A stretch of 63,960 bases of DNA, the filler included, from Atractiella rhizophila (taxonomy: Eukaryota): assembly GCA_021432655.1 (NCBI GenBank). It is 4 parts of 4 records of this genome, joined end to end, with 100 filler letters (N's around TTAATTAATTAA, not from the genome) between each part and the next. Parts side by side here need not be neighbours in the genome. Positions count along the whole stretch, not along the records: positions 1 to 17,857 come from MU271869.1; 3 more parts are not named here. One strand, given 5' to 3'. Positions 1 through 63,960 of this stretch are shown here, in pieces (the stretch's first letter is position 1; each line of letters opens with the position of its first letter). The position numbers and the translations under genes are program-made. The notes below the pieces were generated by a model. That model saw nothing but the letters and a program-made list of their open reading frames with translations, was not told the origin of the DNA and made no database searches.

Positions 1-205
1 CCTGGGAAACGGCTCGCTCTGGGACAAGGTGTTGCCTCTTTCACACGTTTGTTTGTCGTTGTTTATATAAATTTACGATGGGCGCTTCTCGCTCCCCAGT
101 TCATTTGGGGTTGACCTTCTCGGGCTCAGCTTCTAGTTTATAAGGGCACGATCAGCATGCCTCGTCGTTGAGTTCCCCTCGTAGACCAGCTTCGGTATTC
201 GTGTG

Positions 206-2078
206 ATGATCTTCCAGTCCTCCTTTCGTCGTCCGTCCCTTCCCCAAATCTTCGCTCGTCGTGGTTCTACGACCCCAACTCCTCCGCTTCCTGCGGCAGA
301 TTCTTCCTCAATTACGAGTGCTGAGGCTCCATTTGCCTACCCTGTCATCAGTGGTAGACGGGGTTCCCTCACTCCCAATCCCATTTCGAAGGCTGCGAAG
401 CTCCTGGGTCGTCTCACGGTGTGTACCTCTCTTCCTCACCAAAAGCGCAAGTCTCACTCGATTTCGCAGCCAAACGCGAGCAAGGTCGATGTTTCCCTTC
501 CTCGGGGTTCCGGTCCAATCGAGAGTTTGCCCCAAGAAATCTTCCTCGTCGTCCTCGAGGAACTTTCTCGCGATGGCGACTCAGAAGGACGAGCAGCGAT
601 CGTCGCCTTGAGTTCGGTCAACAAACTCTTTCGACGACTGGCCATCCCTAAGCTCTTTACGATTTTGCAGTTCCCCAACAAGTTGATTCGGGACCACTTG
701 AAGGGGAAGAAGAACGCGACGCTCCTCAGCGACGAATACATGGTCTTCCCACGCGGGTTCAAGGTCGTGATCGACGCAGAATATGTGAAAGAAAGCTCAG
801 ATGGTGACTTGTTAGGGTTAGACAAACAATTTCGATTTCGTCATTAAGGAGTTGGCAAGAGTCCGATCGCCTTCATTCAACTACCTCAGCTTCGTGTTCA
901 AGAATGTCAAGCAGTCGTTCTGTCGTGACGCCTATCGGGCCGAAATCGACTCATTCTTTGCAAAGTTGTGCAGCGTCATCTCCACTCGGCTAGATGAAGA
1001 GGTCAAGGCGGAGTTGACGGTGGACCTCATTGGGAACGACCGCTGTACAGAGGGTTGCATCATCCCCTCTGTCGTGGAGAACATGGTCGCGCACTTCCCC
1101 CAACTCATCGACTTCAAAGTCACGTCATCATACATGCAGGAGACGAACCTCGAGGCATTGAAGAAGTGTGCGAATCTCCGTTCGCTTTCCGTCGTGTCGC
1201 ATGGACAGGAGCCGCCTGCTATCCCGCTCGGGANNNNNNNNNNNNNNNNNNNNNNNNNAAGGCGGAGTTGACGGTGGACCTCATTGGGAACGACCGCTGT
1301 ACAGAGGGTTGCATCATCCCCCTCTGTCGTGGAGAACATGGTCGCGCACTTCCCCCAACTCATCGACTTCAAAGTCACGTCATCATACATGCAGGAGACG
1401 AACCTCGAGGCATTGAAGAAGTGTGCGAATCTCCGTTCGCTTTCCGTCGTGTCGCATGGACAGGAGCCGCCTGCTATCCCGCTCGGGATGCAGTTGAAGC
1501 AACTGAAGGCACTTTCTATCGTGTACGACGAGGGATGTCGGTGCGGATGCGACCGATGGTTCGGCCACCATTTGGGTTCATCTTCTCCTCTTTGGTCGGG
1601 TGCATGTCCACGCTCGAGCGTCTTAAGCTGGACGTGGCCCTCGACGACGTACCTCCGCTTTCGGAGGTCGAAAGGCGGATCCTTGAGAAAGGAAAGATGA
1701 AATGGACCTCCTCTCTCCCATCTCGAACTCGACAACATCCTCGAACGGAACCCAAAACACAAAGATCGCCTCTGTCCTCGCTCTCTTTTCACAAGCTCCC
1801 ATCCGGAAACTCGTGTTCGGACAAAAGTTCCCTCACTCAGAACATCAGCCGGTGTTGGGAGAACCAGCTTCGGGACGTTGGATTCTTGCCACAATCAAAA
1901 GCGGGAGAGTTCAACCAATACCTTGCTTTTCGTCTTTCATCTCCTCCTCCAACATAAGAAGGCTGGGAGGTTCCCTAACTTGAGGACGGTCATCCTAAGG
2001 GGAGACATCCGTGCGGAGGCGATTGATTTGAGAAAGGAAAGACATGCTCTGCGTGCCGCCGGAGTGGAAGTGAGGTAG
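206..2078 (+). CDS. F-box-like protein with LRR-like C-terminus; model disrupted by an assembly overlap and apparent frameshifts
   Basis: IESLPQEIFLVVLEEL...LSSVNKLFRRLAIPKLF is an F-box-type motif. Downstream pieces (LKKCANLRSLSV, LERLKLDV, FPNLRTVILRG) lie in different frames between 1500 and 2078. Confidence 0.55.
1005..1488. repeat. ~229-bp direct duplication either side of a 25-N gap (unmerged contig overlap)
   Basis: 1005-1233 recurs at 1259-1488, differing by one extra C in a C-run. The gap 1234-1258 lies exactly between the copies. Confidence 0.9.
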
Positions 2079-2564
2079 ATGGTCCTCCAACTCGGAGCTT
2101 CTGTGTTGGGCCTCTGTCTGGGTTATACTTTGACTAGTTTCATGTTTATATTTAACAAACACTGTCGTCTTTGTTCACGGACGAGAAGCATCTCGTCCCA
2201 TCGTTTCATCCACCTTCGTCTCGCTCGCGGTTCGATTCCATGTTCATAATACGAAGTCATTAATCGCTCTGCCTGTAGTCTCTTTCTTTGCATGTAGGAG
2301 CAGCTACCATCTCCCATATACCGAGGTCAATAAAATGTCGAGGGATTATCGTATACTTATACGCATTCTCATTCACAGGAGTGAGGAAGTTCTCACAACA
2401 AAATCTGCATTACTTGCAATACTATAAGCCAACTCGCGAAAAAATCAATAACTGGCACTCTATCACAAAATCGAGGGAAAAAAGGCATAAAAGACCTGCA
2501 TCCCTTCATTCACCCACTCCCAATTCCATCTCCTCTCCGCTTCCCACGTGAACATGGACAGAAC

Positions 2565-3360
2565 TTAAACGCTCTGCAGTCCCTGATACTGGCTCTCCAC
2601 GCTTGGCTCAATGAGCGCGGCGTGTCCGAGGATCAAGACGGTGGATGAACCGACGATGTAGAAGAAGGTGGCAAAGGGACTGGCGAAGAAGAGGAGGGGG
2701 ATGCCGATGCAGAAGAGGGCAGTGTAGAGTCCTTTCATCCCAAACCGGGTTCATTCAGTCATAGTCATGGGGGGAGAAGACGTCAGTGTACCTTTTTGTG
2801 TCACCACTGTTCCTTGGACTTCAATGGGGTCCGCACCGAAACGGTTGATGAGGATGAAACCGCCTAATAAGATCCTTTAATGACAGCTTCAACTTCAAAG
2901 AGAGGAAGGTCTAGGTACCGAAGAGGAAGAAGAGTGCGAACTGCGCCGCAAGCCGGAATGGTGAGTGGCCGAGTTCTGGAAAGGCTGGATGAAAGACTCA
3001 CGAGCAGCCTCGGGTTGGTGAGGATGGCATAGAGCGCAAGGAGGATGACTACGACGCTATAGTTGCCGCTGAAAATTCGCGTGTTGTGACTGATCCTTGA
3101 GACTGCCTCATTCATGTTTTGTGGTCGGGAGATGCTGTCACCCACCGTCATGTCATTCATTAGCAAGCTAAAAAACCTTTTTGGAACTGTGGCGTACCGG
3201 TTGTGGTCGAACATCTCCCCCAGCGGCCTGAGGGTCGAAAGACGTGTCTCCTGCGTCTAGAATTGAGATTGTGTGAATGCCAAAGGAGCAAACGACTGAC
3301 CCTGAAGGACTGCAAGTATCCCGGAACGCTGGTCATCAAGCCAGTCATTTGGTCGGCCAT
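2565..3360 (-). CDS. YIP3: PRA1 family prenylated Rab acceptor (Yip3-like), multi-exon
   Basis: Spliced product contains LRPLGEMFD, ISRPQNMNEAVSRISHNTRIFSGNY, GLYTALFCIGIPLLFFASP and ILGHAALIEPSVES. Confidence 0.88.
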
Positions 3361-3671
3361 TGTCACTGATTTTGTTGTTGTTTGTTTTAAAGAGCGTTTC
3401 GAGGGAGTTGTGTGGAGGTTTTATAGGCCTGCTGTAGTGTGAAAGGCGTCGGTCGACTCGAGTATTCGTGGAAGAAGAAAGTGGACAGGAGCTGCGGACA
3501 GTGACTGTGAAGCCAGCTTCCCGTGCGCCCTCCCGCGACAACCTGCGCCCTCAGATCTTGACACGTCGCCACCTTCGCATCCAGCAATCTAACATATCCC
3601 AGCCTGTCAACCGCGAATCCAGCCAAAATTGACGCGACGCGGCACGGCACCCGTCAGCTATCTAATCAACT

Positions 3672-6600
3672 ATGATTATCCGCGCAGCCCTATCAGTAGG
3701 GCTGCTTCTGCTTTCCTCCTTACCTCCATCGCTCGCTGTCAAACGGGGCGACTTCAAGACCTGCGACCAGTCCGGTTTCTGTAGACGCAATCGAGGCCTC
3801 TCCACGCGTGCATCGGAGCATTCGACCGAATGGAGGAGTCCTTACTTTGTCCAGACTGTTGATTCGTCAAGTGGGACTTGGAAGGGAGAGGTGAAGAACG
3901 CACTGTTTCCGGAAGTTAAGTACGAGCTCGAGATAAGGGTGTTGAGGGATGGAACTGTGCGCGTACTCTTGGATGAGAAGGACGGGTTGAAGCAGAGATA
4001 TAATGAGACCTCCCGCTGGGCTTTGGTCGAGGAACCACTACTCATGTTGGAGGGAGGCGTGCAGTTCGGCGAGAAGGAGAATGAGAGCAAGATTTGGTTT
4101 GGACGGCATAGTATGGTCCGAGTTCAGCACAATCCGTTGAAGGTGGAGTTCTTCAGAGACGGACAGCCACACGTGGTGCTTAATGAAGGCGGACTCTTCA
4201 ATATGGAACATTTCAGGGTCAAGAGCCAGAACGCCGCAGAGGAAGTGGAGGAAAAGGAAGAACAGGAGGAGGGCACGGGAGAAGGTGTAGGAGTGAAGGT
4301 CAAAGGGTTCGTGAACCAAAATGAAGAGAAGGAGAAGGTCGTGCTCCAGAAGCCACAAAAGATCAACGTCCCTGGATCCGTTGATTACCCTCACTTTCTG
4401 CCCGAAGATGAAAACGGGATGTGGGAGGAGAGTTTTGGAGGAAAAACGGACTCTAAGCCTAAAGGTTCGCATCAGTTCTCTCTTCCCACAAGAGTCTTGT
4501 TGAATATGCACAGGACCCGAATCTCTGAGTATGGATATCACCTTTCTCGGATACGAGCACGTCTATGGTATTCCCGAGCATGCTTCGCCTCTCTCTCTGC
4601 GCACCACAAAAGGTGGTGACAACGCATATACGGACCCTTACCGTTTGTTCAACCTCGACGTGTTCGAGTACGAGGCCGATTCCGAGATGGCGCTCTATGG
4701 TGCTGTGCCCTTCATGAAAGCACATCGTCCTTCTTCCACCGTCGGAGTCCTATGGTTGAACGGCGCGGAGACATGGGTCGACATTGAGAAGGGAGAGACT
4801 GGGAAGGCAGTGAAAGATTCTTGGAACGCAGGAAAGTTCAAGCATGGCGGACCGGAGGACAGGACGACGAAGACGCACTGGATGAGCGAGAGCGGTATCC
4901 TCGACCTTTTCGTCTTCCTCGGACCCTCGAATGAAGATATCTTCACCTCCTACGCTAGATTGACTGGAACTACAGCCCTTCCTCAGTACTTCGCCATCGG
5001 CCATCACCAGTGTCGATGGAACTACTTGTCACAGGAAGACGTACTTGAAGTCTCCCGCAAATTTGACGAGTTTGACATTCCAATGGATGTAATTTGGTTG
5101 GATATCGAATATGCAGAAGAGCACAAGTACTTTGTGTGGAACAAACGGTCGTTTCCTGATCCAGAGAAGATGCAGGAAGGTCTTGCGGAGAGGGGAAGGA
5201 AGTTGGTCGCGATCGTTGATCCTCATATTAAGAAGACGAACGATTTGTATGTCTATACCGAAGCAAAGGAGCACGATGTTTTGGTGAAGGATAAGGATGG
5301 AAAAGAATTTCAGGGTTGGTGTTGGACTGGTGATAGCGCTTGGGTCGACTACTTCAATCCCAAGAGCTTTGATTGGTGGGCCAGTCTCTTCAAGTTCGAC
5401 AAATTCAAGGTTTGTCTCCTCCACTTAACGAGCGGCCGAACGTCTTGGCTTACTTCGAATGAAACAGGGATCCACAAAGAACCTCTTCATTTGGAATGAT
5501 ATGAACGAGCCCTCCGTCTTCAATGGTCCAGAGATCACCTTCCCTCGTGATGTAGTACACCATGGCGGTTGGGAGAACAGGTGTGATTCCTCTCATCATT
5601 ACCAAATCTTATCACAAAACTGACGAGAAGAAAGAGACGTGCACAACATAAATGGCATGGTCTATCACAACCTGACCTCTCAAGCCTTGATCCAGCGAGA
5701 AGATACGCCGAAGAGACCTTTCGTCCTCTCACGTTCTTTCTTCGCCGGTTCGCAACGATATGGAGCCATTTGGACGGGCGATAATATGGGTTATTGGTCT
5801 CATCTTGCGCACGCACCAGCTATGATACTTGCAAACTCGATTGCAGGTATCAACTTCATTGGTGGTGAGTCTACTCACTTCCGATTTATCTCCTTCCTCT
5901 GGTAACATCATCAGTCACTGACATATGCTTTGATGGGTGAACAGCCGACGTCGGTGGTTTCTTTGGTGACCCGTCTCCTGAACTCCTCGTCAGGTGGTAT
6001 CAGATGGGTGCCTTCCACCCCTTCTTCCGAGCTCACGCACATATTGATACCAAGCGTCGGGAGCCGTATCTCTTCGACGAGCCGATCAGAGGTCATATCC
6101 GGGACGCAGTACGTCTCAGATACTCTCTCCTCCCGACCTGGTACAGCGCCTTCTTCGAGGCTAACAACCTTGGGTTTCCAATCGCCAGGTGCGCCGTTCC
6201 TACTATGTACCTTCGTGGCTCACATTCTGACGATGAATGACAGACCTCAATATGTCGTCTTCCCTGATGACAAGGATGGATTTGCTGTTGACGATCAATA
6301 TTTCATCGGAAGCTCTGGCCTTCTCGTGAAGCCTGTTACACAGGAAGGAGCGACGGAGACGAGTGTCTACCTAGCTGGAGTTGATGTGCGTTATTTTGTT
6401 CAACGCCGGCTCTTTGCTAATGAGGTTTGATATTAGCCATATTACAACTACTTTACCAACGACATCTTCTACGGTCCTGGACGCGTCGACTTTCCCGCGC
6501 CGCTCGATACTGTACCTCTCTTCCAACGTGGTGGATCCATTCTCTCGAGGCGAGACACAATCCGCCGTTCCGCTCCTTTGATGTGGAAAGACCCTCTCAC

Positions 6601-8720
6601 CTTGGTCGTCGCGATCGACAGAGACAATTCATCTGCTCGAGGACAGTTCTACATGGATGATGGCGAGTCGTACAACAATGAACAGGGGCAGTTCGTCTGG
6701 CGTCACTTCAACTTTGGACCCGACGCAGACAATAAATCCAACCTACTCTTCCACAATACTGATGGAGGTGGAATTCCTGGGACTTCTCGTTCATTACAGA
6801 AGGGAGTCGCAGTCTACGATCCAGACTACAACAACGAGTATGCAAAGGTGATGAGGGTCGTCACCGTCGACACTATCGAAGTTTTAGGTCTACCTTCAAA
6901 ACCGAAATGCCTCAAGTTGTCTGGAAGGGACCAACCTGTCCATTTCGAATATCTCGATGGCTTCAGCTCGTACGCTGGTCCGAAAAAGAGCGGAGTCGGA
7001 AGAAGGGCAAGCAAACTCATAATCAAGGACTTAAAGGCTCCGATTTCTGAGGAATGGCGCATCGAATTTGTGATGTACGGTGAGGCCTGTCAGGTCCCTC
7101 CTGCTCTTCCAGATCGTCAAACAGCTCTCCAGTCTCCGCTCTGTCCTCCCAACCACTTCCGCTGTGCCAACACAGGCCATATTCCTGCTTGCATCCTCAC
7201 TTCTCGCGTTGATGATGGGCTTTGCGACCCTGAGTGTTGCGATGGTTCCGATGAGCGAGATGGGAAAGTATCTTGTCCTAACAGATGCCAAGAGGTCGGC
7301 GCAGAGCATCGAAAGAAGCTAGAGGAAGAGAACAGGAAGTTTAGAGTGGGCGGAAAGGTTCGAGGCGATTACATCAAGTTTGGGCAGAAGGAGAAGGAGA
7401 CTCTTCAAGGCACTATCGATGCGCTTCAGGCTTCGCTCAGCACTTTGGAGGTGAAGGAAAAGAAGGCGAAGGCAGAATTGGATAGATTGGAGGCAGAATC
7501 AGCATCAGAATCGAAACGGAAGATGGAGTCAAAGCTTTACAAGAGGTTGCAGGAACACCAAACTGCCATTGCGACTCTGCGTCAACAGAAAGCCGATCTC
7601 GAGACCGACCTGGCTGAACTCAGTTCCATTCTGAATGACCTCTCGGTAGGTTGTTCTAGCCTTTCGTACTCCTTCTGACCGCCATTGATAGCGCGACTTC
7701 AACCCCAATTATCAAGATATGGCGGTCCTCGGTGCTACTCGAGCTTTTACTGAATGGAAAGAAAGCAGGGCAGCTCAGTTGGGAGAGGAGGGCATCGAAA
7801 TCGAAGGAGACGAAGACGAGGACAGCAACGATGTGACAAAGTTTTCTGACGATGACCTGGATGCGATTGAGAAGGAAGACCTGCTAGAACTTATCGACAG
7901 CCTATCCCCCTCCTCTGAAACACCTAAGCCCGCTCAGAGCCAGCCCAGTGGTCTGATAGCAACGATTGATGGATGGAAGACATCTGTGTTCAACATTTTA
8001 GAGCTTGCAGGAGTGATCTCTCAGGATGAATCGTCTTCGTCTCCTGATACGAGTGAGAGACCCGAGGTCGCAAAGGCGAGAAAGAGACATTCGGACGCTC
8101 AGGCAGAACTGGAAAAGGCGAAGAGGGAAATCGAGGATAAGAAGAAGGAGGTCGAGAAAAATTTCGGGAGGGAGTGGGAGTTCAAGAAGCTTGATGGCAC
8201 CTGTCTGGAGAAGGATACCGGAGAGTAGGTGTTTCTTGCTTCTCCCATTTAAGAGCCACGTCCTCATGGATGGTCATAGGTACACGTATGATGTCTGCCT
8301 CTTCCAGGAAGCACATCAAAAGTCGAACAAAGGTCACGGCTCCACATCACTTGGGTTCGTTTACTTCTCCTTGCTTGCACAACTCACTAATCACACCAAA
8401 CCATGAATCAGAAAATTCTCCTCCTGGTCTACAGGGGACGAATCTCCATCCTCAGACGAATACTACATGAAGCAAGTATATTCCAAAGGCGCGCGCTGCT
8501 GGAACGGTCCAGAACGCAGCGTCAAGATCGACCTCGTCTGTGGAACACAAAATGCGCTGCTTTCGGTAGTCGAACCGAACAAGTGCGAGTATTTATACAA
8601 AGGTCCGTCTTCCTTCTTTTGTTCTGAGACGTCGTTGAGATGATGGCAACAGTCTCTACCCCGGCGGTGTGTTGGCCAAGGGCTGATGCGGAGGAGACGA
8701 GGCAAAAGGAGGAACTTTGA
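3672..8720 (+). CDS. ROT2: ER glucosidase II alpha subunit (GH31) fused to glucosidase II beta subunit; 11 exons, 1497 aa
   Basis: Signal peptide, then [32 protein letters not shown], catalytic [23 protein letters not shown] and FFRAHAH. Exons 3672-4464, 4514-5409, 5468-5580, 5635-5864, 5945-6188, 6244-6385, 6437-7645, 7692-8224, 8280-8354, 8412-8602, 8653-8720. All introns are GT-AG; the exons total 4494 nt, in frame. Confidence 0.93.
7135..8720 (+). other. GTB1: Glucosidase II beta (PRKCSH/GTB1) moiety of the fusion gene
   Basis: [33 protein letters not shown], a coiled coil, [10 protein letters not shown], an MRH domain ([14 protein letters not shown]...[11 protein letters not shown]...EPNKCEY...TPAVC) and terminal KEEL. 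Confidence 0.92.
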
Positions 8721-8995
8721 ACTCACATCCACATACCAGTCTGAGCGTTGTAGATATCTATCATTCATAAGTAAGGACTCATCCATATCGCATTCAATCT
8801 CATTCAAACTTCAACGCTTCGAGTCCTTTGCAACCTTTGACATGCCTGGATTGCAAACAAAAAGGGAACGGAGGAAGAGAGGCCATGCACGAATAACACG
8901 AAGTATTGTAGAAACTCGAAATCATACAAAGACTCATATCTCCAGTCGATCAACATTTACTTTTAAGCCGTCCACACAAACCGCTCACTGGCAAT

Positions 8996-10197
8996 CTATT
9001 CCTTCTTCTTAACCACCACACCCCCCGTACCGGAACAGCTCCCCGGTCGTTGCGCCAGCTCTTTGAGAGCGCCAAGCATCGCTTCCCGCGCTTTTTCGGA
9101 AAGTAATTCGATGTCTTCGTGCGACGACGTGAAACCCTTGGTCTCTATTGGCTCCAGGACTGATGCACCACAAGACGGGGGATCAGCGACGGGAAGAGAG
9201 TAGGAGATAGGAACGCACCTTTGATATGAGCTTCACCAGGTTCGAAGAGCGAGTTTTTGAGCTGGAACATGTTCCAATACTAGGCAGAAACAAAGTTTCA
9301 TGAGCACACTGAAATATGTAAGGAGAAAGGAGTACGTTTTCACAGACCACCGGTATTATTGGCACTTGCTGTAACCATCCGCGACCTCAGTTCCTGCCAC
9401 GCTCGACCAACGGGGAAGAGAGAACGCACCGCCTGAACAGCCAAATGGAATGCTCCTTTCTTGAAGGGCAGCAAATCAGGACCTTGAGCATTGCTCCTCG
9501 TGCCCTCTACAAAGATGACTGGGCAAGTCTGCATCTCATGCATCTCCTTCGCCGCCTTCGCAAACGTCTTGATAGCCTTCTCCCTGCTCGCCCGCTCGAC
9601 CAAGATAGCCCGACTGGCCCAAAGGTAGGGGCCGAGGATGGGGAGCCACAGGAGCTCCTTCTTGGCCATGATGGACGTCCCCCTCTGCATGACCTTTCCG
9701 AGGATGAGGACGTCGATCATGCTCTGGTGGTTGAGGATGATGACGCAGGGCTTGGATTGGGTCAGACGCTCTTCGTTGTGGATGGTCAGCTTCCAGGAGA
9801 CGAGGGGCGAGGTGATGGCGTAGAAGGTACGGGCGACGTAGAGGTTGATGTTGCGCCGTTGGCCGAGGATGGGGAGGACGATGGAGAGGAAGACGCCGAA
9901 GAAACTGGTGAATGTCAACGTCGACAAGTACGCCGTCACTCTGAGCCTGGCGACCACAGCACGCAACGAATGAGCTCTGATACCCTCTCATGGCGAATTT
10001 GATGGGGGAACGCACCAATACCGCATCTTTTGTGAAAACCGGGCCAAAATCATGACAGGGATTGCCCCAAAGATCCCCCTGAGCAACCGAGTTGACAATC
10101 CAGCTCCTGAAGCGCTAGTCAGGGGGAGGGACATGAATACGCTTGCTGCTGAGTACACAAGGAGGGGGGGCAGGAGGAGGACCACCGTGCGAAACAT
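8996..10197 (-). CDS. SLC1: 1-acyl-sn-glycerol-3-phosphate acyltransferase, multi-exon
   Basis: Acyltransferase motifs NHQSMID, AKKEL, FVEGTRS, PFKKGAFHLAVQA and PIIPVVCEN. Confidence 0.92.
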
Positions 10198-11096
10198 AGA
10201 GTCGTCGTTTTGCTTCTCGACTTGCTCAACGCTTTGGCTTTCAGCTTGCGTTCGTGTCGGGCCGAAAGAATTCACAGAGTTCGGGTGATTAATGTGTTCG
10301 ATCAACTTCTACCCGGATCTTTTTCTCCATATCTCAAAGCAGAGAAGAATGTTGGATTTGTATGCTTTGTAGCATGAGAACTGACAGGAGAGGCGGCCTA
10401 TTGTCTACTGAACTGTAATCTTGAATACGAGAGCAACGATGGCCGCAACAACCTCAGACATATTGCAATCGCTGCTTGTTTTTCAGTAAACTGTCCGTTT
10501 GTCTCCAAACCTCCAACCAACTTCTCAGGTCAGGTTCAGGTGTAACACCCACCAAGAGAAGAATCGTCGAGTAGCGCAACTCAGTCTGAAGAGAAGGCGT
10601 TACTTCCCGCAACATGTTGACAACACCTTCTTTCTTCGCTCCGCTTGCCATGCCAACACCAACACCAACTTTACTTTAAGCACCAGACCATGAACTCCCA
10701 GTCATTCACTCCAAGGTTGATGACCGTGTTCTGAGGGCTGACGTGCTCCAGCATCTGCGCAAACTATGAGCTCCAGGTGCTGCTGATCGTCGATAACGCA
10801 ACACAAAGTCGATCGATGGACTGGAGAAGCAGAAGCAGCAAGGACAGATTTGGCAGATATCCTCTCGTTTCTCTCTCAACTTACGTAGAGCCATACTCAA
10901 TAATCTTCCCTCCTCTTTCCCGTGATGTTGCATTCATCCCTTCCCCGAATCGCCACTCGCGAGTAAACAAAACTCACTTTCCTCAAACTTGCAACCTGAT
11001 TCGAGCCACATGTTAAACAATACATTCATTCCTCAACACCTCCCTCCTTTCTTCGCACAATATCTAGGATGAAATGTGAGGGGAAATAAGGGACGA

Positions 11097-11516
11097 TCAA
11101 GCCTGAACGACCTCTCCCGAATTGACCGTCTTTCCCGTCTTCTTGATCTTCTCCAACACTGTCTCATAAGGAGCGCTCGCGTTCGCATTGACTATGACCT
11201 CCTGTTTCTCAAGCGAGATGTCGAAGGATTCCACGCCTGCGACCGCCACGCCACCGCCATCGCCATCGTCGCCATCGGATTTAGTCAGCGTGTGCCATCT
11301 TCGTTTTGGGGATTGATTTGGGGATTTGGGGATTGGAAGCGAGTGTGAAGAGCAGATACACACCTTCCGTCTTCTTCAGAACGCGCTCGACGGCCCCTGA
11401 GCAGCCGGTGCAGGTCATGGTTACGTTGAATTTGTAGGTCTGCTCCCCATGCATCGATCAGTGTCCTCTGTTGCTTCAGGTTATTGGTTTGTTAGAAGCA
11501 GGCGCACCTGAGACAT
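11097..11516 (-). CDS. ATX1: Copper chaperone Atx1 (HMA domain), 3 exons
   Basis: MSQ|TYKFNVTMTCTGCSGAVERVLKKTEG|VESFDISLEKQEV...VLEKIKKTGK, with the MxCxxC and KTGK motifs. Confidence 0.93.
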
Positions 11517-11750
11517 TCTGATTGTTTCTTGAGGAGATTTGGAACTCTCTTGACGATTTATATATTGCGTACTGCGAGGACGATGGTTGTAAGCAAAGCA
11601 AAGAGATGAACCGATAGGGTAGATGACTCATGGACCTAACTTAGCAACCACCTTGTCTTTTGCATTGACCATTGAGAATTGTTCCACCATCTCAATAAAC
11701 TCACCATTTCTGATCATTCTCAGCAGGACATATCTGAGGAATAGCCAGAG

Positions 11751-13139
11751 ATGCCATCACTATCGACCACATACACGCTAGCGACAGCCTCCTCCCGCCT
11801 GCCATCTCTCCCGTCCAACCCACGCTCCGGCATCTCTCTTCCCTCAATGCCCTCGATGCCGTCCCTTCCCTCTCTCCCATCCATGTCATCAGACCCCAAA
11901 CCATCATCCTCCTCTTCCTCCAGAACAAGGCCGAGCAGATCACGCACCGGATATGCCGACGAAGACGAGGGAGGATACACCCAATGGGCGTCGCGGCACA
12001 CCTCCTCCGCCTCCTCCTCCTCCCGCACACGTCCAAAAGATACCTCCACACTCTCCTCTTCCTCATCATCCACCTCCCGACCGGTGCGTCCGCGCTCCAA
12101 ATCGACGTCGGATCGCGTGCCGTTGCGGGAGGCGAGGACGAAGGAGAGGGAGGAGGAGCGGCCGGCGTTGCCTGAGAATGCGGGGTATTACGAGAAGATG
12201 AAAGCGTGGGCGACGAGTCCGGAGGGTGGAGAGGCGTATGCGGAGAAGGCGGCGGAGGGGTGGAGTTACTTGAAGAAGCGGGTGGTGGGTGAGAGGAATC
12301 CTGGTGCGTTTTCCTCACTGTTTTGCTTGTGTTATAGGAAGGTGGTTGATGGAGTTCTTTGCGTTGGTGGTGGTGATGATGATGTAGAGAATGGGGATGA
12401 AGAGGAGGGAAATGCGACGAGGGGGTATCAAGGAAATGAGAAGGGTGGGAGTAAGATGTGGGACTCGCTCATGACGAATGTCCAACGGACAGTTAAGCGA
12501 GCGAAAGACAAATACGTCGACGGTCGCGCCGGTACGTTTCCCTCATCCATCCATCTATTCATACCTTCTCTGTAGAAACTGATTTGGGGAATGGCAGATT
12601 CGGACGCGTCGGACTATGAAGGCGAGAGCCACCTGACGCGTATCATGAAAGAGCACCACGTCTCAAAAGCGACCAAGACCTCCGACCTCCCCCGCTGGCT
12701 CTTCAGCGACGCCGAGCTTCGAGGGAAGCGGGAGGCTGAGGACGGCGTTCGGGTTGCGAAGGAACGGAAGGAGAGGGAGGAGAGGGAGAAGGAGTGGGCG
12801 GAGAAGGAGGAGAAGAGGTTGAGGGAGTTGGATGGGAAGAGGAGGAATCGGTCTGCGACCTCGAACAGTCAGGCTAGTCAGGGAAGAGCGAGTGTGAGGG
12901 ATAGGGAGGGAGAGAAGGAGAGGGACGAGTATGATCCGTTTGCGGAGGATAATTATGCGTCGATGAGAGAGGGGAGGAGGGGCGGTGGTGCGCTTAAGGA
13001 TATATTTAATTCGGTATCGGTGGAACAGGGAAGTGGTGGCAGCGAGGTCAGTGTCGATTCGGGATATGCGAGTGTGGGCGGAGGGAGGGGGAGGACGGAA
13101 GATAAGTTGAGGGCGATGAAGAGCCAGAGGAGGAGGTGA
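11751..13139 (+). CDS. Low-complexity hypothetical protein with an Mso1-like (Sec1-binding-type) segment, spliced
   Basis: Long Ser/Pro- and Glu/Arg-rich ORFs joined by GT-AG introns. ESHLTRIMKEHH...DLPRWLF resembles the Mso1 N-terminal motif (recall only). Confidence 0.55.
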
Positions 13140-13428
13140 AACTCAGACTTCTTTCGTTTTTTTCTTTCTTTTGGGTTCGAGACTGGCATCATGATTCGTC
13201 TTTCGATGTTTTGCAGAGACGTGAGATCTCGAGGTGGATAGGCGCACGCTGGTCGATGCCCCCTTTTAAACTTAGTGAATATTAGTCCAACTCACCATTC
13301 CTTTCTTCATTTGAAGTTGTCGTCTAGTATCACCACACAGTATACCCCCTGCAACTAGCAACCTTGTTGTTGCGCTTTCGTGTTAAAGAGATGGGTTTAC
13401 ATTTCACATTTAATAATGGGATGACCCT

Positions 13429-14846
13429 TCAATTCCTGGGAAATTTGTACAGTGGCCACGTATTGAACCAGTCCAACATGATCTGAGAAGCGACAATAGG
13501 CGAATTGGAAAGGGTAGCCCACTCGTGTCCCAATCCAGAGATGTTGTAAGCTTGGACGGCCGGAGGCGTTCCTTGCACCTTGCATCCGTTCCAGGAGTGG
13601 ATCTCCACCACACCGGAGTTGGTTGTCGTCTTCGAAAAGTTGGAGGAGCAACCAGCGCGGGAAGCGTATCCTATACACATTTTGACAAGGAGATTGACAT
13701 GCCAGTCAGTACAGATTGGTGCAAGATGTGCATAGAGAGAAGATGGGGATGGCAGAACGTACCTTGTACCACCGAAGTGATGGAAGGAAGGATGATGCCT
13801 GATTCGGGATGTGGTCCACCGTAATACGGTATCCTTGGATCTGCCGTGCCTGTTCTGCGCATGAGAAGACGTGGACGCAGATTGGTTGAACAAACCGTGA
13901 ATTTCTAGGAATGGGACTCCGGAAGCAGTAGCGCAATTCGCGGTCGCTCTGGTTGGATGTTGAGATGGTTCACATCGATTGTAAGGAAGATCTCACTCGT
14001 CGTAGAAGGCACCGGAAGAGGCAGCGAAGGCACCAAAGATCTTGTTGATCCTATTATCGCATGCGAGCTTGCCCACAAACCTATCAATAACACCATCTGT
14101 TAAGTCTTCTTCTGAGAAGGACTTGCAACTCACCCGCCTCCGTTGCTTTGACCCGAAGCGAAGATGTGGTTGGGTCCTATGATCCGATGAATTAGAACGT
14201 CCAATGTTTGGAGTCAGAACACCCACCAATGCACAGTTTGGACTGCAAGTACGAGGTGAGCTCGAGGATATAGCCGACATCATCGTTGGATGCATTACCA
14301 TAGGGAGCGGAGTCCCAAGCCTGAAATTTCATTCGTCAATTTTCAGCATACCAATGCAAGTAATAAACGCACATCGTCTCTCCCCTGCGTAGAGACCTCC
14401 ATTTAGCCTCTTAAAATCTTATCGTTAGAAAATCTCACGTGTGGGTATACGCTAATCTATAAGCAATAGTGGATGAAAATGTGAGTGGGAGGAGATGACA
14501 AGCACTCACCCATCTCGTACTCGTGGGGGCGTAATTGTTGAACTGAGCGACATTGAATTGATTCAACCCCGTTCCTCCCTGTCCATGGAAAGAGAAGACG
14601 AGCCCAGTTTGCTCCGTCTGCTTGTAATCAGGAGGAATCCAGACGCGATACGTCCTCGTTAGTCCCGCATGGTCGAAGTAGTGAACGGTATTGATGTCTT
14701 GATACGCAAATTCTGATGGCAGCGAGCCGGTGCAAAGTGCATGAACGGAGAAGGGTAGGAGGAGCGAGAGAGCGCTAGCGGTGAGGGCTGTTATATGCGC
14801 GCTATGATTTCGTTGAACCTGGAAAGCAAGCAAACTTACCAAACAT
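13429..14846 (-). CDS. Secreted carbohydrate esterase family 1 / feruloyl esterase C-like alpha/beta hydrolase, multi-exon
   Basis: Spliced signal peptide MFALTASALSLLLPFSVHA, then RTYRVWIPPDY, LVFSFHG, DDVGYI, GQSNGGG nucleophile elbow, LEIHG|TADPRIPY and GLGHEW. Confidence 0.85.
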
Positions 14847-16006
14847 ATTCTTTCCTAACGCGTTTGGGTAGATGCTTAGGACTTAGGGCTAAGTAAATAA
14901 CTGCCGTTGCGACACTTTTTATAACATGCCAAGCTCGGACAGCACCATATGCTTCCGTGGCACCAACGTATACCCAATGCTGAAGGACCAGTGCGTGCGG
15001 AGATGGCCCAACGTTGCATGCGGATGATCCGGCTTGAGCAACGACGCGTTGAGGATGACAGGAGCTCCACTTGCGACAACACATCAACCCTTTATTGCAC
15101 AAATCCTCGTTCGAGAATGAAACCGTCCTATGATCGATACGAGTACGGACGAACATTCGGCCACGAAGTGGCCAAGTGGAGAGGAGACGGCCATGAGCGT
15201 ACGGCAGACTAACCTGTAAGCAGTCATGCAGATATGCATCCTCCTTTCTTTGTACACGCGAGTTTCACTTCGGATTCGACACAAATCTTCCATCTCTTCA
15301 GAGTACCACAGGACTCTACAAAATGATTATGGGTTAATCTCCAGAGTCAGAATCTGTTCGGGTTGATAGTGATGGACGTAATAGTGAATTTGAGTAGGGT
15401 AGACAGCAAATATCGACAGAGTGAAAAATATCATGCACTAGATCCATCCTTGGAACTTGTTTTTCATGTATACCTGATTCTTGATTCAGGACGTTCTGGT
15501 ATTGGCATTGGTATTTCTTCCAAGCACGAGACAAGAACCTTGTATTCTACTCTGAACTGGCATCTTTATTAGCCTGAGATATTCAGTGGAACTGATATTG
15601 GACTAGTATTTAGAGATCGTTAAAGCAATGAATCATTGACATGCCAATCATGCACGCGAAAAATGAAGAATATCCCAATATACGCGAGCTAACTACCTGA
15701 CTCCTTTACGTATCTTGAATATTTCAATCCTCCCTGACCGGATACAAGCTGCCTTCCCTGTATCATGTCAGCCTATGCGCTTTGCTCGTGCTTTAGTGGC
15801 GAATAAAGTTAAGGTCAGTTCCAACTTACCACCTGACTTTGACGAAACGACGACTTGCTCATCATTTGAGGAGAGCACACAACAAGAAAATTTTCTGAGA
15901 GCTTTGTGTACTCTGATTGATTACGTTTGGTGGAGAAGATTGATCTGAACTTTTCTGTCTTTTTCTGGGAGCCAAATTCTTTTTTTTCTTGATTCAGGAT
16001 TGTCGA

Positions 16007-17857
16007 ATGATGGAGAAGCGGAAAAGAGAGCCTTCCCGTCTCGCGCGCGAGATCGCTGAAGCTCAAGCTGAGGCCAAAAGAGGAGCGAGGTCAGTCCAGC
16101 CTGAGAAGAAGCGGAAGGTCTCTAGACAGACCTCGAAAGCGGCCAAACCGAAGCCGAAATCAAGGTCCAAGTCAGCAACGAGACAGGCGGACGAGTCGAA
16201 TGGATTGGAGTTTGTCGAGAGCAAGGGAGGCTATGATGCCAATGGGACATGGCTGTATTGTATCTGTCTTGGGGAGGAAGATGCCTCTCGGGCAATGATA
16301 CAGTGTGACAGTTGTTTATTGTGGTGGGCATCTCTTTCGGAACTGAACGATGGCGGACTCACAAATTGTACAGGCATCATTTGTCTTGTGTCGGGTTTAC
16401 AGAGGAGGAGGCGAGACAAATTGATGATTGGTACTGTGACAAATGCATCGAATCTGGCGCTAAACCAGTCCCAGAAAGTGAGTTCGTCTCTGTTGTGCGT
16501 GGGAAAGGAGGGAGACAGTTTGAGCTGCCAACTTGCTACCTTGTCACCTGTCTGTACAATCTGAGCCTGTGAGAGCGTGACCTATTGCTATTGCTGCATG
16601 TGAGGACTGTGAGATTTCGAGTGTCATTCAGTTGTGACGACTGCGCCAGCAACACAACCAAGCCATGCAACGTCAGGCGAGTTCACCTCCATCAACTACA
16701 GGCAATGAGGACTAGATCAGGACGGGCAGCAGACAGGGCAGCAAGTACGGCAGCTTGAACGAGGGTGTGGCAGTCGAAGGAACTGCCACCTCCGTTCTGT
16801 CCCAAACGACATGAATAGCTCTGATGTCGCTTGCGTGGGAACAGGTGACAAACGACAGGGAGAAGATGAGCAATGGATTGGACCCTCTCCCATAAGCAAG
16901 GAGTCGAGCGATTTGTCGGATGTGGATTACGACGAAGGAATCGTGGCTCCTGCTTCAACCGCAAACCAAGACAGAACACCTAGCGCTGCACGGAGAAGCG
17001 CGACATCGACTGGGAGACGAAAGAGAAAGCCCGAAGGATTGGAAGATGATGATGATGACGACGACGACGAGGATTTCGAGGACGGCGATGCAACGGTAGG
17101 GCAGAAGAGGAAGAGGAGCCATTCAGGGCAGCTTGAGAAAGTCCGTTTTTCATCCACTCAGGTCCGAAAAGTCATACTAAACGATATTGTCTATTTGCAG
17201 AAGCGAAGAGCGTCTGAAGATGTTCCCGCAAGAAAACCTAGCATTTCTCAAACCGCTGGAGCTGTCGGTCTGGTGGAAGAAACGAATAAAGCCAGGGTTC
17301 ACGTTTTAAACGAGTTCAAGAAGCTATTGTTGCCTCTCCTTCCGGACGAATTGAAAGCTGAAGACTTTGCTCGTCATTTAGAGACCCAAATTCTCATTTC
17401 GCTCGGGGAGGTCAGCAAGGGTCTGAAAGCGCCTGGTGGTGCATATAAAAATCGATTTTCGCTCCTCAAGAAGCATCTTGAGACCAACGACGATTTCACG
17501 TCGCGCATCACATCTGGGGAGTTAGATCCTACGACTCTGGCTAACATGCCTGCTGAAGAGATGGACCCTGCACTGAGAGCTTACAAAGAGAAGTTGTATG
17601 AGCAGTCTCTCAAAGTTACTGTGAAAGAAGCGTTGGCGCAGCCAAAGGTGAAGAGAACGCATAAGGGAGAGGAATTGCTCGAGGACTCTTTCCAAGCTGG
17701 TCCTTCATCCATTCCCACGTCCACCGTCCCGTCGAACGATGTTGAACTGGCTATCGAGGCTCCGCCGTCACCTGGTACTCTTCAAAGTCCTCTACTTGGA
17801 ACAGAGGAGGCGCAAGATACTGCTCCTCAACTCTTTCGACGAGGAACATCCTCTTTC
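16007..17857 (+). CDS. BYE1: BYE1-like transcription factor (PHD finger + TFIIS central domain), 3' end cut by the linker
   Basis: YCIC...MIQCDSC..W|HHLSCVG...WYCDKC PHD finger, and YKNRFSLLKKHL...ITSGELDPTTLANMPAEEM...KRTHKGEE. Confidence 0.75.
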
Positions 17858-17957
17858 NNNNNNNNNNNNNNNNNNNNNNNNNNNNNNNNNNNNNNNNNNN
17901 NTTAATTAATTAANNNNNNNNNNNNNNNNNNNNNNNNNNNNNNNNNNNNNNNNNNNN
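17858..17957. other. Artificial contig linker (N44-TTAATTAATTAA-N44)
   Basis: Six-frame stop linker within 100 bp of Ns; identical structure at three places. Confidence 0.97.
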
Positions 17958-18534
17958 GTGTCGATATGGTCGTCATATTCTTCTGGCATTTCATTCATCA
18001 ACCCTGTTATCGCGCTCCCAGCCCACCATGGGGCACCTGGTGCCGCGTTGAAACGAGATCCGACCCAACGTACAGCTTCGTAGTGTCCTACGTGTAACCT
18101 CCAACGGATTCGATAGAAATGCGGATCCTCTGGGATAACCAAGTTGCCGAAGAAGTGGCATTGTGCAGCACAGTTAACGTCTAAGAGGTCGTGCAGTGCG
18201 TCAACCTCCGCTGCAGTGTAAAATTCTGGGAAGGAGGCTGCGAGCACTATTTTGCGCACTCTTCTGTAACCGAGGATAGGCTCCATTCCTTTAAAACGGT
18301 GAGCAAGTGGTTAAGAGGATAAAAAACTGACTCTGGATCGAGTGGTGTCCATTCGCAACTAGCCGCTGCCTCGATTGCTTCTAGGAGCGAGATAAGAGCT
18401 TGCACAGACTGTAAATTGTCTCTTACCTTCTTCTGCCTCCCGTCAACTCTCTTGAGAACGCTTTGTTGCAATGGGTCAGGTGAGCTCATGTTGTCCATGA
18501 AGTGTTTGAGCAACCGTCCTCTCCATCCACCCAC
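17958..18534 (-). CDS. Cassette gene A copy 1 (unknown family; WVGSR...PWWAG...EMP), 3' end cut by the linker; 5' limit approximate
   Basis: VRKIVLAASFPEFY...EAVRWVGSR...PWWAG...EMPEEY matches the ORFs at 23512-23916 and 47576-48088. Confidence 0.6.
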
Positions 18535-18657
18535 TATATAATGACACGATTAACTCCAATCGGAGAAGCCAGCAGTGATAAGGCAATGCTGGCAAACTTC
18601 TTTGCATGCTTCCTTCTTGTTGAGACGATCGTGAGCAACATTTGAAGAATGCAACGA

Positions 18658-18664
18658 TGACTCA
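18658..18664. promoter_or_regulatory. AP-1/Gcn4-type TGACTCA site upstream of gene A copy 1
   Basis: AATGC-N4/5-TGA(C/G)TCA occurs at the equivalent position in all three A copies (also 24242-24248 and 48376-48382). Confidence 0.4.
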
Positions 18665-19412
18665 TTTTGATGCTGTTCAATGTCAGCTCTTCAACTTGAC
18701 CTTATAAAGAACGTGGAGGCACTCATGGATTCCGTAGCTTACATGCCGCTTTATTTCGTCGTTTGAACACGTGTGAGAGTTCGGTTCACCTGGGAAAGAT
18801 ATCTCGATATGTCATCTGATGCAGATTCGGACACAAGTTTCGCTACTATATTAGTTTACAAGACATAGTCCTGGCCTAAATTTACATACTTTCAAATGCG
18901 AGCAGCTATAAAAGCCCAGAAAACAAAGTTCTGGTCCTAGTCCAACGCACCGGAGTAAGTCACTGAGTCGCGCGGTGATCACCAAAACTCATCAACCAAC
19001 CGCTCTCCCAAGCTCACTCAGAGCTCTCCTTTCAACGCTCTTTGATCGCATCCTTTCTTTGCCCAACCCTCCCTCCACTGCAGAGCTCAAGCTGTCTCCT
19101 ACCCAAATCCCCTAGAGGTGGGGTGAGCCTTTCGTCTTGCTTACCACCTCATTTGGGGTCCTTTCAAAGCTCACAAGCTCTCGTTGGCTCGCAGAACCCT
19201 CGCAAGCCAAACCTCAACGCGTGAGCCTAGAAACCAAACACAACCACGGAGCAGTTTGAGCACCTGAGTGCCCGAAGTGTTGGCATAAAAGACAAAATGC
19301 GTTCGAATTTCATATAGACCCCGACTCAGACCTTCGAACGCACGTCCAGTCAGAGCGATACCAGAACTGGATCAGCGTGCTTGGAAAGAGAAAACGCGAA
19401 AACGACACAGTT

Positions 19413-20240
19413 CTAACCCCAACGTCCCAAACCCGGGAAAACACGAATGTTATTTTGAACGATTGTTCTTCCTGTGATGGGCTCAGTACTCAAGCGATTT
19501 AGAACGTAGAAGACAATCTCACTGTGAAAATCACTCCGAGGTCTTTCTGGACCATAAATGGGTTCCACCCCTTCTCTGAAACCATATTTGTTCCCAGTAG
19601 AAGGTTGTTCGTCTTGTTGTCGCAGAAGTTTCTGTCTCGCCGCCCTTCTCAACTGCCGATCATACCCACTACCTTCTGGTCTTGGAAAAGTAGACGCTGT
19701 CCATGGGTATAATGGAGCATCGCATTGCTCGTAGTGCGGGTGCTGATTGGGGTCATGGATAACACCATCTTCCCCGACGATCAATGGCTTTTTGGCGACC
19801 CTGAAAGTGTTGTTTCAATCATCACCTTTTGAAGCAAAGAAAACACAAACCAGCGTTTGCACTTGGTAATCCTGCTGGCGTAGAGCGGATGCAAATCAAT
19901 CCACGGCATTTCAATATTCAATACTACGTCGTGAAAAAGTTTTGTCTGGGAATGTTGACCCTTGCAGGTGTTGCTAACTCTGGTGTGAGGAGCATACTGG
20001 CAAGCTGGCTTTATGTCAGTTCCGCCAACCGCTAGCCTTTGTCGCCTAGAGCAGTCAAACAAACCCGCCCAAGCTTTCAAGTGGAATGTGTCCCAGATCC
20101 CTTTGTCTTAAGTCTTGTAACCTTGTTAACAGTTGGATAGAGTTCTTGAGAGCTATTCCTCTTGTCTTCAAGTTCCTTGTAACGTTGTTCCGCGCCCATT
20201 CATCTGGTTGATCTCCAGCCCTTTGTATACGACCATTGTC
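19413..20240 (-). CDS. Cassette gene B copy 1 (unknown family), spliced; 5' part frameshifted or uncertain
   Basis: MPWIDLHPLYA, HDPNQHPHY, LYPWTASTFPRP, NKYGFREG.EP.YGPE.PRS, an intron, then IVQNNIRVFPGLGRWG*. The same motifs occur in two other copies. Confidence 0.6.
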
Positions 20241-20329
20241 TGTTTTTTTTCACCACATATCGGTCTGCTGCGTTCTCCTGGTTTGGTACAGGTTGATACT
20301 GTCAAATAAATTGGCAACCTAACCGATGG

Positions 20330-22330
20330 ACACATTGATGCAGAGTGGTGAACCTGTGACAAATTGTCCTTCCGGCTATGTCTATCATTCCTTTTGCCAA
20401 TAAACCCCAGCGAGCAAAACATCTAATTCTCCTGCACATGACGATTTAGAGGAATCCTGTTCGGCACGTTTCGGGATTCTCACGCGAGCTCTTGAGGGAC
20501 GAATCGGTTGCTGTTGATGAGAGAACCGTAGAAGCAGCTTTCAACCTGCGACTACAAGGTTGCTGTCCAAACGGTGCTCTCAACGATAATCAATAGCTCA
20601 TAAAAGTTCAAAATCGTGGAAAAGGGAATTCGTCCTAATGAAAGAGGTGTTCCCAAGCGGTTTCTCGAGTCAGCATCCTCAGAATGGAGATAGTTTCTGC
20701 ACTTCCACCCTCGACGCTTTCCCAGACGACAGTTCGTAAGGTAGGAAGTGATACCTCAAATATCGGGACAAAGTCAGGTCCGACTCCCAATCATATATCG
20801 TCAGTACTTGAAGTCTGAAATGCGGTTTGTGAAGGTAATGATATGAACCATTGGAGAGTTCCTTGCAAAATTTGCGTCCAAATGTTGCGTGACGAAGCTC
20901 GAGCTCCTGAAGAGAATTAAATTCCGCAAGATAACGTAGTGTGATGGAAAGTATAAGCCGATCAGCGTTTGGCGCACCGTGAAGCCTTAAGCTTAACACA
21001 CGACTACAGAAACTGAAAGAATGCATCATCATATACAAGAGGGGTTGGTACGTCAAACCTGAATATTGTTGTAGATATTAGCCTGCTCAGCGCAGAAGTG
21101 AAAAGACACACCCTGCAGATAAATCGACTCGATGCTCTCACTTTCGCGCAATATCCCGCACAAGCTTTCTAGTCCGCCATGGAGTCCGCTCTCCAAATCA
21201 TATGTAATATTTCTCACCAAACCTCGAAGATGACGGTTTTGCTTGATGGTTCGCAAAAATAAGATTTCATCAGTCTGGTCTTCCCACTGATACCAACCTT
21301 TAAGCCAAGGAGATTGATAGAGATGCCGTCTCCCAATGTCGACGAATCTTTTAGCGGATCGAAGGAAGGAAGCGAGCCCGTGTCGTCTGCCCAAATTATC
21401 GGCGGCTTTTGCATCGAAATCGGCGTCGAAGGGAAAAGGCAATGGCTTGAGGAAGAATAAAATCTCGTCCACTAGCTCGAGAGGCAGTCGACCAAACGCT
21501 GGCATCTCCTCAAAAACCACAGTTTTGACCTATGGACTTTGAACCTACAATCAAACGAATATAGGAAATTGTGTACCATGACTACGGGAACACGGAGGTT
21601 CTGTCCCCTAAGAACCGTCCAGTTCAATTATCCCTTTCGGCAGCCTTAATGAATCTACAGACCTTTTCTTCCTCCTTTTGGCCAGTCTTTTTCTTTCCTT
21701 GGCATCCAAGGTCTCGTCAAGCTCAGGTGGTAGGGAAAAAGCCGAATAAAATCTTGTTCGACTTGGAGGTCCTAGTTTGATGATCTCGTTCAATTTTGGG
21801 TCCCATTCGTAGAAATTTCCATCATACAGAAAGGAAACAATACCATACTCTGCATACCCCCCCACATAGGGAGCTATAGCCCTGTCATCGTACCATGCAT
21901 ACGGAATCGTGCGCGGTACTGTGTCAGGTAGGGGGAGATTGAAGGTCTGACGGAGACGAGAAAAAATCGAATATCTTCCCCAAGGATGCCAAATAGCTGG
22001 ACCGCTTGGTGTTGGAGATTCGTTACAATTGAGAGGCAGAAGTCTCCTCTGAAAGATGGGATATGATCCAGATCGTAAAATCCTTGAGATCCATCCTATC
22101 CAAGGAATACTTCCTGCCTCAGGGAAGGATGGTTCAGCGCGAAGCGCAGGGCAGAGATCGCCCGGTGTTCCTGGTTTTGCTCCACAGTTTGGACAATACT
22201 CGAAAGGGTCTAGATTCCCTTCATTTTCTTCCTCCATAGGTTCGTTTTCTTCATCCGTCAGAGGTTTAGTAAGACACTCTCTCCATTTCATCCATTCGGC
22301 ATCGAGGTCGATTCGTGAAAGTTGTTCCAT
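20330..22330 (-). CDS. Cassette F-box gene copy 1: CxxC/SUKH-like N-terminal domain spliced to an F-box and LRR-like region; frameshift near 20790; 3' limit approximate
   Basis: ORF 21608-22330 splices via a 31-nt microexon (R-GQNLRVPVVM) in frame to FGRLPLELVDEIL. It has a 1-nt indel relative to copy 3 after YD. Confidence 0.65.
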
Positions 22331-23511
22331 TTTCTCCGAAAAACGAGTCTCAAGATACAGTAAGATGGAACCTGGATGGAAGTTGTGTGAAGACGTTGAA
22401 AGTCTGAACTGAGCCTAAAATGCCGAAGCCAGAACCCGCATTTCAAATGAACACTCAACAGAGCGAGAGCGAAGGATGTCCGACTCGCAAGCATGCTGCT
22501 CTTTGCTCTCCCTCCTTGCTCCCTCTTCAGATCGTTCTCAGCTACCACTCGCAGGACAGCGTCGCAACCGGTCGAAGAGAACGCAGGAGACATACAATCC
22601 ACTCCTGCCCATGTACCAAAGCTGCAATCTTGTTGATGTTAAAGGTTAGCAATAGAGGCTGCACATAGGATCTGTGCGAGCTATAAAAGCGATATACACT
22701 GTGCGACGGTGCGTACCTTGACTGCTTGGTGATAAAGGAGCAGTGCTGCTGTGTAGTATGGCTCTGTTTCAAACTACCCATTAAGAAGCCGGAAGAGCTG
22801 CACTCCCGTCTTGCTGTCCGCACTTTTAGCAGCATGACATTGCGAAGGAACATTTGCGTTGTACCTGCATTAGCCTTGATGTAGGCACTTTTCGCTGACC
22901 TGCCCAAGTTGACCAATGGCGTTCGGTGAGTGGACTAATGAGCTAGTAATGGTATTCCTCATTTGAGCTCTGACCCATATCATCCTCGAATCGTTTAAAA
23001 CAATGTTGTCCTCATTTGCGGTGTCAGTTTATTTAATATTATTGAATATGACCTTTATTTCTGTCTAGATGTTGGTTGCAAATGTTGTCTCATTGTTTAG
23101 CTTAGTTGTCCCAATTTTTGATGAGAATGGGTGGCGATCGGGAAAAATTTTGGTGCTTTCTCTTTCGTGACTGCTGTCGAGTCGTCTTTCTTTCGAAAAT
23201 TTAGTATTTTATGCGATGCGGAATCGACGCTCACTTTCAACGTTACTAGATGGAAAATTAGATATCTGCTTCTGCTTCAACCTATCCATTTCTTCTAGCT
23301 AATTGATGATTAGCTATCATCCGCTGGGAGCCAGAAAGCCGCGTGGTTGACTAACTCACTTTCTTACGAGTGCATTGGCTCCCACATTCTGACATGGTCC
23401 GGTCTAAACCTGATCGTTTTCGAATAATTGTACAAAAATGGAAGGAAGGTGATCTGACGGGCATGAAGTGGTGAGATGCTAATTGTGATTAAACTTCAAT
23501 TTCAGTTTCGA

Positions 23512-24200
23512 TTATAAAGCCGCTTTAGCATAGACTCCCGTAGAGACATTTATAGCAAGATGTATTTCAGAACACACTGCCGAATGCGGTCCATATTTCT
23601 CCGGCATTTCGTTTAGAATGGAATTGATGACTCCTCCTGCCCACCAAGGCGAAACTTGCAATAGGTCTTTCGGACGTGACCCGATCCAGCGAATGGCTTC
23701 ATGGTGGCCTGCCCTTAGCTTCCAGACGATGCGGTGTAGGTGAGGATGATTTGGCAAGACCATGTTTCCTAGGAGACGGCATCGCGCTTTCACGTCTTCG
23801 TCAAGTTGATCACTTAAAAAGTCTAGTTCTTCTGCAGCGTAGAAACTAGGAAATACCGCCGCGAGAAGGATTTCTCGCACAAGTTTGGATCCAAGAGCTT
23901 GAGGACCTTGGACCACAATGTTATGCTAATCTGGAGGAGGAAAAAAAAGATAGCAGCATACGTGACCTGATCACCTGTTCAGAATCTCCATATTCGTCCA
24001 GTACATTATTGGCCAATGCCTATCAATTTTCAATAAATGCAATGATGTGTATGTATGTTACCTTTTTGTTAACCTTTGTTTCATGAGACATCGTTGTAGA
24101 TCCGTAGAAAGCTTTCCGATCACCCTCCCCTTTTCGCGCTTTAATACACCGAATCCGTTATGGACAGCTACTCCATCCCATCTTGTAGGATGCACATTCA
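23512..24200 (-). CDS. Cassette gene A copy 2; 5' limit approximate
   Basis: VREILLAAVFPSFY...EAIRWIGSR...PWWAGG...EMPEKY. Confidence 0.6.
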
Positions 24201-24493
24201 TCACGTGGTCTGCTGTTCTTCACATTCACAAAATGCAAGCGTGACTCACGTTAGATCCTCGATATTGTGAACTTTGTTATAAGAAGCCAGGAAGCAACTT
24301 GAACGAGTCCCGTCTAGCAACAACATCGCATGTGCTAGACAATAACTTACGATTTCTGAGTTCCAACGCACGCACCCTGTTGTGTCTTTTTGTGTCAATA
24401 AGTAATTTTACTTTTCAAGGAATTGAGCTCAATTTGAACAAGATGTTTACATTATTCGGAAAGTATAAAAGAAGAGTGGCAATGCGACGAAGT

Positions 24494-25400
24494 TCAACCC
24501 CAACGTCCTAACTTAGGGAATGCTCGAATATTGTTTTGAACGATGGTTCGTCCTGTCTTCTAATCAGATATTGCAGCCCACGGTTGAGAAATGCCTACTG
24601 TGTAAGTCGCTTCGAGGTTGTTCGGGGCCATAGACAGGTTCAGTGCCTTCCCTGAAGCCATATTTGTTCCCTCCCGATGGCTGTCGTACATGTTGATATT
24701 CATGTTTTTCCTGCGCCATCCCCCTTAGTTGTTCATCAAAAGCACTATTGGCTGGTCGTGGAAACGTTGAGGCTGTCCAAGGATACAATCGCGCGTCGCT
24801 TGGTTCGTAATGAGGGTGCTGATTGGGATCGTGTGCAGTGCCATCAGGCATTATTACCACTCGTTTACGAGCGACCCTGGGAGGAGCATCAATTCATTTC
24901 CCATAATATTGCTAACTACCGACCAGCGCTTAGATTTGGTGATTTTATTCGCATATAGCGGATGTAAATCAATCCACGGCATGTTTATTTGAATGTTCAG
25001 TGGCAGACTGAAGAGGAAATGAAGTCGTTCAAGGATGCTGACTGTTGTTCTTTTGCTAAAACTGGCTTTGACGAAGCCATGTACTGCTTTTATGCCAGTT
25101 ATTGCAAATGTCAACCTTTGTCTCCTAGAGCAGTACTAACAAACCCACTCAAGCATTTCGGCTCTGAGGCGATTCGTATGAATGGAGACCCAGATCCCTT
25201 TGTCTCAAACGCCTTGTTATTCTGTTGAACTCCCAGATAGAGTTCTTCGAAGCTCTCTTGTCTCCAACTGCTTTATAGCGTTGTTGCACACCCGCACATT
25301 GTTTCAGTCCCATTCCGGTTGTCGAGTCAATTTCATTTGCAATGGGACGTGCGTGGAAGACAGTTGGCTGAAGCAATGGAGAACCCCAGCTGTAAAGTAG
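24494..25400 (-). CDS. Cassette gene B copy 2 (possibly degenerate)
   Basis: MPWIDLHPLYA, HDPNQHPHY, LYPWTASTFPRP and IVQNNIRAFPKLGRWG*. Confidence 0.6.
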
Positions 25401-25419
25401 TACACGGGTGAGAAAATAA

Positions 25420-26938
25420 TTCTTACAACCCCTGTATATTCTTCCTTTCACCCATGGACTATAGCGAGCAGAAGATCTGGTCTTCCTTTATGTCTCCAGA
25501 TTTGGAGCATCCCCACTTGGCACGTTTGGCCCTCGCGAGGTAGTTTCTCCGAGGAAAGGAATCATTGCACCTTAAGGCGAGAGTAGCAAGTTCGCGTTGT
25601 GCGACTACATGGTTAACGTCCAACCATGGTCTCGACGCAGTGATAATGAATACTATCTATTGAAGTCAAGATTGTGAAAAGGGTCTTTCTCATAACAAGT
25701 GTTCCCACGGGGATTCTTGAGTCAACGTCCTCTCCTCAGAATCGAGGCAGTTTCACCATATTTACACATAACATCATTCTAGATAAGGGTTTGTAACGTA
25801 GGGAGTGATACCGTGACGAAGTCCTGGCCAACTTTGGAGTCATGTATCGCTTGTCCGGAATCCGGTTTGTGAAACCAATTAATCTAACGTGCTGGACACT
25901 CCCACAAGGAATGTGGATTCAAATTCGGCCCGACGAAGCCCCAGCTCGCGAAGGGAATTGAACTGGGCAAGATAGCGAAGGATGAAGAACCGACCAGCCT
26001 TGGGAGCACCGTGAAGCTTCAAACAAGAGATACGTGGGTAAATCGTCATGAAATCCATAATAAAAGCAGGCGTTCGAATTTAGACCTGAATATTTGAAAA
26101 ATCAGATTGCTCAGACCAGACATGAATACAGGGGCTTTAACTTGCAGGAAAAGCGACTCAATATTCTCACTTTCGTCCATTATCTTGGACAAGCTTTCTA
26201 GGCCGCCTCCCAGTCCGATTTCCAAAGCATATGTAAACTTCTTCACCAAATCTCGCAGATGATGGTTCTGCTCGATAGTTCATAGAAATAAGATTTGTCA
26301 GTCTAATATTCCCATTTGATACCATTTTCTCAAACAAGGGGACTGATACAGGTGTCGTCTCTCGATATCGGCGAACTTCTTGGTGGATCGTAAAAGGAAG
26401 CGAGCCATGTCGTCTGGCCAAACTATGGGCAGCTTTCGCATTGAAGTCGGAGTCGAAAGGAAATGGTAATGGTTTGAGGAAGACAAATGTCATGGACAAG
26501 TTCCAAGGGCAGTGGGGAAAAAGCTTGGATCTCGTCCGGAACCATCGCCTTGACCTATCCCATAACGATGAGTTCTCATTTCAAGTGAAATAGATTGGCG
26601 TACCATCACCATCGGGGCACGAAGACTGGGATGCGTAAAAGTTTCAGTTCAATATTACTCTTTATATACTCGACTCAACTATCTTCCCTGACTTTTCCCT
26701 ATCATTTTCCTTCCCTACGATTAAGATGTAAAAGTCTGATCACGCTCGGGCGATTGTTGGGTCCCACTCGTAGAACGTATCCTCATATAGAAAGCAGGCG
26801 ACACCATAGATCACATAGATTCCTCGAAAGGATCTATAGCGTCGCCATCGTACCAAATAGGGAATTGTGCGAGGTACGGTGTCAGGGAGGGGGAGATTGA
26901 ATGTCTAGAAGTCGAGAAGAAATTGAATATCTTCCCCA
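25420..26938 (-). pseudogene. Cassette F-box gene copy 2, frameshifted and 5'-truncated
   Basis: FLKPLPFPFDSDF, RRHLYQSP and FTYALEIGLGGGLESL are split across frames. Homology to the N-terminal domain stops abruptly at about 26938. Confidence 0.75.
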
Positions 26939-27873
26939 TGTGTGTCAAAGTCCTGGATGCTCTGGCTGCCTTCCTCACTTTCTTCTGACCAAGTAGTGGT
27001 GGCTTCGCGTCGTAATGGAGGGATTATTTTCCTGTGGGGATGTAAACTCTCGATTCTATGGAAACCTCAAAGCTTACCCCTTACTTTTCTGTTTGATTTG
27101 CCCTGTCTGCGTTTGAGTTCGGGTCGGACGTCCCTGTTTGAACAGAATGTTAACAAGTCACTGCGCCATACTTTAGCGCACTTGACTGGAGGTTTCTACA
27201 GACTTTTTGGACTGGTTGTTCACACCTGGATAGTAGATCATGATCTCTCCTGTGCTGCGACGCTTCGTCCTTTGCCAGCTTTCAATGTTTTATCTCACTA
27301 TCTTGAACCCAGATGTCTTTGTCTAAAAAGCCTTTTGTTACCTAGTTACGACCCAAAGTTCCCTTGTATCAAGTGCCTTCTAGCGTTATTGTCCATACAG
27401 GTAGGTTTCCTTAAGATTTCTGAGTTAACCCATACCTTATAAATCCTATCTTGTTTGACCTTTGTACAAATAATGTATACTCTCCTTTTGTAAATGACTT
27501 TGGCAGCATATGCTGCAGGATGCGATTGGACTCGATCGAACCTCACTAGCCCCAAAAACTCAAACCATTAACATTCGCTGAACTTGAGCAATGAACAAAT
27601 CCATTCAGCATCAATTGTTTTTTTATGACAATCCTCACCGTTAATTCCATCCTGCAAGAACCAGTAAGTGTGATCGAACTATCTCAGATTATCTCAGGTA
27701 AGCCGTGCCATCCTGACATAAGACCAAGACACCAACGACAAATAATGACTAAATCACAGATGCACGACCTAAGGAGTGAACGGTAACTAAATTATGCAAG
27801 TAGTCACAGCGCGACAGTGAGGTATACACACAACACACACTCCATTATCTCACAACCTAGCCAAAATAACCCA

Positions 27874-29018
27874 TTACTTCCTCTTCTTCTTCCCGCCTCC
27901 TCCCGCGCTCGATCCAGCAGCCTCACTCTTCTTCGCCCACTCATTCTTCTTACCCTCGGTGACCGCGCTGCTGCTTCCCCATGCTGGTGCCGCCTCCTTC
28001 TTTTTCGGTTGCTCCCACCTCGCTGGCGGTTTCGGACCTTTTCCAGGACGGTGCATCAGGCCCACGAGCATGTTCGCGAAAGCGCCGGAGCCGATGAGGA
28101 GGAGCCAGTTGGGGATGCGGTCAGTGTAGAGGTGGAAGAAAGAAAAGAAGCGTCCAATGGGAGGCAGGATGAAGGCACTATTCGAATTTCCATAAGCGAC
28201 ATAAAATGCTCGACAGAAGACAAGTACTAAGGTCCATCGGGAGAGAACCATCCGTTCTTCCATGGCGCAATATACTTCCAGTACTCATCCTTGAGGAAGT
28301 CGTGCAAGTCTGTAGCATTGGGCCTGATCGTTCCCAACCGCAAGAAGCGAAGCTCGAGGTCGGCCATCCGCGCCGGCGAAGGAGCGTCTTCGGGAAGGTG
28401 CGAGAAGACGATGAGTGGCGGTCTGCATTCACCGAATAAGAATAAGTACAACGTAAACATTTTGGGAAGGAAATGCGTACTTTGGAATCATGAAGACGGT
28501 AGTGAGAACGTCCACCTTGAGATAATCCACACGACCAAACCGATAGTAATCCGCTAAATCCCCTCCTGCCATCGACGAGTTGTTCTCCGCCACCGAGAGA
28601 ACTGCTTCGCTGAACATGCTGGTGGAATCGCCGTGTCTAGGGGACTTCGCATAGCTTCCCATGCCAAAAGACAGAGCATTACACCGTAATCCCATCTAAG
28701 CAGAGCAGACAAGTGAAAAGCTCACACGTCGATAACCCACACAATTCCCCTCGCACTTTCAGAAAGTAAGGTATTCTCATAATTGCCGTCATTGAAATTC
28801 TTCATATATCTCGACGGTTTTATCACTTGGCCATCGTAATGGGCTTTGATGGCCGTTTCGTTCATCCTGAAGACATTTTTCATGACCCATGGCCATGGTC
28901 CCTTCGGTGCATTCTCTTCAACCGCTTCCGCTTTTGTGATAGGTCCTGCTGTCCTCCGGGTGGCAGCTGAGGATAGGCAGAAGAGAGAGAAGACAGGAAG
29001 CAGAGCAAAGAGGAGCAT
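27874..29018 (-). CDS. Type I ER membrane protein, TMX-like degenerate thioredoxin-fold family, multi-exon
   Basis: Signal peptide; FGRVDYL...LTTVFMI|PPLIVF...LRF...DFLKDEYW..PW...FSPDG; C-terminal TM segment; KKKRK* dilysine tail; no CxxC. Confidence 0.6.
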
Positions 29019-29246
29019 CCTGAGCTTGCGTGGAAGTTGCGTCGTCGTCTGAGCTGCAAAAGTTTATTTGAAATGGGAGATTGATAAGGTCTGGAGATAA
29101 TGAATAGGGTTGCCTTTGTTTTGCTCTTTGTCGTTTTTAGCAATTTGGAGCACTGTTAGGCCTTTCGATTGTGTCCTCCCAGCCCCTCTTCACGCGATTT
29201 CAGCTTCAGTTTGTGATTCCAGCTTCGGAGGCTTTTTTCTTGGCAG

Positions 29247-30960
29247 ATGGAACAGCTTTCACAAGTGGACCTCGATGCGGAATGGATCAAATGGAGAGAA
29301 TATCTCACTAAACCTTTGACGGAAGAAGAATTCGAAGCTATGGACGAAGAGAATGAAGAGAACCCTGATCCCTCTGAGTACTGTCCCATATGTGGAGCAA
29401 AACCTGGAACGCCTGGTGATCTTTGTTCTGCTCTTCTACGCGAACCACCTTTGCCTTACATGAACATGAATGATCTGTCTTGGTTCGGTCAGTTCGCCGA
29501 TATTTTACGGGCTGGGCCGTATCCTATCTTTCAAAGAAGATTTTTACCGCTCGATTGTAACGAGTCTCCTCAGCCAGAATATCCGGCACTTTGGCATCCT
29601 TGGGGCAGATATTCAATATTTTCACGACTCCGTCAGACGTTTGATCTCCCCCTCCCTGACACCGCACCAAGCACCATCCCTTATACGTGGTACGATGGCA
29701 AGGCTATAGCTCCTTATAAAGGGACTTACGCCACCTATGGCGTTGTTTGTTTTCTATATGGCGGCAGTTTCTACGAGTGGGACCCAAAGTCGAATGCAAT
29801 TACGGAACTAGGGAACCCCAGCAGAACAAAGTTTTATTCAGCCTTTGAGCAACCGCCACAGCGTGATGAGACTTCCCATTCCAATCGTGGTGAAAGCAAA
29901 AAGCAAACCCGGAAAAAGAAGAAGAAATGGTGAGTTGTACTTTTTAGACATACCAAGGCATATAATTGAGTCGTAGGGAGCCAAACTTTCGTGCTCCAGT
30001 CGTCATGGTACATAATTTCATTTTCTCTTTGGGAGAACTCAGTGTTGCGGCGCTAGGTCAAGACCATGGTTCTCAACGACATGCCAGCCTTTGGTCGACT
30101 GCCTCTCGAGTTGGTGGACGAGATTTTATTCTTCCTTAAACCGTTGCATTTTCCCTTCGACTCGGATTTCGACGCGAAAGCTGCCGAAAATCTGGGCAGA
30201 CGACACGGTCTCAGTTCCTTCATTCGATCTGCCAAGAGGTTCGTCGATATCGGGAGACGACATCTTTATCAGTCTCCTTGGTTGAAAGGATGGTATCAGT
30301 GGGAAGACCTGACAGACGAGCTCTTGTTTCTGCGAACTATCAAGCAAAATCCACATTTGCGAAGTTTGGTGAAAAGTTTCACCTACAATTTGGAGATAGG
30401 GCTCCACGGCGGTCTAGAAAGTCTGTCTGGGATTTTAGACGAAAGTCATCATATAGAGTCGCTTAGTCTGCAAGGTATGTCTTCTCTTTTACCTCTTGTT
30501 CAGAATAAAGCCATAGTTCAAATATTCAGGTTTGAACTCAATCTCTAGCTTTTACATCATGTATTCCTTCAAGGATTTCCGTCGTATCTCTTGTCTGAAG
30601 CTTCACGGTATCCCCAAGGCTAGGCGATTTAGCATTTCCATCATACTCCGCTACCTGGCAAGATTCACTCATCTTCGCGAGCTCGAGCTCCGTCGAGTGC
30701 AATTTTCACCTACGTTCCGCAAGGAAGCGTCCAACCTGATGGATTACTGGTTTCAAAAACCGGAATTCAAACTTCAAACACTTGCAATCCATGACAGCGG
30801 AGTTGGACCCGACTTTGTCCCTATACTCGAAACCTCGCTGTTTACCTTGAAAACTCTGGTGTGGGAAGATGTCGAGTGCTCTTGTGACGAAACCGTCCAT
30901 ATTTTGAAGAATCTTACTCGGAATTCTCGCTGGGAACAATTCTTTGGAGTTTATAGGTGA
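29247..30960 (+). CDS. Cassette F-box gene copy 3 (inverted relative to copies 1 and 2), C-terminally truncated or replaced
   Basis: Exons 29247-29929, 29977-30007 and 30057 onward join in frame (KKW-EPNFRAPVVM-VKTMVLNDMPAFGRLPLELVDEIL). The first 70 aa are 53/70 identical to copy 1. Homology ends near 30945. Confidence 0.7.
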
Positions 30961-31559
30961 CACATTGAGAAATTGGGTGCAAACTCCAATTAGCCTTTCC
31001 TACAGTCACTTTTCATACCCGTGCAAAGTAACTTTCATTGTTCCTCATAGCTCCTCAAGATGCCTCATTGAGGTCCGCCATTAAATCTTCACCAGTTCAC
31101 CCCTCACACAGACTCCATCAATCCTTCCCGTGTGACTCGGTCAATGGCGCCAGGTCCTCCCGCCACTCATCCTCTACTCATCCTCCACTTCATCCAGGCC
31201 AAAGAGAACCTCTCCCAGTCGCATCTTCCAAATTTCGTCGGCAATGCATCCAGCTTATTCAACCTCAACCCCCCGGATAATTTCGTAAGAATTGATCCAA
31301 CTGATGTGGGATTGTTACCCAGTTGTGAGCGTTGAGGAGTTCAGATAGCGTCCACTTGGCGACGTATGAGAGTGTTAATGAGGAATCATAGAGATATGCG
31401 CAGTGTCCTTTAGGCTGCTCTCTGCCGAGCTCTACCCAAAGGGAGTAATAAAGTTGGAGTGCGAACGGGCACCTCACCAAGGCGATAAGCTAACAAGGAG
31501 ATATTCGAGGATGTCTGGTAGCCAAACTTGGCAGGGCAACAAGCAATAAAAGTACTAAG

Positions 31560-33734
31560 TTGGTGTCGAAGGATACCTCAAAGGATGTACTGATCTCCCT
31601 TTGTTCAACATCGCAGCGACCCTTTTGTAGGCGACAAGCACTTCAGCAAGACAGTAAGGCTAACAAGAGCACTCGAAGGCTACCCGAGATTCGTCTTTGT
31701 GCAGAGGAAATCCTCAAAAGGTCGCCCATAAAAAGGTATGGAAGCTTAACTCATCTCATCACACATCATGTCCAGAAACATTCGAGCTCAGTTCGACCAC
31801 AGTGCCACGCGTTGGGAGGCCTGTCAATGGACGCTGACTGAGGTAACAAGTGTGGGCTCAGCCAAGCTCCAATTGACAGTGTAGTAGATTGCTCGCTTCT
31901 TTGAAGACATGGCGCATGAAATCAGCGCTGGCAGATACCAACTACAAAGGCAAAGTGACAGAGACAAATTCATCTCGGTGTATAACACATTCCTAAGGCC
32001 TTATCAGGACAACAGCGGATCGCGTTGGGTTCGGCCTCCAACTAAAGTCAATTATTACGAGACATCATACGACATCCATAATGTTTACATGGCTCTAGGT
32101 CTGGTCTTTGCTTTTAATGTTGTAAAGCTAACCCTGATACAGTGTGGATGCTTGCTTCGATCGTAGATCCGCCACCACTGCCGGAGAACGAACCCAACCT
32201 TTGGATTTTGCAGATGGCTGTAGTTCTGTGCTTCTGGATCTTCAGAGTCAATAACACTCCTAAAGGAAAACCCGTCGCTGTTGGCTTCATAGGATGGACT
32301 GATGGGCTGCACTCCTGGTGGAGTGGCACATCGGCCCCTCCTCGACTTGTTTTTGGTCACTCCGCGCCAGCTGCTTCCAAGAAGGGGGTGAAGATGGCAG
32401 CCGAAGAATATTTCCAGGTTCGTATGGATCTAGGATCGTCGATCACCCAACCGGTAAAAAGCTGGGAAGGCAGAGGAAGACCGCCTAAAGGGGACGACCC
32501 TCGGGATCAATATCGCAAGGGTCGCACACCCTCACCTTTTCCGAAGAAACGGCGAGACATCTTCTCAACACCTCACCCAGATCAACTTCGGACTGATTCC
32601 AAGAATCGCGGCGAACGTAAACATGAATTGGGGATCCTATTAAACCTCCACCTGCCCCAAGATTGGGACAACGAGAAGAAATGGTTAGACCACTGGAGGA
32701 GCTTGGCAAGAAATCAGGAAGAGAGGTCTAGGATTGAACAGCTGATGAAGTCAACTAACTCGTTCAAAGCGCGTCCGAAAATGCATTGTGCCGAATCCTG
32801 CTCTTACTCCATGTGCGTTCCCTTTAGCGGGTCATGAGACATGGTTAATTGCTTAGCTAGCTTGTTCGAAGAGCACCACAAATACTCTTATGGGCTCGCA
32901 ATGAACGTAGAAGATGTAGTCCACACATTCTATGATTCGAAAGCAGGAGCGCTTCTTGATAGGGGTTGTTGGGATAGTGTTACGGCTCTCAAGCGCCTTA
33001 TCATTGACCCTTGCGCTGCTTGCTGGCAGCAAAAACGTTGGGTGGAACGGCAACAGGTTGAACGAATCGATCGGGACTTCTCTGTCACCGATGCGGCATA
33101 TTTCTCACCCCAAATCACTGCTAATTTCAGGTTGGATGCTCATTACGAGGACCCACAGTGGGACGAAGATGTTTTGCAAAGTCATCAGGGACACCAAAGC
33201 TTGCACGATAATTCTTCGAGACCGTCGAACTTCGGAGCATCCACCTCATCGAGAACACTTCCATCGTCGTCTCAGCTTTCTGGACGATATCCTTCACCTG
33301 CGACTGGGCGATCTGGATACGACAGCGGTCTGTATGCACCACGGCCCGATCCTTACTTGCCTGATCCCACCTCGAGTCAATCGTCATCGACGAGATTCTT
33401 TAGTGCCCCAGGAACGAGGCAACCAGGTCACTACCAACCTCGATACAACGTTCCCACGACAGGATCAGCCCCCGGTCCCAATTACTCTAGCGGCAAGGGA
33501 GAAGCCAGGTATGGCAGCGGGCGGCGCTCGATGTATTCTGAGGCACCTCCTTCTCCTTCTCGGGCGAACGGGTACGGTGGCCCTTCTCATGGGACCGCAT
33601 ATTCGGACGATTATGACTTGGGAGCCACCTCTCACTCACAAGACAGTCGTTACTATCAAGGGAATCCTTATAAGCCAGGACAATCTTCTCGCTATCACAT
33701 GGATTACTATGATCCATATCCTAGGAAGTATTAG
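31560..33734 (+). CDS. Hypothetical protein with a Zn-deaminase-like CAE...PCxxC signature and a low-complexity Y/S/G/P tail; start uncertain
   Basis: Introns 31843-31887, 32099-32142 and 32813-32860 join the ORFs in frame. HCAE is at 32784-32795 and PCAAC at 33009-33023. Confidence 0.6.
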
Positions 33735-34364
33735 GCATGCCCGCACGAAAGCGTCTCCTTCCTCGGTTCTGACTATGCATCATGCCTTCTTCTAAATAAA
33801 AATTAAAAAAGTCAAAAAAAAAATTCTTGTACAGCTGCTTTGAGTATACAATGATATATGACACATGTTTTCATGCCAATGTTGATCTCGCAGAACCAGA
33901 TTTCAGATTTCAGATCTCAGTAAGGCCTTAGCAGAACCTTTCACATGTCATCATTTGTAAAAAAACAACGTGCAAACTCAACGGTAGGGAGCAGAGGATC
34001 ATTCACGGTATAACCAGATTGTAATCCTCCTTACATATTTTCATCTGAACTTGGATACTTATTATATTATCGTTTGCCTAATGAAAGGCTCTTCTAGTGA
34101 CACAAAAGCAACCTCGTCCTTCCAAAGCAAAAACCATATATAACAAGTTTCAGCTCCAAAAGCAAATGAAACAGGCTGTTGTGACATGTATACAACAGAA
34201 AGCACTCCGAACTCACCTGTCATAGCTCCCTCCGCTCCCATCCATCCCACTTGATACACCGTGAACTCCCAACCTTTCACTCTAATCCTCCTCACTTCCC
34301 CGTTGCGATTGCACCTGGGCAGTCAGTGCAATTGGTAGAGGAATCTGCTTGTGTTTCGGGAAGT

Positions 34365-34660
34365 ACAAGTGTGTCAACGGCCTTCGTCCCTCAGGCCCCC
34401 CACCCACTTGCAAGGGGCATGGCCCCTTGAACCCTACTGTGACCGTTGTCATTGTCAGGGTTCGAGTCCAGTACAAAACACATTTTTCAACCCTTTCAGA
34501 ATAAAATTTCCTTGCAGGTTCAGAAAGGGGCAAGCATATGGGATACGATGGTATAATACATTTCATTCTATTGTGTATGGTGAGGGAGATGTGAGGGCTC
34601 AAAAGTGCGTCTTATGACTCATGCTAAGACCTGATGAATCTTAGAGTATAGGATCAAGAT
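34365..34660 (+). repeat. ~290-bp dispersed structured repeat (hairpins, B-box-like motif, TGACTCA)
   Basis: Aligns by eye with the reverse complement of 47075-47364. Confidence 0.8.
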
Positions 34661-35650
34661 AGGGTCCCGATTGCGTTATTGGGAACTCGTCACGGAACTG
34701 CAGCTGGACGGTGTCAGGAACAGGAACTGAAACTGAACTATGAAGCACCTTGAAGGCAACAAGTGGACTTTGATTGAACTTTACACTATAGTTCATGAAT
34801 TATCGTCATGGCCACAAATAGGGTTGCAAATACTTGGCAAGAGTCAGCTGACCCACCGCTACTGCTTCTGCATTTCGGCGACTTGGTCGTTGGCAAGTCC
34901 ATTCGTCGCCTGTCAAAGACAAATGCTCATTGCCTTCTCGCACCATCACCAATGTCGCATTTACGAAAATTGCCCTCAATTGCGAGGCCCCCTCCCCCTC
35001 ACTTTAAGAGGATCTACTCCTCTGCATGCCCCACTGGGTGAATCCCTATGAACGTAGGTCTAGGCGAGGCGCCGGTCTGTTCCTCAACGGACAGATCGGC
35101 AACCAGTTTGTTGGTGAGTCACTCACCCCATTTTCGCAAAACAGTTGCTTATTGCACCAAAACAACACCGGTCAAATTTCAAAAAATCCCTCAATTGTGA
35201 GGTGCACAATGACTCCCCCTCATCTTACACTCTGTTTTGGTTTTGATGTTTATTGTATCCTATTTTTTGCTTTTACCTTTTTGTTTACCTGTCCTTGTTC
35301 GCTCGACAACACATTATCCCACAAAGAAGACAGACTGGCGATGAGCACACAAACCGCCGACCCGTTATACTATGGTGACGGTCACCTAGTCCCAACAACA
35401 ATGTCTTAGCATGACTCATTGATGATAGTTGATGAATTTTGTTCCAAATTTTCCAGGCTTTTTTTTTTTCTAGTTCGAGTTGGAGAAGCTGTTCAAGTCA
35501 CATAAGAAAGAAAGTTGTGATGCACAATTTTGCAAGAATATATTAGTCCAATCAAATTGTGAAGGAAGAATATGTTTGTAATAACTATGTCTCTCTAAAC
35601 ATCATGTCGAGCTGCCCGTGCCTCTGGAACCCTGCGATGGGAAGAGTATT

Positions 35651-35750
35651 NNNNNNNNNNNNNNNNNNNNNNNNNNNNNNNNNNNNNNNNNNNNTTAATT
35701 AATTAANNNNNNNNNNNNNNNNNNNNNNNNNNNNNNNNNNNNNNNNNNNN
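35651..35750. other. Artificial contig linker
   Basis: N44-TTAATTAATTAA-N44. Confidence 0.97.
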
Positions 35751-35776
35751 TATTCCTCACACAAATCACCATTAAT

Positions 35777-37739
35777 ATGTCAGCCCCTTCCGCATCAGCA
35801 TCGCCCGATGAGGACGCAGTTCCTTCCGTACGCCCGTCCTTTGTGTTATTGTTGGCATAAGTAAATGCGAATCGCATATCTGCTTAGGCTGCAGCTGCTC
35901 TTATCACGCAAGTAACGCCGCAAACCACTCATAATACTCGTCTAATATCTCCGCCTAAAATCTCCAAATCCCAGAAGAAAAAGCAGACCTCCAAAACCAC
36001 TGATAATTTCGCTGAAGCACCTTCGCATTCTCCACCCTCCGATTCTGCACCAGCACAGTCTGGTCAACCCGAAGCTCCATCTACAGATCCACTTGTCGAT
36101 GATACCTTAGAGAAATTGGAGCTGCATCCGACCAACCCAGAATCCCTTACGACGGCAAACACGACATCCACAACAGTTAACGGTATTCTGTCCACCGAAG
36201 AGATCGCAGCAAAGATCATAGCGCCGAAAGATGCAACCGCGCCCGCCAGCGAGGAAGAGGGAGCTCCGGCTCCAGCCAAGGCGGCAGATGCAGGCGAGAA
36301 GGCGGTTGTGGACGAGGAGAAGGGAAAGGAAAGAAAACGTCGGCACAAACGTCTTCGGAAATCTTTGAAGCCAGCAAGATCAACTTCTGACCCTGATGCG
36401 GCACCGTCAGACAAGGAGGCAGGGAAGGAGAGGCGTGGACTGCTGAAGTGGGTCCGTGCACTCCGACTCTCTGCCTTCATTCCTTGTGTCTCCAATGCTG
36501 CACATGACCCAGCAGACCAGACGGACGCTGAGAAGGCCGCCCCTTCCGCTCCCGCCCCTATCCCTGCTGTCGAGAACGAGAAAGATACCCCAGTTCCCGC
36601 TCCCGTTCCCGTTCCAGCTCCAGCTCCGGCTACACCATCTCCATCTAGACAAAGATCTTCGCGATCCTTGACTCCCATGCGACATGGCAGTACCACTCCT
36701 TCTGCCGAGCCGATCCACACGGATACAGAGCACGCTGCTCAAATTCTCGCTTCGACGACAAGTGGAGGAGCGTTGAGTCCTGGTGTGGTTCTACCGGTGG
36801 AAGAGACTGGGGGAGTGTTGAGCTCGGACGTTATGCCGATTGGAAAAGGGACCATAACAAGTAGGGAAAGAGAATCAGATAGGGCTGAGAGCTCATCGAG
36901 CGAAGAGGAAGAGGAGGTAGAGAGCGAGGTAGAAGAGGAGGAGGAGGAGGAGGGGGAGGAGGAACCAGTGCCGATGCATGGCGGTTTGGGCATCCCGATT
37001 GGCCCAGATGGAAAACCTAAACCTCTTCTGCCGGAACTTCTACCCAGCGATGCTGGAAAGAAATGTTTAGTTCTTGACCTGGACGAGACTTTGGTTCATT
37101 CTAGTTTTAAGGTAAGGCTAACATTCCATTTACATATTTGCCTTTATAAAACTGACTGACGTGACCGTAATAGTTTGTCCCTAGGGCTGATTTCATTATT
37201 CCAGTGGAGATTGATAATCAAGTGCACAACTTCTACGTGCTCAAGCGACCCGGCGTTGACGGTTGGTTACCCTGCTAACTAGTTCTGCGTTAGCGACTCA
37301 CCGATGTCCTCTTTAGATTTTCTCCGCGCTATGGGTGAGGTGTACGAAGTAGTCGTATGGACTGCATCACTCGCGAAGTATGCCAACCCATGTCTTGATA
37401 ACTTGGATCCTGGACGTGTCGTTCGCCATCGACTCTTCCGAGAGGCGTGCTATAACCATCATGGGACGTACGTCAAGGATCTGTCGCAATTGGGGAGACC
37501 GGTCAGCGATACTATCATCATCGATAATTCACCAGCTTCGTACATTTTTCACTCCACCAGTGCCGTCCCAGTTTCGAGTTGGTTCAATGATCCACATGAC
37601 ACAGAACTATACGATTTGCAGCGCGTTCGTGCCATTATGTCTCCCCCTTCTGATATCACTGATAAGTACGATATAGTTTCTTGCTGACATCACCGACGTT
37701 GATGATGCCAGGGCCGTTCTTGATGGCGGCCTTAGTTGA
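35777..37739 (+). CDS. PSR1: Psr1/Psr2-like small CTD phosphatase (FCP1/SCP HAD family), multi-exon
   Basis: [67 protein letters not shown] and [10 protein letters not shown]. Confidence 0.9.
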
Positions 37740-38998
37740 ATGACTGTCAAGGTCGGAAAAGCCTTTCCTCCCGCTTCGTTCTCGAAGCTACGTACCGTTT
37801 CGAGCACCGAACTACGAGTTTCCTTTGTGAACTCATCCGAATATTATCATGCCACCTTATTAAGATCGCCTTTCGCTTTCTTATCTCTAATCGATCCCCA
37901 ATCCTATGTACAGATCGCGGAGCGTCTAAAAACCCAAAAGAACCCAGTCCCAACCCAACCCCAAAAACAAAACAAAAACAATGAACAATTCAAACAACGG
38001 TCCAAACAACCCGCCTTCCTCCGCCAAACCAACCAAAAAAGTTAACCCAACTGGTTCAACCGGTGGCCCCCAAAAAACAACCAAAACCCTCCAAACCAAA
38101 AAAAACTCAAAGGGCCCAATCAACCCCCCGTCCAAGGAAAAGGTCAAAAAACAACCCCGTCAACCCAACCAACAAACAAAGTTCCGGCCCCCCTCAAGGT
38201 TGAATGCAACTCAACCCCCAAACCCCCCCCCCTTGGCGGTTTCAAAGGCTTCCCGTTTTAAGGACGCACGTCTACATTTTACTCTCTTCAGATATTGACC
38301 TAATTCTGTCGTTCACTTTCAACGATGTAAACTCGCATTTCTTCTTCTTAAATTGGATTCTCTTGATCTTGATTACCTCCATCTTTCTTTCTCAGTGTAT
38401 GTTCAAAGGACACGATTTGCATGTTCATGTTTTTGATGCATTGCTATGAAATCTAAATACTCGCTGTTAACGATTCTACCATTCGACTTGCTGGAAGTGC
38501 GGAAACGGCCGTTTTACTACAGGATCTCTTAAAGCTCTACGCTCCAACAGGCTGAGTTCCCGCTGTTGTCGGCTTTGTTCACAATTGTGATTACCCATAA
38601 CACTCAAACCCGCTTGCGTATAGCGAACAAGTAAATTGGTACGATTTCAGGTGACGATTTCTTGCTGTGGCAATGGTTTATGGTTTATGGGTCTAGTGGT
38701 CAACGTGTGAGTCAAGTCAACTGCACTTCGGATATTTATTGTGGAATAACATTCGGACCTTTCATTGAACGAATTGCTTCTGTTACATGCGCGTTCAGGG
38801 CTTGTGGCATTAGTCTTCCTCGCCGCTGGCACCCTTCTTCAAGTCACTTAACCGCCTGCTCCGTCTAATTTGACTAGTTTTGCTCAATCTATTATCGTCA
38901 ATACCTCAACGCGTCACTTTTATGCAGTAACGGCCTAGGTCTTGACGCTGATACACTGTCTTGTTCACCTCCTAAAGCACTGCAAACCCGTTCTCAAG

Positions 38999-41900
38999 AT
39001 GCCATCAATAAAGCGTGAGTCTACGTCATATATAATTCATCCAAGTCTGACGCGTTCGCTTGTAACAAGCCATCGACAGGCCGTCCGTCCACAAAATTAC
39101 GTCTGGACAAGTGATAATCGACCTTCAAAGCGCTGGTTCGTTTCTTTCAGCTTTCACAAGGAAACTCCTCTGAATTCGTGGCAGTAAAGGAATTGGTAGA
39201 AAATTCGCTGGACGCCGGAGCTACCTCGATTGGTTTGTCTTAAATCATTCTTTAGTCGTAATTTTGTTACAGGTGCAGGAGTGCTGATGGTTGGACATAT
39301 TGTCTCAGAGATCAGGTTCAAAGATCACGGTCAGAAAGGGTTTGAAGTCGTGGACAATGGGAGTGGGATTGATCCTTCAGATTATGAAGGCATCGGTACG
39401 TGTTTCTCTGCGTTAATTTGGTTCATACTAACGGGGATGTCTGAACGGTTTATGGAAGGTTTAAAGCATCACACGTCTAAACTGGAGACGTTTGAAGATC
39501 TGGAACAAGTGACTACCTACGGCTTCCGTGGAGAGGCTCTGTCAAGTCTTTGCGCGCTATGCGAAAAGGTACTTTGATCTCTCTTCACTCGCTGAGGGTT
39601 TTGACAACCTAAATGAGGTCACGGTCCTCACTTCTACCGCAAAAGATAAGGTCGGCACGAAGCTTGAGCTCGACCGCAATGGGGTGTCAAAAGTGACGGC
39701 CAAAGCTCCACGGAAGGTAGATCGTGATTCTCTCTCCCTGCACGAGATAACGTGCGTGCGTCGGATGGATAGACCGGCACGACAATAACAGTTACAGGCT
39801 TGTTTGCGACCCTCCCCGTCCGCCAAAAAGACTTCATAAAGACTTCGGCCTCCCAGTACGCGCGTACTCTAAGCTTTCTCAATTTTTATGCCCTCTGTAA
39901 ATTCGGCGTCTCCTTCTTTGTCTACAACGAAATTGGGTGCGTCGTCGGTGCTTCACTCGTTTTTCTATTCAGAAATTGATTTCTTTTCTCGTTTGGGAAG
40001 AAACAAGAAGACTCTACAGTTCTCAACCCAAAGCTCGGCAGGACAGTCATTCGCGACCAATTTTCTGGCAATTTTCGGGAATAAGGCGTACAAGATGATG
40101 CTCGAACTGAAGGAGGTAGAGTTCAAGTATACTCCCACTTTCCCAACCACAAGCCGTCAAGAGTAGGTTGAGGTTTCCTTTGCTCGTCTGTTCCTAAGCC
40201 GAGATCTAGAATAGATGCACACCCTATATCCGTTCGTTTAAATGGCTTGATATCCAAACCCGCTGCTGGCTACGGCCTTTCGCGCACTGACAGACAGTTT
40301 TTCTATGTTAACTCGCGACCGATTCACGGTTCTAAGGTGCCTCTCCTTACCATTCCTCCACTTGTAACATCAAAATGGAATACTGATTCTTCAAGAACAG
40401 TACGCTAAGGTCTGTAACGAGGTGTACAAGAGCTTTAACACGAACCAATATCCTGCGGTTGTGCTTGACTTCCGGATACCTGAAAGTAAGGACCACATTC
40501 TTCCTTGCATTTTCCAGAGAGGAGCTGAAGGGCTGAACAGGCAGTTTGGACGTCAATGTCTCTCCGGATAAGAGGGATATCCTTTTACATGGCGAAGGGG
40601 AATTTCTCGAAGCTCTCAGGGTAGGTCAAAAACCTTTCGCCTCCTCTCGATGCTAATTATGAAAATTGCATAGCTCGCACTGGAGGACTTTCTTCATCCT
40701 TATAGAAGCACCTTTCTCATCGGCTCCACGGCCAAAATCACAAACTTAAAAGCGACCGATTCGAGCTCTTCCAAAGCAGTGAAGCCTACCGCTGCCTCCT
40801 CTCATTCTGAGGATAACGGCCATAAAGCATCCTCATCGAAGAAAGGAAATGCCTCAAGCACGGAGGAAGATGAAGAGCAGGGCGAGGCGTTGCTGGAGGA
40901 GAATCGGGATCAGGAGCGGGAACCAGAGGCGCCAGAGAAAAAAGCGAGGAAGAGAGTGATGCTGGAGCTAGACGACGATTTTCTTACCGCAGGACCGGAC
41001 GGAAAAGACAATAATCAAGGTGCGACGGGAGATGTCGTCGATAATGAGGGGGATGTCAACGCAAGGGAAGAGAACAAACTTTTCTTGTCGGATGAAGAAC
41101 ATTCGGAGGATGAAGTTTCAGAGCGGATGAGGCGGAAGCGAAAAGCTTCCACATTGGTAGAAGATGAAGAGGACGAGCTTGACGAACATCAGATTCCCGT
41201 GACCTCGCTCGTCAAAAAGGCTCCCTCGACCAAAAAACAAACGACATTGTCGACGACCGGGGCGAGTTGGAGCTTAAAGATTCAGACGACGCCGGATAAA
41301 TCGAAGGAGACGGAGAAAGAGCGAAAGAATAAAGATCTCCTAAAGAAAGCAAAGAACCGCAGCTTGAACGGACTCTCTGACGTCTTTAAAAAGTTTCGCC
41401 CCCCTCACATTGAAGAGGATGAAGATGCAGCTCAGGTGTCAGAAAAGGAAGTTCAAAGTGGAAGAGAAGTGGAAGGAGTGATGGAAGAAGAGCCGCAGAA
41501 GGGGAAGAAGCGGATGTCCAATACTCAGAACGAGAACCGGGGCGACAGTGGCAGTGATTTGGAAGAATTGCCTGCACCAGTAATGCAGTCCAAGAAGGGA
41601 AAGGAGCGAGCTCGAACTCCAGTTAGCAAGATCATCGACTACCAGCCTGGACCTGACGACTCACTTGACTCCATACATTCCATCCGTCCTTTCGATGCCC
41701 ACCAGCTTTTCAGTTCGCCTTCCAAAAATGGAGCAGAAATGTCACGCTCTTCATCTGACATAAAAGCTCTGACATCTCTCAAATCATCAAGGTCTCAAAT
41801 CGAGGATCTGTCTGAACGTACCTTTAGGGATGAAATTGGCGGCACCGCTGGAATGGATCGTGCTGTTGCCTTCTCCTTCGCTGGCGTATCCAAAACTTGG

Positions 41901-42909
41901 AATCGTGCTCAGTTTGAGGACTCACCTGAAGGATCTATGGATGTCGATGACGAAGGATTGCAAGCAGCTGAAGAAGCAGGAGTAGAACAAAGGCAAGAAG
42001 AAGCAGAAGAAGCTCTCACAAGGATTGTCGACAAGCGCGATTTCAGGCGAATGGAGATTGTTGGGCAGTTTAATGCCGGTTTCATCATCGCACGTCGCCG
42101 TGCCGCACTTCTGTCCCCAAGGAAAGGTCAGTCCTCTGGGGAGGAGCACGATGACCTCTTCATCGTTGATCAACACGCGGCGGATGAAAAGTACAATTTC
42201 GAAAACCTGCAAAAGGAGAGGAAGATTCAGTCCCAACGACTGATCGCTGCAAAGCCTCTCCCACTTTCTACCTCAGATGAAGTAGTAGCGATGGACAACC
42301 TTTCAAGAATACGTGACAGCGGCTTTGATATATCGATCGACTACGATGCGCCGGCTGGGCACCGTATCAGTCTCCTCGCCATGCCGATCAGTAAAGATGT
42401 AATTTTCGACGATAAAGATCTGGAGGAACTCCTTTCACTCTTGGCAGACCGCACAGGTCGGGAGATCGTGAGGCCGAGTAAAATGAGGAGGATGTTTGCT
42501 TCGAGAGCTTGTCGCATGAGCATCATGATTGGAACCACGCTGAAGAAAACGAGTATGAAAAAAGTAAGCCCATTCTTTTTTCGTCTTCTTCGACGGTATC
42601 AACCGATATTTCCCAATACAGGTGGTGAGCAATATGGGAACAATGGACCAGCCATGGTCCTGTCCGCACGGTCGTCCTACAATGCGATGGGTTAGTTCTG
42701 CTTGCCTTAGCGATCCTTTCATTGATGTAGCACACTGTCTGAAGCTCGCTTCCCTTCAAGACGAGCGGACCAAACGCAATCAAAGCGCCCCTTATCAGAA
42801 TAAGGCTTTCGGATTCAAGATGCTTACATGGTTCAGAAGGAGTCCAACAGCAGAAGTGCCGGCGAAGGAGCTCAAAGAGGAGAGCGTGCAACCTAGCATG
42901 GAGTTTTGA
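38999..42909 (+). CDS. PMS1: MutL-family mismatch-repair endonuclease Pms1 (PMS2 orthologue), multi-exon
   Basis: ITSGQVI, VKELVENSLDAGA, DNGSGI, GFRGEALSSL, GQFNAGF, DQHAADEKYNFE, ASRACR and CPHGRPT. Confidence 0.95.
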
Positions 42910-43116
42910 GACTTTTGACGAGGATGGTCTGCTCATTAGTTTGCTTTTTATCAGTGTTGGGTACATTTGGCAGCTCGTTCGTCGACAGTAACACAGATTA
43001 ATGTTGAGAAACAACAACTGTAGAGGAAGTGAGTAAAATGCGATGGAATTTTGAATCAAAGGAATTTGGTAGCATGGGGCAGTCTAAAATTTGCACAATT
43101 TGAAAGAGAGAAAATA

Positions 43117-46100
43117 TTACATGGCTCGCACGAGCTGATCGTACTTGGGCGGTTCCTGGCCTTCCTCGTTGACCTCTCCGGAGATCAATTTGGAGAAATG
43201 TGTCTCCACTTCTTCAGTGAAGGTAGTCTGAACACGAGCCTTGTTTCGAGATGATGATTTTGCCGAGTGCTGATGTTGGTGTGGCTCATGGGAATGATGA
43301 TGCTCCGTTGTAGCTGTGAAGTATGACGGTAGTCTGGATGTCGAGCAGTGGCACTTCATTCGTGCCAACATCAGCCACTCTTCCTTCGACAGAGAGAAGG
43401 CTGAAGAGACTTACAGAGAGAATTCTTATTGGAGCACCGAGGACGAGATCGAACAGCCTCTTCTTACCATTCACATCGAGGTACAACTCATCACCTCTCT
43501 CCAGGCGAACTGTAAACTTGACAAAGTGATGAATGCTCAGATTCGCCAACGAATGCCTAAAACTGGGTTGCAGGTTCGCAGTCGAACAATCCGGGATGGG
43601 CATCTGGCCTTCTACTGTCCATGGTCCAACTGGATCATACCATTGCGCCACACGTTCGACATCCTCGTTTCCGGCTCTATCACGACTCAATGGCTCGAGC
43701 AAAGGATTGAAAGCCTTATAATCCCCCTTGAGCTCCTCGATGGGAAACAGGACATCGTGTCTGAGCGCGTTGACGGAGGTATCAAAGAGCTTGAAGAGAG
43801 ATGTGTCCACCTTGAGGATGTCACGATCGGGGTGATTCATATCGTAGTATTGCACACGTTGTTCAAGAGTAGCAGATATGCGGTAGAGCTTTATCTTGGC
43901 CATAGGTGTGATCCTTACGACGAAGGGGACGTTCGCTCCGATACAAGAAGCTTTCGCCCCTACTCCCATCTCGAAACGCATCTGCGTCTCCCAGAACTTC
44001 TTGATCCCCATCCCCGTCAGTTCCTCCAAATTATCTGTCCCAAGCGGCCTGACGAGTTCGAGTTCTCTCTCGGACGAGAGGTTGGGATGGAGGACGCCTA
44101 CACGCTTGACGGTGGCATTTAGGAAGTAGGTAATGGACGCGTGGTGCGTTTTGATACTGGCGGGGAGGTTAGGGGGTAGTTGGATTTGTATGGGGTAGGA
44201 GTAGACCCCGGGGAGGAAATCGGCAGCGTTCGAATCCTTCCAAGGAGGCTTCTTTCTCCTGGACTTGCTCCTCCCGAAGCTGCTCTCATCCTCACTCTCT
44301 GAATCTGATAACGAAACCTTTGACCGACTTCCTGTTCCCGATCCCAATGTTGTCGCCTTACTCCGGGTTGGAGAACTAGTGTTGTCCTTCTCCCCAGAGG
44401 ACGGAGCTCGACGGTGCATGATCATATTGACGAGAGAAAATTTATGTTTCCTCTCCCCGTCCCTCTCTGCATCCTTAGTTTTCTCCTTCACCCTCCCCGC
44501 CAAAGTAGCCAATGGATTGCTCCCAGCCCTGCTCCTCCCACCTCCGACCGATTCCTCGCTCTCCGAACTCCCCAAACTCATATTCGACCTCCCCATCACA
44601 CCCACACTTGCACTGCTCACGCTGCCCCCTCCAAGGCTGCTCACACTCACACTCGTCCCCGTAGTTGTACTCGTGACCGTGCTCGCGCTCCTATCAGATA
44701 GAGCGGCCACAGAAACCGTCGAATCGAGCGCTCTCGTTAAGTTCAAGGACTGGGCGACGAGCGACTGCACCGCTCCGCCTCCGAAATTCACGGGAGAAGA
44801 ATCAGAAGGGCTAGTTGGGTGTCTCCATCTCCGTTCGGTTTCGGTTTCTGCTGGGGATGGTTGGGATGGCGTGACAGAGGGAGGACAGTCCGGGACGAGC
44901 GCCTGCAGGCCGATCGGTCCTCCTCTCCCTTGTCCCTCGCCATGAAGACGCTCGTGCAGAGGAGGAGGCTCGATTTCGTCCCCGTCTTCTCCCTCCTCTA
45001 TCGCACTTGTTGATATTGGGAGAGAAGGAGACGGCATTGGATCGCGGTCCATAAGACTAGGTCTTCTCAAAAACGGCATAGGTCGAACCGGTGGGACAGA
45101 GGATGTAGAACCTGCTAAGGGTGTTGGTCTAGGGGTGTGTGGGGATCCAGAAGTTTGAGGAGCTCGGTGGATCTGCTGGCTCGGGAGGACTGGAGTGTGG
45201 GTTCGGGAGACGCGACGGCCTGGAAGGGTGGAGGCAGCTACGACGGGAGATTGCTGCATGTTGGGCAGCGAAGAGCGACGCCTCAGTGCTCCCGGTCTCG
45301 ACGGCGCCGTCGTCTGTCGCTCGACTTGCGCACCTCCTTGGCTTCCTTGAGACGGTGCTGGTGCTGCCTCTTGATGCTGGGGTAGTGGCCGCGGAGGCAG
45401 GGTGGTCGACGAGCCTGTCTCTTCCCCTTGTTCCACCAAACCGTTAGCTTGAGCATGACCATTAGGATGAGAATGGGTAACGGCGGTTGTTGCCGTCCTC
45501 CTCCTCGAAGCGTTTGAATTGGCAACAGCGAAGGATGGCGGCAGGTCGTCGAGGTCCATGCTCTCGTTGTGACGTAGGGATGACGGCCCGTGAGAGATAC
45601 CTGGACCGATGGAGGAGGTTCGGCGGAGGTTGGGGAGATGTGGCCTCGCTGATGGAGATGCGGTGGACGACGTTAATGTAGAGGTGGATGCGACAGACGT
45701 TGGAACAACTTGAGGGATGGGTTCGATTTCGTCCGCTCGGGAGGAAGCGTCGAAGAGGTCGTAAGTTCGATCGATGATTGTCGTCTCGTCGGGTTTCTCG
45801 AATGCTAAATTTCCCACTGTTACTTCGCGTTCTCTTCTGCATCACTCTCGTCATCTCCCTCACTCTCGCTTTCACTTCTCTTAGGAGGATATGACTCTCT
45901 GGAGGATATAACTCTCTACAGTGACCTCTGGAGAACTTTAATCTTTCTCCTCAGAGAAGCGAGGAGATAAGGAAGAAGAGACGAAAGAAAGAAAGACATA
46001 CGGTCATCCTTATCCCAATCATTAATCCCCAGCAACCGCACACTGATCCTCTTAATCTTGGTTGCCCGTGTGACGTTCAACTTCAAAATGCCCCTCAAGA

Positions 46101-46437
46101 GAGCCGGCTGGCCATCTATGTTCATATCATCTTCGATCGTCACCTCCCCAGCACCACCACTCCCACTCCCACTCGCACCTCCACCTCCGTTCCCTACACC
46201 CATCGGATCCTGTGCGGAGAATTCGGGCAGCGCTTCTCCCATCGCTGGACTCATTCCTTCTCCCAATCTCGACCTCAACCCCAACCCCATTCCGGTTCCT
46301 AAGGGGGGACTAGGTCCCGCACTGCCGGTGCCATTCGGACTGTGGTTCCCTCCGCCCTGATGAAGAGTTGGACGAACGCGGAATGGAGGGAGGAAGACGA
46401 CGGGTTCCGCGAGGATGATTTGGAGGTTGGGCGACAT
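43117..46437 (-). CDS. Alpha-arrestin (ART; Aly1/Aly2-like) with a large disordered insertion
   Basis: LAEPVVFL, LLRGILKL...KIKRISVRL, FLPGVYSYP...LPASI, IHHFVKFTVRLERG, and PY motifs LPSY and PPKY. Confidence 0.85.
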
Positions 46438-47074
46438 CGCTCTGGTAAGCGCTTGAGACGATTTGGATGTGATAGATGATGGACGACGCGATGTCGACGA
46501 TGGGTTGTGAGAGGAACGAAGTGGAGAGTTTATATGGCTATGGATATGTGGATCTCGTTGACCGGGGAGGATGCCGAGATGGGTTCTTGTTCTGGGGAAC
46601 GAGAGTAACCTTGATGATTGTCGGTGGCGGAGAGCGAGAGCGAGCGCGAGCCTAGGTAATGCCCTTTTTCAATTACAATCAATATTAGCTGATGTTATAT
46701 AATTTCACTCACTAGAACGTCAACTCAGTGGCAGTTAATCGCTCCACCTTGTGAAATAGCTACTGAACTGCTAATACAGCATAAAGTGGAATTGCGAGCA
46801 AAATATGGATTGCAAGCAAGTTTCAGCAGCAACGACTGGATTTATAAGAGCAATCAAAATCCAGTTCATCGACGTAGTTGTCTACTTTTAGATTCGGTTC
46901 CGTCATCCTGATAGAGTGCATCACGTGAATATTTTGCAAGCCCCAACTAGGTACGTGTATGGAAAGGAAACGCGTAGGAGGAGTTGGGTTTTAGGGCACC
47001 GGTTTGTGGACTGGGAAGCTATGGATCAGGTAGTCTTCCTCCCACTGCTCAACAGAGTCGTTTCGGCTCTACCG

Positions 47075-47364
47075 ATGTTATCCTTACCTCTAAAAGCCAT
47101 CCGTTCTTGGCATGAGTCATAAAACGCACTTTTGAGCGTTCATACTTCCCTCACCAGGCACATTGAAGCAAAATGAGTTATACGATCTTACTGCATATTC
47201 TTGCGCCTTCCTGAAGCTGCAACGAAATTTTATTTTGAAAGGGTGAAAAAAAGTGTTTTGCAGAGGACTCGAACCCCATTCTGAGTCAGGGTAGGGTTCA
47301 AGGGGCCATGCCCCTGGCAAGTGGGTTGGGGGGCCTGAGGGACGAAGGCCTCTGACACACTTGT
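47075..47364 (-). repeat. Second copy of the ~290-bp structured repeat
   Basis: Shares ACAAGTGTGTCA...GGCCTTCGTCCCTCAGGCCCCCC...GGGGCATGGCCCCTTGAACCCT...GGTTCGAGTCC...GCTCAAAAGTGCGT..TATGACTCATGC with 34365-34660. Confidence 0.8.
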
Positions 47365-47575
47365 TGGACCTAAGTTACTAATGATTACTCATCCTTTATT
47401 AGCAAGTTTTAGGTGTTCCGACATAAGACTATTATAAACAAGTTTGGCTAATTGTTCTTCAGGTCGTAAGGCTCAATATTACCAACACTGCTAAATTTAT
47501 TGCCTTGAATAGCTGTTGAAGTGTTGAAGTGTCGAATGTGCACAGTATTCGGAGTATTCGGGAGCCATCATGTAT

Positions 47576-48295
47576 TCATTTCAATGCAGGCGCCTTTCTC
47601 ACTTTATTCATAACATAAATTACTGCTTTGACTTCGACATAAGCGCCAGCGTGCTTCTTGTACTCTTGAGGCATCTCGTGCAATAATCCAAAAATGATAC
47701 CACCAGCCCACCACGGAGAGAGTCCTAATGGGTCAACCGAACGAGAACCTGCCCATCGAATTGATTCAAACTGTCCCGTTCGAAACCTCCATTCCATTTG
47801 ATTCAGATGTGGCGACGTGTTTCCCTCTCCGAAGTAGCGACACTTCGCGGCCCATTCTTCGTCGAGTTGATCATGTAACACGTCGACCTCTTGTGTGGTG
47901 TAAAATTCAGGAAAGACAGCCGCTAGAAGAACCTGGCGCACTCGTCGCGGTCCTAGAATGGGAACCCCGTCGCGTCGCTGCCAGGTAATACCTAATAAAT
48001 ACTGAGCGTCAAAGAAGATGTACACAGGACTGTGTACCTTTGATATGCTTCCTCGCCAGTGATGACTTAGGGTTTCCCAATAGTCCACTGCCCTCCTATC
48101 GGTGAATCAGCTCATGTATACGTGATTGGGTACCTTACGTTTGAATCCAAATTTTGTGATCGAGTGCTTGTTGTTGTTGTCTGGGATGAAAACTTGTCCG
48201 TGGAACTTGTCGAATGACAGTCCATGCTGGTACAGGAGCTGTTGATCATGGTGTATGGTATTCCTATCCTCTTCTTCTGCGTTATATGCACCCAT
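47576..48295 (-). CDS. Cassette gene A copy 3
   Basis: VRQVLLAAVFPEFY...ESIRWAGSR...PWWAGG...EMPQEY; a probable upstream exon starts MGAYN at 48295. Confidence 0.6.
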
Positions 48296-48573
48296 ATCGG
48301 TTCTCTCCAAAATACCAGAGATGCCACAAACGTTGGATTGCAACAGTCATGCGCGCATCATGTAAAATGCGCTAGTGAGTCATGATCGGAGTTCAACATT
48401 CATGTTCAGTATTCAATGTTTATCGTTCAAACGTTCAAATAATATAACTAAAATTGATAATCGGATGATTCCCATTCAATCCAGGTTCACGTGATGATCT
48501 TCGTCTTTCCTAGTTTCAAATCAGGACTTCGTTTCATTCACAAGTAACATTGGTCGAGAAAGCTAATTAGGAC

Positions 48574-49411
48574 TCATCCCCATCTCCCCAAACCAGGGAA
48601 GGCACGAATGTTTCGTTGAATTATCTTCCGCGCTTGATGCCAGTATGGTCAGGAGTGCACAAGCACCACAAGGCCCAGGGACTACTCACGATGTAAATTA
48701 CTTCGTGGTCTTTCAGGGCCATAAACAGGCTCTATTCCCTCCCGAAAGCCATACTGGTTTCCTCTGGACTCATTGGCCGTGAACTGGGTTTGGTACTTAG
48801 CTGCGACTCGATCCTGTAGTTGTTGATCATAACGACTACCCCTGGGCCTAGGAAATGTGGACGACGTCCAAGGATATAGTTCGGCATCCTGGTCTCCATA
48901 ATGAGGGTGTAGGTTCGGATCATGGATTTCGCCGTTGGGCATTGTGATCGTTGCTTTACGGGCGACCCTGCGATATGTGTCACCATCAATCAATGTTAAG
49001 GCTATAGACAGACAAACCATCTCTTGGACTTCGTAATCCTGCTCGAGTAAAGCGGATGTAAGTTGATCCACGGCATTTTAATGTTTTGGTTTTCAATCTT
49101 CCAGAATTTGTAGGGCAAGTATTAGCGTGTAATGGGACTATTTTTCTTGACAGAAGTATTGTTTCTCGATACGAGTTTGTGACCAACGCATCCTTTTATG
49201 CCGTTTGGGAGCATAGCAGCTTGTACGTAGCAATATCCAGCAAACAATGCCGGTCAAGAACTCATGTCAACAGAGCTAGCTAGATCCCTTTGTGCCAACA
49301 AGGAGCTTGTAACTTGTCCCCTATTTACCTATTTACCAGTGAATCAACTGAAATGTCTAGCTAATTAGGCTTTCTAGATCCCTTTGTGTAACAAGGACCT
49401 TTGTGACTTGT
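48574..49411 (-). CDS. Cassette gene B copy 3; 5' part degenerate
   Basis: MPWINLHPLYS, HDPNLHPHY, LYPWTSSTFPRP, NQYGFREGIEPVYGPERPRS and IIQRNIRAFPGLGRWG*. Confidence 0.6.
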
Positions 49412-50595
49412 TGAGTTTCGACCATAAGCTGTTCCGAAATGTTTCGTTACTTAGTCATATACGATTCCTTGTAATCTTACTGCTTGTCGACAGCGCTCGA
49501 TATTTCCTTTGTTATTTTATGCCTCCAACTACCTTTGAAAGAGCTAATCTCAGCACCTCGAACTGTGATAGCATGCGCGTTGCGAATGGACCCACAGTGT
49601 TTGACACGCTAAGCAAGGATGGAAACTTGGAAGAGGGCTGTTTCGTCAAGGATATTCTAACATCCATTGTCGTCCGCCATCTGCTAGGTTGTTACATTTA
49701 GCTGGAACTTTGACGGTCAGGGTACTTTCCACTCTATCATCACCGACGTCTGCTGGGTTCTGCTGAAATTTAAATAACATATCCGCCTTGACAAGCTGCT
49801 AGGTTGTCGTGTACACACGTACAAGCAAACCATTAAAATGATACTCTATCTATGACAACTTGAAATGAAGAGATCTATTATGTATGAAAGTTAGACAGTG
49901 AGCTCCGCAGCGAAGAAGTGAACGTCGATTAGAAGCAGAGACTATTTATCAGTAATCTGTCTGTTTTAGAGAGAAGTGCAGGTACTTGTCTCAAGAAGGT
50001 GACGCGTGTCGAAGCGACGGCCATATACCCAGGATTTCATTCCTGCTTACTGTAGGGCAAGAGCAATTTCGAAAGAACAATCGCAATGTGATAATTAACA
50101 GGGCTTACAGTTGAACATAATCAGTTCCTATCCAACGGTTGTTGTCCATGCTACGCCTACAATCCTGCAGTCATATAACACTCCTCCTTTACACATCCTT
50201 CAAAACATTATGTATTCTCGACCGCAAGCAGCGCATTACCGTCTCCTGTAGCCTAGCGTAAAATCTGCGAGGAACCTGCCAACAAGCGTCCAATCTCATT
50301 TAATCGTCAAATGCTTTGATTATGTATTCGATATTAGAGAAGTAATGATGAGAATAATGCTTTGAATGCTCTGAATAACCGATGCAAAGTGTTTGAGGCA
50401 ACTTGGCTTGGGAATGTCAATTTTAAGGTTTGACCCCTAGCTTTCACCAAACCGGCGACCTCAAGGCAACTTCCACAAGGCAACCTCAGACGTCCACTGC
50501 CAGCGGGGCTCCACACTTTTCTTTCTTTTTCTTTCTTTCCTTTTACTTATCTACTCCACTTCCTGTACCGTGGCATTCTCCGGATTGCAGCAGAC

Positions 50596-53281
50596 ATGGC
50601 TTACATCGATACAAATAGTCAGCCATTTGCAGAGTTGGCATCTGCTCCGAGCACCAGTGCGAAGCAGAAGGATCACTATAAGGAGACTGATCAGGTTGAG
50701 CATGCGTGAGTCCCCCTCTTCATTAACGTTCTTGTTATTTTTGGTGACTATTGCTACAATTTTGTTCATCTTCACTCAACTTTTTGGTCGTGTGAACAGA
50801 GACATAGGACGGCAACGAATCTTCCAAGACTCCTCCTCCCCAAACGACGATGAAGTCCCAACCTCGGATCCAGATCGAGACCACGAAATCGGGAGGACGC
50901 ACCATACCGCTCACTTGCAGGATCCACATCCCAGAAGAGGAGCTGCTGCGTAAGTTCATCTTCCAGTAGCTGCATCATCTCCATAAACTTGAATAAAGCC
51001 ATGATCTCAATGTAATATAGGAGGAGGCCGACACCCCTCTTTGGTGGTCCTGCAGAGGATGATATCGAATCGAGACCTTTGGGAACGGTGGATGGGAATA
51101 CTAATCCACCTCATGTTTGGGAACATAATGTGAGGGTCCATCCTCAAAAACCTACTTTCTTCGACAAGTGTGTCACTGTGCGTATCCCATCCTTCGATCT
51201 CTCCTTTTCAAGCTGACTCTGCATTTCTGGTATGTAGGAAGGCTTTCAACTCGGCAGCTTCTTGGGCACCTCCACTTTCTTTTTGCTCTATGTAGTCTAC
51301 GCTACGACGGTCTATATCATCCATAAGGTTGGTCGGAACATTCCTTCCTCTTCGCCTCTCTTCGTGTCTACTTCTCCCTCCTCCTTTAGGTGAATGCTGA
51401 GCGAAAGACGGACGGGATAGCTCAACCCGTTTCACAAGCTCCCTCCGGGTCCGCCTATCAAGGGGAGCGAGTACGAGAAGCGGATCACCGGCGAACGGTT
51501 CAGGTACGTTATTTATCCCCTCAACTTCCAATCAGTGGAATTGAGGATTCTTCGTTGACACGATGTGCACAGTGCGAGACCGGAGTATTATATCAGGTAT
51601 TGGGGATACGAATGCGAGCTTGTCGAAGTAGAGACAGACGATGGATTCCTCGTCAGGTGCGTCCTATAGCGTCTTTGTTCCCCTTCCAGAATGTCTTCAG
51701 AATCTCTCCGAGTGGATGAATGCTGATGCTGGTGGACAGGTTGCACCATATCCTCCCAAAGAGGCATAAGGACGGTTCAGCGCCGTCGATCAAGGGAACA
51801 CCAGTTTTGATAGTCCACGGTATACTCTCCAGCTCAACCACTTTCGTCGTTAACGAAGAGAGGAGTCTCGCGTTCTATTTGTTGGAGTCTGGATACGACG
51901 TCTGTATGTCTCCTTCTCCCGCCCTCCCAGTCTTCTTTCGCACGAGGCTCACTGATTGATGTTGGTGTTGATGGAATGGCAGGGCTAGGAGATATCAGAG
52001 GAAATTTCAAAATGAAACACAAAACCTTCTCTCGCCTCAATCCACGTTACTGGAGCTGGAGCATCAAGTGAGTTCTCTCTCTTTCTCCTCCAAAATCCAA
52101 ACGAAACGGATGGACCGGTTGATTGATTACATCATGGTTTGAAGGGAAATCGCGATTTACGATTTGCCAGCGATGATCACACACATCTATCACCACACCG
52201 GAAAGAAGGTCGCGTACGTTGGACACTCCCAAGGAACCGGCACCCTCTTTCTCTCTCTAACGAGAGGATTGAGACCTGATGTCGGGAAAATGTTGAGGTG
52301 TTTCGTCGCCCTTGGTCCTGCCGTGTATGTCTCTCTCATTCACAATCTGCGAGTGCAGAAGAAGTGGTCAACGGCGCGTTCTTTTTGACGTTTGTGGTGG
52401 TGGTGGGAACAGGTATGCGGGACCGGTCTTGAAACAGTTCCCTTTCAATATCCTCCGAAAGTTCAAGAGCAGGAAGCTCTGGGGAGTGTTGATGGGCGAG
52501 AGGGAGTTCATACCCATCATGTCCCTTGTCGCTGGCTACCTCCTCCCGTACGTTCACCATCCCCTTCTTCCCCCTCCCACAGCCTCCTACAGCCGCTGAT
52601 GGAAGAACACAGGTCATGGGCTTTTGGGCATCTAGCTATGCCCGTCTTTTTGGATCTTTTCGATTGCTCCCCTCAGGTCAGTCTTTCCTTCCCCCCTCCT
52701 GATGGACACAGTGCATATTTTCCATACAGAATTGGGTCCCTCGTCAGATCCCGAAAATGTTTCGCGCCGTCCCCGTCCCGAACTCATCTGAACTTCTTTG
52801 TTAGTTCTTTCCCTCCTTCCTTATCGAGAGACACTAATTTGGGCTGGCGGGAAGATTATTACATGTCCACCTTCTCTTGGAAAGGCTGCATCTTCAAGAC
52901 CGACCACCTCGAACCATGGTGGGACCATAACTTCCCTCCTCTCATGATTGCATACGGAAAACTCGATACCTTGGTCCTCGGCGAGCCTCTGGTGCAGAGA
53001 ATCAAAGAGCGCGAACCTGACGTTAGGTTTGTGGACCATATTATACTTTTCTTCTTTGTACCAGGAGGCTGAGGGTTGTGTGGGTTAGGTTGGTCAAGGT
53101 GGTCGCGTTGGAGAATTACGATCATTTGGACCTTACTTGGTGTAAGTCTTCGCTCAGTATCACTGTGAGAGAAGGATTGTGCTGATGCTTGTTTGATTGA
53201 TGTGACTGGGGAACAGCTGTCGATGCAGTGGAGAGGGTGTTCGTGCATATCAAAGACACCATCGAAGACTCCGCTCCTTGA
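50596..53281 (+). CDS. Acid lipase / steryl-ester hydrolase (Tgl1/Yeh-like AB hydrolase), many exons; start approximate
   Basis: YWGYECELVEVETDDGF, PVLIVHG, SLAFYL.ESGYDVWLGDIRG, YDLPAMI, YVGHSQG, GKLDTL and YDHLD. Confidence 0.88.
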
Positions 53282-53439
53282 TCTCTGTCCATAGTTGCTG
53301 ATGGCTTGGTGGACCAAACGATCGACTAGTTGGATTTGAGAGGACTTATTTATGCTTCCTGTTGTGTGCTTTTCAGGGTTGTTCACACTCATGTTGAAGC
53401 TGGATGTGGTTGGACTGTTCCGAGCCTTTGGGATTATTT

Positions 53440-53539
53440 NNNNNNNNNNNNNNNNNNNNNNNNNNNNNNNNNNNNNNNNNNNNTTAATTAATTAANNNNN
53501 NNNNNNNNNNNNNNNNNNNNNNNNNNNNNNNNNNNNNNN
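53440..53539. other. Artificial contig linker
   Basis: N44-TTAATTAATTAA-N44. Confidence 0.97.
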
Positions 53540-54173
53540 AAGTCTCCTCTGTTGTCTGACCATCCACTACCACTGGTTTACGGGAACGAGCAGCCTCCAC
53601 AATTCTTGACAGATAGTGTTGGGCTACCTTCCAAGCCTTCTCTTCCGCCGACATTTGAGGCACGTCGCCAACTGTGAACTGGCCATCGGTAATGATACCT
53701 TTGGAGCGACCGTCCTCGGGGTCCCTGAAAACAGCAACGCCAGATTGGTAGCTGAAGGTTGGAAGGCCTATAGCACTGAAAATTTCTGTCAACACTAGTC
53801 CATAAGCTACCTCAAACAGAGGTCGAACATCAGTTACCAGAGAAAGTTTGCGGGCTTTGAGAGTCCTGTCGGTATATTGAAGAGCACCATCGATATGTTT
53901 GATAGCCTCAGGATTAATAACGCAGGGACACAACTCCGAAGTTAAATAATCGTGAAATCGCTGTCTCGCAATTTCCGTCAATTTGGGGCAATGGATCAAT
54001 TTCTGGGGAACTCCTGGGAATGGGAATGTGAGGGCATGGGGCTTTTTGTAAGGCGACCTTTCCGGTTGCCAAACAAGCTGTTGCTGAGATGCAGCCGACT
54101 GGTGGTTGAGTAGCCGTTTCGGGAGGCTCTTTATGTGCTCTGAAAGAAACTGACGAAGTTTCAATGAAGACAT
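53540..54173 (-). CDS. Hypothetical protein, 3' end cut by the linker
   Basis: ATG-initiated open frame of about 210 codons with globular composition and a possible TDG...AEEK motif. Confidence 0.5.
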
Positions 54174-54674
54174 TTTGGCCAGTTGTGACGCGTGGAAAGG
54201 TTGTAAAAGAAGCCTTATATCCTTTACAGTGAGACTCAGAGCTCGTTAACAGGGAAAGCTTACGCTTACCCTGAGCAGTGCACCTTCTGCGCAGGAGACT
54301 CTCGTTCGTGTGTTTACCACCCAGGGTCGCCACCGCTCTTCACGTTACCTTCAGTTTCAACTAGTCGTATTTCAACCAGTTGGAGAACTGGGACAACTCG
54401 GAGAGTTGAGGCATAGAGCCGTTTTAAATGTTTTAAATGGTCCTGGCGGTCCTAAGTCTTTTGTTCTTCTTGCCTGGTCCAAACAAAGGACAACGACTCT
54501 CACCAAGGCACTGGGACTTGAAGTGATAAGAATATTTTGACCGGAATAACCAAGGTGTGTGCTTATTATCTTCAGAAAAGAATGCACGGTTGCATTGAGG
54601 TCTCGCTAATTTTGTCTTTGTTTTGTGACGGAGTTTCCCTATTCGCTGGCACTCAGCATTGCTCTACTTAAATC

Positions 54675-55864
54675 TAGGGATGGCTATCGAATCGTATCGT
54701 ATCGGACAGGCCCTGGTCGATTCGTGGCGGCTTATAAGCCGTAGTCGTATCGTATCGGTAGTCGTAGCTCAAAATCAGCTTCGTTCGATATAGCCTCCGA
54801 TACGATTTCGGCGTCGTAGGTCGATCGGCAGTACGGGTTGCTGGAAGGTGACTGACGACGATTCTCTTTTAATAGACAGTAATTGCCTGTGTAAATTGCA
54901 TTATGAAATGAAATACAAGATGGTTATAAAATTCAGCTCTGTGATTCGGCCAGAACCTGCATCTCATGCATCTTTTCAGCTTCTTCCAGCTTCCCCAGCA
55001 GCTCCATCCTCTCTCTTGTCCGATCTAACCTAAGCTTAGCCTTCGTAATGACCAGCAGACGAATAGTGGAGGGCTTTAAACGATGTCTTCGGATGCCGAT
55101 TGTGTCCCTTGCACCTGAAAATACCCGTTCCACATCAACAGCGCACCCTTTGAAGTTATCAAATCTAAACATAGTAGAGGAGAGGCAGAGGACAAACTAG
55201 GGATGGAGAGTATGTCTCTTGCCATCCGAGACCATGCGGGCAGCGAGGCAGTCGATTGAAACTTGTACAATTCGAAGATATGACCGAAGCGGGGAGTTGT
55301 GGCTGCTTCATGTAATGATCGACTTCTTGCATGGCTTCGAACTCCCCTTATCTTTTGGTGTCTGTGTGCAATGTCAATCAACAAGCGTCCATTGTAAGGA
55401 GAGAAGACCCACTCAGACTCCTCATCCTTTCGCTTCTTGGACTGGCTAAGTGCAGTCCCATCCTATCCTCGTTGTTCCTCTTCGCAATATCCACTGAAGT
55501 CCTTGACCTTTTTCCTAGCCCCAGAATGTCCAGTGTTGCCATGGTGGCGCGACATCAACGGGGAGAAGATAGTGAGGATTTATATGCTGGCTGCGGACAG
55601 CAGCCATGCGGCTTAGGACTGTAAGCACATGCAGCTGAGAGTGATGTGAACAGCTTACTATTAGTGCCGTTCCCCCAAAAACGTGCACATGGAATCGTGT
55701 ATCGTATCGTAGTCGTAAAATCCACACGCTGGCGATTCGATACGCCTTGGGAGCCGTACTCGTATCGAATCGTAAGTCGTGGTCCTTTTTTGTCTTCGAT
55801 CGATACACGACTGGCCATCGGACCCGGCGTAGCTGGTACGATTCGACTCCGATAGCCATCCCTA
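54675..55864. mobile_element. Non-autonomous (internally deleted) hAT DNA transposon, 1190 bp
   Basis: Perfect 15-bp TIRs TAGGGATGGCTATCG; 8-bp TSD CTTAAATC at 54667-54674 and 55865-55872; TCGTA/ATCG subterminal repeats; a transposase C-terminal remnant inside. Confidence 0.95.
54933..55270 (-). pseudogene. hAT transposase C-terminal dimerisation domain remnant (with intron)
   Basis: LPAWSRMARDILSIP|..AVDVERVFSGARDTIGIRRHRLKPSTIRLL. Confidence 0.88.
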
Positions 55865-56359
55865 CTTAAATCTGCCATCCTGTTTCCTGTTCTGTTGTCC
55901 GGATGTTTCCTGTACGGAATATCAATGATCGTCAAGCTACCCAGCTGCGAGCTTCATTAATCTATCAACGGAAGGAGTGTGTGGACATGAATTCAAGAGA
56001 CCATGACTGCCCTCCTTAACTAACCTCCAACAAAAGAGGACATGTCAACAGTGCATAGTTTTATGCATGCTTGCTCGGGTTGTCGATGCCAGCAATGTTC
56101 TTTACTGATAGGTGATGTGGCCATGAATTATCGAATCTTGGGGCCACCAAGCATATTAGGCAATTTGGGCTGTTGAATCAGCAATGATGCACATCGAGCA
56201 TACTTATAAGTCCAGACTAGCAGTGAAGTGCACATGTTTGGCACGGCATCCGGAACGCAATGCAAATAGAACAAACAGGTGACATCCACAGATCTCCAAC
56301 ACTGAGCAAAGACGGTCTTGCTCCGCCAAAGTCCTGATGGCATTTGTGAAACGAAGACC

Positions 56360-56598
56360 GTTGCAAACTCACATTTGGGTTCACCTCGTGAGTTTGCAGT
56401 CTCGAGAGTTTGCTCTCTCGCTGTCTTGCGAGTTGGCCGTCTCGCAGGTTTGTGTCTCGCGAGTTTGCTGTCTCGCAAGTTGGCTGTCAGGCGGGTTTGC
56501 TGTCTCACAAGTTTGTTGCTGTCTCACAAGTTTACAAACTAACGTTTGGGTTCACCTCACGAGTTTGCTGTCTTGCAAGTTTGTTCTCTCACGAGTCT
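56360..56598. repeat. Degenerate ~16-bp minisatellite (consensus about GAGTTTGCTGTCTCGC) with a higher-order duplicated CAAACT..TTTGGGTTCACCTC header
   Basis: About ten imperfect units are visible; the header occurs near 56364 and 56535. Confidence 0.75.
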
Positions 56599-57186
56599 AG
56601 TGAAGTTGGTGCCCTCACGATGAACCTCATATATTTCGGTGAGTTCGTGTTAGGGCTAATCCCGTCCTTGTGAACCAAATTGGCCATCGTGTCTGACTGA
56701 TGGGACTCAACGGTGCGTTCCATCCCATCAGGTTAGTTCCCTCAGTCGGAGCCTCACGACTGGGCTGACAGGACTCACCCTGGCCCTGACCCTAACTCCG
56801 TTCCCCAGCCAAATTTGACTGACGGAACAGTTCCATTGCAAAGGAATAGTACTACTGTAGGAATAGTAGTAGGAGTAGTGTTTATGAGTACATGAGATGT
56901 TGACTGGATTGGTGTTGTTATCTGAGGCAAGGCTCCACCCTGGTTGACTGAGAGGAAACATTTTGGTTAGGATGCTGTTTTTATTGGAGGCAGGGTTGTA
57001 CCCTGGGCACCTAGGAGGCATGGATGTAGCCAGGATCCTCTTCCTGACAGAGGCAGAGATGAATCCTAAAGTACCTTTAGGAGTGTTTGGTCTTTGGTTG
57101 CGTTGGACCTCCACTCTGTTGGTTTTGCCCTCCTGTCAATGTTTGTCTGGGCTCTATTCATAACCCAAACCTTTCCCCTCCCCAGT

Positions 57187-58608
57187 CTACCAAACACCAC
57201 CTGACCTCCCCCTCAGTGTGTACACTCCTATCATCCTCCTTGCAGAGATGATTTCCTCCTCACTCCACTCTCCAAAGAATAAATGAACCTCAAGATGGCT
57301 CCCAATTGGCACTCCGTCAACCTGCATCCTAACTCCTCTCACCTGCCAATCCCCAAAGAACCAGTGGATAAACTCTGAAAAGTCAGGCGAAACCACCACA
57401 CAGTACCTGAGTGACATGGAATGTATGCTCCTTACATTTTTGAGGGTGCTGAAGAGCTTGGGGGGAACAAGGTTCGAAGTTTCTTCGCCGCCGTCAAGAT
57501 CCATCTGGGCAAGGTGTATGAGGTGTGAAAAGTCAAGCGGAGTGTGTAGGATGGAAGTGCTTCCATCAGTGGAGAAGGGGACAAGCTCAATTTTGAGACT
57601 TTCCAGAAGAGGCGGTAGAGGGTATTCTGAGATGGAGGAAGGGAGGGGACACAGATTGGAGAGATGCAAAACACGGAGAGTGTGTGGAAGGTTGAGTGAT
57701 GGGAGAGGCGGGTACTTTTGAAGGCTCAGGCGTTCGAGGCCATGAGGTAATTGAAGGGTGGATGATGCGGAAGATGCAGAGTCTTCCACGTCCCAAACAT
57801 CAAGACCTTTAATCCTCCCACACATGCGGCGCACAAAGTTCTCAACCTCCTCCCTCCTCCACTTTCTTGAATCCTCACCTGTAAAGGCCACGTCATCCAG
57901 CCGTTTCAAGCCTTCAATCGCACGCAACACAATCCTCGCCTTCTTTTCATCCGAAAAGGCATCCATCCTCACTTCTGTGACATTCGGCGAACCCGCGATG
58001 ACGTCGTTCACTATCTCAACACGGACACGTTCATTAAAATGCAGTTGTCTCCAAAGCCGTCCGGCCCCAGGAGAGAGCTTCAAGCGAGTGTAACCTTCGT
58101 CCACCGAGATAAATTCATCCCAGTAAGCAACTGAATGAACCCTCCAGAGTCGACAGACAAGGAAGAGGGTTCGAGCGGAGTAAGTTCCAACAAAGCCGAA
58201 TATGAGAAGGAGGAGTTCAACAGGCAGGCATGAAATTGAACACGGAGAAGCGCCTGAAGGTGGGGAGACTGAGAGTTGTACAATGCTCACCTCGTAGTCC
58301 GGGCGGAATGGGAGGTATGGCCTTTCGTCAGGGATGAAGCGACCCTCCCCTGAAGAGTATACTGCTATGGGGGCAAAGATGGCACTTCCTGGACGTAGAA
58401 GAAACGTGCGAGGATAGCGATATCCAAATGGATCGAATGAGTTGACATCTCCTTGGAGATCTACTATGAGATCATTTTCGGCAGCGGACGCAGTAAAGGT
58501 CGCCTGGACATATTCGGGATTGATGGTGATACCAAGATTGATTACCTCATCGACGCCGACAGCATTTTCAAAACAATCAAGTGATAGATTTGACAATTTC
58601 GAGGACAT
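57187..58608 (-). CDS. F-box + LRR-like protein of a lineage-expanded family; possibly prematurely terminated
   Basis: ISCLPVELLLLIF...LFLVCRLWR F-box, followed by repeated LERLSL/LRVLHL/LESLKI segments. Confidence 0.75.
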   Translation of the reverse strand: MSSKLSNLSLDCFENAVGVDEVINLGITINPEYVQATFTASAAENDLIVDLQGDVNSFDPFGYRYPRTFLLRPGSAIFAPIAVYSSGEGRFIPDERPYLPFRPDYEVSIVQLSVSPPSGASPCSISCLPVELLLLIFGFVGTYSARTLFLVCRLWRVHSVAYWDEFISVDEGYTRLKLSPGAGRLWRQLHFNERVRVEIVNDVIAGSPNVTEVRMDAFSDEKKARIVLRAIEGLKRLDDVAFTGEDSRKWRREEVENFVRRMCGRIKGLDVWDVEDSASSASSTLQLPHGLERLSLQKYPPLPSLNLPHTLRVLHLSNLCPLPSSISEYPLPPLLESLKIELVPFSTDGSTSILHTPLDFSHLIHLAQMDLDGGEETSNLVPPKLFSTLKNVRSIHSMSLRYCVVVSPDFSEFIHWFFGDWQVRGVRMQVDGVPIGSHLEVHLFFGEWSEEEIISARRMIGVYTLRGRSGGVW

Positions 58609-61209
58609 TTTGCTAGGCTTCCAATCTCTCGTCAATTGACAAGATAAGAGAACAGAGATCCGGAGGGTGCGGGTGGATGGAGGTAAGCGAGAAAGGAAAG
58701 AGGGTTGAATGGAGAGGTAGATCGAAGCTGTCGAAGCGTTGGCATATGGGAATGGGGTGACGAAATTGACCAGTGCTATCGAGTTTGGTTTCTGACAGCC
58801 GTGGCATACGCTAGATGTTTGTTGCTGCTTCATCTCTTGAGAAGGCACAGCAGACTAGAGCCCATAACCCCGTTAAGTGAACAGAAAGTCAAAGGGGGAG
58901 ATGAAATCATGCCTGAGTAGATTCATCATCAGTGGGCTCTATACCTCTCCTAACTGTTCTCATCTTGACACCATCGAAATTGCACCCAAGATTTGTCGAT
59001 GAAGATGAACCAAGGTCCAGAATGTGAGCTCGTGAGACTACCTAGATGACCAGAAACTGTTCGTGGGAGAATCAAGGAGAATGGTGAGATCCTTTCGTTG
59101 CTAGAGGATAAACGCTGTATGGCTGTTATCATGCGGAAAACTCGGACGTCGAGGAGGATGACGAAGGTTGTCACAGTGCGGGCAAAGAATTAACCCTCTG
59201 TGAATGAATGCAGAGGCGCAAGCGGAGGATGCGAGGGACAGACGGGAATCTGGCTGTCTGCAACAAGTTGGAATCAATATCAGTGATGTTTGAAAAGAAG
59301 GGTCAGTACCCACATATTTCCCACATTGCAAAAGATTAGTCACCTTAGTGAAATATTGTTGTGGATGGTAGGAACGCGATGTGAGAGCCGCTCCCGTTCC
59401 CCTTGACAGATAGATTGGCTTTTTCGGATGACAAAAAGGTCAGATGACGTAGTTGAGAGACTCTGAGTCGTTCGTCAGGCTAGAAATATGCCTGGAGGGA
59501 ACGACAATTTGGGCTTTGGTCCTGAGAGAAGTGTGTGCGCGGGATATTAGAACCTAAATCACTCACCCATGACATCCAGCAAAAGATTCTCCAACTCTGC
59601 CCCTTTCTCGCCTTCCGTTTCCACGTCAGCCGCTCTACCGATCGCCATTTCTCCAATTGTATCCCCCATCGCTTTCGCCGTGCTTCCTCGGCCACACTCA
59701 CCGTCTTGCATTCGCGACCGAAGTATAAGCCAAGATGAAGACTCCCCATTCGTCACTCTCCTTCCCACACTTCCCACTTATTGCGGCCTCAGAGGGCGAT
59801 AGAGAGGAAGAAGGTCGTTGTTCGATCCAGTCTCTTCATTCTTCCTCGCCTCAGGTCAGGGAGCCACGCGGTCCTTCGAAGGGAGCAAGGTATAGCTTCT
59901 CCACTGACAGTGTGCGCGGCCATTGCAAAGTACCAAACGCAGCGTGGCAGGGGATCGCTGCATTTTGATGGGATTGTTGGTGCGCGGGACTGAGTAGTGT
60001 GTGCTGATGTATATCGATATGTGAGTAACGCTTGAACCTTGTGCGGTAGCAGAAACTGTAAGGAGTGCCTCTGTTCGAATCGCCTTCGGATGATCAGCTT
60101 ACCGAGAGTCTGAGTCCAGCAGCCGTCCGTCGTCAATCTCTGCTTGTCTAACCAAAGGAACGTGTAGGACCCGTGGTTTCGTCTTTTCATACTCTCACGT
60201 CATGACAGAAGTAAATATTCTGCAGGAAGGCTGCCTTGCTTAAATAAGCGGCCGGCCGTCCCCCTTTGGATAAGTGGCAGAACTTTGACAATGTCGCGCG
60301 TCCTGCTTCCTGCTCCATCACAGGTAATCAGCGTTATGCTGAGGAAATAGTGAAAAAGAGGGAAGACGGACAGCATGGTCACTTAGCTTAACCTTCCCCA
60401 CTCCATCCCCATCTGTCATTACCAAATGCAACTGGAGAGCCATTCAATCCCTATCACATCACGCGGTAGTTGTCCTCATTCAGAGATGCAGCCCCAGCTC
60501 TCTACAAAGCCACCTCCAAGTCGACACCATTTCTGCTCGAGACTTTCCTCAATCCCTTTACATCCTTCTCTTCCTCCCATTCTTCAATCTCAGCTATCGC
60601 TCCAGATCTCCGTCACGTGCTTTTGCACCACTTCCAATCCATTCTCCTCCTTCTCCTCCACACGGGAATATTCAACACGCTGAAAAGATTAGAGACTGAG
60701 GAAGCGTCCTCGTTCCCCGAATATTCCAAGTGGTCCCTGAGAGGCGGCAAGGCGGAATTGGAGTGCTGAAGGGTGGAGGTCAAAGATGGCAATGGTCGCC
60801 AGAAGCGTTCCCGGCCAAAATGTCAACGCAGAAGAAGGGAGTGACGGGCAGAGCTTCGGCGAAAAAGACGGTTGAGAGGACGGAGGAAGGTCGTACGTGC
60901 CATTGTCCTCTAGATAGATCGTTGGATGGTTATGTAACATCCTGCAGGAGAAAGACATGTTCGGGACGTCTGCTGATGGTGCGTAAAAGCACTTATGGCG
61001 GAGAGCGGATGAAATCGAGTGGAGTGTGGTGAGAAGTCGAAGGGTAGTTTGTTCGCGATGTCCCTGATATGAAGGCGCCATTTGTGGGGGTAGTCCTTTC
61101 TGTGAAGCATGCCTGTCGCAAAAAAAATTAGCACAGCAGAGATATTTGACTGGTAGGATTGAGGGAGGATCAAGACCCAGGCCAGCAAGCAACGTTTTGA
61201 CCCTCAGAG

Positions 61210-61260
61210 GCAGGTTCAACGTGCAACGGTTCAACGGTTAAGTTCAACGTTCAACCCCTA
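61210..61260. mobile_element. Possible orphan hAT-like terminus
   Basis: Tandem (G)TTCAACG repeats ending in CCCCTA (TAGGGG on the minus strand); no partner end found. Confidence 0.3.
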
Positions 61261-61396
61261 AGTGCAGTCAGGAGTATCCCAACAACACAACCACTCCATC
61301 AAGACTTGCTCGTGAATGAGATGTTGCATGTATGTGTGAGCCCGTCTGCCTCGTAAGCTGTTTTGACCTGCCACAAAAGGGCTAGAACAATATCAG

Positions 61397-61844
61397 ATGA
61401 TTTTCAAACTATCCTTGACTGGAAAAATCCTCCACCTTTCGCAAGTTGGAGCTCTGGGAAGCCGCACTACAGTCTGGGATGGCTACTTGAAGGAGAATTA
61501 TACTGATCCCTCAGTATGGAGTTCTTTGACAAACCGGATGGAAATGTCAGGTTGTTGCCACACCGTTGTGCTGGGAAGTGGAAGAAAGAGAACATGTTTG
61601 TTTCTCCTCCATGGTTTATGCATGGCCCACTCAGACAGACTTGATGTGCTGCAGGGAAGGACCATTGGGAGGCTTTTACTTCCGCAGGGATGGTGTCTCG
61701 AGACCTGTGCTCACTATTGCGCTGAGCACCTCGAATAATTTGTTAAACAAAGCAATGGATGAAGCATATGTCGAACAAGCGAAGAGAGTGTTTGGGATAA
61801 AGGAAGACCCGAAATGGTATTGGGTTGGTGGAAGACACAACTAG
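61397..61844 (+). CDS. Small hypothetical protein fragment, spliced; 5' limit unknown
   Basis: The last exon ends VLTIALSTSN...AKRVFGIKEDPKWYW and is preceded by an intron-like acceptor. Confidence 0.35.
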
Positions 61845-63146
61845 TCCCTGAGTATACCTGATGTAGAGAGGAATAAAATCAATGTGGTCGACTCACGAAT
61901 GAGATGCCATTCAAGTTATAGAAGACAGGTACATGAGTGGAACTGTCTAGTCTAAATGAAGACAGAGTGATATGAGCACTGAAGTTGAGGCACCATCTTC
62001 TCCACGATTCTCCTAACCAACCGAGGTGCGCTGTCATTATATATGGTATTGGTGTGGCAAGTCTGCAATGCCATGACTTCTTCGATCCACATGGTGGATG
62101 GATGAATGTCGATCACCGAAAATGTGCCATGGAGCGGCGAGAACGTGTTCCCAAATGGACGGCACGTAAACGCCAATTTGTAGTGGAATGTGGACGGTAG
62201 CACGTCGAATGTCAAGGCTAGGATTTCTCTGTTCTTCCTCCGGCTCTTAGGGATCAAATTCCCTGCTTGAAGCCTCCCGCCGTTGATCCTCCTCTACTTT
62301 CTATACTTCGTTCTTGCGGGGAAATAGCGAGAAGTAGCTGAAAAGTAGGTAGATGTTTAGAGAGAGAATGGGACAATAAAGGAGATGACAGGTGGGTTTC
62401 TTCCAAGGAGGCGTGACGTCGATGCGGTGCGAGAAGGAGAAACAGTTTATTGAAAGTATCACCGCACCTGCATCTCCTTCGTTCCAACTTTTCAATACTC
62501 CATATCTTGATACTGTCGAGACTTCCGCCATGCAGTGTTGACACATAGTCAGAAGGATTGTTGCATCCAGACAATCACGTACTATCCCCTAGAAGGACTT
62601 TGTCACCAATCAGTTCAAAATTCCTTTTCTTGAGATGGACAACCCACCATGGCGACCATTTTTCAGTTTTAAACGAGGGAAAATTTCGTGCAAGTGAGCT
62701 TTAGAAATGTTGGAGCCGATGAGGATTAGTTCGGACCATCCCATCGTTGGCTCTGCACGGCCCACATTGTCCTTTCGATGAAGAGAAGCCTGTTAGGTTT
62801 GTGCACAAGCGTTCGTGCTTTGTTCGCAGGTGCAAGTCGATACGGATCCATTTGTGCATCATGCTCCCGCTCATCGCCCCCCTGTTTCTCGACAGCTTCT
62901 ACTGGATCAACGTCGCCCGCAGAAGAGGCCAGTGAGAACATGGCATTCCCAAAGTAGGTTCTTGTGAGGCATTTCCAGCTCCAGAATTCCCAGCTGCTGC
63001 GATGAGGAGAACTTCATCCTGAGATTATGAGACACGTATAGAGTGTTTGAGAACAAGCAGAGCCTCAACTTGTGCTCGAGCAGATTCCATTTTTCGTCTG
63101 TGGCTTCGAACGAAGTTTTGAATTGACCCGGATCTCGTTGGTGGTT

Positions 63147-63960
63147 TCAATCTCTACAAGAAGCGGCACCACAAGAGAAATGATGCGAAATTTTTGGTCG
63201 TCCCACGTCTCGGTGATGTTCCTCGATCTGTTCTTCTCGAGCCCTCTTCCTGCTCATTTCGATAGGGAGCTCGCCTTCTCCATCTTCCGAAGAGCTACCG
63301 TCCAAACCTTGCGCTTCCAAAAGCGCACGAGAAGGCTTTCGTTCCCGCTTGGACTTGCGGACCTCGCCGCCATTGAAGAGTACCCCTCCACCACCTCTAC
63401 CGCCTTCAGAGCGACTCCTCACACGTCCCAGCATCCGCCGCAGTTCCTCATCTGCAAAACGCAGACGAAGGGCTTTTGTCCCTTCCTTGGGAAGCGAGGA
63501 GTGGTGTTCCAAACATGTGATGCGAGCCAAGGATCGGTGGATGACTTGAGAAAGGTAGTACATCCCTTGGCACCATGAGCATAGATACTCCCCATCCGCT
63601 ACATCCTGAGAGTCGACGTCCTCTTCGATCTCAGGGAGTTCCTCTCGCAAGACGTTGCGGCGTCCGACCTCTCGGTCAACCATCTCACGGTATGCTGGGA
63701 GGAGCCTACATCCGAGTTAATTCGTGGTTACGGCAGAAAGAAAACACTCACCATTTCGATGTGCCTGCCATCTTGTCGTGTACGGAGATGGTAACCAATA
63801 ACTCGTCATGACAAAAGACAAGGGGCTTCGAAAATTCCTTATATGCCATCACACACTCCAGTCCTTTGTCGAGCCAGTCCGGAAGCCTGTACCATCGCCA
63901 TTCAGTGCAAAGTTGTCTGTTGGCGCTCGCCAGTTGGTCAAAGTTCAAACTTGAATATGC
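63147..63960 (-). CDS. 3' portion of a KDM5/JARID1 (Jhd2-like) JmjC demethylase gene; runs off the window
   Basis: Post-JmjC helix LPDWLDKGLECVMAYKEFSKPLVFCHDELL, an intron, then LLPAYREMVDRE and a C5HC2-like YLCSWCQGMYYLSQV...TCLEH...LRLRF. Confidence 0.75.

What the first reader, a model, noticed from the sequence alone, without database searches (positions are those of the whole stretch)
3672..8720. Single-chain glucosidase II: natural in-frame fusion of the alpha (GH31) and beta (PRKCSH/MRH) subunits
Seen: the alpha C-terminus ([17 protein letters not shown], ~7020-7070) reads directly into beta-subunit sequence inside one uninterrupted exon (6437-7645). There is no stop, no intergenic space and no second signal peptide. 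The full 11-exon model is in frame and ends in one ER-retention-like signal (KEEL). Known: glucosidase II is normally a heterodimer encoded by two separate genes (ROT2/GLS2 + GTB1; GANAB + PRKCSH), with beta supplying the MRH lectin domain and ER retention. Inference: this lineage makes a ~1500-aa one-polypeptide enzyme with fixed 1:1 stoichiometry. I cannot tell whether relatives already carry it unremarked in databases.
Basis: partly seen in the sequence, partly recalled or inferred. Interest (0 to 1): 0.85.

Follow-up and report, generated by a model that had tools for sequence, protein, structure and literature searches.

The report
Single-gene glucosidase II alpha-beta fusion
This fungus encodes the two subunits of the ER glycan-trimming enzyme glucosidase II as one long protein; the fusion is real and transcribed, but it is an old trait shared by rusts, red yeasts and their relatives and already sits unremarked in sequence databases.

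Summary
An 11-exon gene (3672-8720, +) gives a 1497-aa protein. Exon 7 (6437-7645) reads without a stop from the natural C-terminus of a GH31 glucosidase II alpha subunit into beta-subunit sequence. Spliced RNA-derived contigs cross the junction in 3 of 4 public runs, and no splice or transcript end lies there.

The fusion is not peculiar to this organism. A 1497-aa Atractiella rhizophila protein differs at 15 residues. In a profile search, 38 of the 120 listed proteins carry both halves. All 36 named ones are Pucciniomycotina, from four classes. The beta halves form one clade with 100/99 support, and the break point is the same in all of them.

The beta part lacks its signal peptide and the first of its two Ca-binding LDLa-like modules. 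Only a short two-cysteine remnant is left. In human glucosidase II that first module contacts alpha residues 15 positions from the alpha C-terminus (PMC9713302). I therefore infer that a covalent tether replaced one docking module.

Catalytic motifs, the MRH lectin domain and the C-terminal KEEL are kept. I found no paper on the fusion. It is a new variant of a known enzyme, of moderate interest.

The parts
3672..8720 (+). Whole coding region of the fused glucosidase II gene: 11 exons, 1497 aa. Exons: 3672-4464, 4514-5409, 5468-5580, 5635-5864, 5945-6188, 6244-6385, 6437-7645, 7692-8224, 8280-8354, 8412-8602, 8653-8720.
   Evidence: in frame, all introns GT..AG; same length as the database protein P0002, 15 of 1497 residues differ; introns 3-10 removed in RNA-derived contigs.
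3672..3740 (+). Probable signal peptide ([23 protein letters not shown]), directly before the conserved start of the mature alpha part, KRGDFKTC.
   Evidence: Read from the sequence. 18 of 18 aligned orthologues show a hydrophobic stretch; in the 40 residues printed, 13 of them also show the conserved V(K/R)RxDFKTC after it. No signal-peptide predictor was run.
3927..4782 (+). GH31 N-terminal galactose-mutarotase-like domain (spans intron 1).
   Evidence: Pfam PF13802: E 2.3e-12 on exon 1, 3.6e-30 on exon 2.
4975..6150 (+). GH31 TIM-barrel catalytic domain (spans introns 2-4).
   Evidence: Pfam PF01055 on exons 2, 4 and 5: E 7.4e-44, 2.6e-22, 1.6e-27.
5492..5512 (+). WNDMNEP motif holding the presumed catalytic nucleophile Asp (codon 5498-5500).
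   Evidence: Sequence. W(N/L)DMNEP is present in 16 of 18 aligned orthologues; the other 2 have evident gene-model errors at this spot. The role of the Asp is recalled GH31 knowledge.
5771..5785 (+). WTGDN motif holding the presumed acid/base Asp (codon 5780-5782).
   Evidence: GDN is present in 18 of 18 orthologues. The role is recalled GH31 knowledge.
6245..7069 (+). Alpha proximal and distal C-terminal beta-sandwich domains, up to the natural alpha C-terminus (...EEWRIEF).
   Evidence: Pfam PF21365 and DUF5110. Alpha-only proteins align to exon-7 residues 1-209/212 and end there, at their own C-termini. The AF2 model matches the glucosidase II alpha chains 5dkz_A and 5jqp_A over 218-221 alignment columns, E about 1e-13.
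6548..6568 (+). Basic patch RRDTIRR. Its last two Arg align with human alpha R817 and R818, which contact the second beta module.
   Evidence: Gap-free phmmer alignment to 8d43_A. RR(D/E)xxRR is present in 18 of 18 orthologues. Contacts are taken from passages of PMC9713302.
7070..7144 (+). Junction: VMYGEAC...[12 protein letters not shown], a degenerate remnant of the tail of LDLa-like module 1. Two conserved Cys (codons 7088-7090 and 7142-7144). The Ca-ligand motif DGSDE is lost.
   Evidence: BLASTP aligns [12 protein letters not shown] without gaps to PDGSDEPGTSAC of a stand-alone beta. Alignment of 19 fused forms with 7 stand-alone betas and 2 alphas. C1024 and C1042 are invariant in 18 of 18. 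pLDDT is 82-95 over exon-7 residues 201-240.
7142..7288 (+). LDLa-like module 2 of the beta G2B domain; Ca-ligand motif CCDGSDE at 7235-7255.
   Evidence: Pfam PF12999, matching profile positions 72-171 of 176. CCDGSDE is invariant in 18 of 18. It aligns to human beta from residue 68.
7283..7642 (+). Long helical (coiled-coil-like) segment of the beta part.
   Evidence: The AF2 model has helices 283-364 and 366-402, pLDDT 81-92.
7692..8174 (+). Acidic, poorly conserved middle region of the beta part (exon 8).
   Evidence: No Pfam hit. Weak tblastn similarity to stand-alone betas.
8175..8672 (+). MRH (mannose-6-phosphate-receptor homology) lectin domain (spans introns 8-10).
   Evidence: Pfam PF13015 on exon 10, E 6.1e-17. 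PF07915 and PF13015 are precomputed for P0002. Q1400 is invariant; R1447, E1466 and Y1472 are conserved in at least 90% of 18. Calling these four the sugar-binding residues is recalled.
8706..8720 (+). C-terminal KEEL plus stop: an ER-retrieval-like signal.
   Evidence: 17 of 18 orthologues end in (K/R)(D/E)EL.

Best explanation
The window, from Atractiella rhizophila or a very close relative, carries one gene and one mRNA for a single-chain ER glucosidase II.

Order of parts: signal peptide; complete GH31 alpha subunit; a roughly 25-residue remnant loop with two cysteines; LDLa-like module 2; a long helix; an acidic region; the MRH lectin domain; KEEL.

The fusion arose once, before the split of at least four classes of Pucciniomycotina. 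The break lies inside the first LDLa-like module of beta. It removed beta's signal peptide and that module's Ca site.

Inferred mechanism: the covalent link takes over the job of module 1, which in the heterodimer docks next to the alpha C-terminus. Module 2 still docks on the conserved Arg patch of alpha. The MRH domain still presents high-mannose glycans to the active site. The single C-terminal KEEL retains the whole enzyme in the ER, so alpha no longer depends on finding a partner for retention.

Shown here: gene structure, continuity of the transcript, domain content, distribution among taxa, common break point.

Inferred: that the mature protein is uncleaved, the docking geometry, enzyme activity, and absence of separate subunit genes.
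For: Gene and frame. Domains.

Break points:
- Alpha-only proteins end at exon-7 residues 209-212, which is their own C-terminus.
- Beta-only proteins start at exon-7 residues 216-262, mostly 225-241, which correspond mostly to their residues about 65-100 (15 of the 150 listed proteins span the junction, 135 match one side only).

RNA:
- X1 contig 5 runs 7021-7644 and then 7691-8096 with intron 7 removed.
- X2 contig 12 covers 6931-7187. X3 contig 24, from a recorded metatranscriptome, covers 6952-7101.
- X22 contig 15 has introns 3-6 removed and runs to 7092. It overlaps contig 16 (7063-7309) by 30 nt.
- No joint lies inside 6437-7645. No loose end or poly(A) lies near 7070.

Distribution:
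- 23 of 29 hits cover 100% of exon 7. Twenty of them are 1437-1564 aa long.
- 38 of 120 listed rows hold both PF01055 and PF12999. All 36 named ones are Pucciniomycotina. The score then drops from 2043 bits to about 1400 bits for alpha-only Agaricomycotina.

Single origin:
- The fused betas form one clade, 100/99, with 0 of 17 stand-alone betas inside it.
- The Pfam PRKCSH-like match starts at profile position 70-72 in the window, in Mixia and in P0054.
- DG[ST]DE occurs once in 13 of 13 fused forms and twice in 17 of 17 stand-alone forms.

Structural rationale:
- Human alpha R929 and K930 (of 944 residues) bind beta D53 and D57. Alpha R815, R817 and R818 bind D54, N93 and D94. Assigning D53, D54 and D57 to module 1 and N93 and D94 to module 2 is my reading (PMC9713302 passages).
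- Only beta residues 25-117, with two Ca ions, are ordered in the cryo-EM structure (PMC10592444 passages).
- S. pombe beta mutants E73A and E114A lower ER alpha levels and abolish complementation (PMC3103398 passages).
- The R817/R818 equivalents are invariant here.
- The junction is modelled with confidence, pLDDT 82-95.

Functional motifs are kept.
Against: There is no protein-level evidence, so cleavage after translation is not excluded.

No whole genome is held. A separate alpha or beta gene in this genome cannot be ruled out. The only evidence against one is the absence of such proteins from protein searches of limited sensitivity.

All RNA evidence is from assembled contigs, not reads. 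The tool warns that a contig across two genes does not prove a single transcript.

In run X22 no single contig has 31 or more letters on both sides of the junction. Contig depth there is higher over the beta part (312-430) than over the alpha part (154). The tool says depth cannot be ranked, but this leaves room for an extra 3' transcript.

The docking argument borrows human contacts. The mapping of human R929/K930 onto this sequence was not obtained from a tool.

Six of the ten classes of Pucciniomycotina were not seen in any list.
Confidence: 0.85

Rival explanations
1. The gene and mRNA are fused, but the polypeptide is cut near the junction after translocation. The working enzyme would then be an ordinary two-chain glucosidase II made from a polyprotein.
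For: Nothing here tests the protein. A conserved basic pair (GRRAS / GK.AS) lies about 25 residues before the alpha C-terminus.
Against: The junction has no spacer. It is a conserved two-cysteine segment modelled at pLDDT 82-95 and continuous with the last alpha strand. The beta part has lost the module that the heterodimer needs for association, so cutting would leave a weakened complex. The basic pair is not at the junction; whether it could be a cleavage site was not tested here.
Confidence: 0.07
2. The fused gene coexists with a separate conventional beta gene, alpha gene or both. The fused protein would then be a specialised paralogue and not the only glucosidase II.
For: The genome could not be searched. 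The word-based protein searches are of limited sensitivity. The look-up of cluster members could not be made.
Against: 0 of 7 named stand-alone betas found with the beta half come from Pucciniomycotina. The 4 unnamed ones group with Ustilaginomycotina, 100/99. No second Atractiella GH31 glucosidase II-like protein is among the 120 best profile hits. The window holds only this one locus. The fused alpha and beta halves keep all the catalytic, lectin and retrieval motifs expected of the housekeeping enzyme.
Confidence: 0.07
3. Artefact: a misassembly, or two adjacent genes merged by gene prediction.
For: Merged models do occur in this family. Mixia P0213 (2122 aa) carries an extra HLH domain, and P0094 joins a beta to a cyclin domain.
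Against: There is one uninterrupted exon with no stop or intergenic DNA. The identical break point is seen in independent assemblies of more than 30 species. Contigs from three runs cross it.
Confidence: 0.01

Closest known systems
Heterodimeric ER glucosidase II (human GANAB + PRKCSH; yeast Rot2 + Gtb1; S. pombe alpha + beta)
   Same: The same domains in the same order within each half: GH31 N-domain, TIM barrel and two C-terminal sandwiches; then an LDLa-like module, a helical region, an acidic region, the MRH domain and a (K/H)DEL-type end. The Arg patch that contacts beta module 2 in human is conserved.
   Different: One gene and one chain instead of two. Beta's signal peptide and first Ca-binding LDLa-like module are missing; a two-cysteine remnant is joined directly to the alpha C-terminus. 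ER retention of alpha is built in, not dependent on assembly with beta (inference).
Unremarked fused orthologues in public databases, for example Rhodotorula toruloides P0207 (1499 aa), Mixia osmundae P0213, Phakopsora pachyrhizi P0212, Microbotryum P0014
   Same: Same architecture, same break point, 49-57% identity over the full length, one clade. Atractiella rhizophila P0002 is the same protein, differing at 15 of 1497 residues.
   Different: Nothing essential. The window's copy ends in KEEL where most end in KDEL or RDEL.
Other fungal fusions of subunits that are separate elsewhere, for example fungal tryptophan synthase alpha-beta (abstract of PMC10893352, seen in the listing)
   Same: Two partners of an obligate complex are encoded as one chain. 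This is the 'Rosetta stone' pattern.
   Different: Unrelated enzymes. Here the fusion also deleted one of the two docking modules, and there is no long linker.

Membership tests
GH31 glucosidase II alpha subunit | GH31 domain set: N-terminal mutarotase-like domain, TIM barrel, C-terminal sandwiches. | tested here: met
   Pfam PF13802, PF01055, PF21365 and PF17137. Fold match to 5dkz_A and 5jqp_A for the C-terminal part.
GH31 glucosidase II alpha subunit | Catalytic nucleophile and acid/base Asp motifs (WxDMNEP, GDN). | tested here: met
   Both are present in the window. They are present in 16 of 18 and 18 of 18 orthologues. The roles of the motifs are recalled.
GH31 glucosidase II alpha subunit | Closest relatives are bona fide glucosidase II alpha subunits, not other GH31 enzymes. 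| tested here: met
   The best PDB sequence and fold hits are glucosidase II alpha chains, ahead of maltase-glucoamylase, sucrase-isomaltase and GAA.
GH31 glucosidase II alpha subunit | Hydrolysis of Glc-alpha1,3-Glc and Glc-alpha1,3-Man on N-glycans. | not testable with these tools
   Needs an enzyme assay.
Glucosidase II beta subunit (PRKCSH / Gtb1) | N-terminal G2B domain with two LDLa-like Ca-binding modules. | tested here: not met
   Only module 2 is present. The Pfam match covers profile positions 72-171 of 176. One DG[ST]DE motif is found in 13 of 13 fused forms against two in 17 of 17 stand-alone forms.
Glucosidase II beta subunit (PRKCSH / Gtb1) | C-terminal MRH lectin domain. | tested here: met
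   PF13015. PF07915 and PF13015 for P0002. Conserved Q1400, R1447, E1466 and Y1472.
Glucosidase II beta subunit (PRKCSH / Gtb1) | C-terminal ER-retrieval tetrapeptide. | tested here: met
   KEEL in the window. (K/R)(D/E)EL in 17 of 18 orthologues. That KEEL works as a retrieval signal is recalled, not tested.
Glucosidase II beta subunit (PRKCSH / Gtb1) | Own signal peptide; a separate polypeptide that binds alpha non-covalently. | tested here: not met
   The beta homology starts at its residue 75-80, inside exon 7, with no stop and no hydrophobic leader.
Single-chain glucosidase II of Pucciniomycotina (the database clade) | Alpha C-terminus joined to the tail remnant of LDLa module 1, with conserved Cys...QS..Cys. 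| tested here: met
   Junction alignment of 19 fused forms. C1024, Q1038, S1039 and C1042 are invariant in 18 of 18. The window's beta half lies inside the fused clade.

The most novel reading that the evidence does not exclude
In Pucciniomycotina the fusion has changed how glucosidase II is held together. A peptide bond at the alpha C-terminus has replaced the Ca-dependent docking of LDLa module 1. Assembly, 1:1 stoichiometry and ER retention of the catalytic part would then no longer depend on meeting a partner, and would depend less on ER calcium. This natural single chain would also be the first handle for fixing where the MRH lectin domain sits relative to the active site. That position is unresolved in the heterodimer, because beta is disordered beyond residue 117 in the cryo-EM structures.
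Probability: 0.45. Interest if true: 0.6.

Novelty: new variant of a known kind. Interest (0 to 1): 0.5.

Why it matters
Every description of glucosidase II that I read presents it as an obligate heterodimer (passages of PMC12732852, PMC3103398, PMC10592444 and PMC9713302). A whole subphylum that makes it as one chain has four uses:

1. It is an independent, evolutionary confirmation of which surfaces of alpha and beta meet.
2. It is a natural experiment on what the first LDLa-like module is for.
3. It is a ready-made single-chain construct for structural work on the full-length enzyme, and for expression without the need to balance two subunits.
4. It is a clean molecular synapomorphy for at least four classes of Pucciniomycotina.

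It also flags an annotation problem. These proteins are named after either the alpha or the beta subunit, or as hypothetical. Several gene models are truncated or merged.

Tried and rejected
Whole-genome search for separate alpha or beta genes: not possible, because no genome is held.

Names of unnamed stand-alone betas through cluster look-up: the query could not be made, because the database is switched off. I placed those proteins by a tree of sequences already in hand instead.

An intron hidden in the junction (GTGAGG at about 7081): rejected. No joint inside 6437-7645 appears in any of the 4 runs.

Independent alpha-beta fusions elsewhere: the three long beta-containing proteins I checked (P0094, P0160, P0180) have no GH31 domain.

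Structural papers on the alpha-beta complex (PNAS 2016 and Protein Sci 2016): not held. I took the contacts from PMC9713302 instead.

Earlier notes of this scan: nothing was found by words, by sequence or by place.

Literature on the fusion. None of the searches below found a paper that describes it:
- 'glucosidase II' + fusion + Pucciniomycotina: 0 papers.
- 'glucosidase II' + Pucciniomycotina: 0 papers.
- 'glucosidase II' + 'gene fusion' + subunit: 17 papers, none on fungal glucosidase II by title or abstract.
- 'glucosidase II' + toruloides: 1 paper, on another yeast's CAZymes; seen as a listing only.
- Searches were too loose to count as evidence.
- PMC2557144, on fungal gene fusions, has no occurrence of 'glucosidase'.

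These searches cover only the held open-access library. Supplements were not opened.

Run X22 has no single contig with 31 letters on both sides of the junction. Its depth figures were not used.

No tRNA gene lies in the window.


Full report
WHAT IS THERE

Between 3672 and 8720 on the + strand lies one gene of 11 exons. All 10 introns are GT..AG and 46-80 nt long. The spliced frame is 4494 nt and gives 1497 aa. The protein starts with a hydrophobic leader followed by KRGDFKTC, and ends in QKEEL.

Pfam finds the full GH31 set on exons 1-7: PF13802, PF01055, PF21365 and DUF5110. It finds PRKCSH-like (PF12999) in the second half of exon 7, and PRKCSH_1 (the MRH region) on exon 10.

Exon 7 (6437-7645) is a single open frame of 403 codons. 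A stand-alone alpha (Clathrus, 974 aa) aligns up to nt 7063, which is its residue 970. Stand-alone betas align from nt 7109 and 7142, which are their residues 80 and 75.

IS IT TRANSCRIBED AS ONE?

I laid contigs of four public runs on 5400-8800. Each of the introns 3-10 is removed in at least one contig, so these contigs derive from RNA.

Across nt 7070/7071:
- X1 contig 5 (1030 nt) runs 7021-7644 and continues at 7691 with intron 7 removed.
- X2 contig 12 covers 6931-7187.
- X3 contig 24, from a recorded metatranscriptome, covers 6952-7101.
- In X22 a 1525-nt contig with introns 3-6 removed ends at 7092. It overlaps the next contig (7063-7309) by 30 nt. By the tool's 31-letter rule this run does not count as bridging.

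No joint lies within exon 7. No loose end or poly(A) lies near 7070.

Limits: these are contigs, not reads. Depth cannot be compared between parts of the gene. The higher figure over the beta part in X22 (312-430 against 154) is noted but not interpreted.

WHOSE GENE IS IT, AND HOW WIDESPREAD IS THE FUSION?

Exon 7 finds a 1497-aa 'glycoside hydrolase family 31 protein' of Atractiella rhizophila at 99% identity. My spliced model differs from it at 15 of 1497 positions and has the same length. The window therefore comes from that species, as another strain or haplotype, or from a very near relative.

In one search, 23 of 29 hits cover all of exon 7, and 20 of them are 1437-1564 aa long.

A profile of 18 full-length fused proteins listed 120 best hits out of 2991. 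The top 37 rows plus one fragment hold both PF01055 and PF12999. The 36 named ones are:
- Atractiella;
- many Microbotryomycetes: Rhodotorula, Sporobolomyces, Rhodosporidiobolus, Microbotryum, Phenoliferia, Meredithblackwellia, Pseudohyphozyma;
- Pucciniomycetes: Puccinia, Austropuccinia, Cronartium, Phakopsora, Melampsora;
- Mixia.

I confirmed the class for three of these by look-up. The rest rests on my own knowledge.

After these rows the score falls from 2043 bits to about 1400 bits, for alpha-only proteins of about 970 aa from Agaricomycotina. The one alpha-only rust entry (P0025) is marked 'partial'.

In the exhaustive representative search, 15 of the 150 listed clusters span the junction. 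The other 135 match only one side.

With the beta half as query, 11 stand-alone betas appeared. None of the 7 named ones is from Pucciniomycotina.

A maximum-likelihood tree of beta parts used 13 fused and 17 stand-alone sequences. It puts all fused betas in one clade (100/99) and places the four unnamed stand-alone betas with Ustilaginomycotina.

The fusion is thus old, arose once, and is present in 4 of the 10 classes of the subphylum. The other six classes were not seen in either form.

ANATOMY OF THE JUNCTION

Alpha-only proteins end 0-4 residues after the position of ...EEWRIEF. What follows, [25 protein letters not shown], aligns without gaps to the tail of the first LDLa-like module of stand-alone betas...CDCP-DGSDEPGTSAC.

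The two flanking Cys (C1024 and C1042) and the Q1038-S1039 pair are invariant in 18 of 18 fused proteins. The Ca-ligand motif DGSDE is gone. DG[ST]DE occurs once in 13 of 13 fused forms and twice, 43 residues apart, in 17 of 17 stand-alone forms. Module 2 (CCDGSDE) is invariant.

The Pfam match to PRKCSH-like begins at profile position 70-72 in the window, in Mixia and in an environmental fragment. It begins at 2-17 in stand-alone forms.

An AlphaFold2 model of exon 7 used 48 aligned sequences and reached mean pLDDT 84.9:
- The last alpha strand runs into the junction at pLDDT 94-95.
- The remnant loop scores 82-87.
- The Ca loop of module 2 scores below 50, as expected without the ion.
- A long helix follows at residues 283-402.

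The first 215 or so residues superpose on the C-terminal domains of glucosidase II alpha.

HOW IT MOST LIKELY WORKS

Established facts, from passages I read:
- In human glucosidase II only beta residues 18/25-117 are ordered, and they hold two Ca ions (PMC9713302, PMC10592444).
- The 776 Å² interface is electrostatic. Alpha R929 and K930 (of 944 residues) bind beta D53 and D57. Alpha R815, R817 and R818 bind D54, N93 and D94 (PMC9713302).
- In S. pombe, the G2B mutants E73A and E114A lower ER alpha levels and abolish complementation (PMC3103398).

By their positions, D53, D54 and D57 lie in module 1, and N93 and D94 lie in module 2. This assignment is my reading.

Module 1 therefore sits beside the last 15 residues of alpha. 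That makes the observed join (alpha C-terminus to the tail of module 1) geometrically plausible.

Human R817 and R818 map, by a gap-free alignment, to R849 and R850 of the fused protein. RR(D/E)xxRR is present in 18 of 18 orthologues. Docking of module 2 is therefore probably kept.

The catalytic motifs are present: W(N/L)DMNEP in 16 of 18 (the two exceptions are gene-model errors) and GDN in 18 of 18. The MRH residues and the (K/R)(D/E)EL end (17 of 18) are conserved as well.

I infer a working single-chain enzyme in which the peptide bond replaces module 1, and one retrieval signal serves both halves.

Not shown: that the chain stays uncut, enzyme activity, any change in Ca dependence, and absence of separate subunit genes in this genome.

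COMPARISON AND NOVELTY

As an enzyme it is glucosidase II. As a protein it fails two defining features of the beta family: a two-module G2B domain, and being a separate polypeptide with its own signal peptide. It forms a coherent database clade of its own.

The sequences are public, under inconsistent names. I found no paper that mentions the fusion in the held library (some searches were too loose). Subscription journals and supplements were not covered.

Fusions of partners of one complex are a familiar pattern, so a specialist would find this neat rather than startling. The loss of a docking module, and the use as a natural single-chain construct, give it some value.

Verdict: real, expressed and clade-wide; a new variant of a known kind; interest about 0.5.

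Noticed in passing
window 9340-9987 (-): The next gene downstream, on the opposite strand, has an open frame of 215 aa with a Pfam Acyltransferase domain (PF01553, E 4.4e-31), which looks like a lysophospholipid acyltransferase.
   Followed up: partly
window 56420-56596: A tandem array with units of 16/31-32/47 nt (GCTGTCTCGCAAGTTG-like), 67-82% matches. Its nature is unknown.
   Followed up: no
window 7224-8800 compared with 5400-7223, run X22: Contig depth figures are about twice as high over the beta-encoding part (312-430) as over the alpha-encoding part (154). The tool warns that such figures cannot rank parts of a gene. 3' bias or an extra 3' transcript are both possible.
   Followed up: no
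P0213 (Mixia osmundae, 2122 aa), residues 1919-1969: The database model of the fused gene carries an extra helix-loop-helix domain after the MRH domain. This is most likely a neighbouring gene merged by gene prediction.
   Followed up: partly
P0013, P0024, P0017, P0025, P0214 (rust database entries): There are gene-model faults in public orthologues. Intron-like text replaces the nucleophile motif in P0013 and P0024. P0017 has an aberrant C-terminus. P0025 (998 aa, 'partial') and P0214 (1240 aa) are truncated.
   Followed up: partly
P0094 (1275 aa, unnamed source): This predicted protein joins a complete two-module glucosidase II beta to a cyclin domain. It is probably another merged model. 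It is not an alpha-beta fusion.
   Followed up: partly
window 5400-8800 compared with runs X22, X1, X3, X2: All four runs differ from the window at many silent-looking positions (1-5%), and the database protein differs at 15 residues. The window therefore represents a strain or haplotype other than those sequenced in these runs.
   Followed up: no
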